A DNA stretch of 64,000 nt from contig CP070695.1 in assembly GCA_020353515.1 (NCBI GenBank), positions 3,193,532 through 3,257,531 on the forward strand. Direction: 5' to 3'. The notes under the pieces are model-generated. The model was not told where the DNA came from and made no database searches. It saw nothing but the letters and a program-made list of their open reading frames with translations. This DNA comes from Candidatus Heimdallarchaeota archaeon (GTDB taxonomy: Archaea > Asgardarchaeota > Heimdallarchaeia > Hodarchaeales > Hodarchaeaceae). Position numbers and translations under genes: made by a program. Numbering within the stretch: the first letter of the stretch is position 1; each line of letters opens with the position of its first letter. This document shows positions 1-64,000 of this stretch, piece by piece.

Positions 1-2
1 AT

Positions 3-1631
3 CACCCTATAGATTATGATCAATCCCTGATTCAATGGTATAGCAAATTAGAAACTAGCGAATGGGAGGAAGTCTTTACTCGTCAAAATTCAACCTTCAT
101 TCCTTCTTCTGAAACGTCACCAGGGGAGTACTGGAAATGCAAGATCACCCCTTATGATGGTACCGAATTAGGAAAAAGTGTGCCTCTGAATGTGATTTAT
201 ATCGAAAGCCGTCCGTGTATTCTAAATTACAGCGTTTCACCTATAATCCTCGATGATAAAGGAATGTACTTCGATGAAGGAAAATATAAATTTCAAGTAG
301 TTACTTCCAGTCTTAATCCAATTGCTACCATAGAGTTCATAATAAATGACTCTTCTGAGGGAATTTATTATGCTCAAAAAAGTCAGGATAATAATTCAAT
401 ATGGATTTTAGATTATAATATACCCCCAAGCGAGTTTTGTGACAATTATATGGGGAAAATTTTCACAACCAAAGTTAGAGCTTGTAGTTTTGTAGATTAT
501 CAAGACCAAGAGTTTATGATATATGCTAATTATACTTTTTTATTTGGGGTAGAAGACAAATGTCCCCCTCGTGTTGTAGGTAAACCTAGTGTTACCTTTG
601 ATTCTCTTGACCCTTCAAATATTACTTTTTTCTCATATGTAATCGATTATGGTTCTGAGATTGAAGAAGTATTTCTTTACTACTATTTTAGAGAAATTGA
701 TGAAACAACACTAGCAGGAATTGGGGCTAGTTTACCGCAAAAGGATATTCCATGGCAAGTTATACAGATGTCCCTCCTCTCAGTCAATGAGACTAATGTT
801 ATTCATAGTTATTCAGTTACTGTTCCATTTGAACATAATGATACATCTAGAGCAATAATTTATTATATTAAAACCACTGATAGTAGTGGAAATACAGGAA
901 TTCCTTATAATATCTTAAATGATCCAGAGAGGATTCGAGAATTTCATTTTGAGAAAGATGCTTTTCTATTTGATCCATTACTAGTGATTATACTCATTGT
1001 TTTCACAATCATCTTAACCCTTTTAGGTTCCATTTTATACCTTAGGATCTTTAGAAAACCTGAACTGATTGGATTTGATGAAGAAATAGTTCTTAATAAC
1101 ATCTCTGAAGTTAGTGAATCGGAGATAATGGAAATTCTTGATATTCATACTGTTGGGGTAGTCATAGCATTTTTTGATCAGCAGCATGGTCCAATTCCAA
1201 TTATTATAACCCCAGAAATATTAAAGGATAATTTTCCCAAGTTAATTGAACTGTCTGATAGATCTTTTGGGACTATAGGGTTTATTCAAGACTTTGAGAG
1301 AAAAATAACATCAAATTTTGACTTTTTGTTATCAAAAGAACTCCTTATCACATCGTTATCGTTTGGTTTTGCCTTACAACGACCTGATGCGAGAGGAGGC
1401 CAAGAGAACCTGATCATGAATATTCTGATATATCCAGATGTATTCCCGTTTATTAATCAATTTCTTGATGAAATTCGTGAGAAAGTAGATATTGTTCATA
1501 AGTTAATGGATAAAGACAGCTCAAAGAAAGAGTTGATCCTGTCAAAGATTATTGACATCAGAAAATATATTTCCCAAATTATTTTAGCGTATGAGAAAAC
1601 TTATGGCACCACGGATCTTCTCACCACATAA
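3..1631 (+). CDS. 5'-truncated single-pass membrane protein: extracellular Ig-like region, TM helix, cytoplasmic uDENN/longin-like domain
   Basis: The frame of ORF 180..1631 is open back to the window edge (HPIDYDQSLIQWY...WKCKITPYDGTELG), so the real start lies upstream. TM helix LLVIILIVFTIILTLLGSILYL. Cytoplasmic motifs VIAFFDQQHGPIP and FALQRPDARGG. Confidence 0.75.
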   Translation, partial: HPIDYDQSLIQWYSKLETSEWEEVFTRQNSTFIPSSETSPGEYWKCKITPYDGTELGKSVPLNVIYIESRPCILNYSVSPIILDDKGMYFDEGKYKFQVVTSSLNPIATIEFIINDSSEGIYYAQKSQDNNSIWILDYNIPPSEFCDNYMGKIFTTKVRACSFVDYQDQEFMIYANYTFLFGVEDKCPPRVVGKPSVTFDSLDPSNITFFSYVIDYGSEIEEVFLYYYFREIDETTLAGIGASLPQKDIPWQVIQMSLLSVNETNVIHSYSVTVPFEHNDTSRAIIYYIKTTDSSGNTGIPYNILNDPERIREFHFEKDAFLFDPLLVIILIVFTIILTLLGSILYLRIFRKPELIGFDEEIVLNNISEVSESEIMEILDIHTVGVVIAFFDQQHGPIPIIITPEILKDNFPKLIELSDRSFGTIGFIQDFERKITSNFDFLLSKELLITSLSFGFALQRPDARGGQENLIMNILIYPDVFPFINQFLDEIREKVDIVHKLMDKDSSKKELILSKIIDIRKYISQIILAYEKTYGTTDLLTT

Positions 1632-1652
1632 ACTACCTCTGTTAGATCGTGG

Positions 1653-1674
1653 TCTTCTCCGAAAGCGTTTTATT
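1653..1674 (+). repeat. Copy 1 of a duplicated promoter-like segment (copy 2 at 2721-2742)
   Basis: TCTTCTCCGAAAGCGTTTTATT vs TCTTCTCCGAAAGTGTTTTATT (21/22). Weaker similarity extends over ~50 bp. Confidence 0.8.
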
Positions 1675-1778
1675 TTACTAAATTCAAATGAATGTTGCTT
1701 TAAATGTTGTTAATATCATATCTTCTGTATTGTATAATTTTTTAAACAATTATTCACTATTGAAACTGAGGATAGGGA

Positions 1779-2474
1779 TTGTTCTTTAACCAGATTAAAC
1801 ACCAAGGTTGTATCTTCTTCTTACTTTGCGTACTTATTATTTCATCTGGGGGCTGTTTACAAGCCTTCGCGAGAGCTATCCAAGAGGAGTGGCAGATCCA
1901 GGTGGGGGATTCCCAAACCTATATCTATGATGATTTTTATGAGGTTTCTTCCGATAATTCCTCTGAATACATTTATTGGATTATAGATGAAAACAATAAC
2001 AATGTTACCATAATTCTCAAAAAAGGATTAACTCTTCGTTATGATATTACATTCCTCGATCCAGATGAAGCAAGAGGAACAATAACATATAATGGAACCA
2101 TTACTAGTTTAGAACAATCTCTCTCATCTCGTACCTATTCGGGGTGGACTGGAATCGTTAGACCTTCAATTAACAATAAAAGTTATTGGGAGGAATATTG
2201 TAGATTCCGGGGTCTGGAAAACGTTACGGGTGATTTCATCGTTATGGAGATTAATACAGATATTATAAATCAAATTTCCATATGGAACTGGAAAACAGGG
2301 TGGCTCAACTACTATTATGAGATGTATTGGAATGACACAACAATTATCTCGTTGAGGGAAATCTCTCTTGTCCCTCAGGAAAATGAACCGCCTCCTCCAT
2401 TAAATGTTATTGTTGGGGGTTTCATCTTAGTATTCATCATTCTTATTCTTGTAGGAATTAAGAAATTTAAATAG
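1779..2474 (+). CDS. Secreted, C-terminally membrane-anchored hypothetical protein
   Basis: N-terminal signal-like segment, N-x-S/T sequons, PPPP linker, TM helix and KKFK tail. Confidence 0.75.
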   Translation: MFFNQIKHQGCIFFLLCVLIISSGGCLQAFARAIQEEWQIQVGDSQTYIYDDFYEVSSDNSSEYIYWIIDENNNNVTIILKKGLTLRYDITFLDPDEARGTITYNGTITSLEQSLSSRTYSGWTGIVRPSINNKSYWEEYCRFRGLENVTGDFIVMEINTDIINQISIWNWKTGWLNYYYEMYWNDTTIISLREISLVPQENEPPPPLNVIVGGFILVFIILILVGIKKFK

Positions 2475-2720
2475 ATTCCTTTCAATTTTTCAATGGAGGT
2501 AGCTGTTTATTGATTGTAATTCAATTAGTTTTGCCTCAGTAATCTAGATCAACTCAACTTCATTCAAAATATCTTCTTATTCCCATAATCCCAATTAATC
2601 CCATTGATACTTTAGTTTCCCTAATCTGTTTGTCTTTACCTTTCTTTAGAGAAGAAAGATTGCCAATCTAAATGGAATTCTCATATAACCCAATTGAGAT
2701 CTTATTGTTGAGATTACGGA

Positions 2721-2742
2721 TCTTCTCCGAAAGTGTTTTATT
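2721..2742 (+). promoter_or_regulatory. BRE/TATA-like promoter of the flavodoxin gene (copy 2 of the duplicated segment)
   Basis: GAAAG followed by TTTTATT, about 40 bp upstream of TTG 2780. Confidence 0.5.
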
Positions 2743-2779
2743 CCACTTTTCGAATGAAATACTACTGGAGGAAATAAAT

Positions 2780-3499
2780 TTGTCAAAAGTTATGATTGTA
2801 AATGGGAGTGCAAGAGCCAAAAAGGGTCATACAGCTTTTGTACTGGCTCCTTTTATCGAAGGTATGAAAAAAGCTGGAGCTAAAGTGGAGCTCCTTTATT
2901 CTAAAAAGTTAAAAATTCGTCCTTGTGTCGGTGACTTTAAATGTTGGGGGGAAACAATTGGGGAATGTTTTCTTGAGGATGATATGCAGAAAATTTATCC
3001 TAAGTTACGAGAAACTGATATTTTAGTCCTGGCAATACCTGTTTATATTCCTCTTCCAGGAATGATGCAAAATTTCATTAACAGGCTGTGTCCGTTAGTA
3101 GAACCATTGTTAGAGTATAAAGCTGGACGAACCAGAGCGAAGTTTCATGATAATGTAAACATCTCCAAAATCCTAGGAGTAATAACTGGAGGATGGTGGG
3201 AGATTGAAAATTTGAGTGTTGTATTAAAAATTGTAGAAGAGCTTGCTTTGAATGCTTCCACAGAATTCTCTGGAGCACTCCTTCGTCCTCATGCGTATGC
3301 TTTAAGAGAAGAAACAGAGTTAAATAAGGAGATTTTATCCACTTTAGAAATTATTGGTGAAAAATTTATCAGAGAAGGAAAGATAGATCAGGAAGATTTG
3401 ACATTCATTAGTCAACCACTTGTGGATCAAGATGATTACATTACTGTGTGGAATAAGAATTATCTCGAAGAGAAAAGAAAACAGAAGATCGATTGGTGA
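2780..3499 (+). CDS. Flavodoxin-fold NAD(P)H-dependent FMN reductase / iron-sulfur flavoprotein family
   Basis: VNGSARAKKGHT, RPCVGDFKCW, CFLEDDM, LAIPVY. Start moved from 2672 to in-frame TTG 2780, which follows GGAGG. Confidence 0.85.
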   Translation: MSKVMIVNGSARAKKGHTAFVLAPFIEGMKKAGAKVELLYSKKLKIRPCVGDFKCWGETIGECFLEDDMQKIYPKLRETDILVLAIPVYIPLPGMMQNFINRLCPLVEPLLEYKAGRTRAKFHDNVNISKILGVITGGWWEIENLSVVLKIVEELALNASTEFSGALLRPHAYALREETELNKEILSTLEIIGEKFIREGKIDQEDLTFISQPLVDQDDYITVWNKNYLEEKRKQKIDW

Positions 3500-4096
3500 A
3501 TGTCCATGGATGAAGAACTTGTGTTTAGAATACTCTTCATCTCCATTTATGCCGTCTTTGCTGGAGTAAGAATCTATTACAGGAGTCAGAATATTGGTAG
3601 AACGAGTGAAAAAGAGTATACTCAAAAGACTAAGGCTATTACTGTCCTAATAGTCGCCATTCTTGGATACTTTCTGACTGTGGGGTTATGGATTGTTTTT
3701 CCTCCGATTGTCCTTATCTTTCAGATTCCTTTACCCTCTGTCATTCGTTGGTTCGGAGGAGGAATAGCTTTAATCGCCACAGCTCTTACTGTGTGGATTC
3801 ATCGTATATTGGGAAAACAGTATTCTGCGAAGTTGGAGATCCAAAAGGGCCATGAGCTAATAACCGTGGGACCTTATAGCAAAATCCGACATCCAATGTA
3901 TTCTTCCCTCAATCTGTTTTCCCTATCTGTCTCATTAATTTCAGCGAACCTATTACTCATATTATTTGCGATTTCTGTTGCCATTCCTTTCCATTGGATA
4001 ACTAGGGCTGAAGAGGAGCTTCTGATAGAGCAGTTTGGTGAAGAATACTTGGAGTATATGCAAACCACTGGACGATTTTTTCCTCGTCTCTGGTGA
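3500..4096 (+). CDS. Isoprenylcysteine carboxyl methyltransferase (ICMT/PEMT) family membrane protein
   Basis: HELITVGPYSKIRHPMY and EEELLIEQFGEEYLEYM motifs. Confidence 0.9.
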   Translation: MSMDEELVFRILFISIYAVFAGVRIYYRSQNIGRTSEKEYTQKTKAITVLIVAILGYFLTVGLWIVFPPIVLIFQIPLPSVIRWFGGGIALIATALTVWIHRILGKQYSAKLEIQKGHELITVGPYSKIRHPMYSSLNLFSLSVSLISANLLLILFAISVAIPFHWITRAEEELLIEQFGEEYLEYMQTTGRFFPRLW

Positions 4097-4152
4097 GAGC
4101 TAGCTGATAGGGAATTGATATCAAACTGTAATTATTTGATAAGTGAGGATAT

Positions 4153-6126
4153 GTGAGAAGGAACAGAACCAGTTTCTCAAAAATTATGTTGCTAATAGCT
4201 ATTTTCTTGCTTCATCTGAGTATCAATTTCTTTCCAGTCCCAATTAGTTTCTCAGACTCGTCAGTTTTAGCAGACAGATCAATTTTACAGAATTACACAG
4301 CACATGATCCCATTCAAATCACTTCCGACGCTCAACTAGCTGCTGTGGCGACTCGTGGCACAGGAACGGCTAGTGATCCCTATATTATTGCTAATTGGAA
4401 TATTACTGGGTCTCCAACTTTTGGTATTTCCATAATGTGGACAACGAAGTCTTTTAGAATTGAAGATTGTTGGATTGTTGATTCTACTTATTCTGGCATT
4501 CATGTGTTTGATATTGCCTCAGGTACAGCGACTATTAGCAAGAACATTTGTCATAACAATGGTGATCATGGTATCTCCCTTGAAAATGCTAATTCATCTA
4601 TTGTGATCAACAATATCTGCACTAGTAATCATAATGGTATTTTCCTAGAGGATTCTCCTTCTTCAATTGTCGTCAACAACACCTGTAACAGAAATTATAA
4701 TGGTATTTTCTTGGAGTGGTCTACTTCTTCAACTGTCGCCAATAATACCTGCGATAGCAACGAAAGGAGTGGCATCTGGCTTATTATTTCTGATTTTTCG
4801 GTCATAGCTAACAACATTTGCACAAATAATTCAATATTTGAGTATGCTGCTTGTGGGATCTATCTTTCTTCTTCTGGTTCTTCGACTGTTGCCAACAATA
4901 CCTGCAACAATAATCGTTATGGCATTTTCCTTGATAATGCTTATTCTTCGACTACAGTTAACAACATCTGCACCCACAATAGGATTAATGGTATCTATAT
5001 TAGTTTTTCTGATTCTTCAAGCGTAACCAACAACACCTGCAGCAACAATGATTATGGGATCTCCGTTGTCTCTTCTGATTCTTCAACCATTACCAACAAC
5101 ACCTGTACCAACAATGGGGATGGTATCTCTATAGGTTATACTTATTCTTCGACTGTCACCAACAATACCTGTATTAACAATGATTGGATTGGTATCTACC
5201 TTGAGTATTCATATTCTTCGACTGTAACCAACAACACCTGCAGCAGCAATGGTTGTGGGATCTACCTTGACACTTGTGGTTCTTCAACTGTAGCTAACAA
5301 CATTTTCGTCAATGATGGGATGTATTTAGTCGCATCTTCTAAAAGGGATTTACTCTCGTGTACAGTGGATAATAACACGGTTAATAACCTCCCTCTGGGC
5401 TATTTCGAGAATCTGACTTATAGTACGATCATTGGGGCTTATGGACAGCTTATCTTAATAAATTGTAACAAGATAATAGTGAAAAACCAAGACTTCTCTG
5501 ATACCTCTATAGGAATCGCTCTGTATTATTGTAACGAGAACCAGTTAATCAACAACACCTGCAACAGTAATAGTTTATCTGGTATCATCCTTTCTTCTTC
5601 TACTTCGTTAACTGTGGATACCAACACTTGCAACAACAATGATGAAAATGGTATCCGTCTTGACGGCTGCAGTTCTTCGGTTTTAACACACAATACTTGT
5701 AATAGCAATACTGATTGCGGGATCTACCTTGGTAATTCAGAAAATAGCTCTATTGTTTGGAATACATTACGTAGGAATGGTGGTTACGGGATCAAATTAT
5801 CTTTTAGTAATAATAATTCTATTCACCACAATACGTTTATAGAAAATGGGGAGAATAATCCACAAGCATATGATGGTGGCGCGAACAATCTATGGTATGA
5901 CGAGACAGCCTTGGAAGGGAATTACTGGTCCGATTATAATGGAGTTGGGAGTTATTTAATTGCTGGGCCTGCTGGAGCTTCCGATCCTTATCCCTTTTAC
6001 GATCCAGATTTCACGAAAGAAATAGATTTGAGTAGGTTTCTTTCCCTTTTAGTACGAGTTGGCTTATTCTTGGGTATTCTTGGGGTATTAGCAGTGTCTA
6101 TTTTCCTTAGTAGACGCCAAAACTGA
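4153..6126 (+). CDS. Surface protein with parallel beta-helix (NosD/CASH) repeats and C-terminal TM anchor
   Basis: ~22-aa repeats GIxLxxSxSSTVxNNTCxxN, GNYWSDY motif, signal peptide, C-terminal TM. Confidence 0.9.
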   Translation: MRRNRTSFSKIMLLIAIFLLHLSINFFPVPISFSDSSVLADRSILQNYTAHDPIQITSDAQLAAVATRGTGTASDPYIIANWNITGSPTFGISIMWTTKSFRIEDCWIVDSTYSGIHVFDIASGTATISKNICHNNGDHGISLENANSSIVINNICTSNHNGIFLEDSPSSIVVNNTCNRNYNGIFLEWSTSSTVANNTCDSNERSGIWLIISDFSVIANNICTNNSIFEYAACGIYLSSSGSSTVANNTCNNNRYGIFLDNAYSSTTVNNICTHNRINGIYISFSDSSSVTNNTCSNNDYGISVVSSDSSTITNNTCTNNGDGISIGYTYSSTVTNNTCINNDWIGIYLEYSYSSTVTNNTCSSNGCGIYLDTCGSSTVANNIFVNDGMYLVASSKRDLLSCTVDNNTVNNLPLGYFENLTYSTIIGAYGQLILINCNKIIVKNQDFSDTSIGIALYYCNENQLINNTCNSNSLSGIILSSSTSLTVDTNTCNNNDENGIRLDGCSSSVLTHNTCNSNTDCGIYLGNSENSSIVWNTLRRNGGYGIKLSFSNNNSIHHNTFIENGENNPQAYDGGANNLWYDETALEGNYWSDYNGVGSYLIAGPAGASDPYPFYDPDFTKEIDLSRFLSLLVRVGLFLGILGVLAVSIFLSRRQN

Positions 6127-6184
6127 GTCCTAATGTTAATGGAAAACCTTAAGAATATTATCAGGTTAACATTCATGATTTCAT

Positions 6185-6859
6185 ATGAGGAGAAGGAAAA
6201 TATATGTTGGAACTATGTTAGTACTTCTCATTCCTTTTATTTCTCGTACATTAATCGTTCGAAGCTCCCATTTAAATGGAGATGACTCAAGAAATTCAGA
6301 AACAGGCTCTTTTTTTCTTAATAACTCTGAAGTTACCCTTATTGATGAAATATGGTGGTACAATATCGGTACACACTGGAATTTAACAGTTCATATTCAT
6401 CCTAACTCTACTTCCGCTGTAAAAATAACTGCATTTCTGGATGACGGGATTTCCTTGAGGCAGCAGAAGGAGCCACTTTCAGGGAATTTTACTTTTCAGG
6501 TCTCTCCTAATGAAACTTGCTCTGAAATTTATGTGTCTCATACTGCTTGTGATGAGATTCACTTTTTCTACTTCAATGGTTCTCTTACAAATGTTTCAGG
6601 TATTGCAAGTGGAACCTTTCATTTTCAGGAAACTCACCCTGGTTATAATCCTTATGTTGATACTGATTGTGTTCATGCAGAAAACATTACTTTATGGTTA
6701 GAGACTCGTCGTACGGATTATTACATAACAAGCGAGAGTAGTACCACTATCCAGCTTCACACATCATCATTCTCGTTATTTACGATAATCTTTACCCTAT
6801 TTGTGATAGTTTTTATTAAGTATAGAAGGAGAATCAACAGAGGAAAGGACAGTGAATGA
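6185..6859 (+). CDS. Secreted protein with C-terminal sorting/anchor segment
   Basis: Signal peptide. S/T-rich linker followed by TSSFSLFTIIFTLFVIVFIKYRRR. Confidence 0.75.
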   Translation: MRRRKIYVGTMLVLLIPFISRTLIVRSSHLNGDDSRNSETGSFFLNNSEVTLIDEIWWYNIGTHWNLTVHIHPNSTSAVKITAFLDDGISLRQQKEPLSGNFTFQVSPNETCSEIYVSHTACDEIHFFYFNGSLTNVSGIASGTFHFQETHPGYNPYVDTDCVHAENITLWLETRRTDYYITSESSTTIQLHTSSFSLFTIIFTLFVIVFIKYRRRINRGKDSE

Positions 6860-6965
6860 TTCTTCACTAATATCTTTGATTGCTCAATCTATAGAACATT
6901 TAATATAATGCAGCCAACCTGATGAATTATAGTTAGAATGAAACATCTTAAGTGGGTGGAATTTT

Positions 6966-7439
6966 TTGCAACAGCCTAATAGAATTACTCTAATTGCACT
7001 GGGTTTTTCTTCACTTCTCCTATTCTCTGGCCTAGCCTCTCTCGGTTTCACATATATGTTTTACCCCACCCTTGTGCCTAGTTATGGCCGAACTGAACGT
7101 TTTAATTTAGCTGAGTATAACAATTATCATACTGAATTTTCTTATTATGCTAATTCGCAGCTTCATATAACGATTGAAGCGAATAGCACAATGAGTATCT
7201 TTATCGATGAAAACTATGTTCATAACGGTTCTTTCTATGAACTAACAGTAGAACCCAAAGAATATATCCTAATCACGCTAAACTCAACTTCCGCAGTGTC
7301 TGGAAGGTTCTTAGCATGGCAAGAGCCACCATGGTCGATGCAAGTGGGTTCACTTCTTCTCCTTTTCACAGGTTTTATAACAACAGTTCTATCATTAGTA
7401 TTTTGGTACCGGTTACAGAAGAAGTATTTAGTAAGTTAA
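6966..7439 (+). CDS. Two-TM hypothetical membrane protein with a beta-rich loop
   Basis: Hydrophobic segments at both ends. Confidence 0.7.
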   Translation: MQQPNRITLIALGFSSLLLFSGLASLGFTYMFYPTLVPSYGRTERFNLAEYNNYHTEFSYYANSQLHITIEANSTMSIFIDENYVHNGSFYELTVEPKEYILITLNSTSAVSGRFLAWQEPPWSMQVGSLLLLFTGFITTVLSLVFWYRLQKKYLVS

Positions 7440-7558
7440 TTCATCTAGGATCTTTTATTGAAATTTCCGACTGGTTTTGCCAATATCAAAAAGGATAAAA
7501 AAGGAATTCTTAACCTATGGATAAAATGGTACAAGATTTCTGTGGAGATTGATGACCG

Positions 7559-7942
7559 ATGAAGGATGTTGAACACAATCTGGAAGTTGACCTCATAAAA
7601 AAGGCTATTATGGATTACTATCATGAAGGGCATGTCAAAGCAGACCCCCAATTGTATGAACAGGTATTACATGATGAATGGAAATTTTTCATGTTCGATG
7701 ATCAAAATAAATTGAAAGTTGTTGATAAGCAGGAATATTACTCCTGGTATGATCCCCAAAATGTCGATCCTGACTTACAATGGAAAACAGAGGTTTTTTA
7801 CGTTGATGTTTATAAAAATAATGCTCAAGCAAAAATAATTATTGAAAATCAGAACGTTAAGTATCTTGACTACTTCAATCTTATGAAAATCGATGGTACT
7901 TGGTGGATTGTTCATAAAATTTCCCAACCCATGGAAAAATAA
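7559..7942 (+). CDS. NTF2-like (lumazine-binding-2 family) protein
   Basis: IMDYYHEG...YLDYFNLMKIDGTWWIVHKI. Confidence 0.8.
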   Translation: MKDVEHNLEVDLIKKAIMDYYHEGHVKADPQLYEQVLHDEWKFFMFDDQNKLKVVDKQEYYSWYDPQNVDPDLQWKTEVFYVDVYKNNAQAKIIIENQNVKYLDYFNLMKIDGTWWIVHKISQPMEK

Positions 7943-7966
7943 GAGGTCTAATTAATTTAGGTTGAG

Positions 7967-8341
7967 TTATTCATTCCCTACGGGTTTCACTGTATCTTTT
8001 TCGACCATTAGTATGACAGTTTTTTTGGGAGCTCGGGTGCGATGTGTTATCCCTTTCGGTACAGTATATCCTTGTTTTGGCTTTAGTTCGATCATTTCCC
8101 CTTCTAAATCAATGAGTAACCTCCCTTCAATAACATAGAAAAACTCATCTTCCAAGGTATGTTTATGCCAATGGAACTCCCCCTGAATGATTCCTACTCT
8201 AACCACACTGTCATTGACATGACATAAGGTCTGATTAAACCATTGATCCGTACAGGATTCGATTAATTCTGGAATATTAATAACTTTCAAATACCCATAT
8301 TTTTCTTCCATCTGGAATTTATAATCTGGAGGATTGCTCAC
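7967..8341 (-). CDS. Cupin domain protein
   Basis: GEFHWHKHTLEDEFFYVIEG...VPKGITHRTRA. Confidence 0.9.
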   Translation of the reverse strand: MSNPPDYKFQMEEKYGYLKVINIPELIESCTDQWFNQTLCHVNDSVVRVGIIQGEFHWHKHTLEDEFFYVIEGRLLIDLEGEMIELKPKQGYTVPKGITHRTRAPKKTVILMVEKDTVKPVGNE

Positions 8342-8396
8342 TATTTCACCCTGTTTTATTCTCGTTGTGATTGAGAATTCGGATTACCATGTCACT

Positions 8397-8753
8397 TCAG
8401 GCTTCGATTGCTGCTAACGTTTGCCTAAAATCTGTAGATTTCGATCGTTGATCCACATTTTCTACTCGATAAACAATTCCTGTTCTTCGTTGAATTACAT
8501 TTGCTGCATGAGCACCTACGAATTTTGAGCGAGCTGGTGCTGCCAATCCAACCCACAAAAAGATCTTACGCAATGCTTGGTTAATTAAAATATATACTTC
8601 CTCCTCCTTCAATGGGAGGGAAGGAATTGGAAGCGACTGCAACTCATCAGGATTTGTCTTGACCCAAAAAAAGTGGATATCATGCTTTTTAATCATCTTC
8701 TGTTGAGTATAGGGGGTTGCTACCGGTTTAATGATAGGAATTGCTGAGAACAT
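8397..8753 (-). CDS. Single-domain gelsolin-like protein
   Basis: LKEEEVYILIN...KIFLWVGLAAPARSKFVGAHAANVIQ resembles the gelsolin-repeat core. Confidence 0.7.
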   Translation of the reverse strand: MFSAIPIIKPVATPYTQQKMIKKHDIHFFWVKTNPDELQSLPIPSLPLKEEEVYILINQALRKIFLWVGLAAPARSKFVGAHAANVIQRRTGIVYRVENVDQRSKSTDFRQTLAAIEA

Positions 8754-9484
8754 CTTGTGATCCTCTGTGTTATGTTTAATCTCAGCTATGATCTCCTTCC
8801 TAGATATATATACTATCAGAAGATGTCCAAAATATCGTGATGAATAAATTTAACCTTTAATTGGAACGAGCTTTCTTGAATAAATTTGTATTTTTTCTTT
8901 TATTAATCATATCTGGTACAAATCATCTTTAATTTCAACAAGTTTTTAGGGAAGATTGCATTTTCTTCCTACCCTCAAATAATTTTTGGGATAATAAAGG
9001 ATGAATTTATAGTTATGGCAATTTATTCAGAGTATGACTCTTTCATTTTCCCTTATTTTATTCTCAATGTCTGCAATAACTGTATATCAAAGTAAAGTCT
9101 TTCAAACAAAAAGAAACTTGATACTTACTCTCTTTTTTCTTAATTTATCAATTTACAAATTATGTTTACTTATTCTATTTTTCTTCATTTGATGAAAAAG
9201 GATTATTTTATCTGATTATCCTCCCCATTCTCTCAATGTTATTCTTAACTTTAGATATAATCTGTCTGATGTTATTTGTTGCATTGAATCTGAGATTTTA
9301 TTTATCTGGCTTCTCAGTTTATGAGTCGAAATCCAACTTGATTTTCCCGCATGGGTCTGAGAATACGTAAAATACATTAGATCAAGCTCTTCATTCTGGA
9401 AAAGCAGTTGGTAACCCTTGATTTCGTTTTCTCGGTAAAAATTTTTAGGAAATAAGGAAAAATCTATCTTCGACTTTAAGAAGA

Positions 9485-10012
9485 CTATATAGACCTACTA
9501 ACTTTAATTTTATGGTCATACATCACAAGAATCCCGCCAGCAGCAATCAGAGTAAGGGTAATCCCAATGATCAACAGTGTGAGGGAAGTTCGAGTGTCGT
9601 AAGCAAAGCGGGTTGTGAACCAGATCAAGTAACAACCCCCCGCTCCGAGTCCAATAAAGAGTGATGCAATCAAGGATTCTATGAGAAATTGCTCACTTAG
9701 TTCTGGGAAGATTATAATTATTCCTTCTGGTGTTTGTCCCATTGGTAGAGGTGTTTCAGCGAGATTGTAGATCCCTCCCCCCAATAAGAAGATAACAGCA
9801 CATAGAATTATTCCCAACAGATATTTATGGGGAGCCTCATATGGGAGCTCAATCGTTGGAATGGTAAAGTCGATTAATGGTTTTTTTAGGCCTTTTATCC
9901 ATGGAACTCGCGGAATCAAGTTTTTTTTTCTGTGCATTACTTCTTTATTTTCTAGAGTGCTGGTCTCGCTGAATTTAATACACCTCTTCGGTACTAAGGA
10001 CTTGTTACCCAT
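9485..10012 (-). CDS. Oligosaccharyltransferase subunit, OSTC/DC2 (OST3/OST6 family)-like
   Basis: 3 TM helices. GGGIYNLAETP and QFLIESLIASLFIGLG resemble DC2 GGIIYDVIVEP and QYIMEGLASS. The true start may be the internal Met (MHRKK). Confidence 0.75.
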   Translation of the reverse strand: MGNKSLVPKRCIKFSETSTLENKEVMHRKKNLIPRVPWIKGLKKPLIDFTIPTIELPYEAPHKYLLGIILCAVIFLLGGGIYNLAETPLPMGQTPEGIIIIFPELSEQFLIESLIASLFIGLGAGGCYLIWFTTRFAYDTRTSLTLLIIGITLTLIAAGGILVMYDHKIKVSRSI

Positions 10013-10234
10013 TAATTATTGAATGAAACTTCTTTTTAATCTTTCTGGTACAATTTTTGAACTTACTTTGTTGTTAAATAGATGGTATTCTAGCCATATG
10101 CTCCAGGGATGTGATTTTAGCTATCCTTGAGACAAGTTCATTCTAGCAAAGCCTTATGAAATATGAAATCAATCTACTCCTGATACAGTATGTGGGGAAA
10201 GATTTACTTTTGAGGTTCAACCAAGGAGATTTTA

Positions 10235-11677
10235 ATGATAGAAGAGACATTAGATCCCGAAAACTGGGAGGAGATGAGGGCCTTAGGACATCACATCATT
10301 GATAATATGGTTGATTATCTGAAGAATATAAGAGAACAACCAGTATGGCGACCTATTCCACCAGAAGTAAAAAAGAGGTTTCGAGGATCAATCCCTAAAG
10401 AAGGACAGGACATTTACTCAATTTATGAAGAAATAAAAGAGAAAGTGATCGCTTTTCGATTGGGAAATATTCACCCGTGTTTCTGGGGATGGGTTTTTGG
10501 CACAGGTACTCTCTATGGTGCCTATGGAGATCTGATTGCTTCAACCATGAATGCTACATCAGGAGATTTTGAACATGGTGCCAGTTATATAGAAAATCAG
10601 GTTATTGACTGGGTAAAAGAAATGCTAGGATATGATCCCCAAGCATCTGGATTGATAACCAGAGGAGCCTCTATGGCGAATATAATTGGCTTAACTGTAG
10701 CAAGGAATGTGAAAGCTGGATTTGATCTTCGAGAAGAAGGATTACAATCAGATTCCACTAAATTAACTTATTATGGCTCTGAAGAAATGCATAGTTCTCT
10801 ACAGAAAGCAGTAGAACTTCTAGGAATCGGAAATAAGAACCTTAGAAGAATCTCTGTGAATGAAAAGTTTCAAATAAATCTTGACGAGTTAAAAGAAGCG
10901 ATAGAGAGTGATAAGAAAAACTACTTACCTATATGTATCATTGGCAATCTAGGGACAGTCAATACAGGAGCAGTAGATAATCTGAATGCTCTTGCAGATA
11001 TTGCAGAACAACAAAACATGTGGTTCCATATCGATGGGGCCTTTGGGGCTTTAACAAAAGTCTCTCCAATGTCACATCACCTTGCAGATGGATTAGAACG
11101 AGCAGATTCTATTGCTTTTGATTTCCATAAGTGGATGTATGTGAATTATGCAGCTGGTTGCGTTCTTGTTAAAAGTGCAAAAGACCACTATCAAACATTT
11201 GCACTTAGTCCCGATTATTGTACACAGGGGATACGGGGGATAACTGGAGGGAAGATATGGTTCAGTGATTATGGGGTGAATATGTCAGGGGAATTCAAAG
11301 CATTAAAAATCTGGATGAGTCTAAAAGAACATGGTATAAAGAAATATGGCCGATTAGTAGAACAAAATATTCAACAAGCTAAATATTTGACAGGGCTAAT
11401 CAAAAAAGAAGAGAGTTTGGAACTTCTCGCACCTACCTCTATGAATATCGTTTGTTTTAGGTATAAGAAAGAAGGACTAGGTAAAGAAGAGCTAAACAAA
11501 TTTAATGAAGAAATTCTACTTCAAATGCATGAGAGAGGTATTGCAGTACCTTCGCATACAATATTGAGAGGAAATTTTGCAATTAGAGTGGCAATTACAA
11601 ATCACAGGAGTAAAACAGGAGATTTTGACGTCCTCATCAATGCTGTGAAAGAAATAGCCCAAGACATTAATGTTTAA
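10235..11677 (+). CDS. Group II PLP-dependent amino-acid decarboxylase (aromatic/glutamate type)
   Basis: GTVNTGAVD, WFHIDGAFG, DSIAFDFHKW (PLP lysine). Confidence 0.92.
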   Translation: MIEETLDPENWEEMRALGHHIIDNMVDYLKNIREQPVWRPIPPEVKKRFRGSIPKEGQDIYSIYEEIKEKVIAFRLGNIHPCFWGWVFGTGTLYGAYGDLIASTMNATSGDFEHGASYIENQVIDWVKEMLGYDPQASGLITRGASMANIIGLTVARNVKAGFDLREEGLQSDSTKLTYYGSEEMHSSLQKAVELLGIGNKNLRRISVNEKFQINLDELKEAIESDKKNYLPICIIGNLGTVNTGAVDNLNALADIAEQQNMWFHIDGAFGALTKVSPMSHHLADGLERADSIAFDFHKWMYVNYAAGCVLVKSAKDHYQTFALSPDYCTQGIRGITGGKIWFSDYGVNMSGEFKALKIWMSLKEHGIKKYGRLVEQNIQQAKYLTGLIKKEESLELLAPTSMNIVCFRYKKEGLGKEELNKFNEEILLQMHERGIAVPSHTILRGNFAIRVAITNHRSKTGDFDVLINAVKEIAQDINV

Positions 11678-11706
11678 GTAATTATTCTCCCAGATTTCTT
11701 TTTGTT

Positions 11707-12099
11707 TTAAAAATCGAAACCAAATTCTAGAGTTTCATTATAAAGCATTGTTGATTGGACATAGATCGAATCAGGTATTGGTTTGTCTCCTAAAGCACCT
11801 ATTTTATGTTTCAGCTTAAACATACAGGCCTCTACCAATGTAACATGATCTCCTTTTCGACTATAATTATCTTCTGAACATTTCACGAGAACTCTTTCTC
11901 CAGCTTTTAGGTCCACTGGTTCCGATCTTTTGAATGTTACAGAAATATCATGTTTCAATTCCAATAGGAATTTGGAGTCATATCTGGCCCACCCCGATTC
12001 ACTCCCATACATACAATGGATAGGCTCATCGATAATAATCCCTTGAACTATAAGCTTTTTTTCTATTGATTGTTCTCTTTTGGACATGGAATATTTCAC
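11707..12099 (-). CDS. Hypothetical protein, possibly OB-fold-like
   Basis: Intact 130-aa beta-rich ORF, convergent with the decarboxylase. Confidence 0.55.
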   Translation of the reverse strand: MKYSMSKREQSIEKKLIVQGIIIDEPIHCMYGSESGWARYDSKFLLELKHDISVTFKRSEPVDLKAGERVLVKCSEDNYSRKGDHVTLVEACMFKLKHKIGALGDKPIPDSIYVQSTMLYNETLEFGFDF

Positions 12100-12593
12100 C
12101 TTTAGAGTGGTTGTTCTATTTATTTACTGTTCTTCCCTTTTGAGGTTTTTCGTTCAGATAAAGATGAAAAAATCACTCTGGAATGTGTAATTAAATTCAA
12201 TTATCCTTAGGAGAGTGTCTGGTACCCTTTATCTAGATTTATCAAGAGATCTTGTTTTTCTTCGGATGTTATTTTCAGATAGAGTCTTGTTTTAATTTCT
12301 TGCTCATTCCCTTGGGAAACGATTTGAAGTGAAAAGCACGATTTGGAAAAATAATAAGGAATCTTCTATAAACCATGAATCTCTAGCATAAATCGGAGAA
12401 CCATGAGAAAACTCATAGAAAAGAAGAATATGAGGAAGAAAACTAATCCTTTCACGATTCGTGGAGATAATGCAAACCTTATTGTGCATCTAAAAGAGCA
12501 AAAAATATCCATTTGGCTGTTTCCACAATGAATCTTCCAACCCACAATAATGGCACCTTTTCTGATCATTAAGCAATGAAGTCCCTCATTTAT

Positions 12594-13208
12594 TTATCTA
12601 CTTTTGATTTTATATAAGTATTCATACAACCAAGCAAAAAAAATCCCCCCTAGAAGCCCGAAAAGATGGGAGATGAAGTTAGTATCTTGGCCTATTGTTA
12701 TCAGAAAGAAGATGATCAGTATATATAGCGCTTGTCGCCTTTCACGTTTGGTATTTCCCCGTACTAAGAAATAAACTATCCCTAATAATCCAAAGATTGC
12801 TCCTGATGATCCAACTGAAGTCATACGAATTGCTAGCAAGAACCAAATGAGTGATGCCACATTTCCAACAAATCCACAGAAAATAAATCCAACAATCAAA
12901 AAGGAAGAAGATTTTAATTCCTCTAGTCGGATCCCAAAGATAATCAAGAATAAAATATTTGAAACAAGATGTACAACATTCGCATGAATGAAAATTGCGC
13001 TAAACAACCGATAAATTTCCCCTTGTAAGACTTTGTCATTCTCCCCTAATAGCTGCAAAACTTCTGGAGATTGTCTTAGAAGATCATAAGGAAAAAGTAC
13101 CATTCCTGCAATATATATTAAAATCAATGAAATTACTAAGAATATTGTCCCTGGAATAGGTGGTATATTCTCTGAATAGCTATCCGGCATTCTATTTTTA
13201 GGAGTCAT
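12594..13208 (-). CDS. Rhomboid-family intramembrane serine protease
   Basis: YRLFSAIFIHANVVHLVSN, GSSGAIFG, SHLFGLLGG. Confidence 0.93.
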   Translation of the reverse strand: MTPKNRMPDSYSENIPPIPGTIFLVISLILIYIAGMVLFPYDLLRQSPEVLQLLGENDKVLQGEIYRLFSAIFIHANVVHLVSNILFLIIFGIRLEELKSSSFLIVGFIFCGFVGNVASLIWFLLAIRMTSVGSSGAIFGLLGIVYFLVRGNTKRERRQALYILIIFFLITIGQDTNFISHLFGLLGGIFFAWLYEYLYKIKSR

Positions 13209-13220
13209 ATAATCATCTAT

Positions 13221-13430
13221 TTACTCCAGTAGATTATAAATAATAGCAGCACTCGAATTATTAAGCATATGGGCTCCTGAAATTACCCAGATATTGCGAG
13301 TACGGTACCACACATACCCATACAACATGCTAGAATAAAAAATCAACATCAAAGAAAACGAACCCAGAGATATTCCACTTCCTAAGATGTGTGAGGGAAT
13401 ATGACTAATTGTGAATAGTAATGCCATCAA
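13221..13430 (-). pseudogene. 3' fragment of a CPBP (Abi/CAAX protease) family gene
   Basis: LLFTISH...YGYVWYRTRNIWVISGAHMLNN. The N-terminal part with the EExxxR motif is missing. Confidence 0.75.
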
Positions 13431-13442
13431 TACAATCCCTCG

Positions 13443-13997
13443 TTGGTTACCAAACCGTCTTTCCAGAACAAAAAAAATACTAGATTAGTACTATTTTTAA
13501 TATTTCTCGTTCTGACATTGGTCCCCATGGTTTCAGTAACAGCTAAGAAACCTCTGAGAGGTGATATGGTCTTAGACTTTGATTTCGCTCTCCACCCTGA
13601 AGGTGGAATAACTTGGCAAGGAACAATAGATTTTGGAAACGGTAAAGTATATGATATGCGATTCATCTCTACTGGCGCAGGGACTCCTCGTGGTGACTTA
13701 CCAACAGATAAAGCTGGCCATTTTGGTGAAATTTGGGAAATTTACGAGTTAGGTGAAATGGGAGATCCCACGAAGTTCCTCATGTGGGGCTATGACAAAG
13801 GTGTAACTAATCAAAAAAAGGATTTGACATAGCCATATCGGATGAACGGTAATGTAGAATATGCTTCAGGCTGGGTATCACAGTATCAAGGTCGGAATGT
13901 GCATATGAGTAGAATTTCAACGTGGTTTTCTCTACCTCTACCTAATGATCCCTTCCTTATAGAAGGGGAAGCACCAGGTACATTTCGAATAAATTAA
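13443..13997 (+). pseudogene. Secreted beta-rich protein gene interrupted by one in-frame TAG (13830-13832)
   Basis: The frame continues past TAG: KKDLT*PYRMNGNVEYA...GRNVHMS...APGTFRIN-TAA. Confidence 0.7.
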
Positions 13998-14009
13998 TAG
14001 TGGATTTAA

Positions 14010-14051
14010 GAGGGATTCTTGCTTTCACCCAAGAACCCTCCTCTTTTTTTT
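14010..14051 (+). terminator. Hairpin plus T-tract terminator
   Basis: GAGGGATTCTTG / CAAGAACCCTC stem followed by a T run. Confidence 0.65.
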
Positions 14052-14320
14052 AATAAAATTCAAAGAGCCGAGAAAAATTCGATGATAACCAATAATCTTT
14101 AACCTTATTTATCCTGACAAGAAATAAACATTGTTTATAGTTCATCTCGGGTTTTCTTCCAAACAATAGAAGAAAAAGAGAGGCTGGGTAGAAAAATCTT
14201 AACATGGTACTGATTGTTCATCCCCAATCCACTTGCGCATTCGGCGGAGGGCTCAATCGCGTCTGACAACTATTGAGACAAAAACGACGCAATATTTTCC
14301 CTTATCTCCTGCTTTCATCA
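14050..14320 (-). pseudogene. Remnant duplicate of the acyl-CoA reductase 3' end plus the Cys-rich gene 5' end
   Basis: Minus strand reads KQEIRE...DAIEP/LRRMRKWIGDEQ, then MNYKQCLFLVRINK. Compare KQQIRD...DAIEPLHRMCKWIMDEK and MIFKSCLYLVKSNE at 16270-16520. Confidence 0.75.
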
Positions 14321-14408
14321 AATGATCGAAAAACTAGTACAGAATGTTCTAAAACCTAGGCTATTAAACTCACTCTTCTTTTGCATAATTGTCCTTTTGG
14401 AGGCTATC

Positions 14409-16013
14409 ATGGTTATTATCTATAAAAATAAATCTTTTTTGTTGGTTTTTCAGATTTTCCTCCTCATCGGTTTACTCCCCTTAAGTAACGTCTTTAGTAT
14501 AGATGAACATACGTCCCATGCTCAATATAGTCAAAGACAAACTAGAACTAAATTATTAGATTTCAAAGGATGCAGTGTGTTAAAGCATTCTAATCGTGAT
14601 CGGCAAAACCATGAGCTCTTAACTTCTCAAAATACGCAAAAAGTGTCTAAGAACATGGATACGCACGAAGTTGGCTATCAACGAACCTTCTGGATCTGGG
14701 ATTTCGAAGATTTATCTCACTATGAAATAAATGCGACAATACTTGCAGTAGGCGAGTATAGTTATATTTTCATGGAAAATGTTTGTATATCAGACCTAGG
14801 AGAATCATTTGCGATTGAATATTCCGAGTCCATACGTGACGAATTTGATAGCACAATTTTTCCTCGAGTTACTGATTTGGCTGGACATCCCAATGGAACA
14901 TTAGGAGATATTGATAATGATCCTAGAATTATTATTCTACTCGCTCGGGAATTGGTATCTTACTATTCCCAGAGAAACGAACAGGAATTGGAGTATTCGA
15001 ACCAATGTGAGATGTTTTATATCTACTATAGATTGTTTCAATGGCCTTACCGTGTTTTTCAGGCAATTGCACATGAATTTCACCACTTAATATGGTTTAA
15101 CAACGAAATGGATGAACCTCAATTCATCCTAGAGGCATTAGCAGAATATGCCATGTATCATAGTGGGTACCTAGCGCCTTTTGGCAACATCAGCTCACGA
15201 ACCAATGATTTCCTTTCACATCCGGAAGATTCTCTTCTGCATTTTAATATTGATAGTGAGGAAGGATTAACTAGAGCTATTGATTACGGAGGTGGCTATT
15301 TATTTGCTTGCTATATCGCTGAACACTACGGAGTGGATATCCTCCGAAACCTGATAACTGAATCGGCTGATGGGCCTATAGGACTTGAAAACGTTCTAGA
15401 AATGGCTGGTTATAATATCTCTTTTAATGAGCTTTATCTTGATTGGATCACAGCTGTGACAATTAATGAGTTAGGATTTAGTGATAACCTCTACGGCTTT
15501 GAGAATCTAAACGCCCGAATTTCTAGATATGATCTTGTTCACGAACTTCCCCTTGTCAATGAAACTATTCCACTTCGCTATTATGGGTTCCACATTTATA
15601 AATTGGAATCCCCACCTAATAATTTCGCAGTGAAAATTAACAAAGCCTCATATCAGACATTAGGTGTCTCCATTGCTTTTCATGACACCGCTGGTTGGCA
15701 TATTCACCAATATCTTCATGATGAAAGGGAGATTCAGGTCACTGATCACCTTCAAGGAAATTCAATTGATGTAGCATATGTAATAACAAGTTTTATATCA
15801 GGGAATACCCCCATTGTAACCCGTCCTAATTATGGACTTGGACCATTGATAGACATTGAGATCTCTATAATCCAGACACCTACTCAAACTAATACTACTA
15901 CACATCAGACTTCCAAAAGTACTACAACAGATGTTTCTACTGGTTTGAATGGAGTAATAGTATTAATTACCTTTGCTACTGTTTTGATTATTCTTCTAAA
16001 GAGCAGAGATTAA
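14409..16013 (+). CDS. Secreted zinc metallopeptidase (M30/hyicolysin-like) with C-terminal anchor
   Basis: GDIDNDPRIIIL, AHEFHHLI (HExxH), EALAEYA, DYGGGYLF, T-rich linker plus TM. Likely start ATG 14409 (ORF track gives 14322). Confidence 0.8.
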   Translation: MVIIYKNKSFLLVFQIFLLIGLLPLSNVFSIDEHTSHAQYSQRQTRTKLLDFKGCSVLKHSNRDRQNHELLTSQNTQKVSKNMDTHEVGYQRTFWIWDFEDLSHYEINATILAVGEYSYIFMENVCISDLGESFAIEYSESIRDEFDSTIFPRVTDLAGHPNGTLGDIDNDPRIIILLARELVSYYSQRNEQELEYSNQCEMFYIYYRLFQWPYRVFQAIAHEFHHLIWFNNEMDEPQFILEALAEYAMYHSGYLAPFGNISSRTNDFLSHPEDSLLHFNIDSEEGLTRAIDYGGGYLFACYIAEHYGVDILRNLITESADGPIGLENVLEMAGYNISFNELYLDWITAVTINELGFSDNLYGFENLNARISRYDLVHELPLVNETIPLRYYGFHIYKLESPPNNFAVKINKASYQTLGVSIAFHDTAGWHIHQYLHDEREIQVTDHLQGNSIDVAYVITSFISGNTPIVTRPNYGLGPLIDIEISIIQTPTQTNTTTHQTSKSTTTDVSTGLNGVIVLITFATVLIILLKSRD

Positions 16014-16035
16014 TCTATTCCTGAATAAATTACTA

Positions 16036-16341
16036 CTACTCATCAAAATAATGCTGCCAAAAATAGCAGGGTTTACACAAAGGGTTTTCCTGGGGATAAA
16101 GAGTACAATAATAAGTTGGAATTCTAGTTTCAGCTATTTGTCGTGTGAAATAATTACATGCAATGTCATACCCACTCTCTTCCACTTCTCTAAACCTCCC
16201 TTCCTCACCTCTAACGAAATAATTGCATCGAATAGAACAAGGATTTAGCTTATTGATCCAATATTTAAATTTAAGGCGGTATCCTGTTTTCTCATTTGAC
16301 TTAACAAGGTACAGACACGATTTAAAGATCATTTTCCTCAT
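16036..16341 (-). CDS. Small Cys-rich hypothetical protein
   Basis: MRKMIFKSCL...CSIRC...C...YCTLYP...LCKPC. Start placed at 16341, downstream of the reductase stop. Confidence 0.6.
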   Translation of the reverse strand: MRKMIFKSCLYLVKSNEKTGYRLKFKYWINKLNPCSIRCNYFVRGEEGRFREVEESGYDIACNYFTRQIAETRIPTYYCTLYPQENPLCKPCYFWQHYFDE

Positions 16342-16360
16342 GTCTAGGAGGAAAGAGTTT

Positions 16361-16960
16361 CTAATATGATATGGATTTTTCATCCATAATCCACTTGCAC
16401 ATCCGGTGAAGGGGTTCGATCGCGTCTTGTGGAGTGGTGAAACTTCCATTGGGTGCAAATCCTAGAGATACAATTCTTTGGACACCGTGGAGGATTAATT
16501 CATCTCTGATTTGTTGCTTTAAAGACTCAGGGTAGATTCCAACGATCTGGGTGTAAGCATTTACTGATTGGAGTGCAGTTCGGACATCATCAATTGGTAC
16601 GAGATTTACCACTCGACCGCAGAGTTGATCTGAGAAATCTACAGGTTCATCCATCTGACTGACAATCACAGCTCCTTCGTTTTCGTGACCCCCAAATACC
16701 CGATAAAACATATCATCCTTTCGAAGGCCATCGATGTTACTTTTGAGATCTACGTCGAATTCTTTCGCAGGAGTGGAGACATGACTGGGAAGGTTTACTA
16801 ACGCGTAGTATAGGTAAGCTTCTAATTCATTCAATTTATCAATCCCCATATCGTCTGTTCCTGACTACATAGATCACTCGACTATTCACACAGGCTTCTT
16901 GATTGGATTCCCCAATATCAATCGCTACTCGTTGTGCAACTGTCCGCATCGTCTCCTCAT
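16361..16960 (-). pseudogene. Long-chain acyl-CoA reductase (LuxC-family) pseudogene, 3' part only
   Basis: ORF 16361..16849 (TQIVGIYP, HGVQRIVSLG, QDAIEPLHRMCKW) plus frameshifted upstream pieces VAIDIG / NQEACVNSRVIYV / SGTDDMG. The N-terminal half is absent. Confidence 0.85.
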
Positions 16961-17281
16961 TTTGGAACCATAGCGATAATGTTGTTCAAAACACATGATC
17001 ATTATCAAAGAATTTTTTGATCCAATTGTGTATCTTTTTTTGATTCTTCTCTTTTGATGAAGAATTTTCAGGCTTGTTTATTGAGTTTCACCTCGTTACC
17101 GATGGATAAAGCAAAAGATTAGTGATCTCCTAACGACAGATACGAATTAAAAGGATGATATAAAGATTTCTTCTTTAATATGAAAAATCTTAAATATTTC
17201 CACCTTTTTTTAGAACATGAGATATAGGTAGCGAGAGAATCCCATTATATTTCTATTCCCTTTTCAAGAGTATGACAAATA

Positions 17282-17893
17282 ATGCCCAAGTCTTCCCTTA
17301 GAGCGAAAATATTATTGATCGGAGATGGTGGAGTGGGGAAAAGTTCATTTCGTCGGGCTTGGCTTGGTGAAACCTTTCGCACCCAGTATATTATGACTCT
17401 TGGGGCGGATTTTGCAGCTAAAGAGATTACTCAATTCTACCCTCCAACAAATACCTATTTTACAATTAAATACCAAATTTGGGATCTTGCAGGCCAACCT
17501 AGGTTTAAAGTTGTTAGCGACCTTTATTACCGAGGTGCGGTCGGTGCTCTTTGTTTTTTTGACATCACAGATCAAGGTTCCTTTACAAATCTCATGGAAT
17601 GGATTAATTCTTATTGGAATCTAAATGGTCAGGGTAAACGACCTCTTTTAATCATAGGGGCAAAGAGTGATCTTCGGAAAAGTCCTAATTTTCCAAATCA
17701 AGTATCCTCTCAACATGGTTTAGAACTAGCAGACAGACTCACAAAAAGTGTCCAAACTGACCACAAATTTAGTATCTATTATGTTGAAACTTCAGCTAAA
17801 GAAAACATCAATGTAGAGAAAGCCTTTCAACTATTAGGAACTGAAGTTATCAAACTATACTATCAAATGATAACACCTATCTTTCAAAAATGA
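17282..17893 (+). CDS. Rab-like small GTPase
   Basis: GDGGVGKS, TLGADF, QIWDLAGQPRF, YYRGAVGA, GAKSDL, ETSAK. Confidence 0.95.
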   Translation: MPKSSLRAKILLIGDGGVGKSSFRRAWLGETFRTQYIMTLGADFAAKEITQFYPPTNTYFTIKYQIWDLAGQPRFKVVSDLYYRGAVGALCFFDITDQGSFTNLMEWINSYWNLNGQGKRPLLIIGAKSDLRKSPNFPNQVSSQHGLELADRLTKSVQTDHKFSIYYVETSAKENINVEKAFQLLGTEVIKLYYQMITPIFQK

Positions 17894-18062
17894 GTCTACT
17901 CTTACTTCGCAATCACTCAAAAAGTCATATTGTTATTTCTAAGTGTGTAACATCCTGCAGATATTTTTCTGTAGTTGATTTATTTATTTTTTTTACCCCT
18001 AACTTTCCTATAAAATCACCTAGAGAGTTTTTCTTTAAGAGAAAGGTATATCAATAAGATTG

Positions 18063-18093
18063 AATATTAGTCTATTTGAAATAGATAAATATT
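18063..18093. promoter_or_regulatory. Palindromic operator upstream of the wHTH regulator
   Basis: AATATTAGTCTATTT-G-AAATAGATAAATATT (13/15 arm match), between a BRE/TATA-like GAAAGGTATAT and ATG 18108. Confidence 0.6.
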
Positions 18094-18107
18094 GAAAAGT
18101 GTTCTAA

Positions 18108-18746
18108 ATGTCAGTTTGGAGATTAGATTATTCATCGTTCCAACAACTCTTTGCAAATGAATACAGTCTTAAAATTTTAGCTCTAATCTTTCAAAGGAAA
18201 AACAAAATTTGCGCTGCTGACATCTCCAAGCTTTTAGACATTCATATTAGCACAGCAAAGAAGTATCTCGACCTGCTAGCGAAGAACAATATTCTAAAGA
18301 GTGAACAATATCTTCATAAACCTGGGAAGCCGACTTTCTATTCTCTTCTGGTGGATAGAATCGATATTTCTCTCGATTTGTCTCAGATTTCCGAAACAAT
18401 GGATGTACCCCCTGTTGCAGAGAATATTCCTAATCCACTGATTCGAGAGGATATTAATTCACCCCCGAGAGTCCAGTTTCACTTTGATAACAAAGATATG
18501 GTAACAGAAATATCTGTTAAGGTACGAACTAAGGCAAAAAAAACAATTGCCCATAAAATCATATTAAATGAAACAGAAAGTCAGTTCATGAAGTACATCC
18601 CTCACCCCACTATGGAACCAGAATCATTCTTTGATATTTGTACAAAAGCTGGTATTTCTGACTATTATTCAATCAAAGAGGCATATCTCTTTGCTGAAAA
18701 ACTTATGAAATATGATATTATCCACTTTTCGCATAGTAGCCATTAA
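18108..18746 (+). CDS. ArsR-like winged-HTH transcriptional regulator
   Basis: AADISKLLDIHISTAKKYLDLL...PGKPTFYSL. Confidence 0.8.
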   Translation: MSVWRLDYSSFQQLFANEYSLKILALIFQRKNKICAADISKLLDIHISTAKKYLDLLAKNNILKSEQYLHKPGKPTFYSLLVDRIDISLDLSQISETMDVPPVAENIPNPLIREDINSPPRVQFHFDNKDMVTEISVKVRTKAKKTIAHKIILNETESQFMKYIPHPTMEPESFFDICTKAGISDYYSIKEAYLFAEKLMKYDIIHFSHSSH

Positions 18747-18758
18747 ACCTTTATCCCA

Positions 18759-19763
18759 TTGGTGTTAAACGTGAATGAAACAAAACAACTAATGATTAAA
18801 CGATTTGAAAAATTCCAAAGCAAATTTCGGAAACAATCCTATGTTTCGATTTCTGTTTGGATTTTAATTATTGCAGTATTAACGATTATAATATTCAGTA
18901 ACCAATTATATGGTAACTTTTCACCTCTTCGAGGATTAATCATGTCGTTCTTTTACGCAATAGTATTAGTCAGTCTCTATATCAATATCCCATTTTTAAT
19001 AATACTGATTATCATATATCTGAGAGCGAGAAGCCAAAATTATTTGTTTCAACTTATTCCGAATTTTGGTTTACAAGTTCTGATCGTTCTAGCAGCATTA
19101 TCAAATTTCATTCAGCTCATTGAGACTGATCCATTAATGCCATTTTACATCATTTTTCTGCTTGTTCTAGTATTCTTAGAAATGATATTCCTCTATTGGT
19201 ATGTTCGTGGTGTGCGAGAGAACCGAAAACCAATTTTCTTTTGGACTTTTTACCAGGATTCACTTGCAGCCTATTCTTCAACGGTACTATCCCGTCATGC
19301 CCTTGAAATTAGTGAAGAGGAGGATGGTTATTCCCAACGACCGTTCTTCTTGTCATTTTCGGAACTTGGGGAATATTTCAAAGAAACAGAATTTATGAAG
19401 GATAAGATACGAGAATATGCATCATTTTTAACTGAAAAAAGTGAGTTAATTGGTTGGGACATCTCTGAAAATCAAATCGTTCTATACCCTCGTGTTTTAT
19501 TGGGTAAATATAGTCCTGGGATTGGTTTAACTTTCCTTTGGCGTTTAATGATCAGGGTGTTAAAGAAAAACTTAACCTACATTCGGATTGATTTTGATTC
19601 TCAGGAAATCAGTTTAAAAGTAGCTGAAGAAGATTATCACCTGTTAAGTGACGTAACATATCACTTACTGGGATTTCAAGTGTTAAACCACTTCAAAAGC
19701 TCAATTCTTGCCTTCATCACTGGAAATAGAGAAGAAGCTTACTCAACATTATTCCCTGCTTGA
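18759..19763 (+). CDS. Hypothetical membrane protein (4 TM plus soluble C-terminal domain)
   Basis: Hydropathy. Co-oriented with the regulator, 12 bp downstream. Confidence 0.75.
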   Translation: MVLNVNETKQLMIKRFEKFQSKFRKQSYVSISVWILIIAVLTIIIFSNQLYGNFSPLRGLIMSFFYAIVLVSLYINIPFLIILIIIYLRARSQNYLFQLIPNFGLQVLIVLAALSNFIQLIETDPLMPFYIIFLLVLVFLEMIFLYWYVRGVRENRKPIFFWTFYQDSLAAYSSTVLSRHALEISEEEDGYSQRPFFLSFSELGEYFKETEFMKDKIREYASFLTEKSELIGWDISENQIVLYPRVLLGKYSPGIGLTFLWRLMIRVLKKNLTYIRIDFDSQEISLKVAEEDYHLLSDVTYHLLGFQVLNHFKSSILAFITGNREEAYSTLFPA

Positions 19764-20058
19764 ATTACAAGCCTCCTCTTTAAATTCCGAACTCCAAGAC
19801 ATATGAATAAAACACCTCCAAAAGCACATATTACAACAGCATCTAGCCCTAATCCGCCAAATAAGGAAATGATGCAAGCAAACCAAAAGAATCCACCTAA
19901 TAGGAGAGCAACCCACCAAGGCATCGTCATCATGAGATCATATACAGATGTTACTGGTGAGCTCCTCGCTTTTGGAAGTTCAGATCCACATGAAACGCAA
20001 TATAAAACCTCTTCACTGTTTTTTCCCCACAAAATGCGCATAATCTTTTGGGTTCTAT
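19739..20058 (-). pseudogene. Double zinc-ribbon, two-TM protein with an apparent 1-nt frameshift in an A run
   Basis: LCAFCGEK in one frame joins NSEEVLYCVSCGSELP in the -1 frame across GGGGAAAAAAC. Confidence 0.55.
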
Positions 20059-20086
20059 CCTTAATCCTTCTATTAATCTCTTTAAT

Positions 20087-20890
20087 TTATAAGTTTGTTT
20101 CGGGTACCACATTTGAATTACTAAAGAATGTGGTAATATTTAATAGGCTTGTATCGGTTGTCCAGATAGCGTAGACATTTGGAGAGTGCCAATTAGAGAC
20201 AGAAAGTAAATAATTTTGGTCTATCATCAAATAAAAGCAATCACAACATCTTTGACAGATAGTTAGTGCCAATTCGGGTATTCGATCTGATTTCTCTCTT
20301 AGTTCTTTAATTGACATTTGACACAATCCTGCATTTATGCTTATTCCCGCTTTTCGCAATTCCAATAATATAGGTTCAAATTCAAAGTACAGTTTATAGT
20401 TTGGAAATCGAATAAGGATCTCCCTCTCAACTTTTGATAACTCGTAGTGGATTTTGTTGATGATATTCTTTCTACCTTTTACTATTAAGGCTATAGCGGA
20501 TGGAATCGAGACAAATGAATCAAATAAAGGAGTCAATCGAAGATTAAGTTCCTTGAGAGCATCCTTTTTTTGGTTAAAATTATTTTCTATACGTTCTTGG
20601 AGGTTCTGAAGCCCTTCTGCTAATGGTATGACCATATAAAGCTTTGGAATAGACGTTTGAACCATTATGAGGCCAATTTGTTCGAGTTCTGTTAATATAC
20701 TATAGATTCTAGAATCTTTTACTCCTGTTGCTTTACAAAGATCACCAGCTGTGGATTCTTTAACTTTTACTAATTCTAGGTATATCCGCGCTTGAGGTAA
20801 TGAAAGTCCAATAGTTGTCATCAAGTTTAATAATTGTTCGGGGTACGAATCTTTCTGTATATCAAGTCTACTAGATTTAATACTTGACAA
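20087..20890 (-). CDS. TrmB-family transcriptional regulator
   Basis: GLSLPQARIYLEL...TGVKDSRIYSILTELEQIGLI...PKLY, IVKGRKNI. Confidence 0.9.
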   Translation of the reverse strand: MSSIKSSRLDIQKDSYPEQLLNLMTTIGLSLPQARIYLELVKVKESTAGDLCKATGVKDSRIYSILTELEQIGLIMVQTSIPKLYMVIPLAEGLQNLQERIENNFNQKKDALKELNLRLTPLFDSFVSIPSAIALIVKGRKNIINKIHYELSKVEREILIRFPNYKLYFEFEPILLELRKAGISINAGLCQMSIKELREKSDRIPELALTICQRCCDCFYLMIDQNYLLSVSNWHSPNVYAIWTTDTSLLNITTFFSNSNVVPETNL

Positions 20891-21082
20891 GGTTATTTCC
20901 TTTCTCTTTATTTTTCTCTACTAACTACTATTAGTGATGAGAAGATCGATCTTATAATCATTTGGATTTCAACAAAAATCAGATCGAATAGAGATATCAA
21001 TGATTTAATCTCTCTTGATTTATTGAGATTATTTCTTAAAAATAAAGACTTTTCATACAAAGTATATTCGAGGTGTTTAGAA

Positions 21083-21688
21083 ATGAAAAAACGAGATACA
21101 TTCAATAAAATGTTTGAAAGTGGTATTTCTTATGAGGAATATACCAAATCAAGTGATAAGTATATGGAAAGAATGAAAGACAGCTGGTTTATTTGTGAAA
21201 GGGAAATAACGAAATCGTATCAGGCTCAGATCTCCCGATTGAATGAAAAATTACGAGTCCTTTGTATAGCTGAGTCTTGGTGTGGTGATTGTGCAAATGG
21301 CGTACCTGTTATAGCCAAACTTGCTGAAGAATCAGACAACTGGGATTTTCGGATTGTTCCACGAGATAGTTTTCGAGAAGAAGTAGATAAGTTTTATGCG
21401 ACTGCTGGTAGAACAAAAATCCCAATCGTTATCTTTGCAGATGAGGATGGAGATGAGATTATGCGATGGGTTGAAAGGCCAACACGTAGTTATCATTTGT
21501 TAGGTATGCTACGTGATCAAAATCTTTCAAAAGAAGAATTTCTGGAGCAATACAATGCTCTCAACGAATTAAAACCTCCTACTGTCTCTCAAGAAATTCT
21601 GCGTGAATTAATTACTGTTGCAGATAAAGCGTCCTCGATAGTTCATCTTAACCCACCTATAAAAAAACCTAAAATATTAATTCATTGA
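21083..21688 (+). CDS. Thioredoxin-family protein (WCGDC type)
   Basis: AESWCGDCANGVP, KIPIVIF, WVERP. Start ATG 21083 follows GAGGTG. Confidence 0.85.
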   Translation: MKKRDTFNKMFESGISYEEYTKSSDKYMERMKDSWFICEREITKSYQAQISRLNEKLRVLCIAESWCGDCANGVPVIAKLAEESDNWDFRIVPRDSFREEVDKFYATAGRTKIPIVIFADEDGDEIMRWVERPTRSYHLLGMLRDQNLSKEEFLEQYNALNELKPPTVSQEILRELITVADKASSIVHLNPPIKKPKILIH

Positions 21689-21691
21689 CAG

Positions 21692-22591
21692 TTAGTAATC
21701 TAATTGTTCGAGCGTTTCCCAGGTATAGCCAATGAGTTCGGGGGGAATGTTTTGCAAGTACTCAACCAATGAATGCGACCCATATCTTTTAGTGGCTTGT
21801 TCAGAACTGAGTACCTTCATTTCTTTATACAAACCAATTGCTCTAAGGATCTGGACATGAGAGAGAAGTAATCCTTCGGGCACACGAAATGCAATATATG
21901 AAACAATGACTAAAGTAATTAAAACTAGAGCATTAGGTAATGGAATAAAAGTAAACCAAGGGAGTACTATGATGGTATATATTGATAGGATTGCAGCAGC
22001 AATGATTAGAAATCTTCGTGCTCGAATGATTTCAGCTGTAGGCTGGACGATTTGAACCTTAATATAAGCATATAAGAGTAATGCGACAACGAAAAAATCA
22101 AACATGTTTGATAGAAAATTGAATCCAGTAGAAGAAATAATAACTCCTCCTTGAGTGATTAATCCCGCTCCTTGTGGATAATAAGAAGAATAATTGTGTG
22201 ACATTTTCCAAAACAATACTGTTGCAGTTTCGGGCTGAACCATGAGCTCCCAAAATCCAATAAGGAGCATTATAATGGAAAACCAGATTATTCCAGTATA
22301 CCACACGATTGGTGGAGGATGATCCCAGAGAATACTCACCGCTTGAAGAAAGAAGAGATACAATACTGTATTAAATGCTCAATTGTGAATTTTGTAAAGC
22401 AATAAGATATTGGTTATACCAGCCAAGGTTGCAGATGATAAAGTAATGAAAGTACTGAGAAAAACTCCAGTAAATATTCCGAATTCTAATACTCCTGACC
22501 GTTTGTATAATTTAAGCAATACACCTGCGGGGATAAGAGCTAATACTGAAATTAGTATATTTATCCCTTGAATGGCATTCATTGCAACCAT
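21692..22591 (-). pseudogene. Multi-TM membrane protein interrupted by one in-frame TGA (22379-22381)
   Basis: ORFs 22379..22591 and 21692..22363 are in the same frame: LLYKIHN*AFNTVLYLFFLQ. Confidence 0.75.
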
Positions 22592-22618
22592 TTTAGTTGC
22601 CAGCCTCTTATTCTGATT

Positions 22619-22650
22619 ATGTAATTCATCCTAATAAGTAAGAATTACAT
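22619..22650. promoter_or_regulatory. Inverted repeat between divergent genes
   Basis: ATGTAATTC-N14-GAATTACAT, perfect 9-bp arms. Confidence 0.45.
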
Positions 22651-22847
22651 CTATTATCTTTTTTAATAGTTATTTTAAAACCTTGATATCCATAATTTAT
22701 AGAGAAACCTGAAATATTGAATCACAGATATATTGTAAAAATTCTGATTTTGATTATAAGCAAGGGTTGGTTTTCTAAAAGGATTGTTTTTAAAATCAAG
22801 AGTAAATACTATGTATCGGTCATCCTAGTTTAGTTGTTTGGCTCAAA

Positions 22848-24596
22848 ATGAACGTATTAGTCGTCTACAGCTTAATTATACTAACATTGATTCGAATTAT
22901 TGGTGTAGTGGTTTCTCTCGACTTTTTTTTGAAGCAAAGAGAAGAAAGATTTTTGATTTTTACTCTTGGTTGGATTTTTTGGGCTATCACAGGAATATTT
23001 CCAATACTTTCAAGTTTTACAGAAAACGAAGAATTGATTAACTTTTATTTTCGATTAAATGCTTATTGCACTCCATTTGGCACTTTATTCATTGTTATTG
23101 GAATAATATTGTACTTTCAACCAATTTCTCTAAAGATGCAGATAACCATTCCATTTGTACTTCTCTGTTCACAAATCATTTTGACGCTCATTATAGGTGA
23201 AGAACAAGCAGGGTATTTAATAATCGCATTCTTTTTCTTATTATCTTGCTTTTTGATATTGGGAGGTTTCATCAAACGGCGTGTAATCAAGAAATTTGTT
23301 GCACACAGTATTTTGTGGTTTTATATTAGTTCAATTATGTTTGTTCTATTGAATGTCATCTTAATTCTGAATGTTGCTAGAGGAGAAATCTTTGGTCTCT
23401 ATTATTCTGAAGATATTGGAGCAATTATAGTGAATTATTCACTAGGTATTGCATTTACAGCATTACTAATCGTATATTTTATTCATACAGAACAGAGTCT
23501 CTCATCCAAAGCGCTTCAATCAAGTGAAGAACGCTTTAGAACGCTTTATGAGAGAACTAGAGTAGGATTAGTAACCTCTCGTCTTGATGGGACTATAATC
23601 GCAGCAAATCCTGCTGCGGCAACAATTTTGGGTTATAATAGCTCTAAGGAACTAGTTGGTAAAAATACGATCTCTCTATACCAAGATCCAAACCAGCGGG
23701 AGTTACTTCTAAATCAATTAGCGAAGACAAGTTTCATTGACAATTATGAATTAATCCTTAAGAAGAAAGATGGCACTCAAACGCATGTATTGATAAGTGT
23801 AAGTTATCAGTTGAAAAAAGATACATCTCCTTTAGAATGGGTTTTCAGAGACATTACAGAACGTAAGGAAGTTGAAAAAACAGAAAGAGAACTTTCTGAT
23901 CGTCGAAGGAAGTTTATTGAGATTACCTCACACGAATTACGTACCCCCTTAACAACTATTAAAGGATTTGTAGATTTTCTCGAAAAATATGGTAAAGATC
24001 TTCCTCCAGAGGATACGAATAAGAGCTTTGACTATATTCATAAAAATATCTCACGCTTGAACCGCTTGATCACAGACGTTTCGGATCTATCACAAATTGA
24101 AAGAGAATCTTTTCATGTTGAAAAACAGCTATTGAACTTTTGTGACTTCCTTAATGAGGTTATGCAAGCCTATAAAACTCTGTTAGGAGATAAGTTCAAG
24201 TTCCAACCTTGTGACGAAACATATATTCCTATAGAAGGAGACGAGGAGCGACTCCAACAGGTCTTTGACAATTTAATAGACAATTCTATAAAACACAGTT
24301 CCAATGAAAAATTGCACATAGATATGCGTGTCCACACCTTTCCCCATTCTGTTCGAATAACTATCACAGATCAAGGAGCAGGAATTGAACCTCAGAACCT
24401 TGAAAGGATTTTTGAACCATTTGTTTCTCTTAATACTAGGTATTCGGTAAAAGGAGCAGGAATAGGATTATATTTATGCAGAGTTATCGTTCAACAGCAT
24501 AATGGAACAATTTCAGCACAAAGCGAAGGCCATGATCAAGGTACAACCATTACAATTGAATTACCTCTGAAAATTCAAAACCTCCTAGTTGGTTGA
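22848..24596 (+). CDS. Membrane sensor histidine kinase (~7 TM, PAS, HisKA, HATPase)
   Basis: SHELRTPLTTIKG, LQQVFDNLIDNSIK, DQGAGI, GAGIGLY, PAS end RDITERK. Confidence 0.95.
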   Translation: MNVLVVYSLIILTLIRIIGVVVSLDFFLKQREERFLIFTLGWIFWAITGIFPILSSFTENEELINFYFRLNAYCTPFGTLFIVIGIILYFQPISLKMQITIPFVLLCSQIILTLIIGEEQAGYLIIAFFFLLSCFLILGGFIKRRVIKKFVAHSILWFYISSIMFVLLNVILILNVARGEIFGLYYSEDIGAIIVNYSLGIAFTALLIVYFIHTEQSLSSKALQSSEERFRTLYERTRVGLVTSRLDGTIIAANPAAATILGYNSSKELVGKNTISLYQDPNQRELLLNQLAKTSFIDNYELILKKKDGTQTHVLISVSYQLKKDTSPLEWVFRDITERKEVEKTERELSDRRRKFIEITSHELRTPLTTIKGFVDFLEKYGKDLPPEDTNKSFDYIHKNISRLNRLITDVSDLSQIERESFHVEKQLLNFCDFLNEVMQAYKTLLGDKFKFQPCDETYIPIEGDEERLQQVFDNLIDNSIKHSSNEKLHIDMRVHTFPHSVRITITDQGAGIEPQNLERIFEPFVSLNTRYSVKGAGIGLYLCRVIVQQHNGTISAQSEGHDQGTTITIELPLKIQNLLVG

Positions 24597-24652
24597 AGAT
24601 GTTAAGAATTCTCCATTAAAGAAAGGCCTCTATTTCGTGTGGAGACGCCTGA

Positions 24653-25750
24653 ATGATCCCTGAGATAACAATTATTGGAGGAAACATAGCAGGACTATCC
24701 GCTGCATATTATCTTTCTAAGAAAGGATTTTATGTAACACTTTATGAAGCAAAACTATGGAATAAACCATGTGGAGGAGCGATCAGTCTTGAATTTGAAC
24801 AATATTTAAGTGATGAACTAAATATTGTTTTAGAGGAGTCTGATCATTATACAGAACGATTTAAAGTAGGATTATGGTCAGGCCGTTATATGGAAGATGT
24901 TGGCGTTTTTCGTGTAACTACAAGATATGATCTTCAAAAAAAATTGATTGAAAGATTGATAAAAGAAACAAATATTGAGATTAAATACAAAAGGGTCTCT
25001 TTCAAAGATGAACTCTTCACCCCACAGACAATAGTAGCTACAGGATACAGTGGTTTCACTAATAAAGTGATGGAGAGAAGGTGGAGGTTTAATGATAAAG
25101 CTCTCACCCTGCGGTATGATGGGAAATTCTCAGGAACTTATCCAAATACAAATTTAATTGTCCTTGATCATAAAAAAATGGGTTATGGCTGGGTTTTTGT
25201 CGGTAAAAACGATCACATAAATGTTGGGGTAGGTGCTGTAGCTTCCAGAGAGTTTCTTTGGAATAGATTTTATGATTTCTTCGATCTCATTGCTGATAAA
25301 TATGGATATAACATTGATCCCCCATCAAAAAAGCCCCAAGCGTGGTACTTACCTATACCAACAAACAAGAAGAAGATACCTATAAGTAATCTTAAGGATG
25401 GAATTGAATTCATTGGGGTGGGAGATGTCCTCGGATTAGCACATCCTCTTTCTGGTGCGGGTATTGAACCTGCTTGGCAATCAGGGTGGGTTTTGTCTGA
25501 ATGTATTACTAAAAATCGAATTGATACTACCAGATATCAATGGTTATTACTGAAAAATTTGAGGTTGAGTAGTTGGCGATGGTTGGATCAATTTGCTTCT
25601 ATCGTAAGTAGAATAAACTTTCCATTCAAATCTACATTAGGTTATTTCGCACTACATTTCATAAGACATCGTATGCTAACCATGATGCGAAAATATCCAT
25701 GGTTTTCTCTAGTTCATGATGGTACAAAGAAAACTAGGTTTAAAAGTTAA
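24653..25750 (+). CDS. FAD-dependent oxidoreductase, geranylgeranyl reductase-like
   Basis: IIGGNIAGLSAA, KPCGGAI, GYGWVF, VGDVLGLAHPLSGAGI. Confidence 0.8.
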   Translation: MIPEITIIGGNIAGLSAAYYLSKKGFYVTLYEAKLWNKPCGGAISLEFEQYLSDELNIVLEESDHYTERFKVGLWSGRYMEDVGVFRVTTRYDLQKKLIERLIKETNIEIKYKRVSFKDELFTPQTIVATGYSGFTNKVMERRWRFNDKALTLRYDGKFSGTYPNTNLIVLDHKKMGYGWVFVGKNDHINVGVGAVASREFLWNRFYDFFDLIADKYGYNIDPPSKKPQAWYLPIPTNKKKIPISNLKDGIEFIGVGDVLGLAHPLSGAGIEPAWQSGWVLSECITKNRIDTTRYQWLLLKNLRLSSWRWLDQFASIVSRINFPFKSTLGYFALHFIRHRMLTMMRKYPWFSLVHDGTKKTRFKS

Positions 25751-25864
25751 TAGTCCAATGTTGAAGTCTTTTAGGATACGAATCTTAAGATACGAAATAA
25801 GTAGTGGTATTGAATTTTATAATAGGATTAAGTTATATATTGATAGCATTAGAATTCATTTATT

Positions 25865-27529
25865 ATGTCTGTTGAAAAACTAATAGCTGATCTTTCATCT
25901 CCAAACGAAGATCTTAGGAAAAACGCGGTAGATGAAATTTACGAGTTGATTTCTGCAAATCCCAATGAACTGACCCCTCATATACGTTCTTTTTTGAAAG
26001 TAATTCGTACAACATCTGATAATTATATTTTTCAGTATCTAGGCAGTACAATTTCGACTATAGCTTCATCAGTACCTTCTTTAGGAACAGATTATTTTGA
26101 TGATATCCTTGAGACGGTTACAGTTTTAACAGAGAATTTTGCTATGGATGATGAATCCGAAGGATTTGTAGGTATCTGTGCAATAGGTCTATTAGAAACC
26201 ATTCGACAACCAATAACAACAGATCCACGAAAATTTATTGAGGCCTTACCTACATTCTTTAAATTAATGGAAAAAGACCATTCAGTAAAATACAGTGCGA
26301 TGGGTTATGTATCACCCATGGTTAGTCGTAGTCCCCGCATATTCAAGGACTATGTTCCTCAGATCTTTGATCTAGTAAAAGGTGGAATGACAGAGATGAT
26401 TTCTCTGCTATGGGAGTTATACAAATTCAATCCGCCTTTTTATGAAGAAAATATTGATTTCTTGCTTCAGATGGCTAAAGATGTGAATTATTCAAGTATC
26501 GCCTTGATGATTCTAAACGAAATGGCAAAGAAGAATAGTACTATCATGAATCCCTATATCAAGGATCTGAAAGATACAATCCACTCGCCTCATACCGCCT
26601 CAAGTAGTATTATGATTTTTAGCGAAATTGCTCGTAATAATCCAGAATTAATTCAACCAATTCTTCCAGAAATTCAGGAAGCGATGGAGTACAACAATAC
26701 TCTTAAAATGATGGCCCCAAACATTTTTGGGCTTGTTGGTCGGATGTCAGTCAAAATCGCAGCCGAACTTCTTCCCTTTCTTGTAGAACTACTCGATGAC
26801 CCTGATCATAATGTACACACTGTAACTTTGATGGAAATACGGAACCTCGGAGAAATGGATCGCTCCTTACTAGATCCATACATTGAGAAAATAAGAACTT
26901 TAGAAGATGACCCCCAGGAATACATCCGAGATCAAGCGAAATATATTGTTGATATTTATGAAGGGAGAACAGTTCGTGAATTTGCTGCTGCAATCGATGA
27001 TCATAACAAGAGAATCAGTGAAATGGTGCATTCTTATGAAGATCTCAAGGCATATGTTGATGAGAATGTTTCTGAGCTCAAGGAATTCATATCTCAAATT
27101 GCGAAAAAACTTCCTATCCCTTCTGAATTTTCAACTGAAGGACGGATCAGGAAAACCATGAAACTGCATTTTACCTGTGGTATGCAAAATGATCGGTGTT
27201 TATATCCATCTGATAGAAGTTTTACTGCTGAAACCAAAGCATGGAATAAATGGTTGAAGATTGCACTTTCTGCTGTTAAAATAGGAGCTGCTGTTATTCA
27301 TCCTGTAGCTGCAGGAGGAGCAGTAGACGCGGTAAAAGACGTATATGAGGTATATAGAACAAAAGATGATGCAGACTTTATAAGTTATATTTCACAGCCG
27401 TTCTTGACATCTGAAGAGCAGGATAACCTCATCGTTCAACTTCGAAAAGCTAGGTTTTTTGATATATTTAACTATAACGCTCAACAGGGAAATTGGGCAT
27501 GCCTTATGTGTAATCCTCCAGGTAGCTGA
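25865..27529 (+). CDS. HEAT/ARM-repeat protein with VEPH1/Melted-like C-terminal Cys-containing domain
   Basis: Helical repeats (LLDDPDHNV, LEDDPQEYIR). C-terminal KKLPIP, LHFTC..CLY, RFFDIF...WACLMCNPP. Confidence 0.75.
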   Translation: MSVEKLIADLSSPNEDLRKNAVDEIYELISANPNELTPHIRSFLKVIRTTSDNYIFQYLGSTISTIASSVPSLGTDYFDDILETVTVLTENFAMDDESEGFVGICAIGLLETIRQPITTDPRKFIEALPTFFKLMEKDHSVKYSAMGYVSPMVSRSPRIFKDYVPQIFDLVKGGMTEMISLLWELYKFNPPFYEENIDFLLQMAKDVNYSSIALMILNEMAKKNSTIMNPYIKDLKDTIHSPHTASSSIMIFSEIARNNPELIQPILPEIQEAMEYNNTLKMMAPNIFGLVGRMSVKIAAELLPFLVELLDDPDHNVHTVTLMEIRNLGEMDRSLLDPYIEKIRTLEDDPQEYIRDQAKYIVDIYEGRTVREFAAAIDDHNKRISEMVHSYEDLKAYVDENVSELKEFISQIAKKLPIPSEFSTEGRIRKTMKLHFTCGMQNDRCLYPSDRSFTAETKAWNKWLKIALSAVKIGAAVIHPVAAGGAVDAVKDVYEVYRTKDDADFISYISQPFLTSEEQDNLIVQLRKARFFDIFNYNAQQGNWACLMCNPPGS

Positions 27530-27538
27530 TAAAATTAC

Positions 27539-28270
27539 TTACTTGACCAGTTTATGGAATTGAAGATTATTTTCGCTAATAAAGTGGAACGAGTTGTCAA
27601 GTTTCCCTAAAAACTCTCCAGTATGAGAATCTGTACCACAGACAACTGTGACTCCTTTGTTGACCAACTCTTGAACTAGTTTCTTAGTGAAATGGAGATA
27701 ATAATCTAGTCCTTCCCTTGTATTTCTTCCCACTCCTCTTCTTGGATGTAATTCAGATTCTTGAATTTCGATAAAGATTTCATACTGACTTAAGATCGTG
27801 GCTATTTCTAGTTCCTTTCTGTTATAATTCTGCTGGATATCATTATGTGCAAGCCCTACTGGTATCTCTAGTTCGTTTCGTATATCTATTATTTCTGAGA
27901 TATCTCTATTTCCTACTTCTCCCCAATATTCCTTTTCTGTATTGACATATTCAAAAAGGACATAATCGAATCGATTTAAAATTTCAAAGGGTAATTGAGA
28001 TGGATTTATCCCATAAATCCTAGACACATCGATTTCAATTCCAATCTTTAATTCTAATCCTTTCAAAGTTCTTTTTATTTCCTTAAGATAATTATAGTAT
28101 CTTTCAAGATTCGCCGTTACTTGGTAAGTATCAATGAGTTTCTTTGAAAAACCATGGTCACAAATACCTAGAATCTCAAGATTCCTGTATTTAGCTTGTT
28201 TGATCAAGTCTTTAGGGGAAAGAAGACCATCTGAATATGTTGTATGGGTATGAATGTCATGTCTCCTCAT
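27539..28270 (-). CDS. PHP-domain phosphoesterase
   Basis: DIHTHTTYSDG, ICDH, LAH, GTDSH. Confidence 0.92.
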   Translation of the reverse strand: MRRHDIHTHTTYSDGLLSPKDLIKQAKYRNLEILGICDHGFSKKLIDTYQVTANLERYYNYLKEIKRTLKGLELKIGIEIDVSRIYGINPSQLPFEILNRFDYVLFEYVNTEKEYWGEVGNRDISEIIDIRNELEIPVGLAHNDIQQNYNRKELEIATILSQYEIFIEIQESELHPRRGVGRNTREGLDYYLHFTKKLVQELVNKGVTVVCGTDSHTGEFLGKLDNSFHFISENNLQFHKLVK

Positions 28271-28324
28271 TTTTATCGCATTAAACAGATTTTATTTTAG
28301 TTCTTAATAGTAAGGGGAAAATTT

Positions 28325-28342
28325 TCAGTACTAGAGTACTGA
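28325..28342. promoter_or_regulatory. Perfect palindrome upstream of the PHP gene
   Basis: TCAGTACT-AG-AGTACTGA. Confidence 0.45.
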
Positions 28343-28406
28343 TAAGCTCAATACAAATAACTCTTTGGGAAAAAAGAGGTTGGCTTATCCAAGATAGAAT
28401 ATCAGA

Positions 28407-29171
28407 CTAATTTATCTTAATATTTGGAGTGTCATTGATGATATTAAGATAATCTTCCGCGATTTTTAGTTGATGATGTCGCCGACTAATAATTCCAAAT
28501 TGTTCAAGTTGTTTGACGTAATAAGAAACCATTACTTTACTGATACCAGTGAAATTTACAATGTCTTTCTGCAAACATACACTGGTCTTTGATTCGAGAA
28601 ACTGTAAGATTGTCTTAACATTTTTGTTTCGTAAAACTGAGAACCACATTTTTTCTTTTATTGAGAACTGGTGATTCTTTAGAAAAAAATGCTTACATCG
28701 ACCTAAGATAAATGCCTCGATCTCAGTAGTTTCAAGACGACCTATATGATATTGAATAACTCCGATAGCAAGTCCTGTTTCGCGTTGAATCTCACGAAGA
28801 GTGATTCCTGGACTCTCTTCAATGGTTTCCTTGATAATTGATCGATTAACAGGGATTTTTTCATCATCATTTTGGTGATTCTCAAATGTCCATCTTCCTA
28901 GGAAGATTATAGGCAGATTTAATAATTTTACTGGTTTTAGTATCTCCCTTACTCGAATAACAATATCTGAACTTTGCACTGTACTGCTTTGTGATGGTAT
29001 AAGTAAATTTGACGAACAAACAGGGGAAATGAACATTTCATTACCCTCAAATGATTGGGTTACTGGAAGAAGGGACAAGAGATGAAAGAAAGAGAGAAAA
29101 GTAATTATCACTAATAGTAATCCCAAAAGCTTCCTTTTTCTCGATTTATGAAAAATTGATCCCACCATCAT
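28407..29171 (-). CDS. Double winged-HTH regulator with N-terminal TM/signal segment
   Basis: PGITLREIQRETGLAIGVIQYHIGRLE and QKDIVNFTGISKVMVSYYVKQLE. N-terminal hydrophobic helix. Confidence 0.8.
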   Translation of the reverse strand: MMVGSIFHKSRKRKLLGLLLVIITFLSFFHLLSLLPVTQSFEGNEMFISPVCSSNLLIPSQSSTVQSSDIVIRVREILKPVKLLNLPIIFLGRWTFENHQNDDEKIPVNRSIIKETIEESPGITLREIQRETGLAIGVIQYHIGRLETTEIEAFILGRCKHFFLKNHQFSIKEKMWFSVLRNKNVKTILQFLESKTSVCLQKDIVNFTGISKVMVSYYVKQLEQFGIISRRHHQLKIAEDYLNIINDTPNIKIN

Positions 29172-29327
29172 ATCTGAATAATTATTACTCTCTTTTATAG
29201 TTTCTGTTAGTTAAAAAATTGTACTAGTATCTTTAATACTGAAAGAAAAGTATGGAAATTGTACCAAAAAGTAATAAAAGCTAAAATAGGAAGGGAATGA
29301 CGAGTTACGTCGTCTAAGGTTTAGTAT

Positions 29328-30836
29328 ATGACCTCTATGTTTCTTCAAGCGATTCGACCATTTATGTCAATCACACCAGAAGTTGTCAAACCGCCTCGTG
29401 AGGTTCATTTCAATGAAAAAGTAATGTGGACATTTGCAGCTTTGGTTATTTATTTTGTAATGGCATCTACTCCAATTATTGGAGCTCATTATGAAGGAGC
29501 TGACCCTATCGCACTTATGCGGATTATTACAGCCTCAACTCGAGGATCGCTGGCAGAGCTCGGAATTGGCCCAATTGTAACAGCAGGACTCATTATGCAA
29601 ATACTAGTAGGATCCAAAATTATTTCTGTGAATATGGGAGACCCTGAGGAAAGAGCTCTCTATACAGGAGCACAAAAGGTTATGTCAGTTGCATTAACAG
29701 TTATTGAAGCAACTGCATTCTTAATTGGGGGAACTTATGGTTCTAATCTAATTCTTCAGGACCAGTTAGCTATCATTGCCCAATTATTAGCAGCAGGTAT
29801 CATAATCATTCTCCTAGATGAGATGATTCAGAAAGGTTGGGGATTAGGATCAGGTATTTCTTTATTCATTGCAGGGGGGGTTGGTTTACAAATTTTTCAA
29901 GGATTGTTTGCACAACAAACTTTCTACGAAGGACCAAACAATCGAGTAGAGTCAAGGAGAGGTATTGCTCTTGCTTTTCTTGCGTGGATATCACAGCGGG
30001 GTCCGATTGAAGCAATTGGAGCATTATTTTTCCGATACAGTCCAACCGAGAGTATAAATTTACCTTCCCTCTCTCTCCTTTCTGTGATAGCTTCCATTGT
30101 AGTGTTCATTGTTGTAATCTATTTTGAATCCATGCGAATTGAAATCCCAATCTCGTATGCCCAGTACAAGGGCATCCGATCCATTTATCCTATTAAACTG
30201 CTTTATGTATCGAATATCCCCGTCATTTTAACTTCAGCTGTTTTTGCTGATATCTATTTTATTACTCAAATGGTTTGGAATGCTAGTGGGGGACCAAATA
30301 GAACAATAACCAATCCACTCGCGCTATTTTTAGGGACATTTAGAATTGATGAAACAACTCAGCAATATGTTCCTGTATCTGGTCTTGTTTATTATTTGAC
30401 CCCACCTCAGTCTTTTGTTGGCGAGGCTGGATTTCTAAATGTAGCAAAACCAATTGAATCTATGTTCCGTGCCTTGGTGTACGCCATATTTCTTGTCATT
30501 CTTTGTGTAATCTTTTCAGCAATGTGGTTGGAAACAGCGGGAATGGGTTCACGAGATGTTGCACGACAGCTATTACAATCTGGAATGCAGGTACCAGGTT
30601 GGCGACGATGTGAGAAAATGGTTCAACGAAGATTAGAAATGTACATTCCTACAATAGCTTTGATGGGTGGATTATTTATTGGGATTTTAGCAGCTTTTGC
30701 AGATTTTTTTGGTGCTATCGGATCTGGTATGGGCATTCTCCTCTCTGTCAGCATTATAAGACAATACATTGATCTTATTAGCAAAGAAAAAGTTGCTGAA
30801 ATGAATCCTTCTTTACGCAGTTTTTTAGGGATATAA
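29328..30836 (+). CDS. secY: Protein translocase subunit SecY/Sec61-alpha
   Basis: GSLAELGIGPIVTAGLIMQIL, KGWGLGSGISLFIA, YPIKLLYVSNIPVIL, GAIGSGMGILL. Confidence 0.97.
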   Translation: MTSMFLQAIRPFMSITPEVVKPPREVHFNEKVMWTFAALVIYFVMASTPIIGAHYEGADPIALMRIITASTRGSLAELGIGPIVTAGLIMQILVGSKIISVNMGDPEERALYTGAQKVMSVALTVIEATAFLIGGTYGSNLILQDQLAIIAQLLAAGIIIILLDEMIQKGWGLGSGISLFIAGGVGLQIFQGLFAQQTFYEGPNNRVESRRGIALAFLAWISQRGPIEAIGALFFRYSPTESINLPSLSLLSVIASIVVFIVVIYFESMRIEIPISYAQYKGIRSIYPIKLLYVSNIPVILTSAVFADIYFITQMVWNASGGPNRTITNPLALFLGTFRIDETTQQYVPVSGLVYYLTPPQSFVGEAGFLNVAKPIESMFRALVYAIFLVILCVIFSAMWLETAGMGSRDVARQLLQSGMQVPGWRRCEKMVQRRLEMYIPTIALMGGLFIGILAAFADFFGAIGSGMGILLSVSIIRQYIDLISKEKVAEMNPSLRSFLGI

Positions 30837-30909
30837 TGGTTGTCTTTCCGAATAGGTTAGATTTAAATCTGAACTTTAGATTTCTTTATTCAATGTACTT
30901 AGCAATCGA

Positions 30910-31605
30910 GTGATTAATATGAAACCTCTCATAAGAAAAATGCTATACATTATTTTGTGGTATGTTGTGTACCCCAATTTTTGGTTACTCCTCCTTGCCT
31001 CTGATATTTATTTCAAACCAGAAAATCTCATCTTTCTACTGACTCTTCTTATCTCTTATATTATGGGAATAATAGACACAATAATCCGACCCTTTTCAGA
31101 GAGTATTGAGGAAGACTGGACAACTAATCGCCTTTATACCATGATTATACTCGCCTTATTCTTATTTAATCCAATTATTATTGCCCTATCATTCTATGAA
31201 TCTAAACTCATTGTAGCAAACTACTTTCCGACTTGGAATACCCTCCCTGTATCTATTCTTGGTATCTTTATTCTGATGATAGGAGGATGTATTACAATAA
31301 CAGGGAGATACCAGCTCAAACAATTTGGTGAAGGAGTTTTAAATGTTAAAGAAGATCAGACCTTGATAACCACAGGAATTTTTAGCTATATTCGTCATCC
31401 TATTTATGCGGGAGGAATTATAGGAGTTTTCGGACTCTATCTCGCATTCGGGAGTTTCTTTGTTTTAATTGGTATTTGGATTTCCTATTTCGTGGTTTTC
31501 AGACACCGATTACTCTTCGAAGAGAAAATGATGACTGAAGCTTTTGGAGACGAATACAGAGAATATATGAAACACTCAAAACGATTAATCCCATTTCTAT
31601 ATTAA
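30910..31605 (+). CDS. ICMT/PEMT-family membrane methyltransferase (second paralogue)
   Basis: LITTGIFSYIRHPIY, EEKMMTEAFGDEYREY, RLIPFLY. Confidence 0.9.
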   Translation: MINMKPLIRKMLYIILWYVVYPNFWLLLLASDIYFKPENLIFLLTLLISYIMGIIDTIIRPFSESIEEDWTTNRLYTMIILALFLFNPIIIALSFYESKLIVANYFPTWNTLPVSILGIFILMIGGCITITGRYQLKQFGEGVLNVKEDQTLITTGIFSYIRHPIYAGGIIGVFGLYLAFGSFFVLIGIWISYFVVFRHRLLFEEKMMTEAFGDEYREYMKHSKRLIPFLY

Positions 31606-31684
31606 TGAGATACACGCGACAAGTATAACGTAAAAATCAAATTGAGGAAAAAAAGAAAGAAAGAAGAAATGATAAGGAAAACTG

Positions 31685-32488
31685 TTACTCTTCTTCAGGT
31701 TCCATTATCTTCTTTTTGATTTTTTCTAGTAATTCTTTGAGTTCATCCTTTTTGAGGTCATCTGATTCTCCTATCTTTTGAACGATTGTATCTACTTCTG
31801 TTTTTGCTGACATTAGCACATCTAACCTTCTTTGGGTTTTATTTATCCGCTTTTTTAAGGATGACCTATATCCTTGAAAGTAGTCTAGAGCATCCTCCTT
31901 GGATTGAAAATCATTGATGTCTGCAACCATCCTTCGATACAATCTCGGTCGTGCGAATGGATGACCATATTTTTCTGGGGGAGCTAATTCTGAAAAGAAT
32001 GCAAATTTGGTTGCCCATTTTTCTTTTAATTCATCTAGGTACTTTTTTCCTTCTGTGGTTATTTGATATTTCTTCTGAGCTCTACCATCAACAACAGATT
32101 CAGCTGTTTCAACCAGATTCTTTTCTTCTAGTTTTCTTAAAATGCGAATGACATTACTCCTAGGAATTTTATACTTCTCTTGAATTTGATACCCCGTGAT
32201 ACCCTCTGCATGATCAGCTAACATTGTTAAAATGAAAAAGGTCTTTAGATCTTTAAAAGCCCCACGACTTAAGGGGAAAGGAGGAATAAATGGGCCATGA
32301 TGACCAGGAAAAAAAGGCCTATGACGTCTTTTGGATCTAAATGGGGATGGTGGGGGTGGTTCATGATGTTCTCCCATCATATAAGGGAAATTACATTTAA
32401 AATACCCCTTTGGGAAATGATAGTTGTCTTCATATGAAGGAGAAGAATTGAACTCATCAATTGGTATTTTTTCTTCGTTGTTATTCAT
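31685..32488 (-). CDS. PadR-family regulator with His/Pro-rich N-terminus and coiled-coil C-terminus
   Basis: ITGYQIQE...LRKLEEKNLV...KKYQITTEGKKYL. Confidence 0.85.
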   Translation of the reverse strand: MNNNEEKIPIDEFNSSPSYEDNYHFPKGYFKCNFPYMMGEHHEPPPPSPFRSKRRHRPFFPGHHGPFIPPFPLSRGAFKDLKTFFILTMLADHAEGITGYQIQEKYKIPRSNVIRILRKLEEKNLVETAESVVDGRAQKKYQITTEGKKYLDELKEKWATKFAFFSELAPPEKYGHPFARPRLYRRMVADINDFQSKEDALDYFQGYRSSLKKRINKTQRRLDVLMSAKTEVDTIVQKIGESDDLKKDELKELLEKIKKKIMEPEEE

Positions 32489-32503
32489 GTTTTAACACCA
32501 ATT

Positions 32504-32555
32504 AGTTATATACTGTAACCATTTATAAATATGTCCATAGCGGTCATATATAACT
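32504..32555. promoter_or_regulatory. Inverted repeat flanking the TATA box of the PadR gene
   Basis: AGTTATATA (32504-32512) ... TATATAACT (32547-32555) around TTTATAAAT. Confidence 0.5.
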
Positions 32556-32672
32556 TTCAGACATATGTTCAAACTAAATAGGACTATTGGTGAAACTGAT
32601 TTCTAGATAAGAAAAAACGAAAACGAGAGAAAATTCCAGTTGTTGATAGTTAAATAATATTTTAGAAGAAAT

Positions 32673-32713
32673 AAAAAAAGAGAGAGGGGGAGAAATCCTT
32701 ACTTATTTTCTCC
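32673..32713 (-). terminator. Hairpin plus pyrimidine/T tract after the large surface protein gene
   Basis: GGAGAAA/TTTCTCC stem, then CCCTCTCTCTTTTTTT on the minus strand. Confidence 0.55.
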
Positions 32714-35700
32714 TACTTTTTTCTCCGTTTGGTAAGGGTTGCAACAAAGTACACACTAATCAAGCTGAAGATGAGAATTTCAAATTCGAACCCTGGTGCA
32801 CCACCAATAACTGGGGCATCACCTGTATCTTCTATATTATCTACTTGCAGTATAATACGGATGAATAAGTGATTTACCTTTGTATCATTATCCTGTACAT
32901 CAATTTCACAGAGATAATAATCATCAGCTATATCGGTACTATCCCATGTATGTTCAAACATATGCCACCCTGCTTCTGATCCAGTATAACCCATTACCGT
33001 ATCTTCTACATTCCGACCGATATCTGGTTCTCCAGTAGTGGGATCAAAGTCATCAATGACATTAGCTTTAAAGACAACGGAGGTTAATTCTAGATCGTCC
33101 TTAGTTGCAATCTCAAAGTAGATATCACCAGCAACTGGGTCATATTCGTTTAATCTTCCCTCAGCAACATAGTCACTAATGTTTTCTGGAAGATCAGAAC
33201 GACTTGGACTCCATTCAGGGGGATTACTAACTGTTGGTCCTTCCTGACCACCAACAACGATGAAACCAATCTTTTCATATACAGTGTGTTGATTCTCATC
33301 GATATCAATGATGGTTATGTTGAGAATCCGATCGCCATTTATTTCCTTAGTAAGATCGTGTGTTCTCTCATAATAACCAGTCCCATCATTGTAGGTCATT
33401 GTGTACATTGGCCCTTGATCAATCTGCATCTTGACTGATTGAATTCCTAGATCGTCGATTACTTCAACTTCGAATTTGTAACTACCTGTTAGTGTTTCAC
33501 CCACTGCACCTGGTGAAATAATATTTACTGTTGGAGGATTTCCTGGTCTTATATTATCTACTTGGAGGAAGAAATCATATATTACCTTGTGACCATCCAT
33601 ATCCCAGACGGTTATCGTGAAGAAGTGAATACTGTTCTCAGTCTCACCTAAAGTATTCCAGTTGAACTCATAAATATCATCACTGTCAGTGTCGTTCAAT
33701 AAGAAAGCTGTAAAATCCCTAGTTAAGACCACTGCGAAGACTTCGACGTCGTCGGTAACTTCCACTTGGACAGTATGGGTTCCATAAACAGTTGTATTTT
33801 CTGCACTAAGTAGATCAATGACAGGAGGATTGGTGGCAGCTTCATCGTAATTGTCCACTAATAAATTGTGGATTCCAAAGTCTATCCAATTACCTTCATT
33901 ATCCTCACTATATGCCAGAAGTGTCCATTCTCCATCTGCGAATCCATTAGTTGTGTCCCATGTAAGGTTATAGTCTATAGTTGGATAATTATCCCACCAG
34001 ACTGAAAGAGGGATATCTTGTTCAAATTGTGCTATTCGTGCTGGTAAGTCAGCAAAATATGCTTTAACTGTTGTTTCTTTGAATCCAGAGGAACCAAAAC
34101 GCTGATCCCAATCTGTTCCATTCCAGTAATAAAATGGCCAATGAAAACTATGAATACCATGGGAGTTATCATCCCATACTCTCACATGTAGGTGGTTATC
34201 CACCCCTGAGAAAGTAATATCTCGATTTTGAATGTTGTGGTCACCCCAATATTCTTCGTCAGGCTCAGCAGTGTAATTATGGTAATAAAAGTTACCATTT
34301 GGTGGTTGGGTGTCTACATCGTCTTCAAGGAATGTATAGTCAAATATAAGTCCAAATTCGTCTAATACTGTCCCATTGGGGTTATAATCATCATCAACAA
34401 ACTCAAGGGATGCAGCATCAGTATAGATTTCCAAGTTATGATTTACGTACCTTATATCCCTAAACCAATGTTCTTCCCATGTGTCAATATGCCAACCCCA
34501 ACCATTGTTTTCGCGAGGATAGACAGCGTACGCCTCGTATGGAACAACTATCGGAAATCTAGAAGCGGAATAATTACTGCTAAATGGGAAAGATGACCAG
34601 CCCCATTCTGTTAATAATTCGAGATCCTCATTTACATACGATCCTGAATATATCTTAGTTGGATTGACATATTCCTCTGCAAGCGGATTCCACCTGAAAT
34701 CGATTTCATCTATCCATTGATCTACATCAGGATGATAATAAGAAAATTGTCTATATTCTGATGTGGCTGTATTTTGATTTTCAAAGACTGGACTACTTGG
34801 TATTATGTCACTGTTACTTAAAAGACTGTCACTCATTGCTGGAGTGAAAGTGTGGTTACAATAGAACCGATAGGTGTTTCCTTCATAATGCAGGCGATGC
34901 CAGTCCCACCAATTGTGGTGAGTTTCGTTATGTGTAAAATCGATACCCAAATAAGTTTCGATATCCAAAGCTAGATCGTTTGCGGCATTATAATGATCAA
35001 CGAAATCATTATACCCAATAGTAAGCTCAAAACTGTTTGGTGTTACATCTTGTCTGGTGGGTCGGAATGACATCTCTACTATTACTATGTTGGAATCCCA
35101 ACTGTCTGTAACTGTTGGAGATTCAAAATCAATAATTCTCGAGTAATCTCCTCGTAGATAAATGCTTTTGTGTAAATAGCCATAATGATTAACAACTAGT
35201 GATGCTTCCATTCTTGATTGTAAGTAATGGGGGACAAAGTCATAGCCGAAGCTGACTGATAGATCGGTATAGAGACCACTATTGATTTCAAAATCAACAT
35301 CCCAGTAATGATGAGTAACCCAAGGTTCTGGTGGAGGATGATACTTCTGATATATTGTACAAGAACTACTATTTGTTGAAGGAATATGACTTAATGATGT
35401 GACATCTGGAAGAGCATAGTTAATCCATAAATGATCCTGATAACTATTTTTTTGGATCTTTTCTGTGTGGATTAACTCATTCATTGTTAGCATATGAGAC
35501 CCACTGTAACTTCCTGAAATGTCGTAAATGTCGTAATTAAACTCAAACCCAAAAGCAAACCTAATTTCTGGACTACTGCCATCACCTGATGGCCACGCCC
35601 AAGCGCTGATATGGTTTGCTTCAGTTACATTAATGGTTTCAGCTAATCCTCCAATATCACGAGGAATAATTTCATCATTGACATATTCAGTAAACCAAGG

Positions 35701-36249
35701 CCATACAATGTGTGACCGATAACGAACAGCTGTCAGATCGGTCCACCTGTCACCTCTCCAATCCTCCCACGCCCATGTGCCTGCGTACTCATAGCTGATC
35801 ATTAAACCTCGACTCATGTAATCAACGATGCGATCAGCATAGTCTCTAGCTAACTCCGCATTATTGGTTCTAAAGTGGATTTCTACCTCAGTATTCTGAT
35901 CTCCTGGATTATCCGTCGGCCAAAACCACCAATTAGCATGATCAAATATATCATAGACATCTTGATAACTTGCTATGAAAAGATTCAGGTTCTGTTCTCC
36001 AAATCCTAGATCCTTAGAATGAATCTCTGCTCGAGCGTTCATCCACCCGTCGTGATTAACCCATACCCAAGCTGACTCCCAAATATCGGAATATATTTCA
36101 ACAGAAGGAGTAGGAGTGATGAATGTTCTTTTAATAGGTACTGAATCGGTGCCTTGCGTTATCTGTAGTGATGATGATATTAAAAGCAATGAAAGGAGAA
36201 GAAGACAAAGTGTAGAAATTATGGTCTTATTTCGTTTTGTTTCATTCAT
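32713..36249 (-). CDS. Large cell-surface glycoprotein with Ig-like repeats and PGF-CTERM-like anchor
   Basis: Signal peptide, many sequons, repeats PP..VxVxDD..WxT..DG, C-terminus APGFEFEILIFSLISVYFVATLTKRRKK. Confidence 0.88.
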   Translation of the reverse strand: MNETKRNKTIISTLCLLLLSLLLISSSLQITQGTDSVPIKRTFITPTPSVEIYSDIWESAWVWVNHDGWMNARAEIHSKDLGFGEQNLNLFIASYQDVYDIFDHANWWFWPTDNPGDQNTEVEIHFRTNNAELARDYADRIVDYMSRGLMISYEYAGTWAWEDWRGDRWTDLTAVRYRSHIVWPWFTEYVNDEIIPRDIGGLAETINVTEANHISAWAWPSGDGSSPEIRFAFGFEFNYDIYDISGSYSGSHMLTMNELIHTEKIQKNSYQDHLWINYALPDVTSLSHIPSTNSSSCTIYQKYHPPPEPWVTHHYWDVDFEINSGLYTDLSVSFGYDFVPHYLQSRMEASLVVNHYGYLHKSIYLRGDYSRIIDFESPTVTDSWDSNIVIVEMSFRPTRQDVTPNSFELTIGYNDFVDHYNAANDLALDIETYLGIDFTHNETHHNWWDWHRLHYEGNTYRFYCNHTFTPAMSDSLLSNSDIIPSSPVFENQNTATSEYRQFSYYHPDVDQWIDEIDFRWNPLAEEYVNPTKIYSGSYVNEDLELLTEWGWSSFPFSSNYSASRFPIVVPYEAYAVYPRENNGWGWHIDTWEEHWFRDIRYVNHNLEIYTDAASLEFVDDDYNPNGTVLDEFGLIFDYTFLEDDVDTQPPNGNFYYHNYTAEPDEEYWGDHNIQNRDITFSGVDNHLHVRVWDDNSHGIHSFHWPFYYWNGTDWDQRFGSSGFKETTVKAYFADLPARIAQFEQDIPLSVWWDNYPTIDYNLTWDTTNGFADGEWTLLAYSEDNEGNWIDFGIHNLLVDNYDEAATNPPVIDLLSAENTTVYGTHTVQVEVTDDVEVFAVVLTRDFTAFLLNDTDSDDIYEFNWNTLGETENSIHFFTITVWDMDGHKVIYDFFLQVDNIRPGNPPTVNIISPGAVGETLTGSYKFEVEVIDDLGIQSVKMQIDQGPMYTMTYNDGTGYYERTHDLTKEINGDRILNITIIDIDENQHTVYEKIGFIVVGGQEGPTVSNPPEWSPSRSDLPENISDYVAEGRLNEYDPVAGDIYFEIATKDDLELTSVVFKANVIDDFDPTTGEPDIGRNVEDTVMGYTGSEAGWHMFEHTWDSTDIADDYYLCEIDVQDNDTKVNHLFIRIILQVDNIEDTGDAPVIGGAPGFEFEILIFSLISVYFVATLTKRRKK

Positions 36250-36491
36250 TTTTGAGTTTTCTCCATAATTTTTCTAGAATATGATTATGTGTCGTAGGGA
36301 AAGAGGGGAATGGATATTGATAAAGTAAACCATATCAAATATCCCTATTACAAGAATCCTCTGTGGTGTGTGAGGCTTTTACAAGTCTGGTTTATTGATT
36401 AAAACCCCACAAGTTCGTAATGTCATTAATAATATGCTAGAAGAACGTTAAAAAAGAATGTCAAGTAATCTCCCCCTATTTTCCATTTTTT

Positions 36492-36794
36492 TTAAAATGA
36501 AGAACATTTTAGTTGTGGTTTACCAACAACTGCAAAGACTTCTACATCTTTAAAATCTTTATTAGGAGAATTCACTTCAAAAAGTGGAACTGATGCTAAT
36601 TCACAGTTCTTTGATAAAATCTCATATTCTTTCTTCTGAAATGTTTCTAAAACGTAAACAGCTTTCACTAAACCGCTCATCACGTATACTAATGTCGCAT
36701 AGTAACCTGTTACATAGCTTCCCTCTTCCAAATAATATGTACTTTGATCTAGTGATCTGTTATTCTCTATGATGACTTTTCCTTCTGGGGTCAT
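36492..36794 (-). other. Short ORF, probable gene remnant
   Basis: 100-aa ORF, upstream frames broken by stops, no recognisable family. Confidence 0.3.
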
Positions 36795-37041
36795 TGAACA
36801 TACCGCTGACTAAATGTGCTTAATGATCTAGTATAGGCATTCTTTGAAGCAAATCGTATTATTGGCATGTTACTGTCATAAACGATTTCATCATTTTATT
36901 ATTAATATCACTAAATTTTATACCTTTCATTATAGGCACAAAGGAAGAAAATAGTCATTATATTTTGGCTTTTTCATAAATATCCTTCTTCCAGAATTGG
37001 GAAATTCTTTCTTTCGTGGAATTTCTGCTGGAGAGGTGATT

Positions 37042-37392
37042 ATGAAACCAAGAAAATCATATATTACACTGATTAAGATTTTCATCAAAGTGGGATTTGG
37101 TTTATTTCTTGGTTTACTTGTGGAAATCGTATACTCTGATAGGGCACGGATAAATCCCTCCCTTAGACTTCTCGGACTATGTAATTTCTTGGTAGGTGGT
37201 ATTTTCCTTATCTTTGCAGGCTTGAGATTGTTTTTTGGACCTGCTTACATTGAAGTTATTACTGATGGAGAAAGTGGAGAACTCTTTAGTTCTTTAGAAA
37301 CCGAGTTTTTATGTGGTTTTGGTAAATCAGGGGAAGATATACTTGCAGGATTAATAATTTTTGTTATCTCTATTGGGCTGATGATAACTTAA
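37042..37392 (+). CDS. Small membrane hypothetical protein
   Basis: 3 hydrophobic segments. ATG follows GAGGTGA. Confidence 0.65.
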   Translation: MKPRKSYITLIKIFIKVGFGLFLGLLVEIVYSDRARINPSLRLLGLCNFLVGGIFLIFAGLRLFFGPAYIEVITDGESGELFSSLETEFLCGFGKSGEDILAGLIIFVISIGLMIT

Positions 37393-37419
37393 CAATAAAT
37401 TCAATTCTTGACTTGAATT

Positions 37420-38466
37420 CTATGTGATTGCTGCAATTGCAATCACATATCCAAGTAATGATCCAAAAAGGGGAATTATCGCTGATACACGAATCAATTG
37501 AGGAATAGGATAGGAAGACATTGAAATAAGGCGGTTAAAATTGTTTTGATGTCGTATGATGGTTATTTCATCACTTTTATTAAGAATTAGGGAATGAATA
37601 ATCTCTTGTTGCTTATATATCACAGAATTAAGGATATTGTGATATTTCTTCCAGCTACGAAAGATTGATAGTCCACTCTGTTGAAAACCAATGAGGATTA
37701 ACAGCAATAGAGAACTTAGGAAAAGAATTAAGAACCAAGACATGTCCAAGATAGCAAAAAATAATGAGATTATTGTTGATACAAAAAATGGTAAGAGAAA
37801 AGAAAGAAGTAAGAATTCAAACAGTAACGGTGGGAAATCATCAAAAATAAATGGATAAATCCATTCAAGATCGATATCAGTTGATATCTTCTTTAGCTGG
37901 AATCTTTTTTTTCTATTCACTTCATCGAAAGTAATAAAGTTTTCAATCGACCCAACATTTTCTAGCCTCTTGAATAAAGACAACATTTGATCATGATAAC
38001 TACTCCAATTAGGTCTACAAAGAAATGATCTGTATAAAATCGTAATTACAGAAAAAGAAATACCTAAAGACGTTGCAAATCCAATTGAGATCTCCAATCC
38101 AGCAGATACCTCAAAAGGGACATTACTAAAAGCTTCAGGACTTTCAAATGTTCCTAAAAAGACACTAGAGATCACATCAATTGAGAATGCCAAGGAACTC
38201 AAACCTGTAAGGCTTAATATTATGGAAATGATTAATGGAAAGATTTTTTGGCGCCATGATTGTGGGCGATCAAATTTCTCCTTCTCTTTTTGTAAATAAT
38301 CCACAAAGCTTTCTGATTTCTCATGTGGGATATCTTCTTTAATTTCCCAATAGAGTTCTTCCTCCAAAATCATATTCTGTTTTAATTGATCCATTGATCT
38401 TCCCTTCAGAATTCTATAGCTTATTATTGAGATACAACAAGTCCTCTCTTCTTGAATTAGATTCAA
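37420..38466 (-). CDS. Hypothetical multi-TM membrane protein
   Basis: About 5 hydrophobic helices. Start uncertain, possibly MDQLK. Confidence 0.7.
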   Translation of the reverse strand: MNLIQEERTCCISIISYRILKGRSMDQLKQNMILEEELYWEIKEDIPHEKSESFVDYLQKEKEKFDRPQSWRQKIFPLIISIILSLTGLSSLAFSIDVISSVFLGTFESPEAFSNVPFEVSAGLEISIGFATSLGISFSVITILYRSFLCRPNWSSYHDQMLSLFKRLENVGSIENFITFDEVNRKKRFQLKKISTDIDLEWIYPFIFDDFPPLLFEFLLLSFLLPFFVSTIISLFFAILDMSWFLILFLSSLLLLILIGFQQSGLSIFRSWKKYHNILNSVIYKQQEIIHSLILNKSDEITIIRHQNNFNRLISMSSYPIPQLIRVSAIIPLFGSLLGYVIAIAAIT

Positions 38467-38912
38467 TCTTCGATTTTGAATTCCAGATTTATCATATCGC
38501 CTCGTGTAAAACCAATGGCATTAAAAAATCGTAATAATTCCCAATCTCGCCAGTTAACCAAGGTATAGACTGTATCAACGCCTACTTTTTTCATGTAATT
38601 AAGGAGCTCTTTCATCAATAATCCTCCTACCCCTTTTTTCTGAAATGCTGGATCAACACCTATTGTATCGATCCAACCAATGTTTTCTGGTACACCATAT
38701 TCCCAGCCACTGGCCTCACCAAAGATGAAACCAACAACTTTTCCCTCTATTTCAGCGACGAGTGAGGGCAGAGGTGATTTTTTTCCAGCCATTTCAACCT
38801 TTCTTTCCCAGTAGTCGGGTCGTTGTTCTCCAAGGACTTTATCATCAATCTCAATGATTACTTCAAGATCTTCTTCCTTCATTACCCTGATTGTTGCTTC
38901 TTGTGTTGACAT
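38463..38912 (-). CDS. GNAT-family N-acetyltransferase
   Basis: IGVDPAFQKKGVGGLLM. Confidence 0.92.
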   Translation of the reverse strand: MSTQEATIRVMKEEDLEVIIEIDDKVLGEQRPDYWERKVEMAGKKSPLPSLVAEIEGKVVGFIFGEASGWEYGVPENIGWIDTIGVDPAFQKKGVGGLLMKELLNYMKKVGVDTVYTLVNWRDWELLRFFNAIGFTRGDMINLEFKIED

Positions 38913-39157
38913 GTTTTCCTATCCTTCTCCTATCTACAAGCTTGCAAGTCAATTATAAACCTTTCATAGATATAACTGAAAAGTTGACAATCTAAATCCA
39001 TTTTTTTTATAAAAAATACCGTTATTATCCGTATTATCCTTGATAGAGGTAATAAAATTAATAGGGAAAATTATTTTGAAGCTTCTTTTCCCTGGATGTT
39101 GGTAACTTATAATCATTCCCAAAAATGAGTCTTAACAGCTTTTCAGGAGAAATAATT

Positions 39158-39535
39158 ATGTCTAATGATATCCTATTATATGTAGGAGCTATAATCCCTA
39201 TATTTTGGGGCATAGCCCATATATTCCCAACAAATTCTGTATTAAAGGATTTTGGGGATATTTCAGACGATAATAAGAATATTCTAAAAATGGAATGGCT
39301 CAACGAAAGCCTCACATTGGTCTTCATTGGAATTCTTATTATCTTAGTCACTTTTCTAGGTGATTCAACAAGCTATATTGCACAAATTGTGTACTGGTTG
39401 TCAGCTTTAATGCTTGTTGCAATGGCAGTCTTATCATTAATGACTGGATTTAAGGTTGATTTTCTCCCTTTTAAACTGTGTCCCCTAATATTTGGAGTAT
39501 CCGCCATAGTAGTAATTTTAGGTGCCATTTTATAG
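39158..39535 (+). CDS. Four-TM hypothetical membrane protein
   Basis: WGIAHIFPT...MEWLNE...FKLCP. Start follows AGGAG. Confidence 0.75.
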   Translation: MSNDILLYVGAIIPIFWGIAHIFPTNSVLKDFGDISDDNKNILKMEWLNESLTLVFIGILIILVTFLGDSTSYIAQIVYWLSALMLVAMAVLSLMTGFKVDFLPFKLCPLIFGVSAIVVILGAIL

Positions 39536-39577
39536 AAGCCATTTATATTCTGAGATAAAAAGGTATATCTCCTCTAA

Positions 39578-40492
39578 TTAGTGTTTATATCTCTTAGCCA
39601 TTGCTAAGATGTGATCAACCCTCCAATCTTGGAAATGAAACCCTTCACCCCCAGTGATGGTATCTGTAGATAGAATATCAGAGAATCTTTGCTTAAGCTC
39701 TTCCTCGATATTTCTGATCGTTTTAATGTTTGGAGCAAAGAAGCTTAAGATAACAACAGGTTTTTCAACGACTATCCAACCAACCCAGAAATTTTCAGCA
39801 AAAATTCTTATTATATTCTGAAAGAAATCAATTTTATTGGCCTCTAATTTTAATGTACAAAAAATCGTGAATATTATCAGTTCCTCTGAAGATCCTGGAG
39901 ACAATAATAAGGAAAAGTAAATATGACCTGCATTAGTTAATCGATCAAGCCTTTTCTTCAATGTCCTTGTGGAAATCTGGGTTCGTTCTGAAAGGGTTTG
40001 TAATGGCATTCTACCATTATTTCTTAGTTCAGAAATTATTTTATAATCAGCAGGAGCTATTTTTGGTTTATCTTCAATTGGTCTCGATAGTAACAAGAAA
40101 ATTTCAACCGTATCTACATGGGAGATTGATTTTAACCAGGTCTCCAGATTTACAACTTCTGAACTCGTTTTATAAGTAAAAACCGCGATTATTATGTTAC
40201 CGATTCCTACTCCCACTGTGAAGATGAGTTCATGCTTGCCAATCGTGTCAACAACATCTTGTACACGTTCAATTGTACTAGAAACATTGATTCGTGCTAG
40301 TCCAGATTCTTCCCCTAGGATTCCAAAACTTAGTTCACACGAATAACCCTTAATAACTCCTTCCTTTTCCAAATTATTAATTCGTTTTTTCACTCCACTG
40401 ATACTTAATTTTACCTTTTTCGCTATAGTTGTAATAGGCATTCGGCCATTAGAATTCAATAATTTAATGATTTCAAGATCCTTGGAGTCCAT
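39578..40492 (-). CDS. Tandem (double) Lrp/AsnC-family regulator
   Basis: Two units: DLEIIKLLNSNGRMP and DYKIISELRNNGRMP. Confidence 0.9.
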   Translation of the reverse strand: MDSKDLEIIKLLNSNGRMPITTIAKKVKLSISGVKKRINNLEKEGVIKGYSCELSFGILGEESGLARINVSSTIERVQDVVDTIGKHELIFTVGVGIGNIIIAVFTYKTSSEVVNLETWLKSISHVDTVEIFLLLSRPIEDKPKIAPADYKIISELRNNGRMPLQTLSERTQISTRTLKKRLDRLTNAGHIYFSLLLSPGSSEELIIFTIFCTLKLEANKIDFFQNIIRIFAENFWVGWIVVEKPVVILSFFAPNIKTIRNIEEELKQRFSDILSTDTITGGEGFHFQDWRVDHILAMAKRYKH

Positions 40493-40566
40493 CTAGAACA
40501 GCTTTACGGTTTCATAATAAAAATTTAATTATCTAACTCAGAATCCAAAAGGATGCTTTCACGTTT

Positions 40567-40584
40567 TTGCACTTTAAAGTACAA
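40567..40584. promoter_or_regulatory. Palindrome between the Lrp gene and the divergent operon
   Basis: TTGCACTTT|AAAGTACAA (8/9 arm match). Confidence 0.5.
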
Positions 40585-40699
40585 CTTTATGAAGGTTTTA
40601 ACCGTTCTATATGAGCTTCTTTACACTCTAAGTTATCGAAACGTATTAATTCTTAATCATTTGTGAGGTCAACTGAAAATATTTCGAGAGAGATGAAAT

Positions 40700-40972
40700 A
40701 TGAAACAAAAAAAGGAAACTATTCCCCAGAGAATTGCTTTGGATTTATGTGAAGAAGTTCGAATAAGAAATCAGCAGAAACGCTGGCCTTTCTACATTGG
40801 AAAAATACAATGTCATTTTTGCTGGCGTTTCGGAAAGAAAGCCTATAATGCAGGTAACCCTGGAAATTTATGTGCTTTTGGTTCAGATGACAATCGTGGC
40901 TGCTGGCAGGTGAATAAATTATATGATGAACAGTTTTCTAATGAAGATTTAAGTTCTCTTCTAAAAGAATGA
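40700..40972 (+). CDS. Small Cys-rich protein, possible metal/Fe-S binding
   Basis: LCEEVR...QCHFCWRF...LCAF...NRGCWQVN. Confidence 0.65.
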   Translation: MKQKKETIPQRIALDLCEEVRIRNQQKRWPFYIGKIQCHFCWRFGKKAYNAGNPGNLCAFGSDDNRGCWQVNKLYDEQFSNEDLSSLLKE

Positions 40973-40990
40973 TATAGAAGGTGAAAAAAG

Positions 40991-41692
40991 TTGCCAGCAA
41001 CAACAGGAACGGATGGATATCGGTTTCCTATGCGATTGGAATCCCAGAATTATCAGAAAATTAGACCTAAATTGATAATCAAATGGGGTATAATTTTCAG
41101 TTGTATTCTCCAGATTGTATTTTTTCTTTGTATCTTTTTTTGGGACTATTATGCGGGACAAGCAACAATGGGTTTCGGGATAGAAGGAGAGTCATACATG
41201 GGAATTGGGATGTTTTATATCTATACGATTTCTTTCCTCTTAAGTTTGATAGTACTCTCGGCAATTTACAAAACTGACCAAACCTTTGGTATAGGTGTTT
41301 TTATTTTTATCCCGTATGCAATAATTGGATTTTTTGTTGAATATTACTATGAGATTGATGTGTTAAAAGGTGTATGGGCTGTTATTGGATGGTGTTTGAT
41401 TGGTTTATTGGTTGGATTTTCGGCAGATGTCTCTTTCAAGTTACTAAAAGGTCAAACAAGAATCCGTGAAGAATATATTGCTGGATTAACGGGTATATTT
41501 TTGAATTTGGTTTACTTTATACTGGTTTGTATAGCCATCGAAACTTTCTACATATCAGGGACTGGCCTTTCTGGACCAGGTTCATTTATTGGTGTTACCT
41601 ATTTTGGTTTACCCTGGATGCTGATTCATGGCTTCTTTGGCGGATATCTAGCAGGTGTAATGAAAAATCGCGAACCACGTTATCATTATTAA
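40991..41692 (+). CDS. Gly-rich multi-TM membrane protein
   Basis: About 6 TM helices. TTG start follows GAAGGTG. Confidence 0.7.
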   Translation: MPATTGTDGYRFPMRLESQNYQKIRPKLIIKWGIIFSCILQIVFFLCIFFWDYYAGQATMGFGIEGESYMGIGMFYIYTISFLLSLIVLSAIYKTDQTFGIGVFIFIPYAIIGFFVEYYYEIDVLKGVWAVIGWCLIGLLVGFSADVSFKLLKGQTRIREEYIAGLTGIFLNLVYFILVCIAIETFYISGTGLSGPGSFIGVTYFGLPWMLIHGFFGGYLAGVMKNREPRYHY

Positions 41693-41785
41693 TGTGCTTT
41701 AGAAGAATAGATACTGTTTTAATTGAGAATTAACACTTAAAAGTAAATCAACCACTTCCAACCTATTCTGATTGGAGGATTTTCA

Positions 41786-43153
41786 TTGATCCTAAACGAC
41801 ATTTTAGAGAAGGTTCCGAATTATACTGATTTTTTAACGGTCAAAGAACTGAATGAATCTAGTAAGAAACTAGAGGATGACTTTGAATCGGTTGAATTAA
41901 CCGAGATTGGAAGATCTAGAGAAGGGAGGCCAATTTCATATCTTAAGATAGGAAAAGGGGCAAAAAATGCACTTCTTTTTGCATTCCCACATCCAAATGA
42001 GCCTATCGGAAGCTTAACGATCGAATTTCTTTCCCGATTTCTTGCAGAAAACCCAGAAATAACCAAGGAATTAGGATATACATGGTATTTAATTAAAGCG
42101 ATCGATCCAGACGGAGCAGCTCTCAATGAGGACTGGTTTAAAGGAAAATTTGATCCAGTCAAATATACCAGACATTATTACAGACCTGCGCCACATGAAC
42201 AGATTGAATGGACATTTCCAGTTAAATATAAGAAATTAGAATTCTTAAATCCACCTTCAGAGACTCAAGCCCTCATCCAGTTGATCGATAAAATAAAACC
42301 CACTTTCATGTATAGTCTCCATAATGCGGGTTTCTGTGGGGTTTATTGGTATGTTTCCCACGCTATAGAAGATGTATTCTCACGATTACCACAGCTTGCA
42401 GAACAAGTACAATTACCTATCCATCGTGGTGAGCCTGAAGCTCCTTTTATCAAAAAACTACGTCCTGCAATTTTCCAGATGTTTGGAATCCAGGAAGATT
42501 ATGATTTTTATGAACAAAATGGAGTTGAAAATCCTCAAGATCTAATATTATGTGGTACATCGTCAGATGATTATCTCAAACAGGTAACTGCAGGACAGGG
42601 ATTCACCTTGGTATGTGAGATGCCTTATTTTTATGACAAAGACTTAGGAAATGAAACCCCTTCTGATTATAATCGTAGAGAATTGGTTTTAGAATATTTA
42701 CGATTCTGGCAAGAAGCCCACAGCTTCGTGAAACCGAAATTCGAGTCCATAAGGCAATATTGTGACCCCTCTTCTAGAATTTTCACAGCAGTGGCAGATG
42801 GTGTTGAAAATTTTGACAAACGAATTGCACCTCAAATTCATCATGCAAAAACCTCACCTATGTATGAAGGGGAAGCAACCATTGCCCAAGCTTTTGATTC
42901 AATGGTAGCACGGAAATACTGGGCAGTTTTTCGTCCAGCGATGACCGCAAGACTGTGTAAAAGGGCAATCACAAGCCATCCTGAAGTAAAAACCGAATTA
43001 ACAAACATAAAAGCTGAACTTGATCAGTGGGTTGAACACACGATCAATGATACTCTAAAGGATACTCATTTTGAGGTGATCCCTATTCAGAAACTAGTAA
43101 AAGTTCAGGTAGGATCTGCGTTAATTACCATGCAACATTTAACTAATCGTTAG
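41786..43153 (+). CDS. M14-family zinc carboxypeptidase
   Basis: IGRSREGRPI, PHPNEPIG, IDPDG, YSLHN. Confidence 0.9.
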   Translation: MILNDILEKVPNYTDFLTVKELNESSKKLEDDFESVELTEIGRSREGRPISYLKIGKGAKNALLFAFPHPNEPIGSLTIEFLSRFLAENPEITKELGYTWYLIKAIDPDGAALNEDWFKGKFDPVKYTRHYYRPAPHEQIEWTFPVKYKKLEFLNPPSETQALIQLIDKIKPTFMYSLHNAGFCGVYWYVSHAIEDVFSRLPQLAEQVQLPIHRGEPEAPFIKKLRPAIFQMFGIQEDYDFYEQNGVENPQDLILCGTSSDDYLKQVTAGQGFTLVCEMPYFYDKDLGNETPSDYNRRELVLEYLRFWQEAHSFVKPKFESIRQYCDPSSRIFTAVADGVENFDKRIAPQIHHAKTSPMYEGEATIAQAFDSMVARKYWAVFRPAMTARLCKRAITSHPEVKTELTNIKAELDQWVEHTINDTLKDTHFEVIPIQKLVKVQVGSALITMQHLTNR

Positions 43154-43251
43154 GCTATAGAGCTAATTGAATTAGCTCTAAAATGATACCCAGATTCTCT
43201 TCAGTGTCTAGATAAGCAAACTTAACCATCTCTTGAACTATACCCCTCTCT
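43064..43251 (+). repeat. Copy 1 of a diverged direct repeat: carboxypeptidase 3' end plus VOC-gene 3' remnant
   Basis: Aligns to 45381-45628 except for the intergenic spacer. Confidence 0.95.
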
Positions 43252-43371
43252 TCAACTTAAAAGTGCACTAATTTCATCCCAGTATTTAATGAAGTTAGAT
43301 TTTCACAAAGTTTATTCAAAATCTCACCCCTTCTTTTATCTTTTTACTAAAGTACTAGTTCTTGAAACTTG

Positions 43372-45282
43372 TTATTTGTTCCTTTCCCTATTTTTTTCTG
43401 ATCTCTTAATCAAAATGATTCCAAAACATGCGATGAAAACTATGAAAGAAAATCCAGAAGTGCTAGCTATTGAGGTACTTGTAGTTTTAGAGGTTTGAGT
43501 CATATTCATTGGAGTAGTTGATAGATCCTCTGAAGTAGTAATGGGTACATCAAGTATACCCCAATGCCAGTCTTTAAATCGAAGAAGACTGATGTATTCA
43601 CCTGTAATGTATTCATCCCATTTATAGGGACCAGAACCAATCATTTGCTCATCTGTTGGATTAAAGGTCATGACATCTGTTACGTCTTGCCAAATGTGCC
43701 ATGGTACAATATATGGGAAGTTAGTAACATCACCCCACTCAAAGTAGCCAGTCTTATTAACAAAAAATTCGATAGTATAATTGTTAGGTATCTTAACATT
43801 ATAGATATCATTGAGTTCTTGGGGAGACCATAGACATTGCTTTGCAAGGTCAAAAGAATGCTTAACGTCCAAAGAGGTGATTGGTTGTCCATCATGCCAA
43901 GAAGCATTTTCAGGTAGGTAGAATGTGAATTTCTGGCCGTTTTGGGTGCCAGCAGCAACGTTTTCTATGGTTGTTTCGATGTCCCAATCATAAGCCAAAC
44001 CTGGGATTGGAGCCCATGTATTAGGATCAACATTCCATAACTTCTCATAGATGTATTGAAAGACTGTAAAATCATATTTTGATTGCTGTAAATAACAGTT
44101 TCTAGTGCTAAGATCAGCTGACAAGCAATATTTGAACGTTCCACCATACGGACCCCCTTTAGATTCTATTAAATGGATTTTTGTAGCAAAATATGGATTA
44201 TTACCATCAGAGATGCCCCTGCCATTGAAACTAGCAAAACCCTCAAATTTGTCTGTACGGTAGGCATTAGTGAATACAACGTTGTAGGCGACAATCTGTG
44301 GTTGTTCATAAACCAATAGCTTATTGACTTCGTGGGCATATTTCTTTATGTCTTCAACCGAATTTGAATTCACCATTTTATCAAGGATAGTCTCAATTGT
44401 TGTGTTTCTGAAGCAATAATAGTCCCAATCTTTACCACTGCTATGAAATCGGTTGTAAAGTATTTTTGCTGTATTGACAACAGGAGTACCCTCAGTCCAA
44501 CACCCAACCTGAAATGCATTAAACCAATTACCTGAAACGGGATAGGATGGAACAAGAGTCGCACGCATCCCCATCGATTGAAGACCTTCTGCAGCTATTT
44601 CACAAGTGATGCGGGCAGGGCTATATCCTTCAGAATAGGAAAATTCAATTTCACAATCTTGATCATCTATGTCTACACTCGAATCATAAATCCTGTTATC
44701 GTTGACATCATATTCACGCCAACCATCACTGTCTAAATCGATAAATCCAGCATTCTCAAGAGATAAATTACCAGAAATTGAATCAGCCTCATAAAAATAT
44801 TCTGTCAATTGGCTTTCGATTTCCCATTCCGTTGCAGCAGTCGGAATATAACTATCCATGGGTTGTCCAGCACCTCCAACAGCTTCAATATTAGCCCTAT
44901 ATTTATCCATACCAAAGGCCATTGCTCGACGGTACCCAGTAATATTGGTAGGAAATCGGCCACAATTTGGGGTTATCACGCGATATCGTAAGTCTGGTGT
45001 AAATCTAACTTCAATGTCAGGATCTCTAACAAGGGCTGCTAGGTAATCGTTTGGAACTCGGTCATCATACGCGTCGATATCACCTTTTTGTAGTGCCAAC
45101 ATCGCTTGGGGGACTTCCCCCTCCTTAAAAATCACGAATCTTAATTCATCGATATATGCTCCATAAGGTAGGAAATCAGAAGACCAGCTGGAAGTTTTCA
45201 TATCTGATGGCAAGGTGTAAAGAATATTTGTGAGTGATACGACTAATAGTACGGTTCCAAATAGAAGACTAACCACTTTCAC
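43372..45282 (-). CDS. ABC transporter peptide-binding protein (SBP family 5), C-terminally anchored, orphan
   Basis: ALQKGDID, YRRAMAFGMDK, PGLAYDW, WHDGQPITSLDVKHSF, IGSGPYKW. T-rich linker plus TSGF-TM. Confidence 0.92.
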   Translation of the reverse strand: MKVVSLLFGTVLLVVSLTNILYTLPSDMKTSSWSSDFLPYGAYIDELRFVIFKEGEVPQAMLALQKGDIDAYDDRVPNDYLAALVRDPDIEVRFTPDLRYRVITPNCGRFPTNITGYRRAMAFGMDKYRANIEAVGGAGQPMDSYIPTAATEWEIESQLTEYFYEADSISGNLSLENAGFIDLDSDGWREYDVNDNRIYDSSVDIDDQDCEIEFSYSEGYSPARITCEIAAEGLQSMGMRATLVPSYPVSGNWFNAFQVGCWTEGTPVVNTAKILYNRFHSSGKDWDYYCFRNTTIETILDKMVNSNSVEDIKKYAHEVNKLLVYEQPQIVAYNVVFTNAYRTDKFEGFASFNGRGISDGNNPYFATKIHLIESKGGPYGGTFKYCLSADLSTRNCYLQQSKYDFTVFQYIYEKLWNVDPNTWAPIPGLAYDWDIETTIENVAAGTQNGQKFTFYLPENASWHDGQPITSLDVKHSFDLAKQCLWSPQELNDIYNVKIPNNYTIEFFVNKTGYFEWGDVTNFPYIVPWHIWQDVTDVMTFNPTDEQMIGSGPYKWDEYITGEYISLLRFKDWHWGILDVPITTSEDLSTTPMNMTQTSKTTSTSIASTSGFSFIVFIACFGIILIKRSEKNRERNK

Positions 45283-45380
45283 ACTTTTCAGAAAAAAATC
45301 CTTCCATTTTTCCCATAAAACACAGATAAAAGATCCTAAAATACCTAGGGTTTAATCTTATTAAACATTATATAAGTGCA

Positions 45381-45628
45381 ACTCATTTTGAGGTAATCCC
45401 TATTCAGAAACTTGTAAGAGTTCAGGTTGGATCCGCATTAATTGCTATGCAACATTTAGCAAGCTTGTGATTTAATAATCCCATGAGTAATAGATAATTC
45501 GAGAGTACAAACTACTCCAGAATTTAATCTACTATAAAGCCAATTGAATAAGCTCTAGAATGATACCCAGATTCTCTTCAGTGTCTAGATACGCAAACTT
45601 AACCATCTCTTGAACTATACCCCTCTCT
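45381..45628 (+). repeat. Copy 2 of the diverged direct repeat: carboxypeptidase 3' remnant plus intact VOC 3' end
   Basis: Encodes THFEVIPIQKLVRVQVGSALIAMQHLASL*, then the end of the VOC gene. Confidence 0.95.
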
Positions 45629-45969
45629 AATACTTTAATTCCCTCTTTCTCCAGTCTGGTTAATTCCTCTTCAATATTTTCAACAATAAAACCAATATGA
45701 TGGAGTCCTTCTCCTCTTTCTGTAAGGAACTTGGAATGAATAGTTTCACCTTCGAGAACCTGAATCAACTCAAGTTGTATTTCACCGACTTGAAATAAAC
45801 CAAATTTCAATTTACCAGAATTTACGTCTGATTCGAAAGTTAAGAAAGGGGGACCAAACATTTGCTCATAAAATTTAAAACTAAATTCCATATCCTTTAC
45901 GACAATTCCAATCTGATCAAGTTGGGGAAATTTAGAAAGAAGTGGGATCTTTTCAACATCATCAGCCAT
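45532..45969 (-). CDS. VOC/glyoxalase family, methylmalonyl-CoA epimerase-like
   Basis: DQIGIVVKD, QLELIQ, GEGLHHIGF, ILELIQ. Confidence 0.88.
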   Translation of the reverse strand: MADDVEKIPLLSKFPQLDQIGIVVKDMEFSFKFYEQMFGPPFLTFESDVNSGKLKFGLFQVGEIQLELIQVLEGETIHSKFLTERGEGLHHIGFIVENIEEELTRLEKEGIKVLERGIVQEMVKFAYLDTEENLGIILELIQLAL

Positions 45970-46026
45970 GATTTAACCTCCAAATTCCCCCTGATTTTCA
46001 AGATAAAGAAAAATCTTTCTCTTTCC

Positions 46027-47454
46027 TCAATGATGATGTCTGGTTACTTCTTCTAATAACGCATGATAGTCTCTCGGTCGCATTAATCTTCCAAATGCTC
46101 GTTCTACGACTTCACTGAGAGCAGGATGAATATGCATACCTCGATTGATTGGATAACTGCTCCTTTCTGGTGTATACATGAGAGTTATAATTTCTTGGAT
46201 CAAAACACTTGCCTGTGGGCCTATAATATGTGCTCCTAATATTTTTCGCTCCTTGTCAAGGATAACTTTCACAAAATAAGCTTTAACATCCATAGCCATC
46301 CCCTTAGCTGTATCCTCATACTTTTGATAACCGATAATGATGTTGTCTTCTCCGTACTCAACAATGGCTTCTTTTTCACGTAATCCTACCCTAGCAATTT
46401 CTGGATACGTAAACACAGCACTGGGTATTGCATGATAATCAACCTTTACTTTGTTCTTTAGTACAGCGTTGTAAAAGACGACCATTGATTCATAATTTCC
46501 CACATGCTTAAAGAGGTGTTTTCCATTGGCATCTCCAAAAACCCAGACATTTGGTTGTGAGGATTCTAAGTATTCATTCACCTTAATCCATCCTTTCTCA
46601 TCAGTTTCTATCCCTGCTTTCTCTGGGTGTAAGATATCATTATTAGAACCTCTTCCTGCCGCAATAAGTACTTCTTCAGCCGTAAATTTTACCAAGTTGC
46701 CATTATCTCGATTTCTAGATGTAATTTCTTTGAGATTGTCTTTAAGATTACTTTCAACAGCTTCATGATTTGTGAAAATTTGCATATACTTTGAAAGCTC
46801 TCTTTTCGCTAGTTCAGAAACTTCAGGTTCTTCTTGAGGAAGAAATTGAGGATTTCTCCCAATTATTGTAACCTTTGATCCCATTGCTGAGAAGAAGTGT
46901 CCATATTCTGCTGCAATATACCCTCCTCCAATGATTATCAAACTTTTAGGAAGTTTTTTAATGTGTAAAATGTTGTCACTAGTATGATAACCAATTTTTT
47001 CGAGCCCCTTAATAGGAGGAATAATGGGTTTTGATCCTGTACAAAGAAAAATGAATTTTGAGGTTATTATTTCCTCTCCAACTTTAAGCTCATAAGGAGC
47101 AGAAAATTCTGCCACGGTAGGGTAATAATCAATATCCTCTGAACGGGAGAGACCTTCCCTGATATTTTCAATATCCTCATCTATTAATGATCGCATACGA
47201 GCCATAATTTCCGTGAAATTAACATCATCAATTTCTAAACTGATACCTAGTTGTTTTGCGTGTTCAATTACTCTAATTAATTCTGCCGGATAGAGTAAAA
47301 TCTTTGTAGGAATACATCCACGGGTTAAACAAATCCCTCCAGGTTCATCTTTATCTATCACTGCAACCTTCATTGATGGATTCTGTTGAAGAATAGGACT
47401 CACTAGATTCATTGCAGATCCCGTTCCTATAACGATCAGGTCATAATTTTTCAT
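46027..47454 (-). CDS. Class I pyridine nucleotide-disulfide oxidoreductase (dihydrolipoamide dehydrogenase/mycothione reductase-like)
   Basis: GGICLTRGCIPTK, GGGYIAAE, HIHPALSE. Confidence 0.9.
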   Translation of the reverse strand: MKNYDLIVIGTGSAMNLVSPILQQNPSMKVAVIDKDEPGGICLTRGCIPTKILLYPAELIRVIEHAKQLGISLEIDDVNFTEIMARMRSLIDEDIENIREGLSRSEDIDYYPTVAEFSAPYELKVGEEIITSKFIFLCTGSKPIIPPIKGLEKIGYHTSDNILHIKKLPKSLIIIGGGYIAAEYGHFFSAMGSKVTIIGRNPQFLPQEEPEVSELAKRELSKYMQIFTNHEAVESNLKDNLKEITSRNRDNGNLVKFTAEEVLIAAGRGSNNDILHPEKAGIETDEKGWIKVNEYLESSQPNVWVFGDANGKHLFKHVGNYESMVVFYNAVLKNKVKVDYHAIPSAVFTYPEIARVGLREKEAIVEYGEDNIIIGYQKYEDTAKGMAMDVKAYFVKVILDKERKILGAHIIGPQASVLIQEIITLMYTPERSSYPINRGMHIHPALSEVVERAFGRLMRPRDYHALLEEVTRHHH

Positions 47455-47572
47455 CCAATCACCTTGGGTCTAGTATAGTTGTTGTTCGGAATTTATTCTT
47501 TAAGAGAGGAGTAAAAAGAGAATCTTATTAAAAATCCGTGTAATTTTTTCGAAAATAATAGAGCTTTGAATA

Positions 47573-48751
47573 TTATTCCCAAACAGGTGTAGTTCCAATT
47601 GATCCACAAAAGGGGCAGGGTACTGGTTTTACCTTAGACCCATCTTTGAACGTTTGTGTTTGAAACACATAAAAGCATTGTCCACAGGCCATCTTTAATG
47701 TAACTTTTTCCCATAGTCCAGAAATTATTTTTGTCTTCTCCCCCCCCTCTAAGATATCAACAGGTTGTGGATAATTAAATACTGTTCCTCTAAGAGCGAA
47801 AACCATTTCAAATTGGTCCTTTATATAGTCCATACTTGCCTCGAGATTCTCGAACAACTCAGGGGCGAGCTTATTGAAAAAATGATAAACTATCATTATA
47901 GAAAACGAAACTGTAGGACTTAACACCAAAAGTACAATCCATAAACCAATATTTGTGATCAAAAGATAAACTGGAAATGGAAATAAATTAAAAATCAGTA
48001 TTAATGGAACTATGATCGTTGATGTCTGTAGAAAGAAAATAGTTGCGTTCAATTCTTGTTCTACTCGTTCTCTTTCTTTTTCTATCCATTGATTTAACGA
48101 CCAAACCACTTCTATTATTCCTACAACGCTAATGACGTAATAAAAATATATTATTATTATATCTGGGTTTATTAAACTAATTAAGACAGAAAAACCATAA
48201 GGAATTAGGCTCAGTACACCTATGACTGTCAATGCTGTTACTTGGCCTATATCAAAGGCCACTCTTTGTAGAAATTTATTTAGACCTAGTTTCTTCCTAT
48301 AAGCTTGAAAACCGATAAAAGCATAAAAAAGACTCACCAAAATTAAATTTATCCAACTAATGTTAATAATGTCATAGATTTCAAAATATATGGGTATGAA
48401 ATTCCCTTTAACGAGAACAGAAAAAAATTCAGCGTAAAAGAGTAATGAACCTTCAAATCCTGAAACTACAATCCATGATTGAAACATCTCAAGAACAAAT
48501 TTAATTTGTGGGGCTCCTGTATAAGAAAACCAAAAAATGCCCCTCCAAATTAGATGACCAGTAATTAGACTACATCCGACTATAAAAGCCATTTCAATAA
48601 AGCTTAGGGCATATGAAACAATAAGATCTCTTTGAGCTGGTGAAAATCCCACCCAAATATCTTCAGATTGAAGCCCTTGGATAGAAAAATAAATGATTAT
48701 ACATAAAAAACAAAAAATCAACCAGAAAAGAGCCAATCTCCTAAGTTTCAT
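47573..48751 (-). CDS. Multi-TM membrane protein with C-terminal zinc ribbon
   Basis: About 8 TM helices. ACGQC...PCPFCG. Confidence 0.75.
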   Translation of the reverse strand: MKLRRLALFWLIFCFLCIIIYFSIQGLQSEDIWVGFSPAQRDLIVSYALSFIEMAFIVGCSLITGHLIWRGIFWFSYTGAPQIKFVLEMFQSWIVVSGFEGSLLFYAEFFSVLVKGNFIPIYFEIYDIINISWINLILVSLFYAFIGFQAYRKKLGLNKFLQRVAFDIGQVTALTVIGVLSLIPYGFSVLISLINPDIIIIYFYYVISVVGIIEVVWSLNQWIEKERERVEQELNATIFFLQTSTIIVPLILIFNLFPFPVYLLITNIGLWIVLLVLSPTVSFSIMIVYHFFNKLAPELFENLEASMDYIKDQFEMVFALRGTVFNYPQPVDILEGGEKTKIISGLWEKVTLKMACGQCFYVFQTQTFKDGSKVKPVPCPFCGSIGTTPVWE

Positions 48752-48790
48752 TTTTTTCCCTCTTAAATTTTATTTCACCTAGTCCTATAT

Positions 48791-49582
48791 CTAATTTACC
48801 CTCCAATATGTTTGATTGATATCGACTTGCTTATGGATTGAAACTCGTTGTAGCGAATCCCTGCTGAATGCTTCCTTAAGTTTCTCTAGTTCTTGAAGAT
48901 CAAATGGTGGAGACCATTCAATTCCCAACTTCTTTCGGTATAGGATGGAGGGAACTCCTATATCAACAAGATATAAATCCCCAATAGTGTCTTTTGGTGC
49001 TTTCAACAATCCTTGCTTAATGAAGGCAATAGTTAATGTTGCTGATGGTTTAATCTTTCCAGAGTCTACTCCTGTTGATACATCAAAGCCTGATGGAGTA
49101 TCAAGTGAAATAACTTCTTTCTGGTTTCTCAAATACGAGAAAACTTGATTTGACAGTTCATTTGACCGATTTCTAAATCCGTAACCAATATAGCAATCAA
49201 AAACGAGGTTTTTGCTATTATTACTTGTAGAAGCTAAGGGAATCCCATCAAATATCGAAGCTCCAATCTTTCGTAGACGCATTAGCTGTTTCATTGGAAC
49301 ATCAAGAAGAGATTCCTCTCCTTTAGGAAGAAAAACCTCAGTTTTCAATCCCCAACAGACAAGACGTCTTGCTGCAACCAATCCTCCACCACCGTTATTT
49401 CCAGAGCCAGCGATTATTTGGATAGTATACCTCTTGTTATTGGTCATATTTACTGCTAAACGGGCAAGATTCAATCCTGCGTGTTCCATCATTAATTCTA
49501 CTGGAATTTGATACTCTTCTATCATCAAACGATCGACTTCTTGCATTTGCTTTTTTGTTATTCCTGGTAACCCAAACTTCAT
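48791..49582 (-). CDS. nnrE: NAD(P)HX epimerase (YjeF N-terminal domain)
   Basis: LMMEHAG, GSGNNGGGGLVAARRL, SLDTPSG, LVDIGVP. Confidence 0.9.
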   Translation of the reverse strand: MKFGLPGITKKQMQEVDRLMIEEYQIPVELMMEHAGLNLARLAVNMTNNKRYTIQIIAGSGNNGGGGLVAARRLVCWGLKTEVFLPKGEESLLDVPMKQLMRLRKIGASIFDGIPLASTSNNSKNLVFDCYIGYGFRNRSNELSNQVFSYLRNQKEVISLDTPSGFDVSTGVDSGKIKPSATLTIAFIKQGLLKAPKDTIGDLYLVDIGVPSILYRKKLGIEWSPPFDLQELEKLKEAFSRDSLQRVSIHKQVDINQTYWRVN

Positions 49583-49604
49583 TCATTCACCTCCTATCTT
49601 CTTA

Positions 49605-50312
49605 TCACAATTCTCGTGTTTTCTCTGGTGGATATGGATAAGCACGTTTACTCTGGGATATTCCCATATCAACGAGAGTTTCAGCCATCTTTAATGATGC
49701 AACTGTTGGATCTATAACAGGAATTCCCAATGTTTCTTGTAACTCTTTTGCTACCCCCAACATTCCAGTACATCCCAGGATTAGTGTATCTGCTCCATCT
49801 TCTTCTACTGCTTTCCTTGCTTCAGCTAAAAGTGTATCAAATGTCTTTTCTTCATTTTCTAGTTGGAGTACTGGGATCTCGATAGATCTTACCGAGGCTA
49901 ATCTCTCTGAAAATCCGTACATTCTTATTTTATTCTCGAATCGTGGAATTACTTTCTTAAGGACAACTAAGACTGAATATTTATGCCCGATAATATATGC
50001 CAAGGCTAATGAAGCCTCACCAGGCCCTACAATAGGGATTTTCGCTATTTCTCTTGCAGCATATAGGGCGGGATCACCCATACAATTTATAATAACAGCA
50101 TCAAATGCTTTTTTCTCTGCTTCTAATACATAGTTCAATATCCATGGAGAAGCGATCTGTTCATCGTACATTGATTCGATGGACGCAGGTCCTCTTCCTA
50201 AACTCACTACTGCAATATTCGTATCTGGCCGTGCCCTGGCTTTATATTCTTGAAGTGTAACTTCTTCAAAATGTTTGTTATATAAAATTGGGATTATAAC
50301 TTGGATTTCCAT
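49605..50312 (-). CDS. Hydantoin racemase / Asp-Glu racemase family
   Basis: GPASIE, INCMGDP, LGCTGM, IPVIDP. Confidence 0.9.
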   Translation of the reverse strand: MEIQVIIPILYNKHFEEVTLQEYKARARPDTNIAVVSLGRGPASIESMYDEQIASPWILNYVLEAEKKAFDAVIINCMGDPALYAAREIAKIPIVGPGEASLALAYIIGHKYSVLVVLKKVIPRFENKIRMYGFSERLASVRSIEIPVLQLENEEKTFDTLLAEARKAVEEDGADTLILGCTGMLGVAKELQETLGIPVIDPTVASLKMAETLVDMGISQSKRAYPYPPEKTREL

Positions 50313-50404
50313 TTTATCATCCTTTAAGCAAGTGATTCTTTATGTTTTAAACCTTTTAATAGGCCTTGAAGTTTTGAGATGATTGCTTAGGAATCTACAA
50401 TAAA

Positions 50405-51187
50405 ATGAAGATTATTTTATCTGGGAAAAATTTAACGAGATTTCCTGATATTGATCGTCCTGAATCTCTGGAACGATTGATATTGAGTAATAATGAATTG
50501 AATTCTCTACCTGAAACCATAAACAATTTTTTAAATTTAAAAACACTAAAATTGGATGTTAACCGCTTAACTACATTACCAGAATCACTAGGAAGATTAA
50601 CACGGCTTGAAATACTTGTTTTAAGTTATAATTACTTATCCTCACTCCCTAAGACACTAGGGACTCTAAAAAATCTAAGAATTCTAGATTTAGAGCATAA
50701 TCATTTAGACTCCCTGCCAGAAACGTTATTGGAAAATCTTTCACATCTAAGAGAATTAAATTTATCTGATAATAATTTAGAGTGTCTACCTAAAAGTATT
50801 GGAAGGCTTTCTAATCTTATGAAATTAAGTGTACGAGACAATCAATTAAGATCTCTCCCTATTTCTATTGGGACTCTTGAAAATTTGTGGTTCTTGGATC
50901 TCTATCACAATGATTTGACAACGCTTCCTGATTCATTAGGAAACCTCAAATCGCTACGAGTTCTTTACCTGAAGTCCAATAGCTTATTTTCTCTTCCAAA
51001 CACCATAGGTAACCTTAAAAATCTTCAAGAAATCGTTCTACGTGATAACAATCTTAAATCCCTTCCCAACACGCTTACAAATCTCACTAACCTCCAATAT
51101 CTAGATGTTGGATTAAACAAACTAGATAAGGTTTCCAAAAAATTAATTGAAAAGCTGTGGAATCAAGGAGTTAGAATAAACTTGTGA
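50405..51187 (+). CDS. Leucine-rich repeat protein (23-aa LRRs)
   Basis: About 10 repeats LxxLxLxxNxLxxLPxxIGxL. Confidence 0.95.
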   Translation: MKIILSGKNLTRFPDIDRPESLERLILSNNELNSLPETINNFLNLKTLKLDVNRLTTLPESLGRLTRLEILVLSYNYLSSLPKTLGTLKNLRILDLEHNHLDSLPETLLENLSHLRELNLSDNNLECLPKSIGRLSNLMKLSVRDNQLRSLPISIGTLENLWFLDLYHNDLTTLPDSLGNLKSLRVLYLKSNSLFSLPNTIGNLKNLQEIVLRDNNLKSLPNTLTNLTNLQYLDVGLNKLDKVSKKLIEKLWNQGVRINL

Positions 51188-51190
51188 TTT

Positions 51191-53029
51191 TCATATAGAT
51201 TTTCGATTTACCCTTTTAAATACTATAATAACAAACATCCCAGTAAGAAGGATAGAAAATGTCCAGCTGGGAGTTACTGATGACTTTTTTGATGATTGAA
51301 AGGTTATTTCAGTTAGATCTGGATTATTAGGGGTGGTTTCAGGATCTTCATCTTTGTTGTTATTATCACCATCTATTAGGTAGGGATCGTCCACTATCCC
51401 ATCATCATCCCTATCGGGCCCGAGCCAGTCACTCCAATAATTATGAGAGAATTCATTCTTCTCTTGATACCCTTCATCGAACACTTGTGAATCTCCATCG
51501 GGATTGTTGTCAAAGAAATCATTTTGTTCCACTTGGCAATCATCACATCCACCCAATTTTACACCATATAACTCATTGTCTCTAATGATATTGTTGGTAA
51601 TAGACCCATCTGTGACGTCTAAAAGATCAATTCCTTGATCAAGGTTATTTTCAATAATATTCCGATTAATGGTGGTATCATCTGACCAACCACCATAGAT
51701 CCCAGAAAAAGGATTATTCTTGATTGTATTGCCATCAATAGTCAAATCAGATGAATCCTCAAAATATATTCCTGAATCTTTATTATTAGCAATAAGATTG
51801 GTTGAGACATTGACATATTTCGAGAACCACACAAAGATTCCAGAAAAAAGGTTATCCATTATATAATTACCATTGATGTTTATATTTGAGCTGAAACACA
51901 CGAGAATCCCATCAACAGTTCTTTCCAGTATTTGTTCCCTAATTTCTATTTCATCACAATCAACCAGAACAATTTGTCCTGCACCTGAAGGAATAGTTTC
52001 CTCCTCTTTATTTTCCCAATAGATTAATGGCTTGTCATTTACTGTATTGCCAGTTACTTCGTCCTGTACGCACTCATCGACTTCTAAACCAAGAAGAAAT
52101 AAACCATTGTTTTGTAGTTCATTATTTTTTATTGTATTGTCTGAAGAAAACCAGAGATAAATACCAGCAGCAGTATTATTAGTAATATGATTATCATGGA
52201 TATTTAGACCCGAGCATAAGACTGCTGTTATCCCCGCAGAGCCAGCTGTTAATGTTACATCAGTTACTTCAATATTTTCACAATTATAAAGAACTATTTG
52301 ACCAGCATCGGTTGAAATAGTCCCATCATCCTCATTTTGCCAATAAATCAACGGTTTATCGTTCACGGTATTGCCAGATACTTCAGTTTGCTCACATTCT
52401 GCCGGATCTTTGAGTGCCCTAAGAATAAACCCATTATTTGAGAATTCATTGTCCAAAATTCTATTATTTGGAGAGTATCGTAGGTCAATTCCATACCAGC
52501 TATTATCTGACAAGATATTTTTTGTTATTGTCATATTTGTAGATTCTACAGTGCATATACCTCGCCAATTATTGTTTGTAAGATCGTTATTTTTAATGTA
52601 GATGTTATTACATCCATAAAAATTTATCCCATCTTGATCATTCCCTTCTATCGTGCAATCGACTATCTTGCCATTTGAAACACTGGAAAATTCGATTCCA
52701 ATGTCTCCATCCTTCAAGATACAATTACTTATTTGAAAAAACACGTCTGTATCACGAATTGATATCAAGGATCCGGAACCAGTAATTGAAAGACCATCAA
52801 TAATATACGGATCTAAATGACTACCATCACCTTCTAAGTCTTCAGAAATTATTAGATCATTGAACTCGGAGTTCCCAGAAATTGAGATGGGATTATGAGA
52901 CTCGTAATCACTAGCTACAATCTTTCTATGGGCTATTTTTGAATCCTGGTTTCCCAATCCAAATTCAGAAACCATTAGAATTAATAAGAGAAAAAATACT
53001 AGAAAAAGTAGACTTGAGGACCTTCTCAA
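51191..53029 (-). CDS. Acidic surface protein with NosD/CASH beta-helix repeats and C-terminal anchor
   Basis: GIxxxxSxNxxIxxNxIxxN repeats, NYWSDW, TPSW-TM-KR. Start set at TTG 53029 after GGAGG (ORF track gives 53170). Confidence 0.88.
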   Translation of the reverse strand: MRRSSSLLFLVFFLLLILMVSEFGLGNQDSKIAHRKIVASDYESHNPISISGNSEFNDLIISEDLEGDGSHLDPYIIDGLSITGSGSLISIRDTDVFFQISNCILKDGDIGIEFSSVSNGKIVDCTIEGNDQDGINFYGCNNIYIKNNDLTNNNWRGICTVESTNMTITKNILSDNSWYGIDLRYSPNNRILDNEFSNNGFILRALKDPAECEQTEVSGNTVNDKPLIYWQNEDDGTISTDAGQIVLYNCENIEVTDVTLTAGSAGITAVLCSGLNIHDNHITNNTAAGIYLWFSSDNTIKNNELQNNGLFLLGLEVDECVQDEVTGNTVNDKPLIYWENKEEETIPSGAGQIVLVDCDEIEIREQILERTVDGILVCFSSNININGNYIMDNLFSGIFVWFSKYVNVSTNLIANNKDSGIYFEDSSDLTIDGNTIKNNPFSGIYGGWSDDTTINRNIIENNLDQGIDLLDVTDGSITNNIIRDNELYGVKLGGCDDCQVEQNDFFDNNPDGDSQVFDEGYQEKNEFSHNYWSDWLGPDRDDDGIVDDPYLIDGDNNNKDEDPETTPNNPDLTEITFQSSKKSSVTPSWTFSILLTGMFVIIVFKRVNRKSI

Positions 53030-53084
53030 TATTAATAACCTCCACTCTCCTCCTTGGGTTTTCTCCAGATATTTAATGTTTTCA

Positions 53085-53402
53085 TCAAGTTGACTTTGAC
53101 CGATTTTCGATAATCTGACATCTTCTAGTACGTAGTTCAATTCGATATTCTGCAATAAAATATCCTGCAAAGAAAATCAAAAGAAATAAGGCTATTTGTG
53201 AAGTTATATGCAGAATGAAGAAAAAAGGTGGAAGTATTTCCTGGAGTTCATAAAGACTAAGTGGGGAGATTTGGGGATAAAATGAGCTCACAATTATTCC
53301 TCCTCCAAATGATAAAAGAAAAAGGAAGCAGATCAACATTACTCGCTTAAATTCGAAGAAAAATAGTCTAATTTGTGATATGTTTACCTCAGAATCCTCC
53401 AT
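53085..53402 (-). CDS. Small two-TM hypothetical protein
   Basis: Hydropathy. ATG follows GGAG. Confidence 0.55.
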   Translation of the reverse strand: MEDSEVNISQIRLFFFEFKRVMLICFLFLLSFGGGIIVSSFYPQISPLSLYELQEILPPFFFILHITSQIALFLLIFFAGYFIAEYRIELRTRRCQIIENRSKST

Positions 53403-53525
53403 TTGTACATATCTCCGTGTAGAAAGTACATTTTTTATTTATCTTCTGAATTGAAAAATCAATCAATGACTGCAAAATTTACAGGTTTTTCCATTTTGTT
53501 TAAATCATCAAATAAATTATCTGTA

Positions 53526-54770
53526 TCAGAAGAATTCACGGTAGAAATTAGTTTGTGGAGGAAATAGCTGATTTAGTATTGGAAGCATTTCTTCTGAACA
53601 ATCTATCTCCCATGAATCATATAGTTGAGATGCAGTTCTGAACCCCACGATCATTTGTGATAAGGATCCAATATCTATAGTCACATCGGGGGATTGTGAT
53701 GTTTCTTCAAGATTTGCTTTTCCTTCTGAAACAATAAATGTGAAGGCTTTGTTATTCCATTCACACAATTGATCATTTACTTTTATAACGAATTTGATAT
53801 CTTTTAAATAGCCAAATGCTTCAATAACTGATTTTACATCAACAATTCGTGTCATTGAGCCAGGAAAAACTTCATTGGCCTTTACTCTTGCTTCTATAAG
53901 AGATTCCAAGATATTGGGATCTGTGGTGGAGAATACAACATATTTTCGATGATCCTCGTGCCTTTTAAGGAAGTTAAACAAAGCTTGTTTGGTTTTTCTA
54001 TCATACCAAAATATTTCTTGTAAATAAATGGTAGCAGCACTATTTTCTACCCCTTCATCCTGTGGTGGCTGGTGCTCCAAAAATCTCGCGATTAAATACC
54101 CGCAGGGATTGTCTTTGTCATCATAACATACAAAAAGATACCCAGGTTCTTTAGGATTAACTTTTCGTCGCCAATCTTCCTCTGTTCGCTTTCCCATATA
54201 ATTATATTTTTTTCCTGCGATATTGGAGTAAACTTCTTTGAGATCATCGAGTTCAAAGACTTCCCTCACTACTCTATCAGAAATCGGACGGAAAATGAAT
54301 TTATTTGTCTCAATGTGGTATCTATGATTAATATTTGCGAGTTTCCAGCCGAATTTTTGGTAGAATGAGAATTTGAAAGGATAAAGACATGATATTTGGA
54401 TTTTGTTGTTGTACATCTTTTCTAATGTTAGTTGAGTTAATTGTCGGATAAGTCCCCTATTACGATAGTGTGGTGCAGTCGCCACCCCCCAAATACCAGA
54501 CATTGGGAATTCTTTGTTACGAATGACAACAATTGAGGTAAAATATGCAAATGAGGAGACCAATGTACCTTTATCAAAACACCCATAAACCTGACTCATA
54601 TCCTTGAGGTGTGGCTGTGTTTCTTCATAATCTTCTTTAACCACACCCTCATAAGTATTTCGTGCTGGTTCAAATGCATATCGTTCTAACCGAGCAAACG
54701 CTTCTCGGTCTTCAGAAGTAAGTTGCCGCATTTCCAATGTGTAAACCTCAAATGGTACCTTTAATATCAT
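53526..54770 (-). CDS. Eis-family GNAT acetyltransferase with SCP2 domain
   Basis: GVATAPHYRNRGL, LYPFKFSFYQKFGW, RIVDV, DQLCEWN. Confidence 0.92.
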   Translation of the reverse strand: MILKVPFEVYTLEMRQLTSEDREAFARLERYAFEPARNTYEGVVKEDYEETQPHLKDMSQVYGCFDKGTLVSSFAYFTSIVVIRNKEFPMSGIWGVATAPHYRNRGLIRQLTQLTLEKMYNNKIQISCLYPFKFSFYQKFGWKLANINHRYHIETNKFIFRPISDRVVREVFELDDLKEVYSNIAGKKYNYMGKRTEEDWRRKVNPKEPGYLFVCYDDKDNPCGYLIARFLEHQPPQDEGVENSAATIYLQEIFWYDRKTKQALFNFLKRHEDHRKYVVFSTTDPNILESLIEARVKANEVFPGSMTRIVDVKSVIEAFGYLKDIKFVIKVNDQLCEWNNKAFTFIVSEGKANLEETSQSPDVTIDIGSLSQMIVGFRTASQLYDSWEIDCSEEMLPILNQLFPPQTNFYREFF

Positions 54771-54989
54771 CTTGTTAGCATTTAGTTTAGATTAAATGTT
54801 CTAGAAGGTTCCCAAAACGATGTTAATGGTTTTTAACATACACAAATAAGACTAGTTGATATGGCAATTGATTTGAATTGAGAGATTCTTAGAATGTAAT
54901 GCCGAGGAATTTTTCACATACAATAACAATAATATAGGAATAGTTCTTCGCATACTTGATTTAATAAAATACATCATTTTTTAGTAGGA

Positions 54990-57383
54990 TTGATGCAACT
55001 GACCCATAAGAGAATAGCATTCCCTTTTTCCGCTATCGTTGCGATGGATAAATTAAAATTAGCAACAATAGTAAACGCAATTAATCCTAAAATTGGAGGA
55101 GTGCTAATTCAAGGAGCAAAGGGTTCAGGAAAAACCACAGTTGCTCGTGGATTAACTGATATTCTTCCAGAATTGGAAGTAGTAAAAGGGTGTTCATTCA
55201 ATTGCAACCCTCATGATCTTTCAAATATGTGTGAAACATGTGGTGAAAAATATCGTAAAGGAGAGCAATTTGAAATAGAAGAGAGGGAGATGGCAGTCGT
55301 AGATCTTCCACTGGGAGCAACAGAGGATCGAGTAGTTGGAAGTCTCGATGTAGAAAAAGCAATAAAGCATGGAATAGGAGCATTAGAACCAGGGATCCTT
55401 GCAGAAGCAAACCAGAATATTCTATATGTTGATGAAGTCAATTTGCTACCTGACCATGTAGCTGACGATTTATTAGATGCAGCTGCAACAGGATGGAATG
55501 TGGTTGAGCGTGAAGGAATTTCAGTTCGCCATCCCTCCCGATTCGTATTCATAGGAACCATGAATCCTGAAGAGGGACAACTTAGACCACAACTCTTAGA
55601 TCGCTTCCCTTTGTCTGTAAGTGTTGAAAGAATAATGACTGTTGAAGACAGAATGGAAGTAGTTAAGAGAACCATTGAGTTTGAAGCGAATCCTGAACGT
55701 TTCATCGAAATCTATAAAGAAAGTCAAATAGAATTACGAAATCGAATAATTGCTGCAAGAAAGTTGTTGTCAAAAGTTGAGTTACCTGAAAAGCTCCTTG
55801 AAGTCATTTGCCTTACCTGCTTAGATCTTCAGGTCGATGGGATGAGACCCGATATTGTCATAAGCAAAACAGCACAAACATTAGCAGCATTTGAAAACAG
55901 AAGTGTTGTTACCCCAGATGACATCTTGATTGCTTCAGAACTTACATTAAAACACAGAACTAGAGAGGGAGGTTTTCAGGATCCTGCAACACCAGAAGAA
56001 ATAGCGAAATTATTTGTAGCAAAAGTAAAGCAGGTAAAATACGTCGAACAAATTGAATCTTCAGATACTGACCAAAAAAAAAAGCGGGAAAAACCTAAAG
56101 GCCGAGTCATGATTTGGGCTCCACAAGAAACAACAGAAAAAGAAGAAGATTTGGCTCATAGGAAGAGTAGTAAGACTCGGGCAAGGATTTTTCAATTTTT
56201 TAGCAGGATCGGTCCAAGCTTCGCACTTGGTAAGAGACTGAGGAAAAGTCCTGAAGACTCCCCCGTCATGAATGGTGCTATAAAACAAGCAGAAAATATT
56301 AAAGGTGAGATTTCTGAAGGAGTAGAACGGGGCAAGTTTAAGGGGATTCCCTCTGTCACTTATGCAGTTAAGTCTTCTGATATGAGAAAAGGTAATTCTT
56401 TAATCTCAAGGATAAAAGATAGTATCCTTTCACCATTTAAACCTCCTGATTTTAAAAAAACTCGATTTAAAGGAGTTAGTAGTACTGCTGGAAAACGAGC
56501 GGAGTCGATTACAACTCTCCATCGCGGCCGACCTTGGGGTTGGAAGTTTCCGAAGGGAAAACCATCAGATATTCATTTACCAGCAACAATTAGAGCTGCA
56601 GCTAGACATCAGAATCATCGAGTCCCGTCTCTAGGAACTTCGATTAGTATATCCTTAGAGGATGTCCGAGAAAAGTTAAGAGTATACAAGGCTCCTATGA
56701 CGCTAATCTTTGTCATAGATCTTAGTGGATCTATGATGTTCAATATTGAAGCTAGTAAAGAAGCCCTCCTACGGTTGCATAGAGATGCCTACCGTTATAG
56801 AGATAAAGTAGGTATTGTAGCTCTCAAAGATACAAGAGCTGTTGTTGTTCAACATCCTATCACAAACTTAGGTGTGGTAGCAAACAAGCTATTCGGATTA
56901 AAAATCAGTGGGTTCACTCCTTTGGCAGCGGGTATGTTAAAAGCGCTGGACGTCTTAAAGGAAACTAGACGTCGGGATAGAGCAACTATTCCAGTCATTG
57001 TTATCATTACGGATGGAAACACAAATGTCCCGCTTTATAGAAGTCTAGAGACTGGAGAACTTCGTGATTTCAAAGAGCTAGGAATCGCATTAAGGGAATT
57101 TGAAGATTTAGCCGTTAAGGATGTGGTCTCTGTTTCTAAAGCCATTGAAAGAGAAGGGATCCATACAGTGATTGTTAATACAAACCCTCATTATATTGGA
57201 CGTGAAACTTATGGTTTTGCAGTAACGAAAATCATTACCTCTATAACCAAGGGAAGTCATCACCAAATTAGCAGACTTAGTGACGGCGAAGAGCTTGTCG
57301 AAGACATCTTTGAAGGTATTAGTGAAGACCAAAGAAAAATTTCTGCAGGAGTCCCTTTATCACAACTCAATGTATGGGATTGA
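54990..57383 (+). CDS. Mg/Co-chelatase D-type subunit (AAA+ plus VWA)
   Basis: [52 protein letters not shown]. Confidence 0.92.
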
Positions 57384-57480
57384 TCCCAATCTAGTTTAGA
57401 CCTTCAAAAATCAGTGGGAGAAAAACTGTTTAAGTGGATGAATATTACCTGAAAATGGCACACATCTAACAAGTGTTTAA

Positions 57481-60400
57481 TTAGTAAAATGAAATGTCGA
57501 AATACGATTGTAATTCTCTAACCAATGTGAAGGCATGTTTTATTGCCTCAGTAGTCTTGATACATGAGAGTTCTATATATAATTCTCCTATAATTTTCGA
57601 TTCGGCCTTAATTAATGCTGTACCTAAAGAATTCAATCCATTAGCGATCTCTGTTCGCAATTTGATCCCTCTAATTATTTTATCTTCCCCCTTTAGAGTT
57701 ATATCCTTCCACGGATTGTCCCATATTGACTCCCGTGGATCACCATCGATTTTCAACTCAATGAATAGCTTTTCTGAGATTTCTGGTTTTTTCAAGCAAC
57801 CACTCATTATGATCTGATTTTGGTCTAGTTTCACAAGGATTTCTTTAATTGATCCTGAATATGGAACTAATTGTGCATTAAGACCAGTATCAGCTTTTTT
57901 AAAAATCACGTCTTTTACTCGATACTGAATGGATGAAAATAATTTTTCATCATCATCAACTGGTTTTATGGGTGGGGGAATTTCTATGGCTTTCTTTACT
58001 GGTTGAAGGTCTGCTGTAATAACTGGTTCAGCTGGTTCCTCCACTAAAGGCTTTTCTGGTACCTTTGGTTCTAGCTTTAGGAGTTTAGGTGGAAGAGTTG
58101 GTTCTATTTCAGAGGGTTCTTCTCTAACAACAGGCTTTATTTTTGTAGGTTCTTTTATTGGTGGTTCGGGTTTCAATGGTTCTACTAAAATTACTGGTTC
58201 CTTGATTGGGGTCTTTATATGAACAGTAGGTTCTATTTCCAGAGACTCTTTAACAGCAGGTTCTATCATCAGGGGTTCTTCTTGAATAAGGGGCTCTATA
58301 ATTCTAGCTAGTTGCGTATCGGGAGCTGGGGTCGGTTTCTTCTTTGTTGAGTAACGCCATGCAAAAAAACCAAAAGAAAGGATTATTATTATTCCACTGA
58401 TAAGGAGTAGTAAAAACAATACAATGGATAATAAATCTGGGATAAAAGAGTCCGATGGAGGAATTATATTCTTAACGCTAAATGTTTGGTCTGATATATC
58501 TTCTGTTGTTAAGCCTCCAGAACTGGTTGCTACTACTTTGATCAAATAGGTAGTTCCATCAGGAAGGCTGGTGGTGTTCCAATCATAACGAGTAGTGGTT
58601 AACCTTGAAGCTATTGGATCCCAACTACTCCCGTTATCAGAGGAATAGTATAGAGTATAAGTGACATTGTGACCCAACGAATCTGTTGAAGCTGACCATT
58701 GAATAGTGATGGTTTCATTGAGGATTTCCCCACCATTGGGAGATAAAACACTTACTTGTGTAATGTAATGTATAGAAAATGTACCATCAGAGACGTCTTC
58801 AGCTGTTAACTCCTCTGAACATGTTGCTACAACATGTATCGTTAAAGATGTCCCCTCAGTAATTGTCGAAGTATCCCAACTGTATTGAGTTGTAGTTAAT
58901 CCTGAACCTAGCAAATTCCAAGTATTTCCATTATTGGTTGAATAGAATACGGTATAGGTGACATCATGACCTAATCCATCATTAGATGCTGACCATTGAA
59001 CTGAGATGGTTCCATTTAGAGTTTCCCCTCCATTAGGAAATATGATAGTCGGTGTGGAAAGAGTATTATGAATTGAAATTATATCATCAGAAATATCTTC
59101 AGCTATTAATCCTTCTGAACAGATTGCAACAACCTTAATCAAGTATGTTGACCCATCAGCGACAGAGACAGTGTTCCAACTATAATTCGTTGTATTTAAT
59201 CCTGATACTAAAGTCTCCCAAGTGTCCCCATTATCCGCAGAAATGTTTATTGAATAGACCACCTTATGTCCTAACGAATCTATTACTGGTAACCACTGAA
59301 TTCCTTCAGTCCAAGTGTAGATTTCACCTCCATTGGGAACCACGACAGTAGGCTCTGTAAGTATGTCTACTAAAGCAGTTGGATACTGGGAAGTCAAAGG
59401 ATATGAGTCTTGGCCTCCTCCATCCATGTGATAGGGATTATCAACTATATTATCAACATCAATGTCAGGATTTGTCCATTCACTCCAGTAGTTGAAAGCA
59501 AATACATTCATACTCCCCTCAATTAATGAGCCCTCATTTAATGCTTGAGGACTATTTGGGGGATAATTCCCTTCACCGTTTCCAATGAAATTGTTCCAAC
59601 TAATAGTATTATAACTTGTAAAACTACAATCGAGACCATAATAATAATTATCTGCTAGATTGTTACTTGAAATGTTATTATAATTTGCAGAAGTACCTAA
59701 ATTAATTCCCCTCCCATCATTATCAAAAATATTATTGCCAGTCAAGATGTTGTTTAGTCCATCAAGGTGGATACCGTTCATAGTATTGTTATATATGGTA
59801 TTTCTTTCAATTACATTAGAATCAGACGTTCCATCTCCGAGTTCAATCCTAATTCCGTCTCCAGGAGTCTTAAATACAGTATTATTTCTGATAATGCACT
59901 CTGAGGAACCCCGAATATTGATCCCACAATCAACCCCGTTTTCATAAACGGTATTATTGGAAATAACAGCGTGAATAGAACTTTCGATATAGATTCCTAA
60001 TCCATTACATCCATGAACAGTATTGTTGGTAATCACGTTATAATCTGAATAGTAATTAGTGATTCCTTCAAAATTATTAAATATAAAATTATTTGTAACA
60101 GAATTATTCAATGAGTTTTCTACATAGATCCCAGGGCCTCCTCCTGCATCTTGAACACTATTATTCGTTATTTCATTATTATTCCCATAGATCCATATTC
60201 CATTAACATTATCAAAATAATCGTTAGAACTGATGATGTTATTATTACCATTAATAATAAATGGGAACTCAATGTTATAGAAAGTATTATTGAAAATAGT
60301 ATTATTATTAGATTCAGTGAGAAGAATCCCCCATCGCTCATTATTCCCCCCAATAGAATTATGAATTGTGTTATTGACAATATAACCAGAGCTCACATTC

Positions 60401-60894
60401 CGAAGAGAGATTCCTGTTATACCATTAACAAAAAAGGAGTCCCTAATCTGGAAGCACAGATCAGTGTTTAAAATTTCTACTAGAAAATCTGAACTAGTTA
60501 TTTGGAATCCAGAAATAATAATTGGATTACTCTCCATTCCATTTCCAGACCAACCCTCGGTAATAGATTGATTGATAAAATCGGTGTTGCCATCTATAAA
60601 AATAGGATCATGGTCTATAAAGGTGGAAGAAGTAAATTTTAGTTCTTTTTTTGAAACTATTTCATGTATGTTTCCAGTGTTAATAAAAGAGTGATTATCT
60701 CCGTTAATTTCAATAAAACGAGACGTTATACCTCTGAGATCTAGAAATCCAAAATTTTCAGAACCTCTCAAAGGGAGGATCAGTATTAAACAACAAGTCA
60801 AAATTCCAATAAGAATGATTGTGTTTATTACGAACTTCCTCCATGCTAATCTCGTCATCTTATTACTGAAAAGTGTAATATGACTTTTATTCAT
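57481..60894 (-). CDS. Receptor-like single-pass protein: CASH beta-helix, 3 Ig-like repeats, TM, Pro/Glu linker, unrecognised cytoplasmic domain
   Basis: N-terminal signal/TM, beta-helix repeats, three PNGGE repeats, TM LLSIVLFLLLLISGIIIILSFGFFAW, EP-rich linker, C-terminal domain shared with the next gene. Confidence 0.88.
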   Translation of the reverse strand: MNKSHITLFSNKMTRLAWRKFVINTIILIGILTCCLILILPLRGSENFGFLDLRGITSRFIEINGDNHSFINTGNIHEIVSKKELKFTSSTFIDHDPIFIDGNTDFINQSITEGWSGNGMESNPIIISGFQITSSDFLVEILNTDLCFQIRDSFFVNGITGISLRNVSSGYIVNNTIHNSIGGNNERWGILLTESNNNTIFNNTFYNIEFPFIINGNNNIISSNDYFDNVNGIWIYGNNNEITNNSVQDAGGGPGIYVENSLNNSVTNNFIFNNFEGITNYYSDYNVITNNTVHGCNGLGIYIESSIHAVISNNTVYENGVDCGINIRGSSECIIRNNTVFKTPGDGIRIELGDGTSDSNVIERNTIYNNTMNGIHLDGLNNILTGNNIFDNDGRGINLGTSANYNNISSNNLADNYYYGLDCSFTSYNTISWNNFIGNGEGNYPPNSPQALNEGSLIEGSMNVFAFNYWSEWTNPDIDVDNIVDNPYHMDGGGQDSYPLTSQYPTALVDILTEPTVVVPNGGEIYTWTEGIQWLPVIDSLGHKVVYSINISADNGDTWETLVSGLNTTNYSWNTVSVADGSTYLIKVVAICSEGLIAEDISDDIISIHNTLSTPTIIFPNGGETLNGTISVQWSASNDGLGHDVTYTVFYSTNNGNTWNLLGSGLTTTQYSWDTSTITEGTSLTIHVVATCSEELTAEDVSDGTFSIHYITQVSVLSPNGGEILNETITIQWSASTDSLGHNVTYTLYYSSDNGSSWDPIASRLTTTRYDWNTTSLPDGTTYLIKVVATSSGGLTTEDISDQTFSVKNIIPPSDSFIPDLLSIVLFLLLLISGIIIILSFGFFAWRYSTKKKPTPAPDTQLARIIEPLIQEEPLMIEPAVKESLEIEPTVHIKTPIKEPVILVEPLKPEPPIKEPTKIKPVVREEPSEIEPTLPPKLLKLEPKVPEKPLVEEPAEPVITADLQPVKKAIEIPPPIKPVDDDEKLFSSIQYRVKDVIFKKADTGLNAQLVPYSGSIKEILVKLDQNQIIMSGCLKKPEISEKLFIELKIDGDPRESIWDNPWKDITLKGEDKIIRGIKLRTEIANGLNSLGTALIKAESKIIGELYIELSCIKTTEAIKHAFTLVRELQSYFDISFY
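58475..59350 (-). repeat. Three tandem ~100-aa Ig/FN3-like coding repeats
   Basis: PNGGE...QW...D.LGH.V.Y...S.DNG..W...L.TT.Y.W.T...G..Y.I.VVA, three times. Confidence 0.85.
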
Positions 60895-60922
60895 TTCTGA
60901 ACCTCCTTTGGTTCATAATGGA

Positions 60923-62212
60923 TTAATAAAATGAAATCTCGAAGAATAATTGTAGGTCTTTGATTAATGAGTAAGCAATACTCACAGCTTCCTCCATCTC
61001 GATACAGGTCAACTGAATACAGATTTCTCCTTTGGTTTGTGACTCCACCTTGACTTCTGCTTTTCCTAAAGAAACTAACTGATTTGCGATTCCACTATGC
61101 ATTTTGATTCCGTTTAGGACTCTTTCTCCTCCACTTAGATTAATATTTCGCCAGGGATCCTCCCATGATGGTTGTTTCGGTTCCCCCTCTGTTTTTAACT
61201 CAAGGTTCACGAAAGGAAGATTTGATTTTCTCAAACAGCCTTCCAATAGTATTTGATTCTGATTAAAAGTAACCTTGATCTCATTTATTGATCCTGAAAA
61301 TGGAATAATACGTACAACTTGCCTATTAATTTCCTGTTCAAAGATCAACTCTTTGACCTGATATTGAATGGATGAGAATAATGATTTTATTTCTTTATCC
61401 AAAAGTTCATTTTTGGGATCAGTTTCAGGTATGATCTCTTGGGAAAAGTCTGTATCTGCTATTTCTAATGTAGATGGTTCTTGGTCAGGAATTTCTGGAA
61501 TATTTTTCACAACAGAGAGATTTTGGAGTTCGATAGCTTTTTGAGGTGTTTCTTCTGATAATTCCACTTTATTCATTATTGGAGATATAAATTCTTCCTT
61601 AAAATTAACTTCTTTTTCAATTTTTTTAGGAGATAAGGTGTCTAATACTGTTTCCTCATCAGATTCATATGAAATATGTGCTTCAGGTTCTAATAATTCA
61701 GGTATTATCGCTATGGAATTCAGATACTCTTGTAGACTATTTAAATGATCATAAAACATTTCATTCGAAATATTCCTTTCTAGGAATCTTTTTTTCTGGT
61801 TGAAATACCATATTTTCTTCTGGTTCAATAATAAGTCTTGAGAGGCACCAGGCTGTTTGGCTTGGTCAGCAAAGAGTTTATCGAAGCTTTCAATAGCTTG
61901 CTCTAATGATCTACGGTCTTTGGTAAACTCAACATCTATATTTTGTTGTGATTGGGGAAGTGGTTTTGTTTCTTCTACTTGTTTTTGACCACATTTTGGA
62001 CAATAGCTGGCTTCATGCTTGATCCTTGCATTACAGGAAGAACAGCGTTTCATGCTATTTTTTAAAACATGATTCCACGAGGATGATTCCCATTGGCGTG
62101 GGAGTGTGCTATCACATTTTCGACATTTCGAGAAAACCCGATTGTTTTTTTCTCCACAATATCTACATACAACAAATGGTTCCATAATCAGCACCATTTC
62201 TTTAGAAATCAA
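60923..62212 (-). CDS. Soluble zinc-ribbon protein with the same C-terminal domain as 57481..60894
   Basis: CRYC, CRKC, CSSC, CPKC, helical middle, acidic linker, LFSSIQY...ISFY domain. No TM. Confidence 0.85.
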   Translation of the reverse strand: MISKEMVLIMEPFVVCRYCGEKNNRVFSKCRKCDSTLPRQWESSSWNHVLKNSMKRCSSCNARIKHEASYCPKCGQKQVEETKPLPQSQQNIDVEFTKDRRSLEQAIESFDKLFADQAKQPGASQDLLLNQKKIWYFNQKKRFLERNISNEMFYDHLNSLQEYLNSIAIIPELLEPEAHISYESDEETVLDTLSPKKIEKEVNFKEEFISPIMNKVELSEETPQKAIELQNLSVVKNIPEIPDQEPSTLEIADTDFSQEIIPETDPKNELLDKEIKSLFSSIQYQVKELIFEQEINRQVVRIIPFSGSINEIKVTFNQNQILLEGCLRKSNLPFVNLELKTEGEPKQPSWEDPWRNINLSGGERVLNGIKMHSGIANQLVSLGKAEVKVESQTKGEICIQLTCIEMEEAVSIAYSLIKDLQLFFEISFY

Positions 62213-62421
62213 GAATATTCTTTATAAACCAACCGTTACCTCTAGTTTAGGCTGATTAAATCAAATACTTTCTTTCTAAACAATCCATACCTCATTTTTA
62301 ATATGGAATAGAAGCATTATTTCTATTATTCTATCTTGGGCAGTCTTACCTATAAAAGGAATTTCATCCTTCAGATTACCCTCTTATTCGCTGTTTTCTA
62401 TCCGTCAATGAAAAGCGATTT

Positions 62422-62559
62422 CTAAACTTGTAATAATCTGGAATTAGTAACAAAGTTAAAAATTAACATGATAATGATATATAATAATATTAAGATAACT
62501 AGACCGCGAATTATACTAGGAGCGACCTTTGTTCTCTTATCCACAATCTTTTTAGTCAT
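62422..62559 (-). CDS. Small single-TM protein (45 aa), below the ORF-track cutoff
   Basis: MTKKIVDKRTKVAPSIIRGLVILILLYIIIMLIFNFVTNSRLLQV*, 28 bp after the HD gene stop. Confidence 0.55.
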   Translation of the reverse strand: MTKKIVDKRTKVAPSIIRGLVILILLYIIIMLIFNFVTNSRLLQV

Positions 62560-62587
62560 TTTTAAGTGTCCAAGTTCAAAAACAAAC

Positions 62588-63280
62588 TTAAGATTTTTTC
62601 TTTTTTCTCTTTTTCACCTTAGCTTTCTTGTTAATCAAGCCTTCTTTTTCAAAGATAGCAGTTATACTACTCATTCTATCATCGAGTCTCTTTTGAATGA
62701 CATGTGAAAAGCCCTCTAACTCTTGAGCTCCCATCATTCCTAGTTCACGAGAATATTCATAATTTAATTTTTCATAATCTTGCTGTCGACTGGTCATGTA
62801 CTTTTCAAGAATTTCTTGCATTGATCCTTCTTTCCCAATGAATCCACGTAATAATCCCATTAACCCTAAACGATCCAAGGTGTCCGCATCATAAACCACT
62901 TTTTCTTCTGGTGTTACAGGGGGAATACTCGATGTAGGTGTATGACGCACGACCACACGACAAATTCTCTCACTCAAAGAATTTTCTATTTCTAATCCTT
63001 CTAGGAATTCTTCTGCAATGCTACCCCCGAATAAACCATGAAATCCTGCAAAGTCATTAGTTGTTTTACCTATATCGTGTAATAATGAACCCGCTATTAC
63101 GATAAAAGGGTCGATTGGATCGTCAATATTTTTACTGATTTGAATTGCAGTGCGTGTAACCATAAATACATGAGAATAATCATGAGAGTCGCTTTCGGCA
63201 TGACATCGTCTCACAAATTCTTGGATTCTTAATAAAATCTCCTGTTCTTTCTCTGTTAGTGCTCTAGTAAACATTTTCAT
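62588..63280 (-). CDS. HD-domain phosphohydrolase
   Basis: HDYSHV, LLHDIGK, HG, VVRH, YDADTLDRLG. Confidence 0.93.
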   Translation of the reverse strand: MKMFTRALTEKEQEILLRIQEFVRRCHAESDSHDYSHVFMVTRTAIQISKNIDDPIDPFIVIAGSLLHDIGKTTNDFAGFHGLFGGSIAEEFLEGLEIENSLSERICRVVVRHTPTSSIPPVTPEEKVVYDADTLDRLGLMGLLRGFIGKEGSMQEILEKYMTSRQQDYEKLNYEYSRELGMMGAQELEGFSHVIQKRLDDRMSSITAIFEKEGLINKKAKVKKRKKKKS

Positions 63281-63645
63281 CGCCTGTAATATGATTAAAT
63301 GAGCTGTGGTTCTTATCGGAAGTTTAATTCCTCAATGATTGATAATTCTTTCGCCTCACAAAGTAAATTCTACTCGTTTGAAAAAAGCTATAACAAATAA
63401 TTGTAATAATCTCAACTAAAAAAGTATTTCATATAAAAAATGGACTATACTGATAATCCATCCCCTTAGAATGTTCTATTTTCAATCAGAGTACATGGGA
63501 GATAATGATTGAGCAAAAAAAATTGGTTTTTCAAAACGAAATTTTATAAGAATGGATTGCATGTAAACTATTATACCCCTTTAATGTATTATCTGAATCA
63601 TTCAAAAGCTTATGAGAATTTTACACAATAATTTATTAGGTATAA

Positions 63646-63936
63646 ATGATGTCTAACAAAGGTTTGGTTGAAAAACTTTATTGTGCAAAGTACACACTTG
63701 TTTTCAACAACAGCAAAATGGACAAATGTGCATTTATCTCTGCGTCCTCTGCTCAAGAAGCATGGGATCTTACGGAAACCCTAGCATCATTCTGGAACAC
63801 GGAAGAAAAAGCTTGGGACTCGTTTAGAATTCAAAAGGTATTCAAGCAACCATGTTCCAAAAATCCGATAATGATTTGGTCAAAGAAGATTTTTTCTAAG
63901 ATCAGGAAACAGGGAAGATCTTTCTCATTTTCTTGA
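63646..63936 (+). CDS. Hypothetical protein
   Basis: Intact 96-aa ORF, no recognisable motif. Confidence 0.45.
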   Translation: MMSNKGLVEKLYCAKYTLVFNNSKMDKCAFISASSAQEAWDLTETLASFWNTEEKAWDSFRIQKVFKQPCSKNPIMIWSKKIFSKIRKQGRSFSFS

Positions 63937-64000
63937 ACTTCAGGTCAAAATTTCGGGTGAATACAACTCTTCTACAGGATCTCATTAGAATTTAATTTCA

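What the first reader, a model, noticed from the sequence alone, without database searches (positions are those of the whole stretch)
25865..27529. Archaeal homologue of animal VEPH1/Melted lacking the PH domain
Seen: HEAT/ARM solenoid followed by a Cys-containing domain. From my recollection of human VEPH1, collinear blocks match. IFGLVGRMSVKIAAELLPFLVELLDDPDHNVHTVTLMEIRNL resembles IYGAVGHVDEERARSCLTYLVSQLANMEHSFHHILLLEIKSI. YVDENVSELKEFISQIAKKLPIP resembles YLKENLSKVKAYAMEIGKKIPVP. LHFTCGMQNDRCLY resembles LFFTCSLKGHYCLY. RFFDIFNYNAQQGNWACLMCNPP resembles [23 protein letters not shown]. The archaeal protein stops where the PH domain of VEPH1 begins and lacks the disordered linker. Established: Melted/VEPH1 modulates FOXO/TSC-TOR, Hippo and TGF-beta signalling. 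I do not recall it among reported Asgard eukaryotic-signature proteins. The four conserved Cys suggest a zinc site.
Basis: partly seen in the sequence, partly recalled or inferred. Interest (0 to 1): 0.85.

Follow-up and report, generated by a model that had tools for sequence, protein, structure and literature searches.

The report
Archaeal core of animal VEPH1/Melted scaffold
An Asgard archaeon encodes a true relative of the animal growth-signalling adaptor VEPH1/Melted without its membrane-binding tail, so this protein, described as an animal invention, is shared by many protist groups and by the archaea closest to eukaryotes and carries an undescribed four-cysteine domain.

Summary
Confirmed. 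25865-27529 (+) encodes a single-copy 554-aa protein: HEAT solenoid, short coiled stalk, ~135-aa Cys4 domain. An Asgard-only profile of the C-terminal part finds named Melted/VEPH1 proteins (best E 4e-24 among 1.84 billion). Full-length profile comparison gives E 2e-50 over residues 53-554, and the domain model matches Melted at TM 0.81 (next row 0.33). The protein ends about 15 aa before Melted's PH domain and lacks the animal linker. Closer relatives (up to 50% identical in the domain) occur in amoebozoans, CRuMs, Rhodelphis, dinoflagellates, stramenopiles and Capsaspora, many with PH or FYVE, so the family is probably as old as LECA. About 50 Asgard copies form a tree that follows Asgard taxonomy, but only 14 of 400 genomes hold an intact gene; two bacteria carry stray copies. 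The domain also ends Roco GTPases, TPR and membrane proteins, and probably the Hodarchaeales Roadblock scaffold. Trees cannot tell inheritance from early transfer out of eukaryotes (AU p 0.32 vs 0.80). Function is inferred: a client-binding scaffold. No paper found; the big ESP tables could not be searched. The scan noted this family before in other genomes (e1-5445468 and two more).

The parts
25865..27529 (+). Gene for the 554-aa VEPH1/Melted-core protein (P0001), single copy, stand-alone
   Evidence: codon use and GC3 typical of the genome
25865..26962 (+). HEAT/ARM solenoid, aa 1-366; aa 53-366 align with the Melted N-terminal ARM-like region
26963..27112 (+). Helical stalk or coiled coil, aa 367-416; animals insert a low-complexity linker here (mostly 140-380 aa), several protists a long coiled coil
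27113..27520 (+). Undescribed alpha/beta Cys4 domain, aa 417-552; no Pfam family, no solved relative found; TM 0.81 to Melted
27176..27199 (+). First Cys pair, C438 and C445 (probable metal ligands)
   Evidence: invariant in Asgard and Melted; C445 lost together with C546 and C549 in 36 protist domains
27500..27511 (+). Second Cys pair, C546-x-x-C549; the protein ends 5 aa later, where eukaryotes go on into a PH or FYVE domain
27242..27364 (+). Gly/Ala-rich hydrophobic helical hairpin, aa 460-500; least confident part of the full-length model; candidate contact surface
   Evidence: best 19-residue hydropathy averages 1.24, below a typical membrane-spanning helix

Best explanation
P0001 is the prokaryotic form of the VEPH1/Melted core. 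The family was most likely present in the common ancestor of Thor- and Heimdall-group Asgard archaea and eukaryotes, and was lost often. It most likely works as a soluble, non-enzymatic scaffold. SHOWN: HEAT solenoid, stalk and Cys4 domain are homologous and collinear with Melted; there is no PH or FYVE domain, no membrane-spanning helix and no conserved gene neighbour. INFERRED: (1) the solenoid binds client proteins, as the N-terminal region of VEPH1 binds ALK5 (PMC6734325); (2) the four Cys hold one zinc ion that pins the two beta-elements of the domain together; (3) stalk plus domain form an assembly or docking module, because the same module ends unrelated proteins (Roc-COR GTPases, TPR proteins, membrane-anchored surface proteins, probably the Roadblock scaffold) and comes in three tandem copies in two long protist-type proteins; (4) eukaryotes added a phosphoinositide-binding PH or FYVE domain right behind it, and animals added the linker. 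The likeliest archaeal clients are small-GTPase or other signalling proteins; none is identified.
For: Homology. Wide protist spread with PH/FYVE. Full-length tree of prokaryote copies recovers a Thor clade (100), a family-f6 clade (94), an f5 clade (100) and Hodarchaeales lineages. Native codon use. Asgard genomes hold several divergent uses of the domain, as expected of an old resident. Eukaryote monophyly is not rejected (p-AU 0.76, 0.66, 0.70, 0.32). Several protists keep the exact archaeal 19-residue spacing between solenoid and domain. Cys co-loss.
Against: Patchy: 14 intact genes in 400 Asgard genomes, 1 of 21 other members of the own genus, and only one eroded trace in the largest family of 135 genomes. 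Two bacterial copies prove the gene moves. The best-scoring tree of those compared nests the prokaryote clade next to amoebozoan-like proteins, 9.8 log units better than eukaryote monophyly though not significantly. No biochemical or expression data; no client is known.
Confidence: 0.55

Rival explanations
1. The gene came from an early eukaryote (amoebozoan-like) into one Asgard lineage, lost its PH domain, and spread sideways among Heimdall- and Thor-group archaea and a few bacteria. It would be a true homologue but not an inherited eukaryotic signature protein.
For: Best tree among those compared has this nesting; 50% domain identity to Cavostelium; patchy spread and eroded copies; two bacterial copies.
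Against: The Asgard gene tree follows family-level taxonomy, which repeated transfer need not give. Asgard copies average 43% identity among themselves, as diverse as animal Melted at 41%. More divergent versions of the domain sit in Asgard fusions. AU does not reject eukaryote monophyly.
Confidence: 0.25
2. The stalk plus Cys4 domain is a mobile sensing or effector module (for example in conflict or defence signalling) that prokaryotes swap between LRR-Roc-COR, TPR and HEAT receptors. The HEAT version entered the eukaryote stem from such a pool and works as a sensor-effector protein, with the hydrophobic hairpin acting on membranes or driving assembly.
For: C-terminal position behind repeat sensors in many architectures; patchy gain and loss, pseudogenes, no conserved neighbours; hydrophobic Gly-rich hairpin.
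Against: The full-length HEAT form is conserved at 36-60% across Asgard classes, single copy, with no mobile or defence genes next to it; not found in viral contigs or plasmids; the Roadblock fusion is a near-core gene of its genus (18/20).
Confidence: 0.15
3. The likeness is generic HEAT-repeat similarity plus a chance Cys motif.
For: HEAT repeats match many proteins.
Against: The non-repeat domain alone finds Melted at 82-106 bits against controls under 13 and at TM 0.81, rmsd 2.4 over 154 residues.
Confidence: 0.01

Closest known systems
VEPH1 (vertebrates) / Melted (Drosophila and other invertebrates)
   Same: ARM/HEAT region and the unnamed Cys4 domain, in the same order; 22-30% identity in the domain, 22% over solenoid plus domain; same predicted fold
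   Different: No PH domain, no long low-complexity linker, a different first ~50 aa; the central motif of the domain differs (W-x-K-W-L-K in archaea and protists, W-I-H-L-M-F in animals); animal pathway partners cannot be assumed
Unannotated protist VEPH1-like proteins (Cavostelium, Diphylleia, Rhodelphis, Polykrikos, Cladocopium, Phaeomonas, Capsaspora CAOG_04144)
   Same: HEAT + stalk + domain; up to 50% identity in the domain; some keep the archaeal spacing
   Different: Many add PH, FYVE or ankyrin-FYVE; some have long coiled coils, three tandem copies, or have lost three of the four Cys
Eukaryotic signature proteins of Asgard archaea (class of finding; PMC12962969, PMC12872458)
   Same: Eukaryote-wide protein with a close Asgard homologue, simpler architecture and punctuated distribution
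   Different: Not named in the texts or held supplements searched; inheritance not proven; two bacterial copies
Adaptin/coatomer trunk and karyopherin HEAT solenoids
   Same: HEAT solenoid fold (Adaptin_N E 6e-9, below the curated cut-off)
   Different: Only generic repeat similarity (TM at most 0.47); no match to the Cys4 domain

Membership tests
VEPH1/Melted | N-terminal ARM/HEAT-like region homologous to that of Melted | tested here: met
   hhalign aa 53-366; BLASTP E 5e-7 to octopus Melted; profile scores near or over 200 bits
VEPH1/Melted | Conserved Cys4 domain just before the PH domain | tested here: met
VEPH1/Melted | C-terminal PH domain | tested here: not met
   Stop codon 5 aa after C549; no PH in Pfam scan; next gene is a convergent PHP hydrolase. 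So it is a homologue of the core, not a full member
VEPH1/Melted | Reciprocal best match: Melted/VEPH1 is the nearest named family | tested here: met
   Melted/VEPH1 is the only named family among the hits that were looked up and the top structure rows; the reverse search from a Melted query against all proteins was not run
VEPH1/Melted | Adaptor function at membranes with TSC1, FoxO, ALK5 | not testable with these tools
Eukaryotic signature protein | Wide eukaryote distribution (LECA age) | tested here: met
   Amoebozoa, CRuMs, Rhodelphis, alveolates, stramenopiles, Filasterea, animals; one named representative per protist group in most cases
Eukaryotic signature protein | Rare or absent in bacteria and other archaea | tested here: met
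   Pattern scan of 185,579 species genomes gave 14 loci, 1 bacterial; one more bacterial copy by profile; 1/401 Planctomycetota. The pattern scan missed the myxobacterial copy, so a few more may exist
Eukaryotic signature protein | Asgard clade sister to monophyletic eukaryotes (vertical descent) | tested here: inconclusive
   AU p 0.32 for monophyly vs 0.80 for nesting, free searches did not converge; Asgard tree follows taxonomy
Cys4 zinc-binding domain | Four Cys close in space and bound zinc | tested here: inconclusive
   Invariance and co-loss; model coordinates could not be measured; metal binding untested

The most novel reading that the evidence does not exclude
VEPH1/Melted descends from an Asgard archaeal scaffold. 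Its undescribed stalk plus Cys4 domain, with no solved relative, is an old Asgard interaction module that also ends Roco GTPases and the Hodarchaeales Roadblock scaffold. It would link an animal TOR/FoxO/Hippo modulator to archaeal small-GTPase regulation, with the PH domain added during eukaryogenesis.
Probability: 0.3. Interest if true: 0.8.

Novelty: new variant of a known kind. Interest (0 to 1): 0.6.

Why it matters
A review states that VEPH1 arose with pseudocoelomates and lists only an ARM region and a PH domain (PMC6734325). This work finds the family across eukaryote supergroups and in Asgard archaea, and defines a third conserved domain in a human protein linked to cancer and growth signalling. 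The compact, linker-free archaeal protein is a practical model for solving the VEPH1 core. It is a candidate eukaryotic signature protein in which the step of adding a lipid-binding domain can be traced. It also offers a family for the unmatched zinc tail of the Hodarchaeales Roadblock scaffold. Limits: the function in archaea is unknown, the gene is dispensable in most Asgard genomes, and it may already sit unnamed in large supplementary tables.

Tried and rejected
Complex prediction of three copies of aa 366-552 with zinc: no answer, score 0.00; not used as evidence either way. RNA runs: none was listed. PDB by sequence and by fold: only generic HEAT hits for the full protein; for the domain no Foldseek hit at E 0.001 and best VIA Z 3.5; ATP synthase delta (E 1e-4 over 48 helical positions) rejected as a short helical match not seen by fold; none of this proves a new fold. 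Pfam: no family for the domain. My recollection that cyanobacterial Roco C-termini (and plant TORNADO1) share the domain: five plasmid Roco proteins did not match; TORNADO1 was not tested. Viral contigs and plasmids: nothing. Gene neighbourhood: not conserved beyond close kin. Bacterial-type promoter scan at chance level and unsuited to archaea. Recent import into this genome rejected by GC3 and codon use and by synteny with G076. Papers: no co-mention of VEPH1 or melted with Asgard or LECA, none for Asgard Roco; supplements of 10.1101/2024.07.03.601958, PMC12872458 and PMC13261697 had no hit; those of PMC12962969 and 10.1101/2020.10.19.343400 are not held. Trees: the careful mixture-model run did not finish and free searches scored below constrained ones, so deep nodes are not trusted. 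The source organism of P0141 could not be named. The Roadblock tail matches the animal-only profile only weakly (probability 5.5, E 0.007). An appendage-like reading of the region before the domain in P0111 and L015 got no support.

Full report
OBSERVATION. Window 25865-27529 (+) is one open frame of 554 aa (P0001); the other strand is closed. The window lies in a one-contig 4.94-Mb genome where the gene is single copy. Its closest relatives are labelled Hodarchaeota or Promethearchaeota. GC3 (0.29 vs 0.28) and codon use are ordinary for the genome. It sits between an FAD oxidoreductase gene and a convergent PHP hydrolase gene, three genes from secY. That order holds in one close relative only; no neighbour is conserved across Asgard groups.

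ANATOMY. Pfam sees HEAT-type repeats (Adaptin_N E 6e-9, HEAT_EZ 3e-6) and nothing in aa 366-554. AlphaFold gives a solenoid over aa 3-366, two long helices to aa 415, then an alpha/beta domain. Folded alone with 141 sequences, aa 387-552 reach pLDDT 88 and pTM 0.83. C438, C445, C546 and C549 are invariant in 35 Asgard copies and in 18 of 19 Melted domains. In protists 35 domains have all four and 36 keep only C438, having lost the C445 loop and the CxxC together. That co-loss fits one shared metal site; zinc is inferred, not shown.

HOMOLOGY TO MELTED/VEPH1. A profile built only from 38 prokaryotic sequences (aa 366-552) found 379 proteins among 1.84 billion. They include proteins named melted or VEPH1 from spider (E 4e-24), octopus, isopod, damselfly, barnacle and sea urchin, nearly all with a PH domain starting just after the match. 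Scores were 82-106 bits against at most 12.5 for shuffled or reversed controls. P0001 vs octopus Melted by BLASTP gives two collinear blocks, E 7e-24 (domain) and 5e-7 (solenoid). Profile vs profile: probability 100, E 2e-50, 494 columns, from aa 53 to the end, with one large insertion in animals. By structure, Melted and VEPH1 clusters top the Atlas for the whole protein, and the domain model matches Melted at TM 0.81, rmsd 2.4 over 154 residues, next row 0.33. In the Melted consensus the PH domain begins about 15 aa after the CxxC. Human VEPH1 was not fetched; chordate clusters were reached by structure only.

THE FAMILY IS WIDER THAN ANIMALS. The best eukaryotic hits are protist proteins: Cavostelium (Amoebozoa; HEAT + coiled coil + domain + PH; 50% identity in the domain), Diphylleia (CRuMs; with PH), Rhodelphis, the dinoflagellates Polykrikos and Cladocopium, Phaeomonas (three tandem domains) and Capsaspora (with FYVE). 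Most other protist-like hits are unnamed. Their HEAT regions are homologous too. Several keep the exact archaeal 19-residue spacing; animals have 143-379 with one exception of 61. The review PMC6734325 says VEPH1 emerged with pseudocoelomates and has only ARM and PH domains; both statements are too narrow.

PROKARYOTES. About 50 full-length copies of 540-580 aa, 36-89% identical, come from Hodarchaeales, Kariarchaeaceae, other Heimdallarchaeia and Thorarchaeia. Of 400 Asgard genomes 14 have an intact gene: family f6 7/12, f5 2/3, f2 1/2, own genus 1/21 besides this genome, and two Thor-group genomes. About six more hold eroded or cut pieces. Many of these genomes are incomplete, but several near-complete members of the own genus lack it. 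Two bacteria hold full-length copies in bacterial surroundings: a planctomycete (next to purA, uppS, phoH; 1 of 401 genomes of its phylum) and a Myxococcales MAG. Both fall inside the archaeal clade on long branches, so they read as transfers from archaea.

THE DOMAIN IS MODULAR. It also ends Roc-COR proteins: P0088, the split LRR-Roc gene pair of L036 (prokaryote-like contigs, organism not named) and a eukaryotic Roco, P0149. It ends a TPR protein, an FG-GAP/Ig membrane protein and a Helarchaeota LVIVD membrane protein in other Asgard genomes. This genome holds a remote second version at about C1:999877-1001838: a 653-aa Roadblock-winged-helix-coiled-coil protein, present in 18 of 20 genus members. 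Its tail matches the family profile at probability 97.5, E 8e-12, 10-31 bits against controls of at most 10.7, with the P-x-P, F-x-C, W-x-K-L and terminal Cys motifs in order. Against animal Melted alone the match is weak. I call it a probable remote homologue. Earlier notes of this scan described that tail as unmatched.

ORIGIN. The full-length tree of prokaryotic copies recovers a Thor clade (100), an f6 clade (94), an f5 clade (100) and Hodarchaeales branches. This points to descent from the Thor-Heimdall ancestor with many losses; one row labelled Hodarchaeota sits in the Thor clade, and labels of that data set disagree with the genome taxonomy elsewhere. With solenoid plus domain (409 columns) the prokaryotic copies form one clade (82) and Melted groups with CRuMs-like proteins (85). 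The root is not resolved. Eukaryote monophyly is never rejected, and in direct comparison it has p-AU 0.32 against 0.80 for nesting beside amoebozoan-like proteins. I put inheritance at about 0.6 and early transfer from eukaryotes at about 0.25.

MECHANISM. No catalytic motif is evident; the conserved residues are mostly Pro, aromatic, Leu and Cys. The most likely function is a soluble scaffold. The solenoid binds clients, as the N-terminal region of VEPH1 binds ALK5 and Melted binds TSC1 and FoxO (PMC6734325). The zinc-pinned domain on its stalk serves as a docking or self-assembly module. Its repeated use behind GTPase, Roadblock, TPR and membrane proteins, and the repeated addition of PH or FYVE behind it in eukaryotes, suggest work in membrane-near signalling. 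The long protist coiled coils and the three-copy proteins hint at a trimer. All of this paragraph is inference.

NOVELTY. No paper in the library links VEPH1 or melted with Asgard archaea or LECA; three sets of supplements had no mention, but the largest ESP tables were not held. The scan noted the same family in three other genomes; my reading was written before that look-up and rests on my own tests. It is not a full VEPH1 member, since the PH domain is absent, but a PH-less variant of its core and a candidate eukaryotic signature protein.

VERDICT. Real and well supported as a homology; ancestry likely but unproven; function inferred. New variant of a known kind, interest 0.6.

Noticed in passing
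L049:3468-5839 (G000:C1, about 999467-1001838, outside the window): Small Roadblock-like gene followed by a 653-aa Roadblock-winged-helix-coiled-coil protein whose Cys-rich tail is a probable remote homologue of the Melted Cys4 domain; in 18 of 20 genus members.
   Followed up: partly
L035:133-2295 and L036:364-3404: Roco proteins (LRR-Roc-COR) ending in the Melted Cys4 domain; in L036 the gene is split in two ORFs 122 bp apart. A eukaryotic Roco (P0149) has the same ending.
   Followed up: partly
L015:3174-5039, L016:856-8247, L017, P0111: Divergent Asgard fusions: TPR, FG-GAP/Ig or LVIVD repeats, then a shared unnamed ~220-aa region, then the domain; two have a membrane helix before the shared region.
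   Followed up: partly
L033:2873-4516 and L038:5001-6671: Full-length copies in a 12.3-Mb planctomycete MAG and in Myxococcales HK-STAS-MYXO-32, both in bacterial gene surroundings.
   Followed up: yes
L018, L019 (G070, G069), L020 (G233): Eroded gene remnants with internal stops; G069 and G070 share the same locus.
   Followed up: partly
P0052, P0239 (Phaeomonas parva): Proteins of over 2100 aa with three tandem copies of the stalk plus domain unit.
   Followed up: no
L040:1123-2673 (P0141): Divergent HEAT plus domain protein without the stalk on a low-GC prokaryote-like contig of unknown origin; branches apart from the main archaeal clade.
   Followed up: partly
window 17282-17893 (+): Ras/Rab-like small GTPase 8 kb upstream (Pfam Ras E 2e-37); no sign of linkage in other genomes.
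   Followed up: no
window 29328-30836 (+): secY/Sec61-alpha gene with no ribosomal protein genes among its immediate neighbours; same order in the close relative G076.
   Followed up: no

Follow-up and report, generated by a model that had tools for sequence, protein, structure and literature searches.

The current work describes a complete gene for a family-5 solute-binding protein (SBP) of Candidatus Heimdallarchaeota that stands between two diverged copies of one gene junction, that of a carboxypeptidase gene (CP) and a VOC/glyoxalase-family gene (VOC). The locus, part of a window of 64,000 nucleotides, resembles the insertions with long target duplication described in bacteria, here probably spread by homologous recombination without an integrase.

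Anatomy of the locus and its empty counterpart

CP (plus strand) and VOC (minus strand) are convergent, and the cassette is located exactly at their junction. The gene order of the preliminary description (CP, VOC remnant, SBP, CP remnant, intact VOC) is confirmed by the sequence layout: the M14 CP gene is followed by 1 bp, a VOC 3' relic, an insert of 2129 bp, a CP 3' relic, a 61-bp spacer and the intact VOC, which is located upstream of the SBP gene and in the same orientation. The features are as follows.

41786-43153, plus strand: intact CP gene, M14 zinc carboxypeptidase, 455 aa (PF00246, 38.8 bits)
43064-43251, no strand: DR-A, left CP/VOC junction copy, 188 bp, comprising CP codons 427-455, the 1-bp spacer and the VOC 3' relic (repeat search, self-BLAST, G014 alignment)
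43155-43251, minus strand: VOC 3' relic, last 31 codons plus stop (alignment with the intact VOC)
43252-45380, minus strand: insert, 2129 bp, one complete transcription unit (absent at the syntenic site of G014)
Between the VOC 3' relic and the SBP gene: non-coding stretch of 120 bp (SBP 3' region)
43372-45282, minus strand: SBP_bac_5 gene, family-5 solute-binding protein, 636 aa (PF00496, 120.8 bits)
Upstream of the SBP gene, before the CP 3' relic: non-coding stretch of 98 bp with a TATA-like octamer inside
45368-45375, minus strand: TTATATAA, candidate archaeal TATA box of the SBP gene (read from the sequence)
45381-45628, no strand: DR-B, right junction copy, 248 bp, comprising the CP 3' relic, the 61-bp spacer and the last 32 codons of the intact VOC (repeat search, self-BLAST, G014 alignment)
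45381-45470, plus strand: CP 3' relic, open frame with its own TGA stop (codon alignment with CP)
45532-45969, minus strand: intact VOC/glyoxalase-family gene, 145 aa (PF13669, 61.7 bits)

The last 30 codons of the intact CP fall inside DR-A. DR-A and DR-B are unequal in length (188 vs 248 bp) because the length of the spacer differs; the long spacer agrees with the value given earlier (61 bp against about 60), and the short one is 1 bp, not about 2 bp. The repeated sequence occurs just twice in the 4.94-Mb genome by whole-genome BLAST and tblastn and is not a dispersed repeat. Whole-genome tblastn also found CP and VOC to be single-copy, the relics aside.

The SBP gene matches PF00496 far above the cut-off of 32.4 bits, and its product has a signal-like segment at the N-terminus and a membrane anchor at the C-terminus. 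The octamer TTATATAA, a candidate TATA box judged from sequence, lies 86-93 nt upstream of the GTG start, at the extreme edge of the insert. The SBP is an orphan, with no ABC permease or ATPase genes nearby and the nearest BPD_transp_1 gene more than 900 kb away. Its best homologue shares 52-53% identity; among 5.8 billion proteins no relative above 53% and no donor were found, a search of viral contigs with the SBP gave no match, and no second genome with the cassette was found in the databases searched. [quoted passage not shown]

Mobility genes are absent. No integrase or transposase is present within about 13 kb on either side, as the preliminary description had stated, and the neighbours are ordinary cellular genes. 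Tyrosine recombinases number just two in the whole genome, each more than 1 Mb from the locus, and no tRNA or ncRNA target was found at the locus itself. A DDE transposon or IS was rejected: a repeat search found no inverted repeats at the ends of the insert, and the duplication is 188-248 bp rather than short.

The genome of a congener, G014 (contig C371), contains the empty site for which a comparison of relatives had been proposed. There, CP and VOC are adjacent with a single junction, no SBP and a spacer of about 38 bp, and the synteny is identical (Lrp-TM233-CP><VOC-PNDR...TM392). The motifs AAGCTT and TAGATAAT are common to the spacers of DR-B and G014, and the intact VOC is 82% identical to its G014 orthologue. 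G014 was the sole match in a scan of genome contigs with the repeat-core pattern, and no further syntenic genomes were found across the order. A metagenome scan with CP alone found nothing; one with the CP alignment gave identities of at most 67%, too distant for the junction to be compared.

Two ancestral full-length CP/VOC pairs, formed by segmental duplication with the SBP between them and later eroded by two deletions, could also have left such a locus, and both copies could have evolved under purifying selection for a time. This paralogous origin, named earlier as a possible refutation, is scarcely credible and was rejected because CP and VOC are single-copy here and because the one pair in G014 lacks an SBP. 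Moreover, the homology stops abruptly at both repeat boundaries, with nothing significant beyond, and three extra events would be required. A tblastn hint of a longer, older VOC relic extending to about 43328 was likewise rejected as unsupported, since the similarity beyond 43251 is not significant in shuffling tests (nucleotide collinear P = 0.74, protein P = 0.10).

The possibility that an assembly or polishing artefact mixed two strains is negligible. Marker counts give an estimated contamination of 7.4%, but the genome is one closed contig of 4.94 Mb, and an independent k=31 assembly of the public reads (Logan) contains a 100% identical SBP on a contig of 2367 bp. The length of this contig is exactly that of the k=31 unitig 43222-45588 predicted from the locus structure, a prediction that is obtained only if the two repeats exist and mismatch each other specifically at 43182/45559 and 43215/45592. 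The chimeric assembly of two strains that had been raised as a refutation fails on this result; the structure is present in the raw reads and is not an assembly artefact.

Allele-like divergence of the junction copies

Outside the CP tail, DR-A and DR-B differ at 13 nucleotides over 58 codons, 11 of them synonymous and 2 non-synonymous but conservative. The distance between the copies is 7.4% (identity 92.6%), and the differences are spread over the CP and VOC halves. The codon alignment reproduced exactly the counts given earlier, that is, 12 differing codons, 10 of them synonymous and 2 with the conservative exchanges K/R and T/A. In the VOC part, all 5 differing codons are synonymous and the relic is free of indels and stops. 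The 26 codons of the CP relic are collinear with CP 427-452 and show 5 synonymous codons together with K>R and T>A; the replacement residues R and A are those of the functional CP orthologue P0004 (KLVRVQVGSALIAIQHLAK), which with P0002 is the closest to CP (86-87% identity). No indel or premature stop is found in the 58 relic codons.

Duplication in place, followed by neutral decay of the relics against a constrained intact copy, was rejected on these counts. With one lineage neutral and one constrained (kappa 1-4, omega 0-0.3), the probability of at most 2 non-synonymous changes out of 13 is 3e-4 to 4e-3, a value that comes from 13 substitutions only and takes the CP tail as one indel; if each of the 3 tail codons is scored as a replacement of its own, P becomes about 0.02-0.09. 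These last three CP codons, which the earlier codon count had omitted, are unrelated between the copies (TNR* vs ASL*, 7 of 9 nt different). Because 6 or more differences in 9 nt at a background divergence of 7.5% have a probability of 1e-5, the tail and the 60-bp difference in the spacer were read as one indel event. Orthologues of CP (84-87% identity) end in ...HL(A/S/T)K or ...LSN, and the tail TNR* is unique to the intact CP of this genome. Polarisation by G014 alone, an outgroup 17-19% diverged from either copy, places 5 changes on the relic lineages and 7 on the lineages of the intact genes, whereas the expected share of the relics is about 75% (P 0.004-0.04).

The proposal that the synonymous bias is too strong for local duplication and neutral decay is thus borne out, and the synonymous excess also supports its companion, that the remnants came from functional alleles of diverged lineages. 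In sequence, the relic halves correspond to a functional allele that has diverged by about 7% from the resident genes. A purely local event, such as staggered-break repair or tandem duplication plus insertion, would require the synonymous excess to have arisen by chance during neutral decay, and appears improbable. The deletion in the spacer of copy A and the lost stop of the CP relic would be ordinary decay, and other relics in the genome do have a ratio of about 1:1 synonymous to non-synonymous differences, with some stops or indels. Against such an event stand the 2 of 13 non-synonymous changes, relic lineages that have no more changes than the intact ones, replacements that match orthologue residues, and the intact frame of all 58 relic codons. 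As judged from sequence comparison, the allele-like, synonymous differences point to spread between lineages rather than to fresh duplication.

Routes of entry and comparison with known systems

The most economical route to such a locus, to which we give an even chance, is the homologous integration, by a single crossover, of a circular unit of repeat plus SBP that bore the junction allele of a sister lineage. The repeat-insert-repeat unit would have been born in that lineage through an insertion with long target duplication, and loop-out through the repeats would then have produced a circle with the SBP gene and one junction copy. After arrival of the circle in the present lineage, one homologous crossover of the Campbell type would have placed it in the empty CP/VOC junction by host recombination, with no element-encoded recombinase. 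A later deletion of about 60 bp in the left copy may have left the CP tail TNR* and the 1-bp spacer, and a small deletion may have taken away the original stop of the CP relic. We infer the circle, the donor lineage and the order of these events, and we assume that homeologous recombination across 7% divergence (longest exact block 36 nt) is feasible in this organism.

Campbell-type single-crossover integration is the way in which circles such as suicide plasmids or looped-out repeat-flanked units enter a chromosome. After a single crossover, the repeats differ at every polymorphism between donor and recipient along their whole length, wherever the crossover fell. As in such integrations, the insert has the homologous segment on either side as a direct copy; the two copies can be read as donor/recipient hybrids that differ along their whole length, and an element-encoded recombinase is not needed. 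At the present locus, by contrast, a replicon backbone is lacking, the circle is hypothetical, and the homologous segment is only about 190-250 bp long, with 7% divergence.

Alternatively, the insertion with long target duplication may have occurred in place, and recombination with empty-site relatives may later have overwritten the ends of the intact genes or the relics. Such allelic overwriting would yield the same pattern as integration of a circle, and it accounts for the synonymous bias with no circle at all. The class of long target duplications is documented (PMC2853133), and duplication followed by recombination with the same locus of another genome is a pathway given in PMC3457768. 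Two or more separate import tracts would be needed, however, each with an end within a repeat or at its edge, whereas a single crossover gives the pattern automatically; furthermore, the flanking genes show no recombinant tract in the data at hand. This alternative is considered rather unlikely.

CIMEs and other decayed islands, such as the ICESt-related cis-mobilisable elements, are flanked by attL and attR at the 3' end of a gene. In a corresponding reading, the repeats at the CP/VOC locus would be the attL/attR of a decayed site-specific integrative element from which everything except the SBP cargo was deleted. Islands classically integrate at a gene 3' end and supply a surrogate for it; since this surrogate has to remain functional, it would show synonymous bias too. 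The locus shares with CIMEs an integrase-less cargo between direct repeats that hold the truncated 3' end of a target gene. Several features nevertheless make this origin very improbable. No integrase or fragment of one, no tyrosine or serine recombinase in or beside the insert, and no relics of mobile element genes are found; beside one intact gene, a single complete transcription unit, there are just 120 and 98 non-coding bp. The repeat covers the ends of both convergent genes, more than a surrogate end calls for. No long identical att core is apparent: the longest stretches that match exactly between the repeats, 32 and 36 nt, lie within the VOC part, not at a boundary typical of such a core. 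Finally, no tRNA or ncRNA serves as target, and the two tyrosine recombinases of the genome are both distant.

Insertion with long target duplication is a bacterial class (Nobusato, Uchiyama, Ohashi & Kobayashi 2000 Gene 259:99; Furuta, Abe & Kobayashi 2010 NAR 38:2428, PMC2853133). The repeats of the published cases are 46-423 bp long with identities from 93% to 100% and often overlap gene 3' ends; no archaeal case passed the published screen, and a cycle of release and re-infection was proposed by the authors without evidence (PMC2853133). The present locus likewise consists of a short gene unit without transposase or integrase between long direct repeats (188 and 248 bp, the criterion being >30 bp), which are unique within the genome and align to a single-copy target in the empty-site genome G014, and the insert of 2129 bp, under 20 kb, contains no mobility gene. 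It differs in its host, an Asgard archaeon, in its cargo, a PF00496 solute-binding protein rather than a restriction-modification system, and in its repeats, which differ in an allele-like, synonymous manner and by the 60-bp spacer indel. Restriction-modification systems were the cargo in the two original papers, and PMC3457768 adds "other DNAs"; such cargo characterises the original data set and not the rearrangement itself. The repeat identity of 92.6% combined with synonymous bias argues against simple duplication in place.

An aloposon or integrated virus was rejected on the published description of those elements. Aloposons are large elements inserted at tRNA genes, and they contain giant genes in tandem and encode a ParA-like ATPase (Wu et al. 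2022, PMC8813620). They and the integrated viruses of Asgard archaea share the broad host group and the presence of cargo genes with the present locus, but the size, giant genes, ParA-like ATPase and tRNA-gene integration are all absent at the CP/VOC locus.

Recurrence in the genome and implications for gene flux

The same architecture recurs elsewhere in this genome, where a scan found about 15 further repeat-bracketed blocks. Seven other relics, when pooled, show 57 synonymous and 56 non-synonymous differences, a result that reaches significance under some assumptions only (P from 0.14 to 5e-4). The allele-like signal is clean only at the CP/VOC locus and is not claimed as general.

Gene flux is heavy in Asgard archaea, and few of its vehicles are known. 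At the CP/VOC locus, a complete gene appears to have entered a defined site without a recombinase, and the flanking repeats seem to preserve the functional gene sequence of a second lineage. In other closed genomes, such relics can be used to spot insertions of recent date and the sites that they targeted. If integration of a circle by a single crossover is the true course of events, repeat-flanked cassettes need nothing but the homologous recombination of the host to pass between related Asgard lineages, and a class described in bacteria, mainly for restriction-modification genes, would extend to archaea and to ordinary metabolic cargo. The locus would also be the first sequence evidence for the stage of release and re-infection that has been proposed but never shown for long-target-duplication units. 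Tentatively, Hodarchaeales may swap single genes as recombinase-free cassettes, through loop-out, transfer and homologous re-entry, with an allele-like repeat pair as the footprint. Together with the further blocks, such exchange could, if true, rank among the major routes by which genes move in the archaea that are closest to eukaryotes.

Structure of the SBP locus

The SBP locus has the structure of an insertion with long target duplication; in this Asgard genome it is genuine and cleanly resolved. Its order on the forward strand, obtained from the ORF listing, repeat finding and direct reading, is given below.

Features of the locus (window coordinates)
41786-43153, +, intact M14 carboxypeptidase gene (CP)
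1 bp, gap between CP and the VOC relic
43155-43251, -, relic of the VOC/glyoxalase gene (VOC), last 31 codons and stop
120 bp, non-coding, VOC relic to SBP gene
43372-45282, -, family-5 solute-binding protein gene (SBP)
98 bp, non-coding, SBP gene to CP relic
45381-45470, +, CP relic: CP codons 427-452, a 3-codon tail and stop
61 bp, spacer, CP relic to intact VOC
45532-45969, -, intact VOC gene
43064-43251, repeated unit DR-A, left copy of the CP/VOC junction
45381-45628, repeated unit DR-B, right copy of the junction

Peptidase_M14, SBP_bac_5 and Glyoxalase_4 domains (Pfam) were assigned to the CP, SBP and VOC genes, respectively. DR-A and DR-B enclose an insert of 2129 bp, and the outer boundaries of the repeated unit are abrupt on both sides. 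An extension of the VOC relic to about 43328, hinted at by similarity, failed shuffling tests. Repeat finding revealed no terminal inverted repeats at the insert, and neither tRNA genes nor Rfam matches were found at the locus. The heptamer AAGTGCA occurs at 43261-43267, 10 nt in from the left end of the insert, and at 45374-45380, its extreme right end, with a looser similarity running on for about 10 nt (chance about 0.03 by a rough estimate). This pair could be a trace of microhomology at the joint by which the unit was first assembled.

The window's genome is a single contig of 4.94 Mb. A 609-aa database protein, an exact substring of SBP, comes from a 2367-bp contig of Logan, which holds k=31 assemblies from public sequencing runs. 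The k=31 de Bruijn unitig around SBP, computed from the window's genome, is predicted to span 43222-45588, exactly 2367 bp. Its ends are fixed by 32-nt and 36-nt exact blocks common to both repeats, and thus by the positions of the repeat mismatches. Since the two lengths agree, an independent read assembly is in accord with the insert and its two inner junctions, as well as with the CP relic, long spacer and mismatches. This is strong evidence against chimerism or mis-polishing of the assembly, of which a chimeric assembly was an objection foreseen in the preliminary description.

Ancestry and divergence of the repeat copies

Among 41 relatives, the congener G014 alone has a close orthologue of CP with the same surroundings; its contig shows the matching order of Lrp, 233-aa membrane protein, CP, VOC, pyridine-nucleotide disulphide oxidoreductase and 392-aa membrane protein, with about 38 bp between CP and VOC and no SBP. 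The other objection foreseen, that the repeats descend from two paralogous CP/VOC operons that later eroded, is disfavoured because G014 has a single pair without SBP and because CP and VOC, relics aside, are single-copy in the window's genome. DR-A and DR-B differ at 13 of 175 nt (7.4%) and each copy differs from G014 by 17-19%; thus, the copies parted well after the split from G014. In a congener, locus L017 (G016:C14, 6302-6615) contains a 3' fragment of CP that has become a pseudogene, with stops in frame; its context is that of the CP locus of a related genome, G001, and not that of the CP/VOC locus. Hence, the carboxypeptidase has a patchy distribution in the genus and was lost there at least once.

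The codon differences counted in the preliminary description were reproduced exactly for both gene parts. All five differences in the VOC part are synonymous, and the CP part shows five synonymous codon differences and the two replacements K>R and T>A; across 58 codons, 11 of the nucleotide changes are synonymous and 2 non-synonymous. Under a model of in-place duplication, in which one member of each pair is neutral and the other constrained, 55-69% non-synonymous changes would be expected, and the probability of at most 2 among 13 is 3e-4 to 4e-3 over a range of kappa and omega values. The relics contain 0 indels and 0 stops, and the replaced residues of the CP relic, R and A, are those of functional orthologues such as P0004. 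In this small sample, polarised on one distant outgroup (G014), the relic branches carry 5 changes and those of the intact genes 7, while about three quarters would be expected on neutral relics (P 0.004-0.04). Differences occur across both halves of the repeat.

The last three CP codons, in which 7 of 9 nt differ (P = 1e-5 for at least 6 of 9 at the background rate), were left out of the divergence count. They adjoin the 60-bp spacer difference and were therefore counted with it as one indel; when they are taken as independent replacements, the significance drops to about 0.02-0.09. The long spacer of DR-B has motifs in common with the G014 spacer, so the derived state seems to be that of DR-A, with its 1-bp spacer and the TNR* tail peculiar to the intact CP. 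The synonymous excess, intact relics, orthologue residues and polarisation support the earlier proposal that the repeat copies are allelic. During most of the time since they parted from the resident genes, the relics behaved like pieces of functional genes.

Cargo and possible routes of insertion

The SBP gene is intact and lies in the same orientation as VOC; its product begins with a signal-like segment and has an anchor at the C-terminus. The GC content of the gene (38.8% vs 35.8% for the genome) is unremarkable. A TATA-like octamer at the extreme edge of the insert is a candidate TATA box for SBP. The family is expanded in the genus, with tandem arrays in the related genome G011 and eight family-5 SBP genes in this genome (paralogues on G000:C1 at 135519, 137724, 1205355, 1207821, 1692739, 3939152 and 4009570). 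No ABC permease lies within 900 kb, which makes the gene an orphan. SBPs are generally orphan in this genome, most paralogues of the insert's gene included; BPD_transp_1 permease genes adjoin only the 1.69 Mb paralogue among the eight. The protein database search returned no SBP relative above 53% identity anywhere; thus, the donor is unsampled.

A single homologous crossover between the resident CP/VOC junction and a circular molecule would be the simplest route to such relics in both halves of the repeat at once. Such a circle would carry the SBP gene and a sister lineage's copy of the junction, and the resulting repeats would differ at every donor/recipient polymorphism, whatever the crossover position. 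A repeat-insert-repeat unit would free such a circle when its own repeats recombine. This recombination route for the cassette is plausible but unproven. Alternatively, the repeats could have been duplicated in place and later overwritten with alleles from relatives; this accounts for the same data but calls for two or more tracts in suitable positions. A decayed integrase element is unlikely because the locus has no recombinase relic and no att-like core, the repeat spans both gene ends, and the only two tyrosine recombinases in the genome are distant, at 0.74 and 2.22 Mb.

One of these recombinase genes (G000:C1:738020-738475) adjoins a 45-bp, 91% identical direct-repeat pair (738842-738886 and 741394-741438), and this region at 738-741 kb is a candidate genuine integrative element.

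Related blocks and known insertions

Genome self-comparison revealed about 15 other blocks, comprising one to several ordinary genes and enclosed by diverged direct repeats of 45-190 bp. One repeat copy usually belongs to an intact gene, forming its 3' end or sometimes its 5' end, and the partner copy is an intergenic relic. Some blocks adjoin an ArsR-like gene, a Ras-family GTPase or another VOC gene; others contain a CLC channel or a set of signalling genes.

Repeat-bracketed blocks on G000:C1
Examples: 874563/878130, 4497348/4499134, 3054608/3056397, 1177121/1182516
More blocks: 2631380/2633662, 2492519/2498961, 3928981/3945174, 534462/540682

No recombinase was found in the cargo genes scanned. 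Synonymous and non-synonymous changes in these relics are about 1:1, frames are mostly intact, and a pooled test was significant only conditionally.

Window 14200-16427 is another relic-bracketed block: a 66-bp direct repeat of 79% identity lies at 14200-14264 and 16362-16427, the left copy intergenic and the right one the 3' end of a 163-aa gene (16361-16849, -). At G000:C1 3092441-3105709, a segment of about 60 bp from close to the 3' end of a 741-aa gene is repeated among small genes, at least six times within 13 kb; the pattern resembles a series of insertions stacked behind the tail of a single gene.

Nobusato et al. (2000) defined insertion with long target duplication and Furuta et al. 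(2010) extended the class, for bacterial restriction-modification genes, with repeats of 46-423 bp and 93-100% identity; no archaeal case passed the latter screen (PMC2853133). The proposed life cycle comprises insertion, amplification, release and re-infection, the last two without evidence (PMC2853133; also PMC3457768). The SBP locus shares the structural features of this class but differs in host, cargo and allele-like repeats. It is unrelated to aloposons and to other known Asgard elements. The locus would be of greater interest if the spread of such cassettes between lineages were confirmed.

Follow-up and report, generated by a model that had tools for sequence, protein, structure and literature searches.

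A C-terminal domain with a predicted CCDC47/TtfA fold shared by a surface protein and its zinc-ribbon neighbor in a Hodarchaeales genome

Few archaea are as closely related to eukaryotes as the Hodarchaeales, and the locus described here bears on how their surface proteins connect to the cytoplasm. In the window, by which we mean the whole 64,000-nucleotide stretch of DNA that was analyzed, two co-oriented genes on the minus strand, termed A and B, lie 28 bp apart, and their products, a surface protein and a soluble protein, end in homologous domains. The sequence-only reading had proposed that they are a receptor and an adaptor, with a logic like that of the TIR-TIR and death-fold pairings of eukaryotes. 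The question is whether A and B are such a dedicated pair. We find that A-B is not a conserved receptor-adaptor pair, and that the shared domain is probably a docking tag.

The two genes and their products

The locus contains the following features (window coordinates).

62588..63280, minus strand: HD-domain gene, the conserved upstream neighbor of B, used as a synteny marker with no functional link to B implied
60923..62212, minus strand: gene B, an ORF for a soluble protein of 429 aa from TTG, or 420 aa from the ATG at 62185
61988..62167, minus strand: four CxxC knuckles of B, forming two zinc-ribbon pairs (Pfam DZR, PF12773, E 3.3e-6)
61673..61939, minus strand: helical domain of B, ~85 aa, of no known family, common to two other proteins of the same genome
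61382..61672, minus strand: acidic linker of B, net charge ~-15 (composition)
60923..61381, minus strand: C-terminal domain of B with predicted CCDC47/TtfA fold, 152 aa plus stop; the copy that was modeled
57481..60894, minus strand: gene A, an ORF for a surface protein of 1137 aa with a C-terminal domain of predicted CCDC47/TtfA fold
60775..60831, minus strand: N-terminal hydrophobic helix of A, residues 22-40, a probable signal peptide or anchor (hydropathy; cleavage putative)
59380..60618, minus strand: right-handed beta-helix of A, ~residues 93-505, limits approximate (PF13229, E 8.5e-36; PF05048, E 2.3e-25)
58465..59361, minus strand: three FN3/Ig-type repeats of A, ~residues 512-810 (PF00041, E 6e-6; self-repeats; paralogue)
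58357..58434, minus strand: transmembrane (TM) helix of A, residues 821-846, followed by KKK (hydropathy)
57943..58350, minus strand: Pro/Glu/Lys-rich linker of A, ~136-139 aa (21% Pro, 16% Glu)
57481..57942, minus strand: C-terminal domain of A with predicted CCDC47/TtfA fold, 153 aa plus stop (BLASTP, structure comparison)
54990..57383, plus strand: Mg-chelatase-like AAA+/VWA gene, convergent (Pfam)

The gene arrangement (ORFs 57481-60894 and 60923-62212) and the layouts first read from the letters hold for both proteins, with Pfam and hydropathy recovering in A the beta-helix, the three Ig-like repeats (of FN3 type), the TM helix and the Pro/Glu linker (Beta_helix/NosD plus FN3 across the ectodomain), and in B the four CxxC knuckles and a linker of net charge -15. 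Because basic residues come after the TM helix of A, its tail is expected to be cytoplasmic. BLASTP likewise bears out the homology of the two terminal domains, which are identical at 69 of 153 positions (45%; 74% positives, E 4e-52), begin at an LFSSIQY motif (residue 985 of A, at 57942, and residue 278 of B, at 61381) and both end in ISFY. The helical domain between the zinc ribbons and the acidic linker of B had been passed over; it recurs in two other proteins of this genome, C-terminally in one of 913 aa with six TM helices and N-terminally in one of 204 aa, and an Atlas structure search with it gave no usable match. Pfam and further searches of B revealed no recognizable output or effector domain.

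A GGAGG motif lies 7 nt upstream of the ATG of A, and a promoter and terminator scan, using a bacterial consensus on an archaeal host, scored at chance level. A 5.5-kb contig from a sediment run, which may be the source of the genome itself, spans the end of the chelatase gene, A and the domain of B with zero differences.

Predicted fold of the shared domain

Neither the A and B domains nor 63 homologues have a Pfam match, and a PDB sequence search with the 63 homologues returned nothing significant. Structure comparison, however, matched the domain that had seemed unrecognizable to a CCDC47/TtfA/DUF3137-type fold. The predicted model of the B domain (pLDDT 92) has eight strands and four helices, in the order helix, six strands, two helices, two strands, helix, and its best matches are the cytosolic domain of CCDC47 (Z 12.6, rmsd 3.5, 151 aligned), fungal CCDC47 (Z 11.2) and TtfA (Z 10.7, rmsd 3.9, 139 aligned), with the next tier at Z ~8 and a repeat run in agreement. 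Foldseek, proposed earlier as a check on the isolated domain, also matched the model (prob 1.0, TM 0.62), although no Foldseek match for the domain reached E<=0.001; the fold is assigned from VIA-align and from domain 1 of the ancestral protein described below. The class I T3SS chaperones and YbjN-type proteins (SycN-YscB, SycH, AmyR and MTH 3CXJ) may be of the same fold class, at Z 7-8 over 110-120 aligned residues, which is near background for the library used, but they are smaller, soluble and without the extra strands common to CCDC47 and TtfA. Class I T3SS chaperones dimerize, as homo- or heterodimers that bind extended peptides.

The analogy to TIR or death domains fails at the level of the predicted fold. 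On the model a death fold is ruled out, as there is no six-helix bundle, and so is a TIR fold, as the element order lacks an alternating beta-alpha, flavodoxin-like topology; TIR and death-fold chains were absent among the matches listed, which by itself rules out neither. Structural neighbors in the Atlas (TM 0.59-0.70) point to DUF3137 (PF11335) and DUF3156 (PF11354), uncharacterized and mostly bacterial families, with one cluster being 27% DUF3156, and the shared domain has no Pfam match to either family over the curated cut-off. Similar folds thus occur in bacteria, so the Asgard membrane protein of CCDC47-like architecture described below is not yet a eukaryotic signature protein.

CCDC47 belongs to the PAT complex of the eukaryotic multipass translocon (PDB 7TUT/7TM3 chain 4, 6W6L chain 7, 9I78 chain 4; PF07946), and TtfA (MSMEG_0736/Rv0383c; PDB 6T84) is an accessory factor of MmpL3 (PMC6593404); both are helper proteins with a single TM helix that associate with other membrane machinery, and in each the matched region is the cytoplasmic domain (PMC7505659, PMC6593404). 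The shared domain resembles CCDC47 in its predicted globular cytosolic fold, and a TM helix running straight into the globular domain is found only with domain 1 of the ancestral paralogue. In contrast, the A domain is ~136-139 aa from its TM helix and B has none, identity is 5-10%, there is no lumenal region, and the Asgard domain occurs in many copies per genome on varied proteins. The conserved basic C-terminal coiled coil of CCDC47, the latch at the ribosome exit tunnel (PMC7505659, PMC12572126), is missing from all 99 Asgard copies. PF07946 matched neither the domain, the 63 homologues nor the genome, and a genome search for Asterix (PF03669) gave a best E of 0.56, below cut-off, where a remote small hydrophobic homologue could escape. 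With TtfA the domain probably shares the same fold (Z 10.7-11.9), and ancestral domain 1 also the placement of a cytoplasmic domain on a single N-terminal TM helix. TtfA, however, has a single domain plus a disordered tail that it can do without, and it functions in mycolate export, whereas the Asgard domain is archaeal and either duplicated, in the ancestral protein, or at the far end of a tether, and neither A nor B has an N-terminal TM helix directly before a single domain. In the collection of papers that was searched, none named CCDC47 together with Asgard or with TtfA.

The conserved positions of the domain are W, I, Y, G and L, and no polar or catalytic residue is invariant across the 63 sequences. 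Because of this, and because its fold relatives are docking or chaperone domains, the shared domain seems to serve for interactions in the cytoplasm and not for catalysis.

Origin of the domain and the A-B arrangement

An Asgard membrane protein built of a TM helix, domain 1, a linker and domain 2 contains the shared domain as its domain 2. Of the 21 other genomes in the genus, 15 encode this protein, as do a few from other Asgard classes. The TM helix and domain 1 of one such protein (G000:4596179) match the TM helix and globular domain of CCDC47 (Z 14.3, rmsd 4.2, 200 aligned; Foldseek E 1.3e-4), and 6 of 24 domain 1 sequences have weak, sub-threshold DUF3137 matches (best E 8e-4). Profile-profile comparison of domains 1 and 2 gives a probability of 2%, and hence their kinship is structural only.

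The domain was found in 19-23 of 400 Asgard genomes, in at least 99 non-redundant copies that all lie <=7 residues from the C-terminus (51 of ancestral type, 25 on other membrane proteins, 16 on soluble proteins, every one of which has zinc ribbons, and 7 fragments); at least five are in the host genome, three of them outside the A-B locus. Copy counts are lower bounds because only some candidates per genome were scored and many genomes are incomplete. The domain became detached in one Hodarchaeales subclade and was then attached to varied proteins, always C-terminally. The mobile copies form one rapidly radiated group (91/93) carried by beta-helix surface proteins, proteins with 1-3 TM helices, some of them membrane proteins without an ectodomain, and soluble zinc-ribbon proteins; two carriers (P0012 and P0015) fuse ectodomain, TM helix, zinc ribbon and domain in a single chain. 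One fixed locus holds the domain gene with four different N-termini or a remnant, and truncated relics are common. The dN/dS of the domain is ~0.1-0.3, which indicates purifying selection. Most mobile copies are acidic (median pI 5.5); they frequently contain two cysteines (69% and 90%) that are missing from ancestral copies, and differ from the latter at several conserved positions. Very large multipass proteins (~18-37 TM helices) are encoded close to domain genes at three unrelated loci.

The ectodomain of A is 70% identical in nucleotides to a paralogue (G000:3800345-3803272), and its TM helix, linker and domain are 51% identical to those of surface protein P0002. The genome of A encodes 38 beta-helix/FN3 paralogues, two of which have the shared domain, one of them adjoining B. 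Five other genes of this genome place a winged-helix tail on the same kind of ectodomain.

In five other genomes an orthologue of B follows the HD gene, and A is absent at five of the six B loci (G067, G074, G076, SRR26538809 and GCA_048886865), where the slot behind or before B varies by genome (GNAT gene, transposase, A). The chelatase-like gene directly follows B in G076 and SRR26538809 and so marks the insertion site of A. On the reading favored here, A joined the locus as a complete gene, behind B, in the host lineage. Two other routes were considered. A crossover inside the shared domain is rejected, there being no switch in sliding nucleotide identity. A local tandem duplication of the B domain is disfavored by the identities (81% in nucleotides to the orthologue versus 62% to A) and by the receptor-type linker of A, although an AU test does not reject the A and B domains as sisters (p 0.14; second tandem, p 0.10).

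The expectation that TM-linked and soluble forms would be neighbors across Asgard genomes thus fails at the five orthologous B loci, but a second, independent tandem (L084), in which a zinc-ribbon/TM/domain gene overlaps a beta-helix/TM/domain gene, has the same order of zinc-ribbon carrier, then beta-helix carrier. One further pair would arise by random placement with p ~0.02-0.03, and the A-B adjacency is therefore not pure chance. Membrane-bound and soluble zinc-ribbon carriers co-occur in three genomes (G000, G074 and G076). A search of genome contigs for related loci found nothing and a scan of metagenomes found two. Behind another soluble carrier (P0013) lies a 636-aa beta-helix gene, a possible third tandem.

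Possible roles of the domain

We propose, at about even confidence, that the domain is a portable, non-enzymatic docking tag through which its carriers reach a common partner at the inner face of the membrane. It would have originated as the second domain of the Asgard inner-membrane protein and been copied as a linker-plus-domain cassette onto many C-termini in one Hodarchaeales subclade. On a long flexible tether at the cytoplasmic side, the tag could bring A, B and the small membrane proteins alike to a single common partner; the simplest candidate is the ancestral two-domain protein, or else the binding target of its domain 2. A and B would thus be clients of one assembly and not a dedicated receptor and adaptor. 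The common-hub step draws on fold relatives at 6-9% identity, and function does not follow from a fold in common. Against a hub, the second tandem exceeds random expectation and fits direct binding equally well, and the differences between mobile and ancestral copies fall at conserved positions, so their partner may not be the same. The domain is small, soluble and well modeled, it is amenable to expression and testing, and it singles out a definite group of proteins of the surface, the membrane and the cytoplasm.

In a rather doubtful alternative the A domain binds the B domain directly, B is recruited when the beta-helix binds a ligand or clusters, and the zinc ribbons and helical domain of B relay the signal. 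An ectodomain-TM-linker-domain protein beside a soluble protein with the same terminal domain does resemble TIR-TIR and death-fold systems, and this part of the receptor-adaptor idea gains from the shared order of the two tandems, the single-chain fusions, the three genomes with soluble and membrane forms, the paired domains of the ancestral protein and the dimeric chaperones such as SycN-YscB among the fold neighbors; the winged-helix tails on like ectodomains make signaling by the ectodomain plausible. The fold, however, is unrelated to theirs, B stands without A at five of six loci and has no recognizable effector domain, the upstream gene of the second tandem itself encodes a membrane protein, and for CCDC47 and TtfA, which match the domain best in structure, the partners described are other proteins. 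Predicting a complex of the A and B domains gave a score of 0.01 (mark 0.32), which counts neither for nor against binding. A more specific version, in which a Hodarchaeales homotypic module of CCDC47/TtfA fold wires beta-helix receptors to zinc-ribbon adaptors and the parent protein is an archaeal CCDC47 relative, seems unlikely. We consider it improbable that A and B have no functional link, the domain being kept for its own reasons (stability, retention or turnover) and the adjacency a by-product of insertion in a variable locus: the changing slot around B, the 38 paralogues and the common relics would fit, but not the restriction of the domain to two of those paralogues, one beside B, nor the second tandem and the purifying selection. 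An enzyme or a small-ligand or lipid-binding module is very improbable, since the START/Bet v 1 folds low in the match lists (Z 4-6) are partial over the model and at background Z, the two frequent cysteines are missing from ancestral copies, and the 63 sequences have no invariant polar or catalytic residue in common.

It is likewise improbable that the domain contacts the ribosome/SecY translocon in the manner of CCDC47, with the two-domain protein as an archaeal forerunner of the PAT-complex subunit and mobile copies tying their carriers to the translocon or aiding assembly of the large multipass neighbors. Both domains find their best structural match in CCDC47, and for domain 1 the match extends to the TM helix; the globular domain of CCDC47 touches eL6 and rRNA H25 (PMC7505659), and multipass genes do lie near domain genes at three loci. 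Yet every copy ends too soon after the domain for a basic latch, the mobile copies are mostly acidic, neither PF07946 nor Asterix matched over cut-off in the genome, few Asgard genomes have the domain, and similar folds and the weak DUF3137 matches lead to bacteria. Prokaryotes have been stated to lack PAT components (PMC9630114), and an Asgard membrane protein built like CCDC47, with a TM helix leading into a globular domain but no latch, bears on that statement.

Genes A and B and the other carriers in the genome

The two genes described in the sequence-only reading are present at the coordinates it claimed, separated by a gap of 28 bp:

57481-60894, minus strand: gene A, 1137 aa
60923-62212, minus strand: gene B, 429 aa if started at TTG, 420 aa if at ATG

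In the A protein a probable signal helix is followed by a beta-helix and three FN3-type repeats; then come a TM with basic residues after it and a Pro/Glu linker. The B protein has two zinc-ribbon pairs, an unnamed helical domain of ~85 aa and an acidic linker. That the two share a C-terminal domain was borne out, as 69 of the final 153 residues are identical (45%, E 4e-52). A single sediment-run contig covers A and the shared domain of B with zero differences, and identical pieces of A are found in two further samples. The helical domain of B (window 61673-61939) belongs to no known family and is a mobile module in its own right, with three copies in this genome (G000) and a presence in 7/22 genomes of the genus. 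The shared domain has five copies in G000:

Window: genes A and B (copies 1 and 2)
G000:3791186-3793765: second beta-helix surface protein
G000 1950716 (G000:C1:1950578-1951240; L001:4579-5241): 5'-truncated orphan, linker plus domain in an open frame with no clear start
G000 4596179: 446-aa protein with TM, domain 1, linker and shared domain

Fold and parent protein of the shared domain

The shared domain has no sequence match in Pfam or PDB, and its named homologues are Hodarchaeales. A model predicted from 63 homologues (pLDDT 92, pTM 0.87), in which a single helix leads into six strands, then a pair of helices, two more strands and a final long helix, was compared with 48,161 solved chains. 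The best match is from the mammalian multipass translocon (Z 12.6, rmsd 3.5, 151 aligned), followed by a fungal counterpart (Z 11.2) and TtfA (Z 10.7); the chain titles give only the translocon, and we take the top chains to be CCDC47. T3SS chaperones and YbjN form a lower tier (Z 7-8). Among Atlas structural neighbours are bacterial clusters at TM 0.59-0.70, one in part DUF3156, so that the fold occurs in bacteria too. The aligned range of 9I78 fits what PMC12572126 gives as the CCDC47 segment, 76-370. These matches give a mixed answer as to whether the domain has a known enzyme or housekeeping fold: the fold is known (CCDC47/TtfA type), and as modeled it is a docking or helper fold rather than an enzyme, with no catalytic residue invariant across the homologues.

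The TM and domain 1 of the 446-aa protein match the CCDC47 TM and globular domain (Z 14.3, 200 aligned; Foldseek E 1.3e-4). This two-domain protein is present in 15/21 other genomes of the genus, with its position near a small GTPase gene cluster kept, and in scattered genomes from other Asgard families and classes; one of these scattered genomes (G007) has two intact copies and a remnant. In G000 the gene sits immediately upstream of a small GTPase gene that belongs to a three-gene GTPase cluster (G000:C1:4596179-4602308; L003:4180-6400). This neighborhood is retained throughout the genus, some genomes having additional genes in between. A divergent second paralogue occurs in G059, G071, G074 and G076 (L049, L070, L073, L074), with matches also in G060 and G067, and was not found in G000. 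The shared-domain family is small, as it was found in 19/400 Asgard genomes and in 55 of 1.84 billion representatives. No paper was found that joins CCDC47 with Asgard or with TtfA, and PAT components are said to be absent from prokaryotes (PMC9630114). What is new is a two-domain Asgard family tied to the shared domain, and the fact that its second domain has become detached and serves as a promiscuous tag at C-termini.

Spread of the domain onto other proteins

In the tree, the ancestral copies stand apart from the mobile ones, which form a star-like group. All 99 non-redundant shared domains are C-terminal; other membrane proteins account for 25 of them (beta-helix surface proteins, DUF3592 proteins and 1-3-TM proteins) and soluble proteins, all with zinc ribbons, for 16. 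At the site before an SDR gene the domain gene stays while its front end varies between genomes:

G000, G076: beta-helix
G074: two TM
JGI contig: 1218-aa version
G066: 41-codon remnant
G075: nothing

In JGI 3300041085 (L086) a complete surface protein of 715 aa occupies the locus of the orphan. Given the C-terminal position, the changing front ends at a fixed locus and a dN/dS of ~0.1-0.3, the domain travels as a linker-plus-domain cassette that is retained by selection. Zinc-ribbon soluble carriers outside the Hodarchaeales mobile clade (L045:5457-7319; P0050-P0052) suggest a second independent detachment, with weak tree support. A possible 23-codon remnant of the final helix lies at G000:C1:2850210-2850278 (E 0.07-0.4), and comparable 3' remnants occur in G060, G063, G066 and G068.

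The surface proteins of G000 differ in their tails: most have none, some end in the shared domain, and five beta-helix/FN3-TM proteins (L089, L090) share a conserved cytoplasmic tail of ~170 aa that contains a MarR-type winged helix (Pfam E 1e-4 to 3e-5), making these five candidate membrane-anchored one-component regulators:

G000:C1:1398789-1401263
G000:C1:2854710-2856533
G000:C1:3044674-3045774
G000:C1:3931690-3933426
G000:C1:4382712-4384925

A conserved operon (G000:C1:3793750-3800348; L002:7751-14349), usually followed by a domain-bearing gene, encodes two proteins, one with 21-24 TM and the other with 6-7 TM, repeats and B's helical domain, neither with a Pfam match. Very large, mutually unrelated multipass proteins (~37, 18+ and 28+ TM; L050:8836-15923, L082:1-7454) and a RING/DUF4145 protein also adjoin domain-bearing surface genes.

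Proposed role and the pairing of A and B

CCDC47's globular domain is in contact with the ribosome beside Sec61 (PMC7505659) and a conserved region of TtfA is required for MmpL3 binding (PMC6593404); in each case a cytoplasmic domain makes the attachment to other membrane machinery. Because of this likeness, and because the module is retained at the ends of numerous proteins with no relation to each other, where it would always sit on a flexible cytoplasmic tether, we propose, at roughly even odds, that it is a docking tag that brings its carriers to one shared partner. A true PAT-like role is less likely than either this or direct binding and seems improbable, as the latch coil is absent, the genome has no Asterix match over the cut-off and the mobile copies are acidic. 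Direct domain-domain binding, which the sequence-only reading proposed, is a possibility to which we give about half the weight of the docking tag; it would fit with fold relatives that are dimers, with the parent protein having two domains in tandem and with a second tandem of carrier genes on contig L084.

The pairing of A and B as neighbors is not conserved. B lies behind an HD gene in five other genomes, in none of which A follows it; at the DNA level, B's domain shares 81% identity with the nearest orthologue whose DNA was available but 62% with A. The part of A that comprises TM, linker and domain matches another surface protein (51% over 324 aa); for the ectodomain, the match is a paralogue at a different G000 locus. 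This pattern is most simply accounted for by A having been gained once in this lineage. On L084, however, at the SDR locus, a zinc-ribbon/TM/domain gene overlaps a beta-helix/TM/domain gene, and P0012 and P0015 are single-chain fusions of A-type and B-type architectures. One further tandem among ~25 genes has p ~0.02-0.03 under random placement, an estimate that ignores surface-gene clustering, and argues against pure chance adjacency.

On the P0060 contig (SRR26538809) the HD gene and B are separated by a DDE transposase, which fits a variable locus. Mg-chelatase-like AAA+ and VWA parts form one 797-aa ORF here (window 54990-57383), whereas G074, G076 and SRR26538809 have two ORFs for them (~370 and 424 aa). 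A 260-aa leucine-rich-repeat protein (window 50405-51187) is kept near the locus in G067, G074 and GCA_048886865.
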